Shown here piece after piece: positions 1 through 64,000 of a DNA stretch of 64,000 nt. Every line of letters begins with the position of its first letter. Within the stretch, counting starts at the first letter, position 1. Location of the stretch: positions 4,575,397 through 4,639,396 of the forward strand of contig NW_002060945.1 of the NCBI RefSeq assembly GCF_000150275.1, written 5' to 3'. This stretch comes from Trichoplax adhaerens (Eukaryota; Animalia; Placozoa). The notes beneath the pieces were generated by a model, which had not been told where the DNA came from, ran no database searches, and saw only the letters and a list, made by a program, of their open reading frames with translations. The position numbers and the translations under genes were made by a program.

Positions 1-1574
1 ACAAACCATGCGTTTTAAAGAAAACCGCAGCTATGTATAGATTGTTCTTTTCTCTAAATTTTAGCCGAGGATCAATAGTCGTTCTTTAGATTTGTATTAA
101 TTAACTTTTTGCTTAGTAACTCTACTGTAAATGATGGGAAGACAGTAAATAAAAAACCCACAGATATTCAAGGGTATTGACGATCTAGGGGCCCTTCAGG
201 CACATTTCTCCTTGTTAACTAGTACAGATAGACGATATTTTATGAGTATACAAATTGACATAGGAGTTTGTACTTAATGCAGAACCTATTATTATTTTAA
301 TAACAACCCAATCACCAACAAGAGCAGGTTTAGATATCAAAATCAGACAAAAACAGATTTCTTATCTAAATTATTATTAATTCAAGGAACTATGATCTAC
401 TACTTGGAAATATACAATTTATGGACAGAATTAATAAATAATGATATAGGCATCGAAGAAAGTAGTTCCGTTATACTTTAAGAAAATAACATGGTATTCT
501 ATCATGATTATTAATAATCTTTGTTAGTATATATTAAATTTTCAAAAGGTTTACATTTTTTATTAATGTTTTCAACTATGATCCTATAATTACAATGCAG
601 TGCTTCGTCCACTATGTAAGAAAAATAGATTTTCCTATTTACTTCTATGACATCACCTGTGCTGCTTAATTATTATATTATGTAGAAGTGAGCGTAGTCA
701 AAGCCCCTTTCAAACCGTATTAAGCTCCAATGATTGTATTTACCTCATTATGAGATCATTTCCTTTATTGATAAACTATTCATGAAGTCAATATCTCTTA
801 GGATAAATATCTACCGTACATTATACTACACATGGCTAACAGTCTACAATCACAAATACTAAGTTACATTACATAGACCGTTACAGAAAATGAATACGAA
901 AAATTTATTATACACTCGTATTCATATCAGACAACTATATCAAATTGTTATTCACATCTAGCACTGCAATAATCTTCCGTTGAATAGGAAAATGGAATCG
1001 GTAATAGTATTGCTCTCCATTGCATGACCGATTTCAGCTCTAATCTATACAATACTATACTGGGGCTTGGTAACGAAAAGACCTTGATTCAAAATTTCAC
1101 TTCTAATTGGTATAGGTGTAGAACGAACCTCTTTCATGAAAGAAGTGACATTACAGGTGCGCGCACGCTGGCATATGGAATACGAGTATACTCGTATTTC
1201 CAGTAGTTGTGATGTAGATAGAGATACTACGGAACAGTCTAATGAATCTGATAAAAGAAAACCCGAAAAGATCTGGGTTTAAAACTCTACTTCCAGTTAG
1301 TATATACTGGAATACCATCATCTCATCACACGAGAAGCGCTATTACAGACTATGATTTACAGTTACGCGTACGTTGTTGTATGGAATACCTTCTCGAGTA
1401 GCGTTGTCTTGTAGATATACAGTACAGTAATATAATACCCACAATACCCAGAATACAGTATGTAGGGGAAATTGTTGTATTGAACTACCGTAATTATTAA
1501 TTAATAAATACAGACAGTGCTGTACTGTAGAGCGAATAGCAATCATGTGGAAGTTTATTTTACCGGTGCGCTTC

Positions 1575-2105
1575 TACTGCACTGTACTGTACACTACAGT
1601 ACTCTCAGTTAGTGCTTGATGCGGAACGCTACAGTGCGCTGCTACAGTAAAAATAATTGTACTGTATACTATGCACTGTACTAAAAAGAAAAGAGATACT
1701 GTACTGTACAGTACCAAAGAAACCCTACAGTACTATACTGTACAGTACTGTACACTATACACTGTACGGTACTTTGCACTACTGTACTGTACTGTATGCG
1801 CTACTGTACAGAGTACAGTATACTAAAAAGAAAAGAGATGCTGTACAGTGTACAGTACCAAAGAAACCGTACTATACTGTACACTGTACACTGTATAATG
1901 TATTGTACTGTACTGTACTGTACTGTACTAAATCAACTTAGCAGCATACTGTACCGTACTGTATTAGCAACTACTGTACTGTACAGTACGATACAGTTCT
2001 TTCTCTTCATTTTTTCTACTGTACTGTACTGTACTGTACTGTACAGTATGCAATCTAATGTACTGTACAGTACTGTACTGTACTGTACACTGTACAGTAA
2101 TACTT
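1575..2105. repeat. TACAG/CTGTA/TGTACA low-complexity island upstream of the orphan gene, containing a ~142-bp tandem duplication
   Basis: Dense (ACTGT)n and TGTACA runs. The block TACTAAAAAGAAAAGAGAT...CAGTACCAAAGAAACC occurs at ~1679 and ~1821. Overlapping YCTV/STVQ-rich ORFs are translations of this repeat. Confidence 0.9.
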
Positions 2106-2210
2106 GTAAGGTTTTTGCATTCTTGTCGATTTTTTATGTTGAGACTAAACCACAACAGTTCATACAACTTTCATTGATTTCGTTTGATTATCTTTACAGT
2201 TAAATAAAAA

Positions 2211-3152
2211 ATGGGAAAGAAAGCAACTTATGAAGATAAACCGATCGAATTCATTAAAGACAACTTGAAGTGTTTATTTCCTTTAATTCCTGCTGAAAAA
2301 TTTGAAAATTATGAGATCGTTTATAAATTCGATGAAAGCGACACCAACGCTTTATTCGGTGGTAAACAGTTCCTTATTCTATTCGATCGGGAGCTAACTG
2401 CTCCTGAAACGAAAAACGGGGGAAAAAAACAAATTATAATGCGTGATATCGATCTAAATTATATAAAGGAGAATCAGCAAGATAGTGAACTAAGTTTAAG
2501 GCTTAGCAACGAACAACATGAAGAATTAAGATCCTCATTAGATAAGACTCTGAAAGAAGTTGGCGTGGAAATGGAAACATCTACAGCAGATACCGATGAT
2601 TACCTTTCTCTTATCGGTTTCTTCGAAGAAATTATCTTATATTTATATACTACTCCACGATCTGGTCAAAAAACTCTCAAAACTTGTCTGATTAACGCTC
2701 GTAATTTCTTATTCGTATATTATTCTCTTATGAGACACGATATAAAAAACAAGTATTACCTTGATGCGATATTGCAAATCATGGCCTTTGTGTCATATCG
2801 AAATCTCGGTGTTGAACGTATAAGAGATATACGTCATCTACTTGAGCCTGCTATTGATGAAGTTTGCGCCAAATTTGATATTTGTTTTGATATGATAGTT
2901 CAAGGTTCTTGGGTGCCTGGGTTAGTAATTGGTGCTAGCTTGATAGTTGGCTATACAATGGCAACTGCTGAACCATTAATTGGTCTTGCCGTCGGTGTAA
3001 CAGGTGGTAGTATATTACACCGAGTATGTAATTCTAAATTTTCAGGTAAAGGGCAAGCAGGAAATACGAAGCTTACATGTTTCCCGGATGGTGAAAAAAT
3101 ATTTTTAATTAGACCGTCGAAGTTAGAGAAATCTGATAAGAAAAAGCAATAA
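2211..3152 (+). CDS. Intronless 313-aa protein of unknown function with a C-terminal glycine-rich hydrophobic hairpin
   Basis: 942-bp ORF in AT-rich DNA with normal protein composition; AAAAATGG start context; probable 5'UTR intron (gtaagg ~2106 to tttacag ~2199); segments GLVIGASLIVG and LIGLAVGVTGG. Confidence 0.75.
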   Translation: MGKKATYEDKPIEFIKDNLKCLFPLIPAEKFENYEIVYKFDESDTNALFGGKQFLILFDRELTAPETKNGGKKQIIMRDIDLNYIKENQQDSELSLRLSNEQHEELRSSLDKTLKEVGVEMETSTADTDDYLSLIGFFEEIILYLYTTPRSGQKTLKTCLINARNFLFVYYSLMRHDIKNKYYLDAILQIMAFVSYRNLGVERIRDIRHLLEPAIDEVCAKFDICFDMIVQGSWVPGLVIGASLIVGYTMATAEPLIGLAVGVTGGSILHRVCNSKFSGKGQAGNTKLTCFPDGEKIFLIRPSKLEKSDKKKQ

Positions 3153-4801
3153 TAAAATGTACAATCTCATTGAATGCTTTTTTTTAGCCAACGGAAATTG
3201 ATTTCCCTTATAATTGATTTAATATTGCACGGTGCTTACGTTAACGCGGATCATGGATTGCCTTAATTTTTTTATCCTATTTGCTACTGTTAAGATACAA
3301 ACAATCAGTATTTTCAGTATTAAGGGTCCAGGATCCACAAATTATATAACTGAGGCGTTTTCTGATTGAGTATTTAATTAAGAAAGATGTTAAAATATCG
3401 ACAATTCTAAAAAAATGACACATTGCTGAATTTTTGGAATACTGTACGTACTGTATGTCTATATTGTCTGCAATTACGTGTTTTTCAGAAGAAAAATGTC
3501 ACCTTTTTGACATACTATACTTTTACACCAAATATCCGTAAAGGTCTAAGAAGGAGAGGTCTTCGTTGCAATTTTTGATATAAAGTTTACTCAAAGACCC
3601 ATCAATTGAAGGTGATATGTACGGAAATTTAGATGAATACACAGTTGGGGTGGTTTATACGTATACAAGTATATTTGAATTTACTCTCCTAGTTTATTAA
3701 AATCATGGTACAATATAAATATAATTGGTGAATGATTCAGTAACTTACGCTGGGCTAAATCCAGTAACTTATGCGTCATCAAATAAAGCAATGATTCGGT
3801 AACCGTTTTAAATTTGGAAATAAAAAACACTTTGACCAAGTAATCTAGAAGTCCATGCTTGCTTGTATCTTCTGTGTAAAGTGTACTTTACGAATGTACG
3901 GTACTATTCTTTTTAAACTGTATTCACAAGAACTCCCTACAAGATCCAAGTCATACCCGTACGGTAGAATAAAATTATTGGTTCACAGATTTAAACACTT
4001 TAGAATCTTCATGTACTTACTGAGCTATCTATTAGTATCATACCATATCAGTGACAATTTTAGAACTAATTCTAAACTTTGTTACGATAGCTAATTCATC
4101 GCTTCATTCTTGTAGGGATTAATTATTAATTTATACGATCGGACTGTCCGAAGGGATAGCGATCTCGATTGAAAACATATTTAGGTTCTCACTCTAGTTT
4201 GTAATTGAGTGATACAGTATACGTATATCGACGATATTCGCTAATAATTATTGTTGATGATAATGATATCATTTTCTTTTATCATTTGTTTCATCATGAA
4301 TCTTATCAGCTGAATTTACGACTTTTCGTTACATTTACCGATAGTTGAGATTACATAAATCGTCATTGCCGATTCCGTAATTTTTTTGATAGTATTCACG
4401 AATTATGTATTTAGTCACAAATACTCGTTGAAAATTTACACAGGTACATAGAATCATAAATCTAAAGTAATTCAAATCTTTATTACAGGTTCGTTAATAA
4501 TATCAGTTCTTAATAAATTCTATTCTAAAACGTGTGAATGCACGCTAGGTATATAGCGTATTAAAAGAAACGATATTATGTCATTGACAGTAAGATAAAT
4601 ACGCATCGCCAATTACTTAAAATGATATTTAATGCTGTTAGGAACAAAAGATGAAGTATCTCATCATCCAAATTATAGGTCTTTTCGCGCATACGAACAC
4701 GTCAATGCCAATATCTACATAATATTAACTAATCGCCCAAATCAGTACTGAACTAATGTTACGATTAGCAAGATATTTCATCACTTTTTAATGTTTTAAG
4801 A

Positions 4802-7800
4802 TCAATATTCAGAGTCACTTGAATTATCTCGAGGCATTAATGGCTCATAATTTCTTTCACTTAATTGAGAAGCGGCATCAATCGAAGCTGTCACCCACTC
4901 TGAGCCGACGAAGTGACGTAATAACTTTCTGTTTTTGTCTAACTTTCGCAGTTTTTGCATTCGAGATAAATCGCTATCCAACATTAAACACATACCGTTA
5001 AAAATTAAATATGTACAAAATTGTAAGTTATGACCAGTTTAGCAACTTTAGCAACTTACCTTGGATCAAACACGATATGAGTAACATGACGATCTAAAAT
5101 GCTAGATATAGTTCCTCCATAATATCTGAAATTAAGTCCAATCAAGTCTAGGGGACTATCTCGTATGCGCTAAATAGAACGGAAAACTTACTTAGCACAT
5201 ACTAGTTTTATATGAACTATAGGGTATAGTAACTGCATAATTGCTTACGGTCGCGTCATTGTCAACTTGACGATACCAATCGAAGTAAGCCCTACAAGAT
5301 TTCAAATGTAAGTTGTTATTAATTAGCAATTCTACAGGTGTAGCTTTAAATTCGAGTTACAACAAAGTGTACACTTGATAAAATTTATTATTACCTGCAT
5401 CTTCTAAAGAGTCCTAGGGGAGATTCGTCAGGGAAGTACCTCATCTCTACATCGCAAATTTCTTTTTGTGTTGCAGTACTTACTAAATCATCCTGAGAGA
5501 ATATCATCAAGGTATACGTTGAGTAACAAATACTCCATTGACTGAAAGACATTATTGAACTATATGAAAGTATGTTCCTTTGACCTCATTGTTAATTTTA
5601 TCGAAGATCGCTTTTAAAGCGACAGGGTTGTCAATATCTTTAGTGTAACTATCTCCGTATTTATCGTATTCTTTCGCGAAAACTTCTGCAGTTTTAGGCG
5701 AACTGTGAATTACTTGATTAGGTTGCCATTCTAGGCATCTACCTGCAGCCTATAGAGAAAATTTCCGACATAATAAAATTTATTTGGATGACTTAAATTG
5801 CTGCTAGATGACAATACTTGACTTACCAATGAATCTAACAGCCAATCAACTTTTACGACATCATAAATATTTTGGCTATTTTAAGGATAAGATGCAAGTA
5901 ATTATGGGACAAAATAAAAATTAATCTTAAGCTTTATCTGTGGTATATGCGTACGAATAAATGCATCGTCTACCTAATGATATTTCGAGCACGTATCGTT
6001 TTACGATCAGTTATAACACAAAATGTTTCCATTCCTGGATTTTGCACAAATGTACCACCGTTTTCTACAATTCGCTTTTCAACTGAGGCTTTTGGATTGT
6101 GTTTCGGTCCACTCACTACACAAAATTCTTTACCCGAAAATACTTGTGAGACCTAGATTTCAATTATACGTATACTTAGAAATATGTAGTATGGAAATGG
6201 CTTAATTAGCAGTGAAAATTTTGTAAACAATGCTGATTAAATGCTTAGAGCTTGCCTGCTTTACGTCACTAATATCTGCCGTTCGAAATTGAGGAGCAAT
6301 TGTGCAAACAGTTTCAGGTCGAATATTTGCTTTTTGCCTTTTTTTGGAAGGCCCAAACATTAATGTTTCGCTGGTTTCGTCTGCATGTTGGTACGCCAAT
6401 CTTCCTTCTGCAATCTATAAAGTTGAAATGTTATATAAAGCATGCATCACAAATACAGGTTTCATAAAAAGCGTCATGATATGCTTCTAAATGAATAAAT
6501 TACTTACAGATTTTAGTTGATCCAGTTCATCTAGATCCATGCATTCATACCAATATTTGTCTTCTCTAACAAGTTCTACCCTTGGGTACCGCAAGGTACA
6601 ATTGCATTTAAATCTTTGGGAGAAATAGGAGAATTTCTTAGTTTGTACCTAATCTTATTCACACGTATTGAATAACCGTCAATACTTGTCAGTTGAAGGT
6701 ACAATTTCGGCTGCTTTGATTTGTACAATCTTAGAATGAATCGGTTCTATCCATAAGTCTGGCTTTTCAGACATCAATTGAAAGTATGGTGGAAGTTTCT
6801 TAGGATTCATGGGTTTCCAATAGGGTTTTAATTTCTCTCCAAGCTCTTTTAATTCAGCAATAGTATATCCTGACCCCACCTATTTGTTTATCACAAATTA
6901 AACTGTTAATTGAATGAAATAATGAGAAAATTTGGATAGCATTGGATCTATTGCCATAAGCATTGACCAACCTTGCAGAAAGATTGAAATACTTTAGGGT
7001 GTTCACTAGGATTTTCCGGAGGTACAGCTACCCCAAGTAAAAAGTGAGAAATTAGGCCACCACGTCGGCCAACGCCAAAGTAGCCTCCAATTATTAATAG
7101 ATCCAATTGATCGCTCAAGCTATCTACATATTCTGGCTTAATTTTAAACCATCCACTGCCTGTTGAGTAAAATGCATAAACTAGCTTATAAGTAAATGTG
7201 ATTAAACAAAATTGAAACGCTTCATACTCGTATACTTTATTTCTTGTACCTTTTCTCTGATCCGGCTTGTAAGTGGAAATTGGGTTTTTTATGATGATGC
7301 CTTCTTCCCTAGTATCTATTGCTTCATTAAGTGAGTCTAAAACATCTTTTTTACTTGTAGCTTGCCGTTGTTTGACTACCATGATTCGACCAGGTATAGG
7401 AGTGAATACTTGCTTTAAGTATCCGAGTCGTTCATGCAAGGAATGGTTTGCTAATTTTTTACCGTTCAACATTAAAATATCAAATACCATATAGCATTGT
7501 TGTATAATAGCTGACGTTCTGCCTACTGCTTTGACATCGATATTCTCACCACGAGGACTACATATATCGAACCGGTTAAAGAATACGTTTAGGTATACTA
7601 TTCTAACGACACTAGATCAAGTATTTCTACTTAAACTGCTCATATAATTTACTAGTCTCTAAAAGTAGACTACTTACACATAACAGTCATTTTCCATATC
7701 GTAACCAACCATCTCGCCATCTAGAATGGCAGATTGAACTTGACTACTAAAAACGTTTACGATAAATGGGGTAAAGGATCCTTCATCAGGCGTTGCTCCA

Positions 7801-9569
7801 AATGAAGAAGTGTATTCTTTAGAACTAAATGAATGGTTAAAAATTATCATACAATTACTTTACATAAATTTTTAAATTTGTCAAAGTACTGTCTGATAGA
7901 TATTACTTCTAAAGCAAATATTTTTTCTTAGCTTTTAAAGAGTACTTTATTAGATGATAATAATTAAAAAGCGTATTCTACTAACCTTCTAGAAAAATAC
8001 ATGTATTTATTTCCGTCCTTATGCAGCTGCATTCTATCTCCATCTGCTTTGCATTCTATATAAAACATTTCATGGTTCATTAGTTTTTCAACTTGTTGCA
8101 AAGGGCATCTTTCAGCTAACATAGGACGAAATGGTACGAATAGCTCTATTGAGGTTTCATTAAGTCTCACGTCAGGATCCATAAGGTCGGAGCATACCTA
8201 CGGTCAGAAAGTTTACGAAATTTGCTAAGAATATACCGCAAACATTGACACTATGAAATAGAATAGTACAGCATGAAGAAGATAAACAACACATAGGTCA
8301 TATACTGTATTATGCTCCTTTAGTATTTTAGTGACATAATCAAGGACATAGCAGCATTTTTTTACTGTTGTTTTCCTTTGACGTACTGTATAAGCTCTCT
8401 ATTATAATACATATGTGCAGCATAGGATAAAGAAAAGAAACTTTGGCGTATTTGTTGATTCTCATATCATAGTACATAGTTTAACAACAAGACTATCAAA
8501 ATGTATACGTAGCTAGTATATGAGTATATAAACCAGCAACTTTTTATCGAATATTAACATTCTATCTGTAAGAGTCGCATTCAAAAGGAAACCTTTGATA
8601 AGCTGCTGCTAACGTTGAACAGATCGGAGGCGTCGGGATGAAAAACGCTGAAAATAGAATTCTCGCTAAGGCCTACTTTTAACTCTTTCATAATCATTCT
8701 AATAAGCCATTTTTGTTCCATAGCACATGTATTCCGTAACAACTTTCGTAGATTATTTCTGACATCATCTCGCTTTCTTTGTGAATTAGCCATAGCTATA
8801 TTGTCTAAACACTCGTTTACATCGGCAATAGATAAAGTTCCTTTCTCTGGGCATCTTGTTCTCAGAACAAAGAAAGCGACGCTTGCAAAATCGCCTAGAA
8901 ATCGTTACAAATTTTAAACTGTTTTTAATTTAACATTGGTAGGATGAAAAATTCCATATTACTTTACATTATTTAATTAAATATCTATATTTTGATCGTG
9001 GTTATATAATATTTAAGTAATAAATTGATAGCATTTATTATTGGGTATACCGTACGTGTAAACTATTGCATAGAGTCTTTCATATTAGAAATTGGTAGTT
9101 TAATTAGGGATACCTGCATCTTGCTTGGCAGCTGCTGGTGCACGATAATTCATCAGCTTTTGAGCAGCTGGGCTTTCCTTACTGATACTCAAGATATCAA
9201 TGTAATATTTAGCTAAAGCAGTTTCCTTCATGCCGTATGCTAAGCGCTCTTTATCCATTTGTGGTAATAATAATCTCATTGCAGAAAAAAAGCTATCTTC
9301 CTACAAAGATAAGATGATATCGTTACAATGTTACACTAAGAATATATTATTATTTTACTGTATTGCAGAGCTTTCAGTAATTCACACCATAATAGTATCG
9401 TTACCGTGGATGACTTTCCATACAGTTTGAAATGAGCTGTCCTCCAAGAGCTAAGAAAATCGGAATAAATTTTTTTCTTTTTCTCCTTGCCGCTGGCTTG
9501 ACTAATACGCTCCAGTAATGTGCACAGATCGAAGAAAGGAACTTCGTCTGCAACGGTTTTGGTAGCCAT
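4802..9569 (-). CDS. LIG4: DNA ligase IV (multi-exon)
   Basis: Spliced exons give [36 protein letters not shown], adenylation motif [50 protein letters not shown] and two C-terminal BRCT-like regions ending SEWVTASID...Y*. Confidence 0.97.
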
Positions 9570-10570
9570 ACCAAGAGTACTGAATAAACAGTAGAATATA
9601 ATGTATGCTTTCATTAGATAAGCCGATTCATCAACGAATGAATTAGTTACGAAGGCAGCTAGACCTGTATAATATGTACTGTACACTACAGTAGCTGTGA
9701 TCTTCAAATGATTAATTATCTACTGCTATTATTCATTTTGTGACTATCAACTTACTTTGTTTATATTCTGCTGTTTCTGTAGGAGAATTAACTTGCGAAT
9801 AGCTGGATCGAATGAAACGCTGGATACTCTATCACGAAAGCACTTATCGCTGCAGTTCTAATGGATCGATTCTACAGGTGCAACGTAAGGTATGAAATTT
9901 ATTTTCATCAAGGAGAGTTTATTTACAAGAAATCACTTTACTATAGCTGTTAATGCTCTATACAGTATGAAATTTAATCGTACAGTATTGGTAATAATTA
10001 TTATTATTATTATTTATTTATAAGGGCTGAAGACTACTGGGCTAGTTGCAACTTGCCACTTGTGCTGTAGAATACTGTACTATCTACTAACCTCTAGTGA
10101 TACTACTTAACTCGTACGCAGCAAGTTTCAACATGCACGACTACGATACTGAAGTGGCTGCATCTCTATGGCGACGTAAGCAATTGACTGAAATTGTAGA
10201 ATGTACAGTACAGTACAGTGTACAGTGTACAGTACATTGTGCAACTTTGGCACTAAGCATACTGTAGTGTACTCTCAAATTTCTTACAATACACCCAACA
10301 CGAAGTCGTCTTCACGAAGGGGCAGTGACGGTACATTGATAGCCTGCAACCTCGGGTTTCTAAAGCTGAGATTGTAGGAATGATAATAATAAATTAATAA
10401 ATAAATTAATAATTGATTCATCATGAAAGCAGCGGTAGACACTTAACAGCAGAGTACTTTAGTTCTATTTCTTAAGTGCAAAACGCCGCAACTTTGTCGC
10501 ATTATTTAAGTGTAGTAGCTTCTATACAATTCGTATACTATATTTCTTTCCGTCCTCTTGCAACTAGTCC
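9570..10570. promoter_or_regulatory. Putative bidirectional promoter LIG4/GFM2 with TACAG tracts
   Basis: Head-to-head ATGs 1.0 kb apart; TACAG runs at ~9675-9695 and ~10200-10270. Confidence 0.65.
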
Positions 10571-13500
10571 ATGATGATCAAGCTGCAATCTCGAATATAC
10601 CAGGTATTAACAGGCATTCGATTTTCCTACAGTAACAGCTTCGCTGTATAGTAGTAGTATACAGATGGTGCTGAGGTGAGCTTTTCCATTGAATGAGTTT
10701 GCATCATACAGTACGATAGATTAGGCTAGCACTTTCCTTTTATTCTTTGAAATATCGATGGGATAAATCTGTTATTCTATCTTAAATGACTCAAGATGAA
10801 TTTGGAATATGAGCATGATGCTAAAGCTATCGTGGTTAATTTTATAAACTGTATTATGATATAAATGTAAATGTTATATTGTAGTCCACTTTGCAGCATA
10901 TACGCAGCTCTCGGTTGCACATGACAGCTCGGCTTTTAGGTAAGATAAACTATGCAATTGGAATTAATTTTCAATTAGTATAGCATAGAATAAGATAAGT
11001 TAGGCGATCAGATTAAGCCTGTTGTGCCATTACCGGATCTATTAACATTTTAGGCTCTAAAAAGCTAGTAAAGGAAGACTCGGAAATTCACAGGCAAGAC
11101 CACAGATTGTAGAATATCTGCATTATCAGCTACAGTACTGTACATGTACATACAGTATATCCAGTAAACGTAAAATAAAATAAATTCTTGTTTTACATCT
11201 TGTGATAGGATTCGCAACATTGGAATTATCGCACATATTGATGCAGGAAAGACTACTGTAACCGAAAGGATGCTATTCTATTCTGGATTTACTAAAACCA
11301 TTGGAGGTAACATTTACGAGTCTACTTGAATGAAGACATATTCAATACTGTACACAAAACCTGCATACTGTAAATATAATTAATTAATACTGTATAATCT
11401 GCAGCTAAGTACAGTACTATATATATATATATATATTCAATTCTGTACCATCTATAAAATTATCATTGTACGGGTTTAATGTAAATACTTTATTGCATTA
11501 TAATGTGATTTCTTTTTACAGTATAATGTAATCTCTTACTTCTATAACAGAGGTCCATGATGGGGATACCGTAATGGATTATATGCAACAAGTACAGAAT
11601 TAAGTTCTTATTTTTTCTATTTTTAATCAATTGATATGTTGTGTCTTGTACTGTTCGTTAAGATTTTTTAGCTGAAATTTGAAACGCATCACATCAAATC
11701 ATCGTTCTGATTAGCTGTAAATTAATAAATTTGTGTTTAAAGGAACGTGATAGAGGGATAACCATACAGTCAGCTGCTATCTCATTCCAATGGAAGCAAC
11801 ATAGAATTAATTTAATCGATACACCAGGTTATATACTACAAGTTTATTTAAATACTACATTATGGTCAATGTAATATCTTTGCAAGGATGATTCAATTCT
11901 ATAAAACTATCCATTTATTGTTTTAGGCCATATCGATTTTACAGTTGAAGTTGAGAGAGCATTAAGGGTGTTAGATGGTGCTGTAGCTGTATTTGATGCT
12001 GTTTCTGGAGTCCAGGTTTGTTCAGACTATATTTTTGTCACAATTTGGGATGCAGATGCATTGAACATGACTATATTCCCTATAAAAATATTTTGTTGAT
12101 ATCGATTAAATAGGCTCAAACGTTTTCAGTATGGCGTCAGGCAGATCGTTATCGTGTTCCTCGAATTGCTTTCATAAATAAAATGGATAGAAATGCTGCG
12201 GAGTAAGTAAATTAATGATGTAAATTAATATTTGTATTGAAATCTAATTTCTAAAATTGATAAAATTATCGACAATTATTTAGCTTTGAGATGACGCTGC
12301 AATCCATTAAAGAAAAACTTCGTGTACAGCCTCTAGTTACTCAGGTATCTAGAAGTTAATATTTATTGTATTTCCACCTGGTTAATGGCTCAATATATGT
12401 ACAACATGCATACATTATGTATATCGTGCACTTTTTCTATTTATTTATTCATATTTATGCTATCACGATTATACTATATACTGTAGCTACCTGTTGGCCA
12501 GGGTGCTACCTTTTCAGGAATTGTAGATTTACCCACAATGCAACTAATCACATGGGATTCTAGCGACTGTGAGCATGGTTCTACGTTTAATAGCAGAGAT
12601 ATCAAAGAGACTGATGACTTATTGTGGGAAAATTCACAACAAGCGAGATCTGAATTGGTTGAGCAGGTAAAATACCGCTGTTATGCATTCCCTATGAAAT
12701 TAAAAGAATCATAACATACAATTTTTAACTGTACACCTTTCAGTTAGCTGAATTGGATGACGATATTTTAAATGTACTATTACAAAATGATGATATGAAC
12801 CATGAACTTCTTTCAAGCGAAGAGGTTTGAAAGTATTTGATTGATGCTAAAGAGATCTGTAGATAAATTTCATTAAGAGTTTCTTCGTTTCTTTCAGATT
12901 ACTTCTGCTATAGCCAGAGTTACAAAAAATATTAAAGCAATTCCAGTTTTATGCGGTAGTGCTTTAAAGAACAAGGGCATTCAACCATTAATGAATAGGA
13001 TTACTGAGTATTTACCATCGCCAGTTCCTGAGAATGATGAAATTAGGTAAAAATTTATCAAAATGAAATCGTTATAGAGTCCATTATGGAATATGCTCAT
13101 CTTCACTATTGCTAAAAATATTTTATTTATGTAAACTAGTGCGGTCTTTGGAGACAATCTTTTCGCATACGCCTTTAAGGTTTAACATAATTTGATTGAC
13201 TGATGCAGCGTGATGTACTGCATCTACCCTTTTAGTGATATTACTTAAACTGCAGTATTTTTTTATCTCTATTTGACTGTAGGTTATCTATGATCGTCAA
13301 AGGGGTCCATTAGTATTTTTAAGGATTTATTCCGGTAACCTTAAATCTCGTCAGTCGATCTTTAATGCTACGCGCAGCTGCCGGTAAGTCAGTTTTATAA
13401 AACCTATAAATATTCCTACTATTCAATAAATTAATTTTACAATTCTACATGTTAGAGAACAAGTTAATCGCTTGCTACTTGTTTTTGCTGATGATTATCA

Positions 13501-15240
13501 AGAAATTAAGTCAACATCTGTGGGGAACATAGCGGTGGCTGTTGGGCTTAAGCAGGTCATTTTAATCACCTTTCAACATGTGTATTATAATTGAGATATT
13601 GAATTATCATAGGCATGGATTCTTTTAATACGTTCGGTATCATCAATATTTTAAACAGACTGCAACAGGTGATATTCTTGTATCATCTGCATCTGCTGCC
13701 GCAACTACCTTAAAGAAAGCTGAATCTAAAGAAGATAGTGCAATTATACCTAGTATAAAAATTCCGGAACCGGTATTTTTCTGTACTATTGAACCACATA
13801 CATCTGCTGAGCAAAAAGGTTAACAAGAGATATACGCATACTATATCTTATGATATGATGTTACAATAGTAGCTTTCAATAGAGTTTTTGATATAAAATT
13901 ATTTATACTTGTATTTTTAGCTTTGGATCATGCCTTATCGTGCTTACAACTAGAAGATCCCAGTTTGAAGGTTACTGTAAATGAAGATACTGGACAGGTA
14001 GATTAGATAATGAAATTTAGATATTTTTATATGAAAGTGATATCGACTTTCGTTTACCGTAGACAGTTTTATCGGGAATGGGAGAACTCCATCTAGAAAT
14101 AATCGGAATTCGAATCAAGGAAGAATTTAACGTAAATGTAGATTTAGGTCCTTTACAAGTATCGTACCGAGAAAAAATTACATCTAATCTAACGGAACAG
14201 TGTAAGGCATAATGAAGTATATTTTAATTCACCTTCTTTATGCCAAAACATTTCATATATACTAAAACTTTATATGCCATTTATGTTGTAGCGAAATTAG
14301 ATCGAATTCTAAATGGCAAACGTCATACAGCAGCTGTTACGTTAGCTGTTGAATCACTAACTGAAGCAGAGCCTGTTATATGTACACGTGGGAGTAATTT
14401 ACAGTTAAGCGATGAGTACTTTGAATCAATAAGAAACTCAATTATTGCTACATCGTCTCATGGTAATATTTGGAATACATTGTATACTTAAGTAAATTTT
14501 GTATTTGTAATTGACATTTTGGTTTTAAATATTAAAACTGAATTTGCTCACTATATAGGCCCTATTCTAAGCTTCCCTGTTATCGGAATCAAGGTCTCAG
14601 TAATAAATTGTGAAATACAAGTCGGAACGTTACCTTCTATTATAGCTGCTTGCGCATCTAATTGTTTGCAGCAGGTACAAATTTCTGTCTCATATGTGAT
14701 ATCAGTATTCTGTATTAAAGTTGCAACGACTCCTTTAATTGTAAGATTTTTTATCACTTAGATTTTCAGTAAGAGTGTCTGTCGTTTACTAGAACCAGTA
14801 ATGAAGATTGAAGTAAGTGGAAATATCGATAATAATTTAGATTTTGTAATCACAGTAAGCTAATGACTGTTTCATAACCACTTAGGTTCAATGTTTTGAT
14901 AAAGATCTGCAAAGTGTCTTAGCCGATTTGTCTAAGAATCGTAGAGCAAACATTAACGAAGTGAATAATAAAGATGAAATAAGAACAATCTTAGCGGAAG
15001 CACCTCTTGAAACTCTAGTTGTGAGTATTAGCGACGTCATGACACAAGTGAAAGCACAAAAATACCAATATTGATATTATGGCAGAAGCTTATATTACAT
15101 TTTACATGTAATTATAGGGATATGCAACGGCTTTAAGAAGCATGACTTCAGGTACTGGCAGCTTCACTACGGAATATTCAAAATATTCGTTAGTACCGTC
15201 ACAACAACAAGAGCTTTTACTGTCAAAAAGGAGATATTAG
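10571..15240 (+). CDS. GFM2: Mitochondrial elongation factor G2 / ribosome-releasing factor 2 (multi-exon)
   Basis: Spliced N-terminus [11 protein letters not shown]|[18 protein letters not shown]|GSKK is presequence-like. Then [74 protein letters not shown]. The [14 protein letters not shown]-type region fits EF-G2mt rather than EF-G1mt. Confidence 0.93.
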
Positions 15241-15696
15241 ACAAATTTGTCAAAAGTATTTATCATAACTCAGGATAAACCTGACTGTAAATATTGGCTC
15301 ATTGTCATAAACCGTAAAATAAAAAAATAATTCATAGCTGCTGCAATGAAGGATACAGGTTTACTACTGAAAACTCGTTAAGATTTAGAATCAATTAAAG
15401 AGGCCATTGAAATCTCGTAAAAGTTTTTCTTGAATTTTATTTAATGTTTAATGTCAAAAGTCAGAAAAGCACTGATGAACGAATTTCTGAAGTATAAGAG
15501 TGCATCAGTTAATTGGATAGATTCTATACTTAACTAGGCACAAATTATGATGTTATCCAAAGTATATGTAATTTCATAATTTGAATTCTGTGTCAGTAAC
15601 AACTAATTCTATAATGGACATTTTAAGTGTGCACTAGCTGGCTGAATGCTTTAGTACAATAGTAATAAAGTTATTACGAAAACAATGCATATTACA

Positions 15697-17663
15697 CTAT
15701 TGAGCAGTCACTTCCGATAGTAATTTTTTAGCAACTTCGTATTCTTCACAACTGGCTAGGTTTGATTCGTTTTCCTTATGAAAGAAGGAAATATAGAAAA
15801 ATGATTATTTATGACTTAAATCGCGAATATCTTCTATCGATACAAAAAAAATTACAAAATAGAACAATGCGCGATACTATAGCGATTATTGTATAGCTTA
15901 ATAATAAATAAATAATACTGGCATGAGAACATGTTTAATTAGTACAGTATATAAATGGTAAAAAGTAAAGGTCGCTATAATTACCAGCAGTCTTTGTAAG
16001 TCAGCAATAGCAGCTTTGATTCGCTTCTGGCAATCAGGAATTATATTTTCGGATTCTTGCAATACCTCAATCTATTTTGGATGTATAATTATCATAAAAT
16101 TATATTAAAACCGATAACCTCTTCAATGATTATGATAGCAAACTATCCAATTTATATATTAGACTGGTGTTATGTATAAGTGTTTGTACAAATGTTTATT
16201 GTTAAACTTACATGGATAACTTATTAAGTATAGGTTAAAGCTTTTAATTGATTGATCACATAGACATTTAAATTTTTAATTTAGCTGTTTCGTAGTGTGC
16301 AACTAGCAGGGCAATACTATAGAACTGTATCCGGTCTAGCACTACAGCACTACACTCATTGTGACGTAATGTACCCGAGCATTTTATAATTAGCTACTTT
16401 AAGAAGATATCAAGACATCATTTTTAAGTTTTGACTGATCCAGAATCGTACATATAAGTTGTGGTCAAAAGCCGAATTTGGCCAATCCTAGGATTGACTA
16501 CAGTATCACATTGCTAGCGAATCCAATCGAGCTTCTAGGAATATATTCGCATATCTACAATTTTAAAGTGCTATACAATTATAACCTGTTTTTTGATCAC
16601 ATATTCATCTTCATTATTGGCTTTCAACTTATCAATCCTTGCTTGCTGATCAATCACTTCTTTCTCATACATTGCTTTTTCTTTTACTAACCTAAATAGT
16701 AACATATTCTTTTTAACGGAATAATTTTATATGTCCCATTAACTTTGCGAGTGACACCTTTCTCTATTTGAAAATAAACAACTGCTTTATTTTAGTTATA
16801 GTGCCAAAATTTTCAATTCGATCTACGAATATCTATGTTATTATTTCCATTTAAGACTGTAGTACGGTTTGTATCCAAAATTTCATAGCATACAGTATGC
16901 GTAGTCATATTATAATCATCTTTTAAGTAATTTTAGTTTCTCCTCTGTTTACAAATCGATTTCACTTTAATACGCGTATGATTGCTTCAAGATGTTGTGA
17001 TGCATTCGGAGAATATATCTAAGGTACGATGGGCATCGAACATGGTGAGATATCGATGAGTCTACACTGACTTAGTATTGTAAAATTTGAACTCTGCAAG
17101 ATTGTAAGTTGACTAGATTTGGTGTATAACATAGATTAGTGTATTTGAAAGTCCCAAGGCGTTGAAGCTTGCTTTAAATGGTTGTTTAACGTATGTAGAT
17201 GTCGACATAGAGTATTAAGAAGTGTATAGCTATATTACCACCTTTCAAGCTTTCCTTTTGCCTTTCAACTGCATGCATTAGATACAGTATAATGTTAGAT
17301 ATATATAAAATGAATACAGTAGAAATAATGGATGCTAATATTCTCCAGTAAATCTTTTGCAAGCTAGCTAGAGCAATTTGCTAGCTGCCTAAGAGAAACT
17401 TTATGTCCAGGATTCCTTATACATAGTACTACATATACAGTTATGAATGAGTTAATACATTGCGGTACTATAAAGTACAACTTGTTTTGTCGCTAATCAT
17501 AGCAATGTATCGTAAGAATCAAATTCCTAATATCAAATTAAATTGTTAAGAGATTGATAGTAAACATTTCCATCAAAATTATGCAATCTATCTACAGTCT
17601 CTACCTTCTTACTACGCCAGTTTTAATCTTTAACTGTCTCAAACTTGCAGCATTATCAGCCAT
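15697..17663 (-). CDS. TBCA: Tubulin-specific chaperone A (4 exons: 17605-17663, 16586-16691, ~15985-16071, 15697-~15774)
   Basis: MADNAASLRQLKIKTGVVRRLVKEKAMYEKE...YVIKKQIEVLQESENIIPDCQKR...EEYEVAK; all junctions GT-AG and in frame. Confidence 0.96.
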
Positions 17664-17842
17664 TTTCCCTTCTTGATGTAACGTACTGTATATTACGATA
17701 CTGTATTTGAAATTTCGAAAGCTGTCACTACGGTGTGCACTGTTGTGGTTCAGTCAGTACTGCCTATGGGTACTTGAAGTTCTCGTCTCGTCTGCCCGCC
17801 CTGAAGGTTAAAAAAGCCGCCACCGTCGTTGATTTGAGACGC

Positions 17843-17944
17843 TTTAATTTTCTCTATAGTAAAAGCTGTTAAAATTGGAATTTCTTATACTGTTCATTGG
17901 AAGAAATTTCAAATTTAACAGCTTTTACTATAGAGAAAATTGAA
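17843..17944. repeat. Near-perfect inverted repeat (44-bp arms, 14-nt spacer); possible MITE/TIR remnant
   Basis: Arms 17843-17886 and 17901-17944 match at 41/44 positions with a 28-bp perfect core AATTTTCTCTATAGTAAAAGCTGTTAAA; a half copy lies at 59935-59968. Confidence 0.9.
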
Positions 17945-18072
17945 GGGGTCTAATTCGATGCACACAGTATACAGTAGACAGGTACAATACTTATTACTGT
18001 AGATCGCATTGTAGTACTGTACTAAGTGCACTGTACACTGTACCGTACAGTACAGATAAAAAGGGAAAACAC

Positions 18073-18197
18073 AACCCGAACCCGATCAAATTGTTAATTT
18101 TCGAGCCCGAAATAAGTGCAATCGTTATACAAACACCGTATCACCACAAATTCTGAACCCTAATCTCGGGTTTCGAGTTGACTTTGTAGGACACTGA
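18073..18197 (-). mobile_element. Dispersed inverted copy of the core of the 26.2-28.0 kb repeat unit (putative non-autonomous DNA element fragment)
   Basis: AACCCGATCAAATTGTTAATTTTCGAGCCCGAAATAAGTGCAATCGTTATACAAACAC aligns to the reverse complement of array units D/E (AACCCGATCCAATTGTTCATTTTCTAAGCCGAAATGAGTGCAATCGCAATGCAAACAC). Confidence 0.7.
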
Positions 18198-19072
18198 ATT
18201 GTAATATCAGAACTACCGAAATGATACTTCATGGTCTGCAGCGTACTGCATACAGGGACTGGAACTACGCGTGATTATCTAGGATAGTACAATGTCCTTA
18301 CAGCATATTACGTATTACAGTTTGTACAGTAAAATATTGATAACTTCAGAGCCATGATATTCTATTATAATTATCACCATGTTTCTGATATACCGGTATT
18401 GTTCATACTATAATTATCGGATTTAGAATGTGGTATATATACTGTAGATAGCTCGCGTAGGTCAGTAAGTAATCATTGTCAAGGCGAAGATAACATTATA
18501 TTCATAGTGAAACAATAAGAAAACGCTTGATACATTCCGGCTTTATTACTGTAGCAGACACGCAATATTGGTGCTTAATCTTCAAAGTTGTTAATTTATA
18601 TCTAACCAATATTAACTAGATAATTACAAGCTTTAGTGTATGAGTAAATCACAAACGATAGCTGATCATTACGTTCGTGCTATAACACTGATAATGCAAA
18701 TTTACTTTAACAATACATAAATTAGAAAACTGAAACGTAATGATAGTGGCAACGGGTTATGATGGCATTAGCTTTGGAAAGATTTCATCGTTTTACTATT
18801 ACCAATGTTAACATGAAATTGATCATCTTTACATCTGTTCCATAAATCTTAATCTTAAATACCATCGTAGTTTGATCAACATCTGTTCAACCAAAACTAT
18901 CATCAAATTGCGTTACTTTTAGCATTACAGGTAATTTTACTTGATACCATATATATACTTTCATAAACCTAGAAAATATTATTGCTAGGACCTCAGGTGT
19001 GGTTGAGTCGTAATTCGTCACGTGATTTGCGGTAAAGTATTAAAGTGATAATGGTGTGGTTGTGATATGCAA

Positions 19073-22000
19073 TTACCGTAGGAGCTGTTCAATAGCAGCG
19101 TTAATATCGCCGCCGGTTGCTGAAAGAACTGTAAAATTAAATTATCATTTCTTAGGATCTTAGTAGCCAATAAAGCAAAAGTAACTTTTCATTACAATAC
19201 TACGACAGGTCTGACCTTGTAGATTTCTCGCTTGGTCTACAAATCCCATCGCATTTAATTGTTCCAGTTGCGTTCTGAACCGAACTTCGGGTTGTAGGTT
19301 AGACTAAAAACATCGAACGCATACATGTAAGCAATACTGGAAGTCAGTAACAACCGGTAATATTAGAATTAACCTGTTGCTGCTGATTATTTGCAGTCAT
19401 TGCTTGCATCATTTGGGACATTAATTGATTAAATTGTTCTTGTTGTTGGGGCGAAGTGCTACTGGTAGTAGTGGTGGTAGCTAGACAAACATAGCAATTA
19501 ACATTACTTTTTCATGAATGCAATTGTTTCGCAAAATTACTAAATATGAAAAGGTGTAAGAAATTTACTTGATCCAGTGCCACTACTAGTTGTAGTATTA
19601 GTACCAGTTGTAGTTGATGTGGTGGAGCCAGGCGTATTACTAACATTGTTACGAGCAGGATTAGTATAATACAATAAAAAATACTTTCAAACAAAAGATC
19701 GTCTTATTCAAGCTTATATAAACGCTATTCGACATATCCTGGTGGTTAACCTACCCCGTAGAAGGTACTGCATGAGAAAGTTGTTGAAATCCTTGCTGTA
19801 TTTGGAGCATAGCCTGTACCGCTTGGGGATTTGATATGATTTGTTGCATTTGAGGGTTTTGCATCTAAGATTGTTAAGAATAAAATAAAATAAACCTTTA
19901 TATTGCAGTCGCTGCTGCAAAAAATATTGTATAATCTGGTAAATTGATATAATGTACTTGTCGTAAGATATTCGGCATATTTTCGCGAATCTACGTAGAA
20001 TAAATATATGAAAATTATGAATTCATTACGTCATTAGTATTTATGCAAAGGCTTCGTATTACCTGTTCTGATAGTTGTGGGTCGTTATTGAATAGCGGAT
20101 TATTCGCGAGCATCTTTGAGGAAAGCATTTTTTTAAGTATTGATTAACATATAAGATAATATATAATTTACGATACGCAATTAATGTAACTTTTACCTGT
20201 TGCATAAGCTGTGGGTTGTTCATCATTTGCGTCATCATATTTTGAACGAAAGGAGACTACGATTTGCATGTTTGAATAGGTTAGTTTATCGTCACTTGGG
20301 CATATATGGAAAGAATTTACCTGTAATGTATCCTGCATTAGTTGTGGATTTTCTCTAAGTTGCTGCAGCATACTTTGCATACCGGGAGACTATGAAAGTA
20401 GGGCAAAAAAATAGCGACATATTCAAATTTATTATAACCTATAAGATTAAGTTGTTAATCGATGCCTATTTATACAAACTATCATTGCAACATACCTGAA
20501 ACATTCCAGTAGACGTTGATCCAGGAGCAGTTGATCTATTCTCCCAAGGATTAGGAACAGGAGAAGTGCCAGCAGGTGTACTACTAGGTGAACTACTGGG
20601 TTGTTGAGATTGCGGTTGGGTCTGTGTTCCCGCACCTGATTTTGTGAAAAGAAAAGCTTTGAAAACTCAAGAAATTATCCATTTTTAATGTTATTAATGC
20701 ACAATGAATATAGTTGTAAACCTCCGAGAAGAGAGCTAAATGGGTTTGATCCTGGATTTGTATAGGAAGATCGCATCTACAGGAATTCAGAGATCATCAG
20801 TAATATTGTATATGGAACAATCTAAAATCTCGTTTGGCTAACTTGTTCGTTCATTTCTTGTGCCGCGTTCATCATGGGCTCTTGGATATCAGAGTACATA
20901 CGTCTTAGAGCATTAAAGCCTCCAGGTATACTCTTTTGTATATAGTATTACGCCAAATATGAAATAAAATGTCCACTTTAGTGATTAGGTAATCGTGTAC
21001 ACTTGTAGATTAGAAATTATAATAGTATTTACCTCCAAATTACTCATAGCTCTATCTTGACTACGCATCATTTCTTGTAACATTGATGGATTTCGGGCCA
21101 TTTCTAGTGCCTACAGTATTATTATTGTTCAGTTAGTGAAGCAGCTATCATTTCATATGTTCTTTAAGATGCAATTATTGTACTGCTAACTAAAAAGCTA
21201 AGTAAACTGTTAAATACCTGACGCATCATTTCTGGATTGTTTAGCATATGCGAAAGCTCCGGATTCCTTTCCATTAATTGTTGCATTTGAGGGTTGCTGC
21301 CAATGAGTTGTTGCATAAGGTCAGGGTTATTCAACATACTCTGAAGTAAGCCAAGATAGAAAGTTAACAAATATTGTAGAGAAGCGTTATTACACCATTT
21401 ACTACTGAAGAAGAATAACTGCCAAACCTGAACCATTGGATTGTCCATCATTTGACGAAGCATATCCGGGTTACTTGTCAACTATAATGTTCAGAACAGA
21501 ATGTTACAATTCAGAATAAGAGATAATTATCATTCAATTTAACATTAATTATTATTCTAGTAAGAAAGTGTTAAGGATGGCTCCATATGCTTTTAAGTAC
21601 TTTCATATAAAAACGACTACATAACACTAAATTTTTAACCTGCTGTTGCATATATTGATGCATATTTTGAAAGGTTGCTATAAGATAATAGAAATTAATA
21701 TTTATGAGTCGCAGTTTATTAACTCATGGAGGAGGGTTGAAAAAATGACATATACTTACAAGGATCAATACCAAAATTTACTGGAAATTGCTGTTGAGTG
21801 CCTTCACTCTGCTGTTGCATGGGAGGAGTGTTTTGCTACAATAAAATTTAGCACATGTTGCTAAGACCGTACACGCGTAAATATCAACTTTCGATCCCAT
21901 TAATTTAACAGTTGAGAATCGATCGAATTCACATGTTCAAATTACAAGCATGAGGGTAATATACTCGTATTAATATTAAGGCAGTTAAAAATATCCGTGA

Positions 22001-25000
22001 AAAACTCATGACATACAAAATCATCTCTACGAAAGGACTCTAATACCGTAATTGTTCTTACTCGAGAGATCGATAAAATTTTATCCCTGATTCGAGTGGC
22101 AAACTATATTCATTGTAAATCACGACGTTTAAAACTCGAACTATAATTATAACACTTGTTAGTTATTGTATTCATATATTTATAACTAGGCTAGAAATGA
22201 TATCAATTACTCTGAATTGACCGGGTATTAAACCATCTATTGAATGTATAGTAACCCTATAGAACCTTTAAACAAAAGCGTAACAGATACATTGGTATAC
22301 GGTATTTAAACATTTAGATATGATTCTCGAAGTGAGAAGTACAATCAGACGACAGTAGGTTTAATATTTGTAAAAAAGTATAGTAGTGAGGATGAAATTC
22401 TCGATAACGATTAAAGTAATAGTTGATTGAGGGTAAGAATAGGCATTCAAAGACTGTGGTCGAGATCTTTTAACCGCTAAGTAGTATGGCAAATTGCACT
22501 TTTGCGTAGTACATTTCTAAAGCATCGAGAATATGCGATGTGATTGCTACAAGTAAAGAATTTACGAAGGGAATCATATTTGCAGTATCACTGATTTATC
22601 GATCGATACGTAAAACTAAATTTCGTATTTGCATACAGTGTTAGGTTTAAGTTATAACTGGCAAGTGTATTGCCGAAACGAAAACAAAATTGAAATTTTT
22701 GGAGAAATGCTCCAATAATTTATATGTTATACTATTAGATTATCATTTTAGACATCGTTGTATTCCTGCCCCATGATAGTCAAAAAAATTGCTTAATTAA
22801 ATAGCATATTTAAAATTAGCTATCAAGGAAGACTTCTATCTAGTAAGTGACCGTTATACAAGATCATCCATACAGCAATACTCGACCCTTCAAGTGAATA
22901 TATACTGTACAGTAGTACACACTACATGAGGGACAATATGGTCAATTTACGGATGACGCTATAAAATGCATGCTCTATAATGACTCATAATGACACATAT
23001 GGACAAACCTACCGTGGTAGTACCGGTGGTTTCACTCGGCGTTGCTGTTTGGGCCTACATAAAGTTGTATTTTCATATTTAATTAATTAATAAAAAATAC
23101 AGGAACCAAAAACTGCAATGATAATTATATTGCAAAAGTTTACCTTCGTGCCGGACTTGATGACCAAATGAACAGCTAAACCATCCTTGATAGCTAAATG
23201 TTCAGATAGAGTAGAAGGTTACAATGGGAACTTTATAGTAAATTTTAAAAGGGGACTATAAATCTTAATACACTGTACAGAATATACGGCATGACGCAAG
23301 TAGAATTGTTATCTTGTATGCCAAAGTGTAATAACTTTGCGACATCTTTGATGGTGATTGTTCAAGTATTAAACTATAAAGTGAGGTGAAGATGTAAGCT
23401 AATGCTCTTAGGCTTACTCTAGAACGTTAATTTCATATTTTGCTATTGCACATTGTTGACATACGTATACAACAAGTATTATACTGTCAATAGCGAAGGA
23501 TACAATGCACTGTATATGTAAATCCAGCGCGTGTTACTAGTTGTAGTTCAAGACCATTATCATTTTATAATTTTGGATATGTTATCTTATATTTACTGTT
23601 CATTATCCAATTTGGAATACGTACATGTAAGTACATTAATCACTGTATTTGTACTTTATCCTATCAGTACGTTTTAGCGATGAATCAATGTGAGCGCTTT
23701 GGTGAGAATGGATAGTCGATTTACAAGTAGATTAAGCGAGGAATAACATGGCTTTCCTAAGCGAATACAGTACAGTACAGTACTGTAATGCCATGGTATC
23801 GTTATAGGGCTTCCTACTAACTATAAGCGCATTGTTGTTATATAGAGTACAGGCGATTGTTACTATCTTTAAACATACATACAAGGGCTTAAGTTTTGTA
23901 GCTAAATCTTTTATGCATACAGCACTCGCCATACGACGAATGAAGAGATTTAAAAATGTTGCCCTAGTAGTACATTGATGGAATTCTACTCATATGCTAG
24001 TTTCATAAATGCGAGCCAGTCATTTATTCGTTACTCATTAATTAACTAACGGCAATCATCTAGAATTTGTAATTCAATAACTCATAAGATTGAAAAATAT
24101 GGTTGCAATAAAGCCGAGATCTGGATCAATCAGGAAACAATGCACAACTGCGCTGTCTATAACAGGAAAAATTGAAGATTTTAATATAACTTATTTGCTA
24201 ACGATCAGACTTACAATGTTGGGATAGAGTTTCGGAGTCTTTAAGGATGCGCCCAGCAAAAATCAAGCATAGCTGGTCGACAGGAGCGCCAAATTGTAAA
24301 GAGACCGCTTCCTTAAACTGAAAATTAACTTAAGCTTCAATAGAGCAATTATAAATTTTATGTTTCTCTAGCAATACTCGAGTAACAATTGGTTTCAATG
24401 ATACTAACTCGAATAATGAAAATAACGTATACAAAAACAGATTATTTATCTTTGCAGTGAACTACTTATTATGTTATTATTATTGAAGATACTATATGAA
24501 AAGTACAATCCAAGCCAAATATGTATGTCAGACAGGTTTAATTTGTTACTACTCGTATTGCAGATGGCTTGTAGTAAAGTGTTAACACCAATGCTAATTC
24601 ATATACAGTATAGTCGATGCTTCTTGTATTAAAATATTGTTACTAGTTCGACATTCTACTCGATCGATGATCATTTTTTTATTGTACAATACTAATTCAT
24701 ATACAGTACAGTCGATGCTTCTTGTATTAAAATATTGTTACTAGTTCGACATTCTACTCGATCGATGATCATTCTTTTATTGTACGAGTCAACGTGTACT
24801 TTAGAGTTTAGACTGCGTACATCATGCTGCGTGAATGCATATGATATGGACGGTAATGGGAGATGGTGTAGAAATAAGGGTAGTTATCGTGACGAAAAAT
24901 AGAATGCATTTGTCGTATAAACGATAGCATTGATTTCATCAATCAAGCAATAAGGCTGGCTGGACTGGTGCATTTGTCTCCACCATTGACTAAAAATTTT

Positions 25001-25587
25001 TCTCCTCGACAAGGCAGTTTCACTCTTGACTTAGAGCGTACTGTATTGTGGTATACATAGAGACGTAATGTTTGGGTCATTCACCGTGAAGTAGATCGTA
25101 CTGTAATCTAATTAACTCTATACAGTAGGCAGTAGAAGCACTAAATCAGGTCAACTAGCTGCAATGAAAAAAAATAGTGATTTCAGCAAACGCTTTCTAA
25201 TCGTATAATATTGCAATTATCCCATTGAATGCAGTATTGAGTCATCAAAGTATACCTCTAAAATCAGTCAAAGTTACTACACTATCAAGTGACTCTATAT
25301 ACCAAAGCGTCTCAAGATAAAATATCGATTTGCCTGCCCATAGTAAAGTGATGGTATGGGCAAGTTCTCTCAAGACAAGAAGGTGAAGAAATTATCCTTC
25401 GCTTTCTACTCAACTCGTCATGTTTCATCGTCTATCGTATTGGCTATAATTTTTCAACTGAATTCTCATTTCAAATAATTCATCTACTTACCTCTAAAAT
25501 GGTAGCATTCTCATGAATTGATATAGTTTGTTTCTCTTTAGGAGTTTTAACAATAACATCCAATATTTTATTGCCTTGCGAGGACAT
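19073..25587 (-). CDS. UBQLN: Ubiquilin (UBL-STI1-UBA), multi-exon
   Basis: [48 protein letters not shown]-rich STI1 repeats, [56 protein letters not shown]. Confidence 0.96.
24594..24786. repeat. Intronic tandem duplication, 2 x 98 bp
   Basis: CTAATTCATATACAGTA...GATCGATGATCATT...ATTGTAC starts at 24594 and 24692 with only a few substitutions. Confidence 0.95.
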
Positions 25588-26212
25588 GTTGGATCTGTAC
25601 AATAATGCGGTTGAAAGCAGCAAATTGTACAGTACTCATACCATTATATACTGTACAGTGTACAGTATATAAGCGATTTCTCATTTCTTTAATTAGCAAC
25701 ATCTTTGGCGTCAGATTTTGGATTCTGACATCTGCGCAGTGCATTGTACTATACATACGTGGTACTGTAAAAAGGGATATATATATATTACGTCAGACTT
25801 TGATGACTGTGGTCCAAGAGTTTTTCTTTTGCCTCGAGTATGTGTAGTAATACTCAATACAGTACCCTACCACTCCAGTACTATATACTGTAATCGACAG
25901 TGCTGTATTGTAGTCGATGTACTGTACACTGTACAGTAGTGTCGTGTCAACGTGGAACTCAGTGCTCAACACAGTGAAACACGACAATCTATTTATCATG
26001 ACTCATGACATCGCCAGTCCCTATACGTTACCACTAGTTTTGCTTCGTCATTGATATTAATCTTTACTGTTCAGCCGCGCAAAGTGCATGGTACCGTCAA
26101 CCGCGACACCCGGGATCGGAACGCTGAGTGGACAATACTGGACGTTCGACAGTCCACCTCATTTCATCAGAAATGACTACACCCATTGTACTCATGACTA
26201 TATTTAGTCATT

Positions 26213-27995
26213 GCTGGCGATTTCTCCCTCCACCTGTACTGCACACTGCGACTGTACGAGTGTACGTACGCTACAAGTCAAGCCGAAGCCCGACTTGAAC
26301 CGGAGTCCGAGGGAGGCGTTCAGCTGAAGGAATTCTGTGCCGATACAGTGTACACTGTACAGTATAGCGATGGCACTCATTTCGGGTTCGAAAATGAAGG
26401 GTTGAGGCCGTGCAATCTTACTCCACTGTGTCTGTGTTCAAAAGCAAATTGTCCCTGATGTTTTACGCAGCTATCATGAATATGTCGGACATCGTTTTGG
26501 GATGTCTCATCATGATTCATGATATATACGTATACAGTACAGCATCAATTATTTAAAATTTAAAATTTCTGGCAATTTCTACCTCCACCAGTACAGTACA
26601 GTGTATACTCAGTACAGTGTACAGTACTGTACATTGTACAAGTCAAGCCCAAACCGGACTTGAACCCGAGTCCGAGGGAGGCGTTCAGCTGAAGGAATTC
26701 TGTTGCCGATACAGTGTACACTGTACCGTATAGCGATGGCACTCATTTCGGGTTCGAAAATGAAGGGTTGAAGCCGTGCAATCTTACCCCACTGTGTCTG
26801 TGTTCAAAAGCAAATTGTCCCTGATGTTTTACGCAGCTATCATGAATATGTCGGACATCGTTTTGGGATGTCTCATCATGATTCATGATATATACGTATA
26901 CAGTATCAATTATTTAAAATTTAAAATTTCTGGCAATTTCTACCTCCACCAGTACAGTACAGTGTACAGTACTGTACAAGTCAAGCCCAAACCCGACTTA
27001 AACCCGAGTCCGAGGGAGGCGTTCAGCTGAAGGAATTCTGTTACCGATACAGTGTACACTGTACAGTATAGCGATGGCACTCATTTCGGGTTCGAAAATG
27101 AAGGGTTGAAGCCGTGCAATCTTACCCCACTGTGTCTGTGTTCAAAAGCAAATTGTCCCTGATGTTATACGCAGCTATCGTGAATATGTCGGACATCGTT
27201 TTGGGATGTCTCATCATGATTCATGATATATACGTATACACTATACAGTATCAATTATTTAAAGTTTAAAATTTCTGGCAATTTCTACCTCCACCTGTAC
27301 AGTGTACAGTACAGTGTACAGTACAGTGTACACTCAGTACGGTGTACTGTACTGTACAAGTCAAGCCTAAACCCGACTTGAACCAGAGTCCGAGGGAGGC
27401 ATTCAGCTTAAGCAATTCTCTGTTGCCGATACAGTATTTGTATAGCGATTGCACTCATTTCGGGTTAGAAAATGAATTGGATCGGGTTGAGGCGGTGCAA
27501 TCTTACCTCACTGCTCCACTGTGTCTGTGTTCAAAAGCAAATTGTCCCTGATGTTTTACGCAGCTATCATGAATATGTCGGACATCGTTTTGGGATGTCT
27601 CGTCATGATTCATGATATATACGTATACAGTATAAATTATTATTTAAAATTTAAAATTTCTGGCAATTTCTACCTCCACCTGTACTGTACAGTGTTCTTA
27701 CAAGTCAAGCCGAAACCCAAGTCCGAGAGAGGCATTCAACTAAAGGAATTCTGCTGCTGATACAGTACAGTGTTTGCATTGCGATTGCACTCATTTCGGC
27801 TTAGAAAATGAACAATTGGATCGGGTTGAGGCGGTGCAATCTTACCCCACTATTCCACTGTGTCTGTGTTCAAAAGCAAATTGTCCCTGATGTTTTTACG
27901 CAGCTATCATGAATGTGTCGGACATCGTTTTGGGATGTCTCATCATGATTCATGATATATACGTATACAGCATATATATTATTTAAAGTTTAAAG
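26213..27995. repeat. Tandem array of five ~340-380 bp units between the RPL36 3' end and the ubiquilin promoter
   Basis: Anchor CAAGTCAAGCC at 26274, 26639, 26977, 27357 and 27701 (periods 365, 338, 380, 344); length differences arise largely in embedded TACAG tracts. Confidence 0.97.
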
Positions 27996-28355
27996 TATCG
28001 TTAAATATTCCTTTTGCATTTCATCTACCCAAAAGGAGTCTTCGAATGAGACTTGACAGGAGTCAATATTGTACTATCTAACAGAAAGGCAGTATAACAT
28101 CCATACGGTAATGCGATATTATTACGTATTGGACTTGATCAATTTCACTTCCTCATGCAATCATAAGTTATAGTACTGTAGCTAACTCGAATTAACCGAA
28201 TGCTTCTTGGCGCAACCTTTTCAGTTCAATACAGCAGTGGGAAGAACAAATTTACAGTCGCAAGTACATAAGGAGATCAAAATTTATCTTTTATTATGTG
28301 GCAGTCGTATTTTACCGCATATCTCAACACATGCTTTTTTTACATTAGTACAATG

Positions 28356-29371
28356 TTAATGCTGAGCTTTTCTCATTTGTTGGAGGATACGTCCAAGTTC
28401 ATCTCTCTTCCTCTTACTTCTAGTATGGTTACCAACCTTTAATATACAAGTCAATCAGAATTTAATGCTACAGTAATATGCTGTATCCACATAGCTATCA
28501 TGCCCTAATGTTAATTGGCTGATTATAATAATAGTAAGTAAATACAACATTTTAGAATGAAACAGCTAATCAGGAAAATGTTTATATACTCAATTACAGA
28601 TAAAGTATAAATCTATAGAGAATTTATATCTACAGTAGTCCAAGCTATAGTCATTAATCTAGACAGAGGCGAGTTAACAAAACTGTGCGACTTACGCATT
28701 ACTAGCACTTGCTAGTGATTTTATGATGCATTAAGTTGCAAGGTGTAAGAATTCTAAGAACAACTCATCACTATCTACTGATATGCTGGTTCTCACACCG
28801 TAACCTGAGCTATATCTAGGAGTTATATAGATTTAAGCTATTTAAGTCTCTGTATTAATGTATCGACTCACCCTTTTCTTAATGAATTTCAGCGCTCTCT
28901 TATCCCTACCAACTTTGAGCAGTTCCATAACTCTTTTTTCATATGGAGCAAAGCCACTAACTTCACGGACCAGTTCGCGAACAAACCTTACGCGTTTAGA
29001 AGTCGTCTAGTTTAAATATAAAAGTAGTTAACTTAATGGTATTACAGATATGATTCACAGTATCTAATTTGTTATGTCTCCATGTTGAGTTCTTTTTAAC
29101 TTTTGACAATCATCAAATCTAATACTACTATCTCTTTAAAATGTACATTTTATGTAGACATTGCAGTGTACAAGGTGCGTTATAAACTGTCTATTTTTTA
29201 GTACTCTATCTACGTCGTTGTAACCTATTGAGCCGGAGGTTTACACAAAGTATGAATAAGGCGTGCAAGTATTGATAGACTTACTCCCTTTCTTCTTGAA
29301 GGTCGACGCTTAACTGCTATTTTCGTGACACGATGGCCCTTATTAAGGCCTACAGCCATTTCTTCTACCAT
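28356..29371 (-). CDS. RPL36: 60S ribosomal protein L36 (3 coding exons)
   Basis: [17 protein letters not shown]...RPSRRKG|[45 protein letters not shown]|[14 protein letters not shown]...*; AATAAA on the minus strand at 28290-28295. Confidence 0.98.
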
Positions 29372-30168
29372 GTTTACTTATCTAAATATCAAGTATGAGG
29401 GCCAGCTTAATTAATAACGTTCAAACGCAATACACAAGTAATGGTTAAGAAATCAATATTTCAAAAGCCAAAATGAAAAGATTAGAAATCAATCTTAATT
29501 ATCCGTCTGACAGAATGTATGAGTATACAACGTTCATAACTGTAATTAATTCTGAACAAAACACAGCAACAAATAATTCAGGCTGGTTGTCAATAAAAAC
29601 ATATCCTATAGGAGAATGCAATGCCGTAATATGTTCGAAGTATTCACTACTATCTGCAAACACAACTGCATTATTGATCATGATATGCCATTTAGACATC
29701 GAACGTAGCTTAGATCTGCAGAATTAGCCATGCAGACATGTTCAGCAAGTTCTAGAGTAAGATCTATGTACCATGACAGTTTCAACTGTTTCGATGTGTA
29801 TCATTGTCGACATGGAATACAGTACAAAGTAATCGTTGACATGTAAAATCTATTTTCAGGCAATTCAACATTGTACAAAGTAGAGTACACGAAAAGTGGC
29901 TACATCATGGTATCATGTAGCTACCCAGTTTTGTCAGCTTTAGAAGAAATGCAATCCACCACAAGTAATCAATACGTATTTTCAATACTATTACTTCTAT
30001 CGAGTATGATTCAGCATTACAAGTGCAACAAAAATATTCTCTCAATTTTCGTACGTTACTAATTCAAATATCTTTTTAAAAATCCAATATGATGTTGAAT
30101 ACTTGGCTAGGGAACTTAAATTCAATAAAAGTCGTCGTTAAGAACATAGGATTGAAAAGATAAATTAC

Positions 30169-30260
30169 CGATTAAAGGGTAGATCAGGATCACCACAAAT
30201 CTCAAATTAGCTGTTGTGATCTGGTAGCGTCACACAAGGTCAGAATAGGAAAAGGAAGAG
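30169..30260 (-). promoter_or_regulatory. TCT/5'TOP polypyrimidine initiator and non-coding first exon of RPL36
   Basis: Minus strand CTCTTCCTTTTCC at 30260-30248, donor CG|gtaatt at 30168, acceptor tttag about 10 nt before the ATG. Confidence 0.75.
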
Positions 30261-30369
30261 CCAAAAGCTTGACGGGTAATAATATCGTGCATGTGCGCGG
30301 AGATACCGTAGCAGTGATGATCGATTTTTCTGTTCCAAGTCTGTCTCTATGACACTATGACCACCTTCG

Positions 30370-31110
30370 TGCAGTATAGTACTTTGAGTACTGACTACAC
30401 TATACAGTACTGTACACTGTAACTTGAAGACCGGCAGTACGGCATACGCAGTCCGCTGTACTGTAGATATACAGTAGTACGGTACTGTACTTTGAGTACT
30501 GACTGAGTCTACTGACTACACTATACAGTACAGTACAGTACGGTACAGTGCAACTTAAAGACCGCCAGTACGCTACTGTACTATACTGTACACTGAGTGT
30601 ACTGTACAGTGTACATGTGCAGTTGTGCACTGCCATTTGATTAATTTCGATAATTTCGATGGTACCCTGAAAAGATATAATTGTGTAAGCTAAATCAGGT
30701 CCAAACTAGATAAATTCTATATGTAGTTGTAGCCTAATAACTGTGGAGATATCCTTCTACGGGTATATATAAATATTATACAGGAAGTTCAACGGAATAC
30801 ACCTTCGATTTTTTAACGAAGGGATGCAGACTGCAGATACAGTATACTGTACTGTACACTGTACAGTGAGTGAGTGACAGTACAGTACACGTGCCGCTGG
30901 CGTCCGTGGTGTGATACTGTACTTTACTGCACTGTAGGAATGTCCATTGTACAGTATAGCACAGTAGGTATTGATCGCGCGTAGAACCTAACTTCACTAC
31001 AATAGTACAGTACAAAGTCTCGACAGCACAGTACTTTCCTACAATACATTATACTGTGAAACACCTCGCCATAGACCCCACAAAATACACTGCTGCACAC
31101 GCCTGCACTG
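30370..31110. promoter_or_regulatory. TACAG island / bidirectional promoter RPL36-CCT3, with an internal ~110-bp duplication
   Basis: Two TACAG-dense blocks (30370-30630, 30835-31110). GTACTTTGAGTACTGACT...AACTT(G/A)AAGACCG is repeated at ~30379 and ~30487. Confidence 0.7.
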
Positions 31111-31213
31111 TATGAAAGTCCGTGTTCGTGTGGTAACGAATATATCCTGCGCATACTGCGTCTCTCTCATATCCTCGCAACAAGTGTAAAAAGCGACAAC
31201 GAACGTGGTGAAC

Positions 31214-34200
31214 ATGGCAGCTCCTGTCTTGGTTTTGAGTGAGTCTATGAAATGCTGTTTAATGAAATTTTACCTTTTATAATGGTTTAAATGATGCCAA
31301 TTTCTACTTAGGTCAAGGTGCTAAAAGGGAAACCGGTAGAAAAGCACAAGCTGGTAATATTAGGGCTGCTAAAGTAAGTCACCATGTTGCATGGCGTAGA
31401 TAGTGAGATAGCTTTTACAGAACAGTAATTGACAAGTGCCGCCGCGTTGCATCCCACTTGATGATGATCACGCTATATAAAAATCTACTCTTATAAAACA
31501 TAAATGTTTTACAATTACAATGATACTATTATGGAATCGACTATGGTGTCTTATACCGCGATCTCTGATAAAATCTTTTCAACCTATGACTAGACTAATA
31601 GGGAGTCGTACTCTACTTTAACTTTAGTACAATTCATATACGCTGGAGTAATTGTAGAAAGGTTAACGCGTCTGTCATAGTTTAATGTCCAGCGCAAGCC
31701 TAAAAACCAAAATATACCGGTTTACGTTAGTATGAAGCATATATCTACTAAACAAAAATCTGCTAGTTTATACTTATATCAAATATAGACAGTACTAGGT
31801 TAATAAATTCCGCTATGAACTACATGCTTGTTTCGTCACCAAATACTGATGAATTTCTGGTGCAATACTCGCTTGAACCAATAATCGACTAGATGTTTAA
31901 AGGAGATACTATAGTTCAAAATTATTATCAGCCATACAGATATGTTAAAACCTATGGCTGTATTATAAACTTGTGATTGGTTTTATGCTTTTACCACTGA
32001 CTAAAGTTGAACTATCAAATTACGAATGGTTCAATAAAGTTGTAACTTATTGTTCACATTGTATAAATATGATGTAAACGGCATGAAGAACGCAATTATT
32101 TCATCAAAATGTTAAACTCTGAATCTTATAAGTCATATCGTAAATGAAAAGTGATTAATACGTAAATTGCACTGCACTCTTTATCAATATTTTATAACAC
32201 GTTAACAATACTGTAGTGCGTATCGTTTATAATGATTCTCTATTATCATTCACATAATTAGGCTGTTGCAGACGTTATTCGAACATGCTTAGGGCCAAGA
32301 TCAATGTTAAAGGTATGATTACTAAGATAAACTTATTACATGGAGTAGTTATTACAATTTTGTGGTTATTGTATTATTTTCAAGACTACAAAATTATCCT
32401 ATTTTATATCATGTTAGATGAAGTCAAAATAATATATTTATCCTAATTTATCACTTAATTAATTATCTCATGAAAGTTTTAAGGTAGCTATTGTCACCTG
32501 ATATGTAGTAAAACAAGACATACGATAAAAACCACATCATTTATATGAGATAAAAAGTTCGAATAAATTACAAGAACCTCAATAGTAAAGTTATTTGTTA
32601 TTTCTGAAATAGTTAAAGTTACGATGAAATGTTTGATATATATAAGTAATTGATGCATGAAGGATGGCGATTATGAACAATTCACCTGTATCCTTATTCT
32701 GCTGCAGTGTGTTAATGATTATGCTTTCGTAACTGTAAAATCTAGATGTTGATGGATCCAATGGGTGGAATTGTTATGACAAATGACGGAAATGCTATAC
32801 TTCGCGAGGTGCGCTAACATTTAATTTAATTTCAAGGCTTATACCACAGAATGTAGCCGATGTTGATAGTTACGTTCTATCAGTTAAGGACTACTTGAAA
32901 ATTACCAAAGTTGTACAGTGTATGGGGTAGCGCTTACCGTGTATTCAATACAGTATACCTTTATTAATTACTTGTAACCATCTCGATATACTTAACTCTT
33001 CAGATGCATGTACAACATCCTGCAGCCAAGTCGATGATCGAGATTAGCAGAACACAGGACGAAGAAGTAGGCGATGGTACAACTTCAGTAATTGTATTAA
33101 GTAAGTAAACTGCTTTATGGCAAGTCCCAATTTCTACATCTGTAGTATCTATATAGCGGTAATTTTTTAAGGTGTATCGTAGCCATTATCAGTGATAATA
33201 TGATTGTTTTGGTTTATTTGATGATAGCTGGAGAGTTATTAGCCGTAGCTGAGCCCTTTCTAGAACAGAAAATACACCCTACTGTAATAATTAATGCTTT
33301 TCGTCGGGCTCTTGATGATATTATCAAACTAACTAAGGAAAAATTCAGGTAGGAAATACCTTAAAGTTGTAATTTATATACTTATATATATTTTTGATCT
33401 TGTTCTACGACATTAATTCTTCTTAATTCACTTGACGGAAATGACCGGATAGTGTCACTGTTGATACATCTAAAGATGCGGAACTAACTAAAATCGTTAG
33501 TAGCTCCCTGGGGACTAAATTTATTAAAAAATGGTATTTATTTACAAGAATTTGTATTAAATTGCTTTTATTATAACTGCTTATTAAGCCAATAACCATC
33601 ACGGTTGATAATCTTAGGTCAGGTTTAGCCTGTAAGATTGCAATTGATGCTGTTCGTACAGTATTTTTAGAAGAGAATGGACGAAAAGAAATTGATATCA
33701 AAAGATATGCAAAAGTTGAAAAGGTATTGCTGCTTTGTTTGCGCTATGATAATTTGGATCTGATTGTAATTGATTCATAATTTAATTAATAGGTCCCAGG
33801 TGGAACTATGGAAGAATCATGTGTTCTTAACGGGATTATGATCAATAAAGATATAACTCACCCAAAGATGAGAAGGTAACAGCGTGCTGAAACTCTGATA
33901 CTATATTTTCTCAAAATTTAAGTATACCTTTCGTCTAAGTTCTCATGTTATCGTTAACAGGAGGATAGAAAATCCCAGAATTCTTTTATTAGATTGTAAC
34001 TTGGAATATAAGAAAGGGGAAAGTCAAGTACGAATATAAAAAACATTCTTTGCTACCTTACTCTTTACTGATTCGCTAATTTTAATAAATTATTCGCCTT
34101 GAAAATTTTATTTTCTGTAGACAAGCTTAGAAATTACAAAGGAAGAAGACTTTAGGTACCTTCCCTAGATCAACATTCTCAATGATTGTATAGGTGTAAT

Positions 34201-35740
34201 AAAATTTTAATTTTATTCCTTTCTGTCTAACTATGCAGTCGTATATTGGAGCTGGAAGAAAATTACATCAAGCAAATCTGTGATGACATTATTGCTTTGA
34301 AACCAGATTTGGTTATCACTGAAAAAGGAGTTTCAGATCTCGCTCAGCATTATTTGGTAAAAAATAATATAACCGCTATTCGACGCGTTCGAAAGACGGA
34401 TAACAACAGAATCGCTAGGTAACAGTTGTAAATCTTACCGAAAATGAGGATTAGATCTTCTGATGAAGATTTTCTTATAGACTTATGTATTATGATAATT
34501 CTTATGCGGGGTATTATTTAGGCATAGTTTTACACTGATATTTTAGTACGGTCATCATTTTCTGTTTATTGAAGATGAGATCTTCCAATACTAAGGAAGC
34601 ATGACATTGAAATATATGTAATATTACCGATGTTAGAATAAAATAGATGATAGTCACTGATTTAATTGCTAATTAACCATAATTTAGGGCTTGTGGAGCG
34701 ACTGTATGTCATCGAACAGATGAATTACAAGATCAAGATATTGGTACCGAAGCTGGGCTCTTCGAGATCAGGAAAATTGGAGACGAGTAACTAATTTTAT
34801 TTTATACTTCAATTGCGATAGTACTCGTGTAAGTTATAAAACATACTGATTAAAAATTATTTTCTACTTGAAAGGTATTTCACCTTTATCGTTGAGTGCA
34901 AGGATCCAAAGGCTTGTACTATTCTTTTACGTGGTGCTAGTAAGGATATATTAATGGAAGTAAGTTAGGCTAGATCTTACACAAACCTTTCTTCAGAAAA
35001 TCTTTGCAAAGGCCCTAATAACCTGGTTACTGTAATACTGTTTAGGTTGAGAGAAATTTGCAGGATGCTATGTGTGTCGCACGGAATATTATCATTGACC
35101 CTAAACTTGTTCCTGGTGGTGGAGCAATTGAAATGGCACTCTCACAGGTTTTTTACGACACTATCTTATTATGAGTATTGTAACTATCATTAATCCGTAC
35201 GTCTAATCTGTTATGTAATGCATTGAAAGGCATTAGATCAGAAAGCGAGATCTGTTCCTGGAATTCAGCAGTGGCCTTATCAAGCTGTTGCACGTGCCTT
35301 AGAAATAATCCCAAAGACTCTTGTCCAGAATTGTGGTGGCAATTCAATTAGAACTTTAACTGCTTTAAGGGTTAGGGTGGAATGATAGCGTTTTTTTGGC
35401 TTTAAAATTTCATTTTTAACTCAACCGCTTGTTTTTAAGGCAAAACATGCTGCAGATTCTAATACTTGGGGTGTTGATGGAGAAAGTGGAAAAATAGTTG
35501 ATATGAATGAATTTGATGTTTGGGATCCTGTATCTGTTAAGCTACAGACTTACAAAAGTTCAATTGAGGTAAATAAAGTTGTCGGTTCACATGTTCGTAC
35601 AAGTATACTTAATTGTATATATCTAAGTGTGCGTTTCATTTTACTTTCGCTAGACTGCAATCCTACTATTACGGATTGACGATATCGTTTCAGGCATGAA
35701 GAAAAAAGATGAAAAAGCTCCGGGTAAACGCGAAGATTAG
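31214..35740 (+). CDS. CCT3: T-complex protein 1 subunit gamma (multi-exon)
   Basis: [101 protein letters not shown]. Confidence 0.98.
34444..34538 (+). ncRNA. Candidate intronic box C/D snoRNA (or relic) in CCT3
   Basis: C-like ATGAGGA (34444) and CTGATGA (34460), CTGA at 34535. TATTTAGGCATAGTT (34515-34529) is complementary to conserved LSU rRNA AACUAUGCCUGAAUA, but spacing to box D is off. Confidence 0.3.
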
Positions 35741-38700
35741 TTAAAACGTTTCCGAAATTTTTAATTTTATTATTTGACGCAGTAGCGATCCAGTCTTGAA
35801 TGTTAATTAGTAAAGTAATCTAATAAATTAAGACCACGTTTAATAATTACTTTTCAATTAATTAATTAGTTATTTTGTAAACCTTTGAATTTATTTTGGA
35901 TGTGGAGTAGTATATACAATCTAACGAAAAGTTAGATCCTTATTGTACCTGCTACTCCATCTCACCAAAAATCAACATTTGCTTCCTTTATCTAATAAAT
36001 GATTTCGGTAATTGAAAATCAACAGTATTGTTTATTTGTTTTTATGTCATCACCCCTTCGGTTTATTGTTAATTTAATTAGTTAATTATACGAGTATTAC
36101 GCAAGTAAGGTGAGCTCATACAATAGGGAATAAAAAGTAATTAAAAGTAACATACTGTGATTATAAATTTACTTTAACTTCATATACTGCATTAGTTATT
36201 GAGATCGAAGTTTGATGTATAACGATGGCAACTCAAATACAGTGTAAAAGTAATTAATCTTTCCATAGTACGCGTTTAGTAACTACTATTAATGTGTTAT
36301 GCCTACGGGCTGTGAAAGTTACGAGTTGATTACAACTATTATATGGTGCGTGTAAATAGTAAATTAAAATTGGTGTGAAGACATGCGAAGTAAGCCTGTA
36401 AACTTAACAACATGGACTACCAGAAGAAGTCTTTTGTCAGTCAGTGGCTAACTTAATTGATTTAAGCCTACTTTTGTTGAAGAGGAATTAATAGCTAGAA
36501 CTGGATATTCCTTTTCGCCTTGTTTGATTAAAATGCGCACAGACCAACAGGCAGTCTGAGTGCACAATCTAGATATGAAACTACGATATAATATTCCGCG
36601 AATTTACTCGGTAGTATGACTACATCCATGATACATTATGGACGGCTATAGGGTGGACACGGTATTTTTCTCATTTTTGTTTCTTTAACAAATTTTATAT
36701 CCGTACATTGTAATTGCAGATACCGCCACGTGTGCCAATTTAATTGTCAAACTGCTCTAAAATTCTGCAATTACATTACAATTGTAAATAGTGTGCATGC
36801 CATATAAAGCCGTCATTATCAATCATTAAATTAAGATGATAAACAGAGGTAGTTAACTTCATAACACAATTTTATGTTTTTACATTAACTCTTTACCACG
36901 CATACAATTTTCTTGCCTTCTTCTGTATGTTAGTCAGAAGTAGTACGATGATATCGCATTAGCTCAAGATGTTGATACATACTAAGAAATTATAGCCATA
37001 GACTACTAGAAGAAGTCTTCTAATGTAGTTAGCTTTACGCGTATATTTCAACAACCCTAAATCAGCTTCGCTGAATTGTAGAGATAAAATGTGTATTATA
37101 GCAAAATCAATAAGAATTATTGTGTATTATGGAATTACTCTAGCAGGCAATGATTACATGCTTGTAATATTCTACAATTAATTAACCAATATTGAATTAA
37201 TTGATGCAAGATCACATCATCGGTAGATGTGCTGTCATATCATGCTATGAATGATTAGTATTGAATAGCACATAATATCATAATCATCTAAAGGTACCGC
37301 ATCGTGTTATGAACCTGGTAGAACATTGTTGACAATCAAACGAGTTATAATATATATATAATTATATATTATCAAATATTATAATTGTTAATTAATAAAG
37401 CTTGCGTAGAATTGTCATTCTTTATGGCCTTATTGATCATACTGTAGTTTGTAGATACAAATTATGTGCTGAACGGTTTGCTAGCATCGTGGAATACTGC
37501 AGTTATATTTAGTATTACTGGAATCTTAAATCTTTTTATCGATCTAATAAAACTTATTTATAGTTCAAATGAGTCGCTTTATCCCTAGACATGCATAGTC
37601 AAATCTATTCTTGGATTCACTTTGCTAATTTATTTACTGATGTTGTTAATTTAGTCCATTATTAATTAATTATGCCATATTGTGGGCTTGATACTTAATT
37701 TGACATGCGTTATAACACTACGGGTATGTTATCTGTAATATCTGAAACATAAGTAATTTCTACTAGACTACTAGGCACTACTCGGGCATGGGAGGAAGAT
37801 GTTAGTTTCTCATGATTCTATTATATTATACGCGTATATTATCGAGATATTACCTAATAGTATATTTACTCTAATTTACTGAGACCACCATGGTTGAAAA
37901 CTTTAGTCTAAAGGGTTAAATACCAGTATAAACAATATCGACTGGAATTGTTTCCCGATGATGTTGAGATTTACAGAATTTACGAATCTATGCCAATTCG
38001 AGCGAAAATGATTCGATGACAGCTTCTCTATCAGCCATTAGCCCTATCAGAGAGTCAACTTGAATATACGCGCTCGTAGACATAATTGGCCAGTTTCAAT
38101 AATTTGTATGAAATTTATGAATTTGAATTCTCGAATTCAATCAGTGTATGCAGCACCCATAAGCATTAGCAGTAACCTGACTTTCACGTTTTAATTAAAG
38201 TCCCACCCGGTTATTGACTAAATCATATTTCCTATTATAAGGATTTATATCAAACTGTATAGAGTGGCATCCTGTAAAACAATTATACGCTTATATAAAA
38301 TCATCTAAACTAGTCATTTATAATTCAAATAAGCTCCATTAATGATATTCGTCTTTTGCTGTACGTACAGTGTACAGTGTACACTAGATTGGGTTATTTA
38401 ATTAACGATGCATTTTAACTATTGTCTGTAGTCATGGCTGCTTTGATATTTTTTGAATTTATAATATTTGGTAGTAGGCTGCAGCTTAAATTTCCAAAGC
38501 AGTTTAAATCACTTCAAGATGGTGAGTATATTCGTATACTATTGAACTGCTCTGATTGCTTTGTTGATGGTTGTGCACCTGTTTCAATATCAGCACGGTG
38601 TAATACTGCCGAAACGGTACTGACTATCAACTACAGTACCGTGTACTGTATGAGGTGCAGTACAGTATACTGTACACTGTAGTATACAGTAGTAACCCAA

Positions 38701-39019
38701 TCTGCAGGCACAACTACGCCTGTTCACCACTTCCGTAGAATCTTCAATCTGCGCTACTGCAGAGGTTTCTTGATCTCAAGATTATCCTCATCTCGTGATT
38801 ATTGGCTGCACCAGGCTAAAATGAACTTTAGGCAAAGCATCAACGTCTACTATATCTAGTCTAAGTTATAACTGTTAGTAAGAAATTGTTATTGAATTAC
38901 AAATTTGATGATATGTTCATTATTAAATTATAATATTTACTAATGAAGTTGAAAGGAAAATGAATCCTCTTCATAAAATGACTATCGAACGATTTACAAA
39001 CCGAAATTAAATTGCAACA

Positions 39020-41152
39020 ATGTCCGAAGAGTCTAATTATCGTCTCCTCTCTGCTAATGATGAACGACGGAGTAAGCACTATGATGACGATGATGACCAT
39101 TCTATACAAATTCAACATCATTCAAGAATGAAAAAAAAAAAGAAAAAACGAGTCCGTTTTACATCTGATAAAACGCCAACGATCGCAGAACGACTTTATT
39201 ATGGCTATAATCGATTGACAATCAAGACACGACTAAAATTTAAAGTAACAATATTGGGTATAATGACCTTATTAAGTATAATCTTAATTCGTCGATATGT
39301 TCCACCGATCAATGATGATTTGTTTACTTATTTAAATATTCAATTCAATATCTCGACGCGAAACTTTCAATTATCCAATCTAACTCACCAGCATCAAATC
39401 TTATTATCGGGCAAGTTAGGGTGTAAGATCGGTTATGAAATACCTCGTATCACCACCAAAATTAACCAACTACACTTGCTATGGGAAGATAAAACTAGCT
39501 TAACTATGAGTAAAATATCCGAGGATTGTACCTCTTTTACATGGCAACCTACTAGTAACCAATGGACATCCTTGTGTGATTGTTTTCGTTTAGATCGTGG
39601 CTATTGGTATAGCGGATCGGAAATGCATGAACAATTTTGGCCACTGAAGGATGCCGAAATACCTAGTCAGCCCTATATTAGCAGTTATAAATTAATATCG
39701 TATGGTTCGGTCCTAGAGAAAATGTGGTTCAACTCTAATGGCTTGATTGTTATAGCCAATCAGACCAAACAATTATCTGTTCAGGTCACTAAAAACAACC
39801 TTTGCTTGCAATCATATGCAACTAATCATGCATTACAGTACCAAGTTTGTAGTCATCATGATTTAAAAAATGTTTATCAAATATATGCAAAAAGATTATT
39901 CGAGTTACCGACAACGGCTAAAGATGATGATCTATTTCGTACTATTATATGGACAATGTCCAACCAACATATGAGTATCAATCAATCCATGGTTGAATAT
40001 TATGCTGATCAAATTGTTCGCTATCAATTTAATCAGAGTATAATAGAGTTAGGAGATGACTATTCCACTGCCCATGGTGACTTTGATTTCGATCAAAATC
40101 GATTTCCAAATGTGAGTAAAACAATTTTTCAATTACATCAGTGGGGTTTAAAAATATCACTATCTGTCAGTGTAATTGCAAGTATCAACTCTCAAACCTT
40201 TCAACAAGGTATCGAAAATAATTATTGGGTTAGAAGGAAAGATAAATACAGTCAAGATGTGCTAGCAATCATAAAATGGTCGAGAGGAAATGGAGTATTA
40301 TTAGATGTTACCAATCCTCAAGCTAGACGTTGGTTTACATCTCGATTAATAAAATTTCAGCATGATTATCATATCGATTATTTTAATTTTTTACATGGAG
40401 AGGCTGACTATTTACCAGCTGATATGGTTACCTTCGGGACACTCGATGACCCAAATCATTATACTCGTCTATTTAATAAGATGGTATCAGATATTGCTTC
40501 AGTATCGTTTGTTGAAGCTGCATATCAAGCACAACAGCTCAATCCAATCATTCAGATGCAAAGAAAAGACTCAAGTTGGAGTAATGTCACTGGCTTACCG
40601 TCAATTATACCAAGTGCAATAACTTTAGGATTGATTGGTTATCCATTATTTACTCCTGCAACAATCAACAATTTCGATTTCACAACTTTATCAACAAAGT
40701 TAGACCGAGATTTGTATATTCGTTGGATACAATTATCAAGTTACTTACCCATACTAAAATTATCGACTGGCCCGTGGAATTTTGATGTACAAGCAATCGC
40801 ATTTTTGCAAAAGTTAATACAATTTCGTAGGCAGTTTCTTGTACCAAAATTTATTCAGATTAATCAACAACTCACTTCAACTGGATTACCAATAGTACGT
40901 CCAATTTGGTGGTTAGCGCCAAAGGATACTACCGCTCAAAATATCTTTGATGAATTTCTTATTGGAGATGATATTCTGGTTGCACCTATTGTCCAAAAGA
41001 AAACTAACAGCAGAAAAATTTATTTACCTCGTGGTTATTGGTTTGACGCAATATCGAAAACGAATTTCAGTGTAGCTGTTGGTAGATGGCTTACTAATTA
41101 CGTAACGCAGTACACGCAAGTTGCTTACTTTATCTATTCGCCTTGGAAATGA
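39020..41152 (+). CDS. MYORG: MYORG/KIAA1161-like glycoside hydrolase family 31 type II membrane protein, probably catalytically inactive
   Basis: N-terminal TM helix (VTILGIMTLLSIILI), GYWYSGSE..EQFWP, YGSVLE, GDFDFDQNRFP, LDVTNPQARRWF, LGLIGYP, PIVRPIWW, DEFLIGDDILVAPIV, IYLPRGYW; single coding exon. Confidence 0.88.
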   Translation: MSEESNYRLLSANDERRSKHYDDDDDHSIQIQHHSRMKKKKKKRVRFTSDKTPTIAERLYYGYNRLTIKTRLKFKVTILGIMTLLSIILIRRYVPPINDDLFTYLNIQFNISTRNFQLSNLTHQHQILLSGKLGCKIGYEIPRITTKINQLHLLWEDKTSLTMSKISEDCTSFTWQPTSNQWTSLCDCFRLDRGYWYSGSEMHEQFWPLKDAEIPSQPYISSYKLISYGSVLEKMWFNSNGLIVIANQTKQLSVQVTKNNLCLQSYATNHALQYQVCSHHDLKNVYQIYAKRLFELPTTAKDDDLFRTIIWTMSNQHMSINQSMVEYYADQIVRYQFNQSIIELGDDYSTAHGDFDFDQNRFPNVSKTIFQLHQWGLKISLSVSVIASINSQTFQQGIENNYWVRRKDKYSQDVLAIIKWSRGNGVLLDVTNPQARRWFTSRLIKFQHDYHIDYFNFLHGEADYLPADMVTFGTLDDPNHYTRLFNKMVSDIASVSFVEAAYQAQQLNPIIQMQRKDSSWSNVTGLPSIIPSAITLGLIGYPLFTPATINNFDFTTLSTKLDRDLYIRWIQLSSYLPILKLSTGPWNFDVQAIAFLQKLIQFRRQFLVPKFIQINQQLTSTGLPIVRPIWWLAPKDTTAQNIFDEFLIGDDILVAPIVQKKTNSRKIYLPRGYWFDAISKTNFSVAVGRWLTNYVTQYTQVAYFIYSPWK

Positions 41153-43477
41153 AAGTATTTAACATAAACTATGAAATAGTGGACGTTCAATGTTCCAAAT
41201 TCAGATAGATTAAAGTACAGTAACAAGGGAATATTCCAATCAAAGTTTATTTAATAGCTTGCATCAAGTTTCAACCAGTAATTATTGTATAAAATAATAA
41301 ATTCAGAACAATTTTATTTATATCATCAGAAACTCTTTTAAAAAATTTGACGGATCCTATTACTTATTTTTTTTCTAGTTGATTATATCTCTGTATTATC
41401 ACTTCTCTAAGCTGCGGTTTAATTTAAAGTTGGGTAATGTAGTACGAGCGAAGTACACTTGATATCTTTCATTAGCCGATTTTACGTCAATGTTTGTACT
41501 AAATAGTGTTATCGTGATAAATTAATGTTAATCAACCCATGCGCAATATCCTTATACTATCTTTGAAATTATAAATTTATAATGGGCGAGATTTAACACG
41601 AATTTTAAATTAGTATATGAGTATGAATAATTTAAAACACCTTCCATAAAAAATTGGCATTTTCCCGCTTTAACGAGTTTATCTCACTACTTGCATAATT
41701 TACACTTAATGGTCGTAACAAAAAATGATATAGTAAGAACAGCGGTATCCCTACTATAAATCAGATTTTATATAACGTGTGTACAGTATAGATACGCGTA
41801 TACGTATGTACGTAACGTGCATATTACAATTTGCAAAGGTTAAGGGGAACTTTGATTTGTTTTAGTATGGCTTTACATGCGCTTCCTTTGATATTATAGG
41901 GTATTTGCATACATTTCCGCTAAGTATCTACTGATTTCAAAATTGTTGGTTAAGAATTGTAGCTCGAACGCTGTATAAACATATAAAACGATGTTATTTT
42001 CGTATTATGCATATAATGTGTTTTTTCCGTTCCTATCAAATATTACAATGTTTGGTTGATTGTCAAGCTGCTAAATAAAACTACAATGAGCTGATATACT
42101 TGCCAATTTTAACCTACTATTCTTGTAATTTTGGTACAATTTCGCTCCAATCTTAACAAGTTGGAAATATTTGTACGCGTTTTAGAATTTTAGAAAAATT
42201 TTACTTATAATTTACTATTTCGAAACTTTTGAATGGATTAAACTATGGAAATACATCGCGGCAGTCCGAATTGCTAATCTTATTGTGAGTTCATAATTAG
42301 AGACAGCCATTATCATTTAAAAGCGATCATCGTAGATCGAATCATACATATTATGGCTCTTAAATATTGTAATTAGTACAGACCCGTTCACTGTTAGTAA
42401 TATAATCTCGAATATTAGGGATCGCAAACAGACTTTTTGATTAGAGATATGATTATCTTAGTTCGTTATCCTAAATCTTGTAATCAGCAACGACATTATC
42501 TAATCACTTTTTGGTACCGATAATATTTTTGCCAGCACATAACCCCTTTAATTGTATAATAAATACGATCAGATAATAAGATACATCAACAATCGTGGCA
42601 GGTTTAGTATCAGTCTAAAAGCGATTCAATTTATTCACGTGGAAAGATTTACAGAGATAAATATTTAGCTATTGTCATTGTGGGATAGACAGCTAGCGGC
42701 TACAATAACTGCTAGCAGAAATTCTGTTCGTCATTAGGATTTTGTACTGTAGTATATTTAGTTTCCGGCATAGTAGACAGTTTTAAAATACATTCTAAAT
42801 GATCCAACATTGGCATTTCTTGGATAACAGCGGATGGCCAAACAGTTACAGTAATAGCAAATATTGCCATAAAATTTACAAGATACATGAAAATCGCAAC
42901 CGTCTTGTTGACGATGTGATCAATCAAAATCATATTTAGCAGTGAGAGAACTCTCATACTAATTAATGTGGTAAAATTATTTTACCTGATTTAATTGTAC
43001 GAGTATGTAATGGTTGGCATAATTCACAAAAACAAAGAAAATTTTTAAACAAAAATTTTAATACTGGACCACTTATTAATTTATCTAATTCATTGTAAAG
43101 GAATCATAACTGAATAATCAGGTGATTGATTTTTTAACTTATTAAACATTCTCTTAACATAACTAAGTATATATAAAGCCTGCAGCGTATGCATAATATC
43201 TTCTAAATTTATTCCATACATTAGAATGTTTTTTATTAGTAGTCACTGGCGTACCAAATCAGCAAGGATTTTTTAAAATCCAACAATTCTGAGACCTTAA
43301 ATAAGCTACCGTGGGACATAATAGCTGCCAGAAGTTTTGCTGATAGGGTGTTATATCGAAGGTTCAAACTTCACAGCAGGCAGTTATGTATATGAATACA
43401 TACGAATTTCGAATATAAAAACTTATGAAGATTTCACGAGATTATGCTAGGAAAATGCGAAATTACGGAGATATTTG

Positions 43478-46400
43478 TTACATAGATTCAACAATTTCTC
43501 TGTCAATTGGTGTCTCAGAGTTTTCTAAACGGCTTCTTTTTCCAGGGATATTATCTTGAACTTTGTTCACCCCCTTTAACTTACGTTTTTCGTTACGAGC
43601 TTGGCCTTTTTTCTGTGGTGCAATTGGTTCAACATCTAGTATTTTGTGTAATTGGCGAAAAACTACTTGGCGCAGCATACACTAAAAATGAAGAAATAAA
43701 CACACTTTATCATAAACTATATTTTATGTCAAATTTCTTAACTTGTATGCTATTACTTGTGCGGACGATGTGATATCTTCAGCCGTTTGAATATCTAGGT
43801 AACCAAACGCATTACACGGTTCCTTTTCGCACGGATCTTTGACACCTGGACCATCTGATGATAGATTTAGAACATTTAGGAAATTTTAGGTATAAATATT
43901 CGGTTGTAAAAAACCATAAAAGACTGAAGTTCCAGTGTTCTTTATATGATGGCTATACTTTTATACTAACAAAAATGGCCATAATTTATTACCCGGTAAT
44001 AATATTCCAGATGCTATAACTTCAAGCAACCGTCGAAATGCTTTCGCTGGTCCAAGGCCAACATCCGAACTATTTATTGTATTATGTATCAATACTTCCA
44101 TAGGCTGCAACGAAAAAGATTGTAAGTAAATAAAGTGTAATAAATTTCATAAACGATATCATGTATAAATACAAATATTTTACCCAAAATTTTAATGCCG
44201 ACCAAGTTGAATTCCTTCTGCAGTAATCGTAAATTATCCGCATAACTATTAAACATGGTTCCAAATCGATTACGTTTTTCTACAGTTTAAACAAAGCAAA
44301 GCACCATTAGTACCGAAAAAATTTCATCACTTCAGAGTTATACATTGTAGTATTCATACTTTAAACCATTCGAATCGACGTAGTTCCATTAGAGCATTTA
44401 AACACGCTTTCCTATCGACAACTCCGATAGAATAATTATCAGCTGCATGTGCAAGAAAAAATTTCATAAGTATAACGGTAATGCTAATGCTACATTTTGT
44501 CATATTTATCACCAGAAATGAAACCAGCAATAATATCCTCCGCCATACAAATATTCGTACTTACAGTCATCCTGTGACTCCATCGTAGCTGAAGTAAGAT
44601 ATATTTTAACTTCTTCGTTGTGATCATGACTAATGGTTATTATACCTTCTTCAGTATCGCATTTAGTTTCATAGTTATCGCCCTATAAATATAATTGTAA
44701 GAATTACAATATACAAGTGTACATTAAAAAGGGGCTGTCATCGTGTTATTAAGTGATTCTTGTCTGACATTCGTGCTAACCGCTAATCTTTCTTTTATAT
44801 TGGTTTCTACACCTTGCAAGAGCGATACCGTAGGTTCTTCTAGGATTAAGACGGTTTTAGTATTTAATCGCTATTAATACATATGACGTCAATGAGATAG
44901 CTGTTATCATACTGTATTGCACTGACAGTACTGCATCTATCTATCCAGCTTACCAGCACACAATACTACCAATTCCGCTTGCTTATCACCATTCAACATA
45001 AGACCTTTTGCAATTGTTCCTATTCTTCGTATGTCTTGCAAGAGCCCTAAAATAATACGTGTGTCAGCAGATAAAAGTCGGAATAGAAAAATTTTTAATC
45101 AACTTTTTCAAAAACGTACTAATATCAGATGACAACTGGTTGGGCTCCGTCGGTGTCCTATACAACCATAAAAATAAAATTAAGTATTATTATTTTTGAG
45201 TACAGAAAACTTTATTACCACTTAAGTACTATGAAATAATCTAATTAATAACTGTCTGAAGTTAGAGGTCAAAAATTAGCTACTAAATGCTTACGCTGTC
45301 TTATTATTAACGTCAGCACTATTACCGGCCGTTGCAACATCAATATTCGTCTGCTCATCATCAGATCTAAGCGTATTGACAACGGTTGTCTCTTCTACGG
45401 CTCCAATGTTAGTTTCGCTATAAGAAACAAACACAATGATATATTTATTTGGGATTTAGGTATCAAATTTAAGTATTATTTTAGTGCTAAAGGCTATACA
45501 TATTTCTTAAACAAATACTTGCAATGAAGAAAAGACTTCTTTATTGCAATTGAAAAGACAGTACAAAAAGTATATATTGCCTTATGCTGGTTTATCTCCT
45601 GCAGCAATGTTAAAAACTTTCTACTGTAGTATTTAAATGCATCTTATGTAAAATACTCACGTCTTAATCATAACGTCAGAGATATCCTTTAAAGTACTCT
45701 CAATAATCATAATAATATCTTGCATAGTTTTGATCTAATTGATTGGATAAACAGTAATTAATAAAGTAAATACTCTGAGTAAGTAATTAAACTCTGAATG
45801 TGAGGAACAAGCTCTGTTACTTCAGATTGATTAGGAAAGATAATGTCATGTTTCTTCATGACAAGTCGATCTTCTATTGTCTCCACAATAGGAGTGCCTC
45901 GAATAAAGTAAGATGCTCCCTGAAATATAAAATGATGCATGTAAGAAATATTACGTTGTTATATTCAGGCAACCAAATTTCCACTTACACATACAGTATA
46001 TACCGAAATTTAATTACCTTATGAGATTTAGATGAGGTGTTTTTTTTCTTATTATGAGATACATATATGGACATTAAAGATGGAGGCCGATCATTAATAC
46101 CGGGAACGATTTTTGGCTCGCTTTCAGCATCAGATAGAACCTTTTGACGTTTCTTAGTCGGTGATGGGTAATAACCATCATTTCTAAGATCTTCCATCTC
46201 TTTACGTTCTATTTTACCAGAAAGAGGTGTTTTTTCGTGATTCGATTCGTTTTCATAGCCTTTAATCTATAAGAAAATACATGTAAATTTACTACTAGCT
46301 TGCACAAGAAATTAGGCACTCACTTAATGACAATGTTCAATCTGTACTAACATGATAATATGTCGCTTTATGTCGCTTGCCGCTCAAGTGAGAATGTCTA

Positions 46401-49400
46401 TCAGCTTGATTAAAGCTGCAGTGACAGATTTTACATTCAAATCTAGGAACTTTAATATTATTATCAGGGGTTAAAACACAATATTCTTCACCTGTGACAA
46501 AAAATGATATAAGAGGACGGTTGTTAGGATATTAAATTAGCAATTATAATTACTGATTGTGGTATGTATTTCTATAATAGTGCGTCAAAATATGCAACAT
46601 AATTATGATTACTTAAGATACTTCTTACCAATAATATTAGACGAAGGAGTGACTATTGAAGTCTTATCGCTGGCAATCGATTTTTGACTTGCTACATCTG
46701 GAAAAGTTGTTGGAAAGCTCATTACGAATTACAGCTTACTGAATTAAAAAGCTAAACATTCTGCACAGGCGTAGATTCTGTTTACGTATACTGATGTGCT
46801 AGTTAAATCATTTTGTATACCTCTTTCTGCAGAATTGAAGGACGAGTTTAAATGAACAGGCCGTGAATTAGGTGAAGCTGGCTGCACATTTGCATTAGTA
46901 GAGGTATCATTTGAAACAACGTTTGATAGGGTAGTAGAGGGACCACTTGTAATATTATCATTTTCTTCTGAGACATTAATTTCTTCTTTATTATCTAAAT
47001 TTTGATCTGTTGTTTTCTTTTGAGCTAGTATTTCACTTTTGATACGGGCGATAGTTTCCGGGCTAGGAGCATCAGGAATCGGCTTTCCCAATTGTTTATG
47101 GAGTCGCACTACCTGCAGGTATCAATTTCAATAGACAGAGGAGAGTTATCATCCAGCTGCTAATATAATTAAATACTGAAAATCTATACGTGCAATATGC
47201 TATCAGTAAGAATATTAAATGATAAAGTTGTCGACATTTAAACACGACCTTTTGATGCTTGCTACCGTTAATATGTGCATCGTAGGATTCGCCTGTTAGG
47301 CAAACAATATCGCATAATTCGCATTTGATTCCTTTTTCACTAGTAGCTTTAGCTGACTGCTGTTCTCTTTTTTTATGTTTCTGTCCATCTGTGTGTTCCT
47401 TGTAAGTCTGTATAAATGTTGGTTATAGTTAATAATACTATTTAAACAAGAGGACTTTTAGTCATGTTCAGTATACCGTATGATCTTCACTTTCGTACAT
47501 TAACATAAGAAAAAGCTTAGAACATCACTCGATAGTAAGACTCATCATTCTAGCGAAATTAAGTTATAAGAATCGTGACGGTAATTTTTCATTTCTGTCT
47601 TCATTTAGAGTAAATAATTAAAAGAACTTATCCTATTCTATGCAGTATATGCTAAATCCTCTATAAACTATTTTGTTCTTAATAAATATAACGTAAATTC
47701 GACGCAGGTAAGATTATTTTACCATAATATTACAAACAATAAATGAAAGAATACGATCGTATTTTACATGTATTTCGTTCGAAGGATATAAGAAAGAAAT
47801 TAGTATTTTCTAAATCTAATTGGGTTTTCTAAGTCAAGGCTATTGAGCTATTCTCCTACCTGTTCGCTCATACAACTAATGCGGCATATCTCGCAATAAA
47901 TCGGTTTCGATGGTGGCTTCTGAACTTTATTTCTATTGGAAATGTAGGATGATTGAATATTACCCCTTCTGCTACGATTCATCCCAGGGGTACTGCGCTG
48001 TCCACCGTAGGACGATGGCATAGATTGATAGCTACTATATTGAGACTGACGGTGTTGTAGTTGAGATGGATGATACTGTTGTCGATGGTGATGTGATGAC
48101 ATATTGACAGGGAGATCATAATCATAATGACTGCTATCGCCGCTATGAAGCATATTTGGAGGTTCATAATAATTGGATTCGTCATAGTGTTGATGACCTC
48201 CTCCAATTCGACCCATTTCGTTGTCCATTGCTTGAGGATGATGCATTGTCCTATTTCCAACTGTAGTACTTTCATGGCCACTGTGATAACTACCCATGCT
48301 GCTTCGAGTTGCAGCTGAATTAATACTTGTGCCGTAAGATATCGGACGATGCCCACTTTGATGACTATACATATTGCTAGAAGACGGCGAAGAATAATAA
48401 GATGTCCGTTTAGGATACGATGTGGGAGTTCTACTGTCGTAGTAGTGCTGTTGTGAATGCATTGATTGATATCCAACGCTTTTATAATCCATAGATTGAT
48501 CGCTTGAGGAATAATAGCCGCTAGTTGGTGTATGTTGCAAGCCTGAATTATTACTAGAAGTCATCTGAGATTGTAGTAAGGAACTGTTAGAATTGTAAGA
48601 GTAACTGCTGTCGGTATAACTGGCTGCAGAAGTAGGAGGCCTGGATAGGTAATTGCCTTGATTGAAGGGCGTTAGTGACGTACTTTCCGGTACTAAAATC
48701 GTATAATCAGTCCAAGTAAGAAATTAAAGGTGAGATTTTACGTAACAGTGCAGCTGAAAATAATTACTATTCAGTACAGTACGATTTCGATTAGAGCATT
48801 CGATGAATGAATGAATAAATAAATAAAACGCGAGATTAAATAAAAGAGATTTCTATTTTGATATCATTATCCTAGTCTTCCTATCCATCATAAAATATAT
48901 ACTTCAAATTAAAGTTTTCCAAAGTGCGACATTTGTGAGATCAATTTACAGTACTTTATAAATACATTACAATATCTGCAATTTTGGTGTCATGACCACG
49001 GTACAATATATTAATTACTATATTGGTATTGGTATGGGTCATTCAGTTACACATCCATCCATACATCAGAGAACTATATGTGCAATTAATGGCGAATACT
49101 TGCCTATTGCATAGTAAACTAACAATGACCGGAATAATCCGATATCGATATGGAATAAATCATCTTATCTGTAGTCCTTATCCTTTCTTTCCTTTTACAG
49201 CGCTTTACGTGCACTGTAAGTGTTACGTCAATTAATTTAATAAAATACTATGAAATAACTGTGATAAGTAAAATTCATCAAGATATTGATAACCTGGATT
49301 GAAGAAGATTGCATTGGATTTATTCTCGCACTACAATGATTTCATTAAAGTTATAATTTTAGTCATTTAGATGTCGGTGAAAAAAGAAAAATATTTTCTT

Positions 49401-50170
49401 TCTACTTTTTGCCTATGCGAAGGCTACATTATAGCAGCGTCGAGTAAGCAGAAATTGTCCATTGCAAAAGGGCAACTTACCGTATACGCACGTCTAATTT
49501 AGAAGTTAGCATTACGTGTATGAATATAACCTGCAGTGATCTCATTATCGTATTTGCAACTGGCAAGACTATCTTATCCTTTAGCATTGGTAGTCTTGCA
49601 TACTAAGTTCATTGGAAATGAATAATACAATTAAACAATTCTTAATTTGTATCAGATGATCCTATGCTGCTGAAAGATCGTACATAGCAGTTGCAACGTG
49701 TAATTTACAGGTAAACCATTATTGTCTCCACAACAACACTGTCTCCTATTGAGACCATACTGTAATCTCAAGTCTACCAATTCCATGTATAAACTAAAAA
49801 TGGGATACAATTAGAGGTGTACCTTACTACAATTTATTTTAAAACACGCCAATTGTATGAGAAAACGCAGATATAAGGAATGATATTCTATTTTTATCCT
49901 AACATGCTTTATATCTAGCATGACCAGTATAACTCAAGTTATCCATTCTTACGTACACTGTTAATATCGACTATATCCTCGAACAACTGATACTGTACAT
50001 TACTACTGTCCTTCTCCTAGCAGTATCCATATTCCACAGCTCTCGCTCTCAAATAGCTACGTTGAGATAGCATCATTTAAATGGATTCTCTAACATTGTA
50101 AAATATGTCAAGACGACAAGAAAAATAATAAAGTATTACCTGAGGAATAAGGATAATGATTATTGGCCAT
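43478..50170 (-). CDS. ZFR: Zinc finger RNA-binding protein (ZFR/Zn72D): three dsRNA-type C2H2 fingers plus DZF domain
   Basis: Start MANNHYPYSS (Zn72D-like); fingers YCEICRISCMSEQTYKEH..GQKH, CELCDIVC..ESYDAHINGSKH and FECKICHCSF...HLSGKRH; DZF motifs EDRLVMKKH, RIGTIAKGL, LRRFEWF, AFRRLLEVIASG, GVKDPCEKE. Confidence 0.93.
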
Positions 50171-50354
50171 TGTTGCTTTGAAAATAAAAATTTGCTTGAA
50201 GAAAACCGAATAGCTTGAAAGTAGAGTGTAGGCCCGCAGGCAGGTGAATCGTCCTGATACTGTGACACTCAGCCGCACGATACTTTGACGCTCCTCTACC
50301 GCGCTGATTGATAAATAGTGTAGGATAACTGCACCAAATTGGATAGGCCGTAGG

Positions 50355-51280
50355 TACGGTACTGTACGCTAAGAACGTCGTTTGCTGTACTGTACTGTAC
50401 ACTTGAGTGTGCAGTACAGTTTACATCGCAAGTGAGGGGACACACGGTACAATGTACTGTATTTTACAGTGTGCAGTACGGTATAAACGTGCATTGTACT
50501 GTAGAGTCAACCGTGAACAGGAGTAACTGTACAGTACTGTACACGGAGTGTAACGTTACATCGCAAGTGAGGGGATATACAGTACAATGTACTGTAATTT
50601 ACAGTTTACAGTACAGTACGGTACAAGCGTGCACTGTACTGTAGAGTCAAGGACAGAAGGACTCGCTGTAACTACACTGTACAGTACAGTACAGTACAGT
50701 GTACTGTAACCCACAGTATATAGTACGGTACGAACGTACTGTACACTGTGTAATATATTCTGTTGTACTGTATGCAGAGACGTACAACTCACAGTCAAGA
50801 AAACTATGTTTATTAAAGAAAGACAGAGAGGATAACAAGAGAGAGACGAGGTATAATCACTACTACCGTTAGCAAGAGATACGCTCATTTATATAGCGAT
50901 CTCTGAGCCTGTTGACAGGTAAATAGTATAGCGTAAACAGGTTAGATCTTTGTACTGTAGAGTCAAGGACAGAAGGACTCGAACTCGAAGTTCTTCATGG
51001 TCTGGTCCAGACCTTGAGGACCGGACGCGGAAGGGTTTTTGCTCCGCGGAACGGAACGGACTCACTACTGTCCTGTATACAGTGTACAGTACAATGTACA
51101 GGACTGTACAGTATTTGCACTGTATCCGAGTCAAAAGTACTGTACAGTACAGCACAGTATTCTTGGTATGCGCACATGTGATTATTATTTTGCAGGATGC
51201 AGAAGGTTTCGACTGTGTAACCGCGTACTGTACACTGTAAGGGTTAGGCTTCGCGTACTGGACAGTACAGTGCTGTACTG
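50355..51280. promoter_or_regulatory. TACAG island / bidirectional promoter ZFR and Net1-like gene, with a ~135-bp tandem duplication and a 31-bp repeat
   Basis: TTACATCGCAAGTGAGGGGA at 50421 and 50556; TGTACTGTAGAGTCAAGGACAGAAGGACTCG at ~50635 and 50951. Confidence 0.7.
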
Positions 51281-51352
51281 GAGTCCCAGAAAACTCACTG
51301 ACAACCAACACCAACAAGATCCATGCCAGAATATGACTGAATTGATGGAAAC

Positions 51353-54300
51353 ATGGACAAGAGAGCATTTCCACTACTGAGGTTGAAAGTCAATTTCAAA
51401 TCTCATCGATTTGTGGTAGGTTGATAACAGCATCTTGCTGTCCTGTAGAGGTATACGGAGATTGGATAAGTGGTCATGATGAAATTTTACTATATGTTTC
51501 TACGCATTGAATGAGGTCTGAATAAAGGATCTATGTTACATTCTCGACCTCCAGCCAGTAATAATAATCATCAATCATGGGGAAGAATTTCCCTAGCAAA
51601 GAGATTGAGGTGTCGATAAAAAGAAGAAATTATCCTCATAGGGGTCTTGAAGTCTACATGAGATAATGACATGAAAATAATGGAGATCAAAGTGGATATA
51701 AATGCATTTTCCTTTACAACATGATGAGGAGAAATTTAGGACAATACTGCAATTGCAACCAATGAAAGTACATAGTGCACCTGTCGATTAGTTGTAGTGC
51801 TGTATCAACATGTAAAAGCGTGCTTACAAGCAGAAATAATCCACCAGTTTAGTGGAGTCATTAATTTATGATACAAAGTTCAGCTACATACAGTATAGCC
51901 AACATCAGAGTTACATCAGTTAGTGTCAATTGTATTCTGTCGGACATCGTCAATCGGACTGATAGACCTCAGCTTCACTGGAAGCCGTATGTATAGTGCG
52001 TTCTCCTATGTAAGAGCTCGCGTAGGATTGTCACTTGATGCTTCTTAGCACTTCCAAATCACTTATTAGTTTCTTATTCTTAAATTGGGATACAAAAAAG
52101 TCAATTTTACATCTAGTAGCTATCAGCGGATGTTATCATTTAGATCGAAGACTATAGTACTGCGGTAATCGCACGTTCAACATGATAGTGCTTAATCTTC
52201 GAATCTTTGTCACGGACATATCCTTCAAAATTAATCTCACTCGTACTACAATACGCGTACAAGTAAAAGATGTTGCTTTCTACGAATAGAATATTACACT
52301 AGCAATGGATTTTTACCTCGCTATACATATTTTACAACATATCCAGTAATGAACTCTTGATCTAACTATTGACCAAGTACTTATTTACAATCTATATATC
52401 TTAACCACATACGAGTATACAATATTGAAAAATGGCATTAACGTCATCATAGTTTCTTCGGTAATTACAAAATCAACATGTCTTACTATTGACCATTATT
52501 CGTTCTAGGTTCTCATTCCAGACGACACTTCGGTTAGCAATGCAGTGTTTGAAGCCAATGCCGTCTTTCACAGATTATATCCACTCGAAAGGTAATATCA
52601 TATCATCTTTGATCTTAAGTAGCATGATATCTGTCCAATATATCACCCTGACATTGAATAATTAATCTAAACGCATCCATAGAGATTCTAATATTGTTCG
52701 ACTCCAAGACGATACCGGTTGTGACTTAGAATCATCCTACCCTATTTCCTTAGCTGTTGGTAATTCCATGGAAGTGATGGGATATTCGAATGATTCCCGG
52801 CTTAATTATTCTAGTATACAAAGTATTGATAGGTATTATATAGCTAATAATTGAAATCATTGTCCCCCAAAATTACTGCTTTTTTGATTCAATACTTGAA
52901 GTAATTGTATGTATTTAAATACTAGCAGTAAAGTACGGGATGATGACTCGTCTGGATATCATGCATCATCAATTGTAAGCTCTATGTAAAATTGATTACT
53001 AATTTAGTCTTTGTATAGAATATCATACATACATTTATTATTCATAATCGCTGTTTGACGATATATTTTTTTCATTAAAATCTATAGACAAGTTTTCTAT
53101 CTCCAGAAGGCAACAGCTTTATGTCTAAGACTCCCGCACACATTACAAGTAAGGGTAAATAATGTTTATTCACTTTTAATAGCTGTACAAAATGAACAGC
53201 GTGTGTTTATATCACCTCTATGATTGCTTAGGCAACTCTAGGAGCAATAAAGATAGAGATGGTTATGGAACGCACTCTACACCTTTTATTCAAAGATTCC
53301 TAAGTCATAATCACCCATACAACAGAACACTTCCACTGGCACAATCCTCAAAGGGAACAACTACAGCAATAACTCAAGTTAATCAAACGGAAGCTGCTCG
53401 ATCTCACGACGGAAATTCAAATCAACACAGCTCTGAAATACCTTTAGGAGCCTTTAATCTTTTTGGAGAGACTACAACAGGCTTGGGTAATTATAATGAT
53501 AACAATGACAGTATTTGTAACGACATAATTAGTTGAAACTGACACGAATTAAAGACCTTATGTAAATACACTTCTCATTAATTTCTATTTTATCTTACTT
53601 CAATTATAGTGATAAATCAGCAAACATCAACTGAACGTGAAAATCCCGATATCAGTAACATAAACCAACGTGAAATTTCTAACTCAGATAGCGAAATTGC
53701 AGTTCCAGAGGCCCGAAATGGTACGACACGCGATATACCAGTTGAAAACGTAGCTGATGCTGTTAATCAAAATAACGCATTGCTAAATCTCGAAATTTCA
53801 ACGCAGAAATCTATTAGCTCGAAACCCCATAATACTAGCAAGTTGTCGAATACAAGTATTGATAAAGTTACGACATCGACAGCTGAAACTGTTACTAGCA
53901 ATGCTATAAAGACTGCAAATATTGAAAATATAAATGAAGATTGTAATAATGTTAGTTCTCCAGCTTCCAAAAATTTAATCAAAATGCAAGATAACGCTAT
54001 CACTGATCATTGTAAGGCTACCGACAAAAGTGATGTCAGTGGAATTACTGACAGGGAACTACAAAGTGGTAAAGGATATAATGGAAACAGCGCCAGTATA
54101 TTAACCGAAGATGAAAGTTCCCGAAAGAATGAGCAGAAAAATCTTACTGGTGGCAATATTAATATTGGTATTGGTGATGACAGCAATTCTAGAGACATTT
54201 TAAACAAAGAATTATCTGCCGATGTTAGTGATGGTGAAAGCAGCTCTGTTAAAAAAGCAAATGGTGAACCCAATAATACTGATAATATTAACAGAAGCGA

Positions 54301-55624
54301 TGGTTCTAGTGACAAAATATCAATTAGCCACGACCAAAGTTGTAGCTCTATTTACAGCAGTGGCAGTGATGATGGCGAAACCGATACCAGCGATGATAGC
54401 GAAACCGATGCCAGTGATGAATCTGGTAATGTTGCGAATAAAGACAATATTGTTAAGCAATCGAAGGATGGAACTAACATTAGAGTTGTTAAAAGTGTAA
54501 ACCATAAAAATTTGAAATCAAACGAAGAGAATCAATCTACGGACACTGAAGAAAGTAGTGAAAGCACCGACAGTGAAAATAGTAGCAGCAGTAGCGCCAG
54601 CGAAAGTTCCTCATCACCAATTGTTAATACTGATAAGAAGTCTCTGTCAAACAATAATAGTAATCGTAAGAAGAACTTTATCCCTATTGCAGATAATAAG
54701 AGACCTAGCGATACCTTAAATCCTGAAACCGCATCACCGAGAAAAAATTTGAACAAAGAATTGGCGAAGTCAACGAAAAGGAAGGCAAAATTTATAAATG
54801 AAAATAAAAATGACTCGAAGAAGTTGAAGCTACAACACAGCCTAGAAGATGTACAAAAAACTAAGATTACGGAGGATAATTTAATTGAATCTGATAAAAA
54901 ATCAGATTCAGGTAAGTTAATACTAATTCTCTACAAGATTATTTAACATATACGTGTATTTTAACAAACTTGCTATTATTGCAAGGTTAATGCTTATGCA
55001 CTTTATGATATTAGTGCAATATTCTTTCAGTATGATCATTATTGCTTTTTTTCTTAATCGTATACAGATAGTATTAATTCTAGTGAAAGTTCGTCTGAAA
55101 GCGACTCAGAAGTTGAAAGGACTAAAAAAATGGTGGAAGATTGTAAGCACTAGTTATCTAGCATTATACCAAAGTTTAACATATTCAATATAACTGGCCT
55201 TGAGTACAATTTCTTTACAACACGAATTAATTGCTAACAATATTACTCTTTCGTATAACAATCAGATGAGAAGAGAACTAAAACACTCAGTGTAACTGCA
55301 TCAACCACTACTTCTACGAAGAAAAGACCATCAGAAGCGTCGTTGCAACGATTAAAAACTCAGCAAACCCTTGTTCAATCATTAAGTAGCAGTAAATCGA
55401 TGAAACAAGCTACAAATAGACGAGGGAAGAAATCAGTTAACTTTATTCATGATCTTCCAAAGGAAATGTTGTCAACAGCGGCTAAGAACGATTTCGATAT
55501 TAGTGAATCGAAAGGTATACAAGTAAAGGAATCTGATGATTTAAGCGGCCATTTACAGCGTGTACTACGAGATGAATCAGCTTGGCATAAAAAAAAGAAA
55601 CGTCGTAGTCAAAAAGCTACATAA
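51353..55624 (+). CDS. ~800-aa putative nucleolar protein with an N-terminal ubiquitin-like domain resembling Net1/Tof2/Dnt1, a long Ser/acidic/basic disordered body and a basic C-terminus
   Basis: In-phase GT-AG exons 51353-51415, 52509-52591, 52683-52832, ~52926-52973, ~53088-53154, ~53232-53486, 53610-54911, ~55068-55142, ~55266-55624. N-terminus MDKRAFPLLRLKVNFKSHRFV|VLIPDDTSVSNAVFEANAVFHRLYPLER|DSNIVRLQDDTGCDLESSYPISLAV; ends KKKKRRSQKAT*. Confidence 0.75.
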
Positions 55625-56392
55625 ATCTGTTCACTGTATTTCATTAATGCATTACGACTAATACGAGCTAGCTTTCTACACTCCTTAATAGGAATACAGT
55701 TCACTAATATAAGCATATAATAAGGATTAACATCAATAATTATAAGTAATATCTTCATGAGTAATCTCAGCGATTGAGGTTTTACTTTTAAATTCATGGT
55801 GTAATTAATGACACCACCATCTATTCTTATTTTCTTCATTGTGTAGATAGTTTACGCAAGCTGTTACGAGAAATTTGAGGATTGGATATAAGTATAAATT
55901 GTAAATATAAATGGAGCAGGCATAGGAATTGCAGCATTACACTACATACTGCATATTATTGGCCATCAATACAGTATTACAAATATATAAAAACTTTCGC
56001 ATTCAATGCGAACGATCGTCTGGAATGTTCTGTTTGGGGTATCAAAGCATAGATTGTTCATTTATTATCTCAAACGCATGTTATTGTATTGTCTTCTCTT
56101 ACATATTTAAGATCGATATATATAAAGCCAAGACTCGAAATGGTCGAAAAGAGCATTTCAATTTACCGTCTTAATTATCGCTCAATACATAAATCTACAT
56201 CGACTTTGTGCAATTTTAGTAATTAAGAATTTCTAATCGGATAAACTAACCCAATATCAATTATCTAACAGAAATTACTTCACTCATAAACAAAACCGAT
56301 ACCTTGATTTTCAAGAAGATAAAATAAATACTTGCAAAAATCTCTAATATTATGATGTAATGCTGTAGAAATGTAGTGTCATCAATATAAAT

Positions 56393-59300
56393 TTAGATAA
56401 CATCAAGAACAACTGAAGCTTCAAATCTTGCACCGGCAGACAAAGAACGAGGCTTAGCTACATATCCAGCTTCGACACAAATCATTTCTTTATACTATTA
56501 AATACAGAAGTTATTCCAAAGTTAGGTTATATTACTGTATAACAACTATAGCGACTTTAAAGTTACTTTAATTACAACAAATCATGCATACTACATAATA
56601 TTTATATTGATGACTTACCTCTTCATCACCAAAGTCTGACATTACTTTAGCTTTTTCTTGCCAAGGATTCCACACAACTACTCCATTTCATTGATCAACA
56701 AGCATGATATAGACAAAGCATACAGTAGTATTCATACAGGGTAAACAAATTTTTATTTTATTATATTACTAAAATTGCGATAAATAATACCCTATTACAC
56801 TATTATTACTGACCAACATCGGGCAGATTTACGCGCGTCATAACAACGTTCTGATTGCCATTCAAATTAGTAACTTCATTTCTATCTACTGAACCTATAT
56901 ACAATCTTAACGAATTACATATTAAATATTAGTTCTGTAGTTGTCAATAATGATCAGTTAAGTTAAAGTGTAGTTAAGTGTAGTAATATATGATCATATT
57001 AACGGTATAGCAATACATAATGTAAATAGAAAATTTACACTAAACGGGATAAAGATAAACTCGAGAAAGCAACTCGTACCGATCAACAAATTCTTTAACT
57101 GTAACCAAGTCATTTTCCTCTACAAATTTCTTGGATTGCCTTACCTGCAGGTACAAGAATTACAAGAAATACCTTAATACGTAACCAATTCTCATCAAAT
57201 ACAAGGACTAATGATGATCTTATGACGGTCTTACAACCTGTTTAATTCTAAAGAGTGTAAGGAAAATAAATTACCTTGTCAATATATTTTAATGACTTTA
57301 AGCCAGAAATTGTAACTTTGTTTACATCCAATGTCTTAAAGTATGTATGTAGAAGTGTGGTAAATTCAAAGGAGTCATTGCCTATAGAATGAAGTTGCAA
57401 GTCATACATCTACAGTATTTATAATTTTATCAAAATCTATCTAATTCAACAGTAACAGCAAATTTGGATAGTTTACCTTCATTTCTAACGTCTAATTTGA
57501 GCTTCAGTTGACGCTTACCGATGATGACAGTGTAAAACAAGTTAAAGCTAAAGCAAAAGAATAGATAATTAAAGGGGTTTAAGTGTAAAGTCGAGTTTGT
57601 AAATTGGTTAGAAATCAACTAAACTTAATATCAGAATTGTTTCGTGTGATAGTATCATACCGATTATCTTGCCACATTTGTCTTGTGTTCTCATTATCCT
57701 GTAGTAAAAACGTTGCAGAAACAGTATCCCCATCCTGAAATAAAATCAGCTTTAATCTATGGCAGCTACTGTAACAGCTATTGTTTCGTAATGTGCTCGA
57801 ATATCATTTACTATTTTGTCCTACGTCTCATAATAATAAGAGCAATCGTTGAAGATTGCAATATACAGAATACTAACAAGCACTTGTACAAAGTAGCTTA
57901 ATCACGTTACGCTCGTACTTCTATTTCCTATTCGAATATATTACGCATGATTTGTGTCTTTACTGCTCTACATCGCTATATAATGACCACGAATTATCAG
58001 TTGAATCATACTAATTTTCTGTTTTTAATTAAAAGAATTTGCAGCAAAGAATGATCCATGCTCTGCACATTTTAGATACCTTTGCTGGTGGTTTTTCCAA
58101 AGTCCAGCGACTTATCCGAGCAAATCCATGTTGTGGTCCAAGCTCCCAAGGGCCAAAATGAGCTACGATATTAGAGTTACGTAATTATCATGCGACTTAT
58201 TTCCATTCAATATAATCAACATACGCAAGATAACTAGGTAGCTCTTAATACCGCATGATGAGCACACTGATTTGCTCCATCTCACTAAAAGCCTAACAAT
58301 GCATCTATTATGAAATTTAATTCGAGCTGACGATAGAACTTACGATAAACGATGGGTATACCACCACGAATAGCTTTAACATTATTAAAAACTGCTTGCT
58401 GGCTGTGGATTGTAACAGTCAACAATAATTCGTTAAACGTACGTAAGTTCGCTAAACGATACAAATGTATACAATGTTTTGATGTAATGATTTCAATAAG
58501 AAATCGATACTGAGGCACAATACCTTACAAATAGCATTTCCGTGCCATCGCAAAGCCAAGATGTTAACGTTGCACCTGAAATAGTGCCATTAACGTAAAA
58601 CTTTTAAAAAACCTTGTTTATTAAAAGTAAATCAACAAAACACTTTGGCCCTAGTTGTCACATCTGGTACCCGCGTGAACATTCAATTAGCGAGTATTGA
58701 GACAATTGATGACCAGATATGAATTGATGGTTCTTACTTGTTAGAGTAACATATATAATAGGATCTGTTGATACTATATCACTAAATGATTGCGGTATAA
58801 GTGTAGATGATAAATATGATAAAGTGATGTGAAGTTCCTTACTAGGTCATTTAAATTTCTTTGCAACAGGAAATTCCATCATACAAATAACAGTAAGATT
58901 TTATAACCATCAATGGGATTGCGGTATTCCAGTACTGTACAGTACAGTGCAATATAAATGAACTTATGATTAGATAATGTATAATCTAACTTACTGCGTT
59001 GATATTACTACATTTTAACAACATTATGTGAGAATGATACTCTGATGTTTATGATTTGGGATCAAATGCTACCTACAATATTAGATCTTGAGTTCGATAC
59101 CGTATTTCTAATAGCTAATTAATAACTATACGTATAGTCGACGTTTTACGTCCACGTATGCACGAATTTATTTACCAATATACAGTAATCAGTTAATATT
59201 TCATCTGAAGTTTGGAACAATACTAAATTTTAATCCAGTGTTGGCAGCGTCAATGCTAAGGGTTTTTATGCTAACAGCTGATAACAAATTATATACTAAG

Positions 59301-59570
59301 GCTCTCGCGTAAACTGTGGGAATATTGTTAGCATGCATGAGTAACTTACGTGTATTTACTTACTGATACAAGGGATTTGCTAAATCATGCAAAAGTGCAG
59401 CAAAATCGACCGTATTGCAATTTATTTATTTATTTATTTATTATCATTCATGTAAGTGTGTACTTGCATTAAAGTTTCTTACACCTGACATTTTGCTTAC
59501 CATGGAGGTTAACCTTGCATATATTTTCTTGGTCTAGATTTAATTCCACCACGTCGTCAGCGGCCGCCAT
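56393..59570 (-). CDS. Glucose-6-phosphate 1-epimerase / aldose 1-epimerase family protein (multi-exon)
   Basis: LHGATLTSW, AIRGGIP, HFGPWELGPQHGFAR, FTTLLHTYF, YIDK, EFVDR, LPDV.VWNPW..KAK.MSDFGDEEYKEMICVEAG. Confidence 0.94.
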
Positions 59571-59654
59571 CTTACCTTACCTAGTCTATCTCTGACCAGA
59601 TACTGTACTTGCTAATTTTTTGCCCCTCAATAAAATAAACAGAATGCAGTCTAG

Positions 59655-60020
59655 ACTCTAGACCAGTTGTACAGTACAGTATGAGTGTTGTACAATGTAC
59701 AGTACAGTACCATCACGAACACGCTTGGCTGTGCAAATTCTACAGTATTTACAGATGTCTGTCTGTACTGTAAATCTGAGGCTGCTTTTCTTTTCTTTTA
59801 CCGCACATATTGCTGTACTGTACTCTGACTATACGGTACTGTATGCCCGCCTGTGATATACCGTACAGTATAGAAATCCGCGAAGTCATGTAGTCCAGGT
59901 ACAAATGTACATGATACTGGATGTCTGGAGTTGAAAATTTAATAGCTTTTACTATGGAAAAATTAAAGAAAGTTATACAGTACAGTGTTTGCATATTTAT
60001 TCACATCACTATACTGTACA
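59655..60020. promoter_or_regulatory. TACAG island upstream of the epimerase gene, containing a half copy of the 17.9-kb hairpin arm
   Basis: TACAG runs; AAATTTAATAGCTTTTACTATGGAAAAATTAAAG at 59935-59968. Confidence 0.65.
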
Positions 60021-61098
60021 ATAACTAGAACAGCACATATTATAGACTTATCGTGCAATGGCAAAGATATCTCCTACATAAAAGATTCTCATTTCTTCAA
60101 AATGACCATCGGAGTTTACCCTTAGTACGCTACAATGATATATTTCGTTTCGCGGCTGATCGGCAGGGTCGCAGCATATTTTACGAGCTATATTAATGTA
60201 AACAAACTCAACTTCTTTTATAATGCTGTAAGTTACTATGGTATCGCAGGTCATGACACTGCAATCAACAGCTGGAACTACTAAATGAAAGCACTGTAGC
60301 GCTCCCTGTAAACAGTACTGTACGAATGCATTCGGTATAGTGTATGAGTATATGTATAAATATGTTATACACCGTTGATAAACATACCCCGTAAAGTAGT
60401 ACCATGAATTACTAGATAGTCGGATATTATCTAGTAGTCCATGGTACAGTAATGCCAATCTAGCTCAAAACACTGTGGCTTAATTTTAAGATCATATTCG
60501 ATGCATACTACGGTAGCATGTTAACAGCTATCACAGCAAGCTAACGAAATAAATACCGTACTGTATAATATGCAGCATAACATACTCGTACTAGTGCATA
60601 TGTATAACAATCGAGACATTGAAATACCCTTCCAAAAATTTTAATATAAACGTACATCTTCTCAAGTTTATTTCCAGCAATTGAATTGCTAGACAATAAC
60701 AAAGTAAATAGAACCATAATATCATAGGAGAAAAGTAATAAAATATTAAAATAGAAGGCTAGTAAAATAACGATGACTTGAAATTTAATCGGAGCGTATT
60801 AATACGAACTGTAATGATAAATAAATTAAATTTAATTGTCCCTGCAAAAAATGTTTGACTTTAAATCGAGCATTAATATTGTACATTGATTGTTTACATC
60901 CAAAGGCATTCAGATAACTTTGTTGAGCAAATTTAGATATTCAAATGTAATCGTATTTACAAAAAAAGTCCACTCTTATCACTGTAGATAGTGTATAGTT
61001 AGTCCTATTTATAATAGATTTGAACTTGCTAATATCTGTTATTCTAGTGTACAGCGAAATTTTTTTAATACACTAATTACTTTATGTAATATAGTCAT

Positions 61099-64000
61099 CT
61101 AGTCAGTCTCAACATTTAGCCAAATTCCATGGAGATGCAAACGCGTTGATCTCACCAAGGTGGTATAAAGATCGATACCAATTCTTACAGGGCGCATCAT
61201 ATATCCTGTAAATATAGATATAAATTTTATTTTATATTATTTCATATACTACTGCACTGCTATTATGGGTTTGATAAATAGCCAAAATTGTATCTGTCAC
61301 CAACATATCCACAACAGTAATACATAACAAAAAGTACAATCTGTATAATCTTAATATAGCATTAGATTAATCCTTACTCTATTAGCCGTAACACATCTAC
61401 GGTATGAGATAGGTATAATAATTTTATATGTAGCAGTCTTACCTTTGGCAGCGAACGGCATATTTTCGGTATCTGTCTGACTCCGGCTGCAATCAGCCGA
61501 TGACTGAGTGTTTTGTTGGCTACTAATAATATCTTCAATAGGACACATCCTACTTAAAATAGAGCTTTTACTGTTATGAATCCTATTACAATATAGCGTA
61601 ATCGGACATCCTTCAACCGCAGGAGATTGGCAATAATTTTTTAATTGTGACTTGGCGTACAATTTCTGGCTAGAACCAACGTTTGAATGGTCACGCTAAA
61701 ATGTGGTAAACAAAAATTACATACGTTACTATACTATAGTGTATTATTGTAATAGTAATAAATAAACCAATGGTAAGATTAATAATGCAATTTTATTACC
61801 TGCCAATCAGAACCCCCTCTCTCCTGTTCATAAATCAGCTCTCCAGTTCGTAATGCTAATTTAATAAGTACAGAAATAGTTAAACCTGACACTTGCAGTA
61901 ATTTTAACACTGGATTACCACGTATATGCATAACAGCAGTTGCTGTACCATCCTCCACAGTACACCTGTAATATAAGATTTAGTTAATAACCATAATTTA
62001 AATATACAAAGAGGAAAATTAAAAGCTATCTAATGCCGTACCATTGAAAGAAAGAATTTTAAGTATATTTTGTACATGTACATGCACTCACTGCCTATTA
62101 TTTTAGATTTTATAATATACCACTTACCTTGCTTCCGTTCTTAACTGCCAATTATCAGATTTACATAATGCTGGGCACTTATCGATCACGATACTATCAC
62201 AATATAAACAATGTAAGCGTAAGTGTAATTTCTCGATATCCACTAATCGACATTCGATACGTGCCGTGCCGCAACATAATCTACGCTCGCTATCATCTTG
62301 ATAATAGTCAATTAAGTAGCGTTTAGGTACATTTTGCAAGGAAGACCTAGAAAGTACGACAGCCAAAGTTAATTCAGGTACCCTGCATGCAATAAGAGCA
62401 ACTGTATAAAATGATGCTACTTCATACCTTGCATGAAAATCAGATTTATTAAAATAGCTATCATAATAATTCTCTGATATCGAGTTCAATGTAACACTAC
62501 TATTAGCCAAATATTCGCAGTAGATTGTACCATGCTGCGAAACTTTGCATAATATAGAATGAAAAGTGACAATTGAGCCAGGCAATAATCCAAGGCAGTG
62601 ATGAAGATGAGCATTGTTTCCATAGATTTTGATACAATTAGGTGAAGTTAAATCGATAGCTTTGATTACTATTGTCTGCTCAACGGGTCCATGTAAATTT
62701 ATATCGGAACTAAAAGATAATACAGATACTAAACTTTCACCATATTCATCGCTACCAAATACTGAGTTACTTGCGTCGCAATAATGCTTCGATAATATAA
62801 TACACTGAAAGGATACCAACTTACTAAAACCATAAATAAAAAAAGATACGATTAATGTTGTACGAGTATGTAAAGAATGACTATAAATTCATATCCCTCT
62901 ATTTTTCAATCTTACATATTTACCTGAAGTTAGATACAGATAACTCTTCTGCTTTAGTCCGATCTGATATAGTACAATTTAGAGCATCTTTAATATTTAT
63001 AAAATTTTCATATTTACCATTAATTTCCCGAAATTGTTTAATATATTGAGCATCATTCTTAGGGAAGCATTCGAGTATACTGTCAAGCTCATGATCATAA
63101 TGTTCTAACCACATTGTATTACAATTAAAATTGACTACTGATGAACTTATTGCGTAACTTTGATTTCCCGAGTAGCGTTGATTCTCAGAGTTGCCATTAC
63201 TATGACATGAATTAACAACATTTTGTAGATATGTCTGATTTAATTGAGATTCCAATTTCCTCTTACGATTACTTAAATTTATTGAATTATTTGTAGTCGA
63301 TCTATCAGATTTAGAAGTTGCTTCACAAAGGTAACAAAACATCCCAGGCTCTAAAAATGGGTACCAAGAAAGTGATTCTTCATCATCAAAGATAATAACA
63401 GCACTACTATTACTTGATAAATCTATATCAACACTAAATTGCTGCCCATAATTGGTTGGATTAATTTTCCCAGATCGAACAACATCAGTAATTTCTTTTA
63501 AGCCATTTAAATTACATTTTTCAACAGTTGCTAACATTTTCTTGGTGCTTTCTTCAATAATAGCAATTTTACGACCATAGAATAACTGAACACCAACAGA
63601 AAATCTCTTAATTTGATTTAAATCAAAAGAGTTGCTAGCATGTTTGTGCTTTACGTATAACAGTCGCTTCTTATAAGAAACTAATTTAACTGTAACTCCA
63701 GATGATTCGCTTGCCTGACAGTCTTTTTGAGTCACAATTTTTGTAATTTGAATAGGTGCGAATAACGATGCTTTCTTTGACGATCTGAAATTTGACAATA
63801 ATCTATCGATACTGTATGGCCGGCTGACAAAACGACAAGCATCATTAATTGAAAATTGAATGTATTTCATATAACGAAATTCATTTCCTACACTGTACAT
63901 ATTTGGAATTCGTAATCTTTCTATGATGAGCTGGTATTTCCTAATGATCCATAGTTGATCAACTTCATTAAATTTAATATTCATATTAGTTAGTTGATCT
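61099..64000 (-). CDS. CTC1: CST complex subunit CTC1, 3' portion (5' end outside the window)
   Basis: LSWYPFLEPG, KLVSFQCIILSK, LGLLPGSIVTFHSILCKVSQHGTIYC (compare vertebrate GLLPGARVHF...VSRSHNVYC), CLYC...C zinc motif, VEDGTATA. Confidence 0.85.

Follow-up and report, generated by a model that had tools for sequence, protein, structure and literature searches.

The gene described here lies on the forward strand of a 64,000-nucleotide window of the Trichoplax adhaerens genome (contig NW_002060945.1), and all positions are counted from the first base of that window. It occupies positions 51353-55624 and is an expressed gene with nine exons and a 798-residue product. Six junctions were seen in RNA-derived contigs of run X4 (study P2) and run X5 (study P1), which belong to separate, independent studies: 51415/52509, 52591/52683 and 52832/52926 were present in contigs of both X4 and X5, and the others were 52974/53088, 53148/53232 and 53486/53610. 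The remaining two, 54911/55068 and 55142/55266, were placed by GT-AG borders and reading frame only. A first-pass annotation of this DNA had proposed that three small exons splice in phase, and had named in advance the absence of that joining from transcripts as a ground for abandoning its proposal; the GT..AG borders yield the peptide it quoted, and in the RNA contigs of both studies the three exons are joined at exactly the proposed places.

The 5' untranslated region (51200..51352) is covered by X4 and X5 contigs that run unbroken from 51200 and 51211, respectively, to 51414, and transcription reaches upstream to 51200 at least. It contains two upstream ATGs: one at 51323 that is in frame and is followed by a TGA after 5 codons, and one at 51333 that begins a 15-codon uORF overlapping the main ATG. 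The coding part of exon 1 (51353..51415, starting with the ATG at 51353 and ending at an RNA-supported junction) encodes residues 1-21, MDKRAFPLLRLKVNFKSHRFV, which are predicted to form the first strand of an N-terminal domain. Exon 2 (52509..52591, both junctions in RNA contigs) encodes residues 22-48 and two bases of codon 49; its counterparts in the Net1/Tof2 domain are the second strand and the helix, its peptide finishes with the conserved LYP, and it is also kept in contig L002 of a second placozoan. Exon 3 (52683..52832) encodes residues 49-98, the domain core, and is delimited by RNA junctions and marked by profile matches. It carries the motif LQDDTGCDLE (52702..52731, residues 56-65), the most conserved block of the family.

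Exons 4 (52926..52974), 5 (53088..53148) and 6 (53232..53486) are bounded by RNA junctions; the acceptor of exon 4 is a tandem tagCAG, of which position 52926 is the one used in the RNA contigs. The large exon 7 (53610..54911) encodes a disordered middle region rich in Ser, Asn, Asp and Lys. RNA contigs run from exon 6 into exon 7 and span it as far as 54791, and its donor, GTAAGT at 54912, was assigned from the frame. It includes the acidic serine tract SSGSDDGETDTSDDSETDASDES (54356..54424, residues 470-492), a second such tract (54536..54616, residues 530-556) and a CDK-type consensus, SPRK (54734..54745, residues 596-599). A third acidic serine tract is encoded by exon 8 (55068..55142), whose borders follow from GT-AG and frame only, and exon 9, with the stop codon (55266..55624; acceptor likewise assigned), encodes a basic C-terminal region.

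The 798-residue model contains 16.9% Ser, 9.6% Asn, 8.5% Lys and 8.0% Asp, with three acidic serine tracts and six S/T-P sites, of which one (SPRK, residue 596) has the full CDK consensus. Sites of the SPRK type are those preferred by Cdc14. The sole PxL motif of the protein falls within the N-terminal domain. The Net1-like layout that the first-pass annotation had described (Ser-rich disorder, acidic tracts, S/T-P sites including SPRK, and a basic end, HKKKKRRSQKAT) was thus found in full in the model.

The exons were scanned individually against Pfam, and the only family matched by any of them was PF10407 (Cytokin_check_N), which has a curated gathering cut-off of 22.6 bits. Exon 3 scored 16.1 bits (E 0.011), and the orthologous exon of the second placozoan (P0001) scored 21.7 bits (E 1.9e-4), both below that cut-off. 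Both matches fall at profile positions 29/36-55, which is the register used by the yeast proteins. Exons 1 and 2 gave no Pfam match when scanned singly, and none of the exons matched Coilin_N, PF12053 or a further ubiquitin-like family, even with E values of up to 10 admitted. The first-pass annotation had also named, as a ground for abandoning its proposal, a best profile match to coilin, TONSL or Par3 with no significant one to Net1/Dnt1; in the exon-wise scans this did not arise, and PF10407 alone was returned. Formal membership of PF10407 is just short of proven. A six-frame search of the whole genome with PF10407 missed exon 3, and one with the yeast alignment matched nowhere, which shows no more than that a single exon gives a weak signal in a search of that size. 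The PF10407 search returned one match antisense to a flotillin-like ORF, which was taken for chance.

The spliced N-terminus was also compared with local profiles built from 8 and 37 Saccharomycetaceae Net1/Tof2 domains. It scored 25.6 bits with the smaller profile and 23.8 bits with the larger one, values in which the weight of the LQD..GCDL motif may be inflated, as the yeast sequences were all from Saccharomycetaceae and were gathered through that motif. The top scores among 5000 shuffles were 11.7 and 10.2 bits, respectively, and about 110 bacterial decoy ORFs with the same motif reached 16.0 bits at most. Exon 3 alone scored 17.7 and 14.4 bits against the same profiles; joining the upstream exons therefore added 8-9 bits in these yeast-only profiles. 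When exon 3 was fixed and residues 1-49 were shuffled, the real score was reached in 11 of 5000 trials with the 8-sequence profile and in 4 of 5000 with the 37-sequence profile; the latter indicates that the likeness extends past the LQD..GCDL motif. The score was no higher when the profile was extended by the first strand of the yeast domains, and upstream shuffles then reached the real score in 2 of 5000 trials. The bulk of the score comes from about 20 residues.

Alignment by hhalign gave exon 3 a probability of 94.5% (E 7.7e-8) against the yeast domains. Exon 2 aligned weakly (P 0.0046), the columns that it matched lying directly upstream of those of exon 3 and in the same order. A collinear likeness to Net1/Tof2 is thus present, by both the shuffles and the exon 2 alignment, in the strand and helix ahead of the core block. 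Pairwise phmmer comparisons of the spliced N-terminus with single yeast Net1/Tof2 domains gave 16-22.5 bits. These local sequence tests give good statistical support to homology with Net1/Tof2 at the level of the domain.

The block YP ... LQD-xx-GCDL-D/E was present in 37 of 37 Saccharomycetaceae domains, and both placozoans carry it in the family register. The likeness could nevertheless be a coincidence, in which a short motif in a disordered protein that is genuine but restricted to the lineage, and no relative of the family, was noticed among many windows and families. Over 120 copies of the bare motif turned up in metagenome contigs, almost all of them in unrelated bacterial ORFs, and the best bacterial decoys score as high as exon 3 alone. 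In the 105.6-Mb genome, however, the back-translated LQDDTGCDLE pattern occurs once, against about 0.006 occurrences expected for such a genome size from the information content of the pattern and none found in the control. That single occurrence is in frame, lies as far from the N-terminus as it should, and has the family YP ahead of it at the right spacing. The residues upstream of it contribute 8-9 bits, a contribution reached by 0.1-0.2% of shuffles. These points, together with those from the second placozoan below, make coincidence a quite improbable account.

The second, diverged placozoan is represented by P0001, a 66-residue ORF on a 632-base ENA metagenome contig. Three residues flanking the motif differ between the two placozoans, and each change is towards the yeast consensus (SGCDLDP), with a higher score, which counts against a chance resemblance. 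Nucleotide differences between the two were distributed as 18/9/33 over the three codon positions. Of the codon changes in the domain part of exon 3, 10 were synonymous and 6 non-synonymous, compared with 4 and 8, respectively, in its tail. Purifying selection acts between the two placozoans.

The first-pass annotation had offered another ubiquitin-like fold as an alternative to a Net1-type domain. This is hardly a rival, as a ubiquitin-like beta-grasp is also what modelling gives for the Net1 domain of yeast: a model of yeast Net1 1-160 had a pLDDT of 83-95 in its structured parts and was ubiquitin-like by Foldseek, with a target-normalised TM of about 0.6. Sequence searches of the PDB did not find a solved relative. 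In a protein-language search, the nearest named neighbours of the yeast Net1 domain were Par3/HAL N-terminal clusters (score 0.91, 170 shared features). The Par3/HAL N-terminal domain (PF12053) shares the general strand-strand-helix-strand, ubiquitin-like/PB1-like layout, and the two families are probably related, with soft borders.

A more specific alternative can be framed: the domain may be a ubiquitin-like/PB1-like module of another Par3/HAL-type lineage, or an orphan placozoan beta-grasp, its block resembling that of Net1 by convergence or through deep superfamily ancestry. The modelled fold of the yeast domain and its Par3/HAL neighbours are consistent with this, as are the sub-threshold exon-wise PF10407 scores and the presence in the genome of at least three Par3/HAL-type domains of the same layout. 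These include Par3_HAL_N_term matches of 61.7 and 40.5 bits at C1412:9624667-9627956, plus two further loci. Against this, the spliced N-terminus scored -0.1 bits with a profile built from the Par3/HAL domains of this genome, which is within the range of shuffles, and -0.4 to -1.2 bits in pairwise phmmer comparisons with its three PF12053 domains, as opposed to the 16-22.5 bits obtained with single yeast domains. Moreover, the yeast Net1/Tof2 domains do not cross-match PF12053, and the exon scans returned no ubiquitin-like family other than PF10407. An origin in another beta-grasp lineage is accordingly regarded as unlikely.

That the gene is simply the placozoan orthologue of coilin or Par3 deserves almost no credence. 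Coilin (PF15862, Coilin_N) is a nuclear-body scaffold of similar layout, in which an N-terminal ubiquitin-like domain for self-association precedes a long disordered stretch containing basic clusters. However, the placozoan protein has no Coilin_N match and no C-terminal Tudor-like domain, nor is there a PDZ region downstream of its domain. The genome's Coilin_N lies at another locus, on a different contig (88.3 bits, G000:C1413:6303727-6304050), the Par3_HAL_N_term matches also lie elsewhere, and none lies here, which refutes either identity unless those loci are pseudogenes; the coilin and Par3/HAL domains showed no likeness to the domain described here.

Returning to the Net1-type reading, the stretch of yeast Net1 given in the first-pass annotation was accurate, as an identical peptide was present in a yeast Net1 ORF from metagenome contigs. 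Net1 and Tof2 (S. cerevisiae; PF10407; core of the RENT complex) share with the placozoan protein an N-terminal domain of about 70-80 residues with the block YP-x9/10-LQD-xx-GCDL-D/E. The hydrophobic pattern ahead of the block also matches, the alignment requiring one single-residue gap, and the domain is at the extreme N-terminus in the yeast and placozoan proteins alike. Common to both is a long disordered remainder with a high content of Ser, Asp, Asn and Lys, in which acidic serine tracts lie close to a basic C-terminus. The yeast proteins differ in having a disordered insert of about 55 residues between the first two strands, which the placozoan protein lacks, and in being longer (771-1189 residues or more, compared with 798). 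They also have many more S/T-P sites (17 compared with 6); Net1 has many CDK sites and uses a hydrophobic pocket to dock on Cdc14, whereas the placozoan protein has one full CDK site. Interactions with Cdc14, Sir2, Fob1 and Pol I are established for the yeast proteins only.

Outside the domain, exon 7 matched no Pfam family and returned no relatives as a query against a database whose length range narrowly excludes a 798-residue protein. A profile of the Net1/Tof2 C-terminus (the last 260 residues of 41 full-length yeast proteins) gave a best domain of -0.1 bits, which was exceeded by 18 of 500 block shuffles; likeness to the Pol I-activating C-terminal region of Net1 was thus not found with this profile. 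In the rest of the protein, resemblance to Net1 is a matter of composition only. The earlier claim of a Net1/Dnt1 homologue consequently stands for the N-terminal domain, through the local statistics, and not for the rest of the protein. The homology claim stands on one short domain.

The degree of relatedness to Net1/Tof2 resembles that of S. pombe Dnt1, with which the placozoan protein was compared through its description in the literature. Dnt1 is a nucleolar protein with a weak, N-terminal-only likeness to Net1/Tof2 (PMC3431938; PMC12096179), and its action in the septation initiation network does not depend on Clp1/Cdc14 (PMC3431938). This independence calls for caution in carrying over the function of a Cdc14 anchor.

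The explanation that we consider probable is that the locus is an expressed nine-exon gene, residues ~9-82 of which are homologous to the N-terminal domain of Net1/Tof2/Dnt1 (PF10407), with a disordered tail and a putative scaffold role. The domain would serve as a module for protein binding or self-association and would tether partners, of which the CDC14 phosphatase may be one. The remaining ~700 residues are intrinsically disordered and end in a basic tail; their acidic serine tracts look like casein-kinase-type sites, and their lysine-rich clusters look like nuclear or nucleolar targeting signals. By analogy with yeast Net1/Tof2/Dnt1, partners could be held on a nuclear or nucleolar scaffold by this phosphorylatable tail. 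The genome has a CDC14 gene (DSPn, four exon matches, G000:C1408:2152724-2158395), and Cdc14 binding and nucleolar localisation are inferred properties of the protein. It is possible, if somewhat doubtful, that the family predates the fungi-animal split and that a nucleolar scaffold survives in placozoans, binding CDC14 and/or organising rDNA chromatin via the beta-grasp and a phospho-regulated acidic tail.

The Net1/Tof2/Dnt1 family is called absent from higher eukaryotes in the literature, and searches for publications on PF10407/Cytokin_check_N or Dnt1-like proteins found nothing. A HMMER search of the whole library with exon 3, a query too short to reach the fungi, returned only P0001 and one repeat protein, the latter taken for chance, and exon 3 was at chance level in the ESM Atlas. 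The yeast Tof2/Net1 domains, used as region queries, returned Saccharomycetaceae only. No homologue was found in another animal phylum by these searches, which had little reach.

A true placozoan member would place the origin of the domain at the opisthokont ancestor at the latest, and would imply that in most animals it was lost or has diverged beyond recognition. Such a member would be a tractable candidate for asking whether the domain had an ancestral role in anchoring CDC14 in the nucleolus or in scaffolding rDNA, and a working placozoan scaffold would give the first sequence handle in animals on nucleolar retention of CDC14-type phosphatases. The findings also point to a single beta-grasp group that takes in both PF10407 and the Par3/HAL N-terminal domain, which would connect a nucleolar scaffold module with the oligomerisation module of a polarity protein. 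It may be that automated annotation has already marked the domain in placozoan proteomes.

The gene lies at 51353-55624 on the forward strand, in a window (G000:C1412:4575397-4639396) of approximately 33% G+C taken from an assembly of 105.6 Mb and 1414 contigs, which is consistent with the placozoan Trichoplax adhaerens. The three small exons of the first-pass annotation (exon 1, 51353-51415; exon 2, 52509-52591; exon 3, 52683-52832) have GT..AG borders and compatible phases by DNA reading and translation, and splicing them in phase reproduced the peptide reported there. Contigs from public RNA runs were compared with 51200-55700. Run X4 (study P2) is recorded as RNA-seq, and X5 (study P1) contains about half of the words, as expected of a spliced transcript. 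Six joints were present in X4 and X5 alike (51415|52509, 52591|52683, 52832|52926, 52974|53088, 53148|53232 and 53486|53610); exons 1-3 are therefore joined in transcripts, as had been supposed, with three more exons downstream. Two further junctions, 54911|55068 and 55142|55266, lie beyond RNA read coverage and belong to the consensus-donor model left after all GT-AG combinations had been tried by script, which completes a model of nine exons and 798 residues.

The exon 4 acceptor is a tandem tagCAG of the NAGNAG type (52921-52928); the RNA contigs splice at 52926, and use of 52929 instead would remove one serine. The 5' UTR holds a 5-codon upstream ORF in the same frame as the main ATG (51323-51340) and a 15-codon upstream ORF (51333-51380) overlapping that ATG (51353); the main ORF may depend on leaky scanning or reinitiation to be translated. 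Contig 1 of X4 carries 153 letters upstream of 51211, beginning with the reverse complement of 50800-50829, which may be an assembly join via palindromic repeats or a divergent transcript.

Five exon pieces were scanned against Pfam at E values up to 10, and the sole relevant match was that of exon 3 to PF10407, Cytokin_check_N, at profile positions 36-55 of 71 (16.1 bits, E 0.011). When exon 3 was searched against the whole library with HMMER, one relative came up, P0001, a 66-residue ORF on L002, a 632-base ENA metagenome contig. L002 can be aligned to the window across exons 2, 3 and 4, and as its introns are diverged and of unequal length it is attributed to another placozoan. Its exon 3 alone scored 21.7 bits against PF10407 (E 1.9e-4), so that no exon-level score, from the window or from L002 exon 3, passed the curated cut-off of 22.6 bits. 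The two copies differ at three places round the motif, with L002 closer to the yeast sequence (SGCDLDP) at every one. Differences at codon positions 1/2/3 number 18/9/33, and codon changes in exon 3 are 10 synonymous and 6 non-synonymous in the domain part, and 4 and 8 in the tail; purifying selection therefore acts on the frame, most strongly in the domain. Whole-genome six-frame searches with PF10407 and with a yeast alignment did not recover exon 3, despite its 16.1 bits by hmmscan. The PF10407 search had a single match (G000:C1413:4320538-4323657; 14.9 bits, E 2.55), which is antisense to flotillin-like ORFs and was taken as chance.

Yeast comparators were obtained by scanning metagenome contigs with the back-translated motif LQD-xx-GCDL-D/E, which gave 121 loci, almost all unrelated bacterial ORFs. 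Six were yeast genes, namely Tof2 (loci L009 and L026), S. cerevisiae Net1 (L056 and L085) and Net1-type ORFs (L032 and L102), and all six matched PF10407 (E 1e-27 to 5e-32) at about residues 72-152. Region searches with these ORFs added 41 Saccharomycetaceae proteins and none outside Saccharomycetaceae; the comparators thus all represent one yeast family, picked up by the tested motif itself. Neither these region searches nor the exon 3 search brought up a homologue from a further animal phylum.

The spliced N-terminus was assembled by script from the window sequence and scored with local yeast-domain HMMs. With an 8-sequence HMM, residues 1-100 scored 25.6 bits (shuffle maximum 11.7, n=5000), exon 3 alone 17.7 and the partial L002 sequence 28.7; a 37-sequence HMM gave 23.8 (shuffle maximum 10.2, n=5000), 14.4 and 26.7. 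Motif-bearing bacterial ORFs, a null of motif plus random context, reached at most 16.0 bits. The aligned part starts at residue 16-19 and extends through residue 70 with one single-residue gap, and when residues 1-49 were shuffled with exon 3 kept, the real score was met in 11/5000 and 4/5000 cases (8- and 37-sequence HMM) and in 2/5000 with a third profile. By hhalign, exon 3 aligned with the yeast domains at a probability of 94.5% (E 7.7e-8), and exon 2 fell weakly (P 0.0046) and collinearly on the columns immediately upstream. The back-translated motif has one site genome-wide, in exon 3 (control 0). The proposed Cytokin_check_N domain is thus supported as a specific likeness by the local HMMs and hhalign, the exon-wise Pfam scores for the family staying below the cut-off. 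The wider proposal of a Net1/Tof2/Dnt1 homologue is supported for the N-terminal domain, beyond which no significant Net1/Tof2 likeness was detected. On this evidence the placozoan protein is probably a homologue, and would be a taxonomically unexpected new member of the family.

Coilin or Par3/HAL had been named as alternative identities. The genome's Coilin_N match (88.3 bits) is on a different contig, and Par3_HAL_N_term (PF12053) matches three other loci, two of them single-exon domains. A profile of the genome's own three Par3/HAL domains gave the spliced N-terminus -0.1 bits, with pairwise scores below 0, against 16-22.5 bits pairwise with single yeast Net1/Tof2 domains. Neither rival matched any of the scanned exon pieces, where PF10407 was the only relevant hit. 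The AlphaFold model of yeast Net1 1-160 (pLDDT 83-95 in structured parts) comprises a strand, a disordered insert of ~55 residues, strand, helix, strand, short helix and strand; a matching order of putative elements is seen in the placozoan sequence, which lacks the insert. Because Foldseek ranked ubiquitin chains first for this model (target-normalised TM ~0.6, E ~0.01), the PF10407 domain itself models as ubiquitin-like. In a protein-language search the named clusters closest to the yeast domain included those of Par3/HAL N-terminal type, and PF10407 and PF12053 are thus probably distant kin; the yeast domains showed no cross-match to PF12053. By sequence, the placozoan protein groups with PF10407, not PF12053. 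The single-exon Par3/HAL-type domains (33.4 and 27.1 bits), both on the minus strand, are at G000:C1412:1078139-1078387 (L128:1001-1249) and G000:C1411:4383368-4383601 (L129:1001-1234), besides a likely Par3 gene at C1412:9624667-9627956.

The Net1-like architecture described for the remainder was found. The protein is rich in Ser (16.9%), Asn (9.6%), Lys (8.5%) and Asp (8.0%), with acidic serine tracts at residues 470-492, at 530-556 and within exon 8. Clusters rich in lysine lie at about 600-640, and the C-terminal end is HKKKKRRSQKAT. One of its six S/T-P sites has the full CDK consensus (SPRK, residue 596), and its single PxL motif is within the N-terminal domain.

The N-terminal third of budding yeast Net1 binds Cdc14 and Fob1 (PMC6415870), and a hydrophobic pocket of Cdc14 takes part in docking (PMC13637742). 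Fission-yeast Dnt1 is nucleolar and required for rDNA silencing, but its control of the septation initiation network does not depend on Clp1 (PMC3431938, PMC12096179). For this reason the role most safely transferred would be that of a scaffold, nuclear or nucleolar, which carries a beta-grasp module for interactions and an acidic tail regulated by phosphorylation. The genome encodes a CDC14; anchoring of Cdc14 by the placozoan protein is a tentative hypothesis, and a rather doubtful one. A literature search on the Pfam names found no paper.

The 10-mer CTGTACAGTA forms part of a palindromic TACTGTACAGTA core. The window holds 27 copies, where 0.16 would be expected, with sites at 1702-2099, 22903-22914, 25649-27692, 30600, 50527-51149 and 58933-58944, and they cluster in intergenic-looking stretches; one cluster ends ~50 bases upstream of the RNA-contig start of the gene. 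The upstream neighbour (47848-48564, minus strand) is a 238-residue ORF of Ser/Tyr/Gln/His-rich, prion-like composition, with YCEICRISC, a motif of spaced cysteines, at its end. A larger gene, sharing the intergenic region with the gene described here, probably includes this ORF as one exon.
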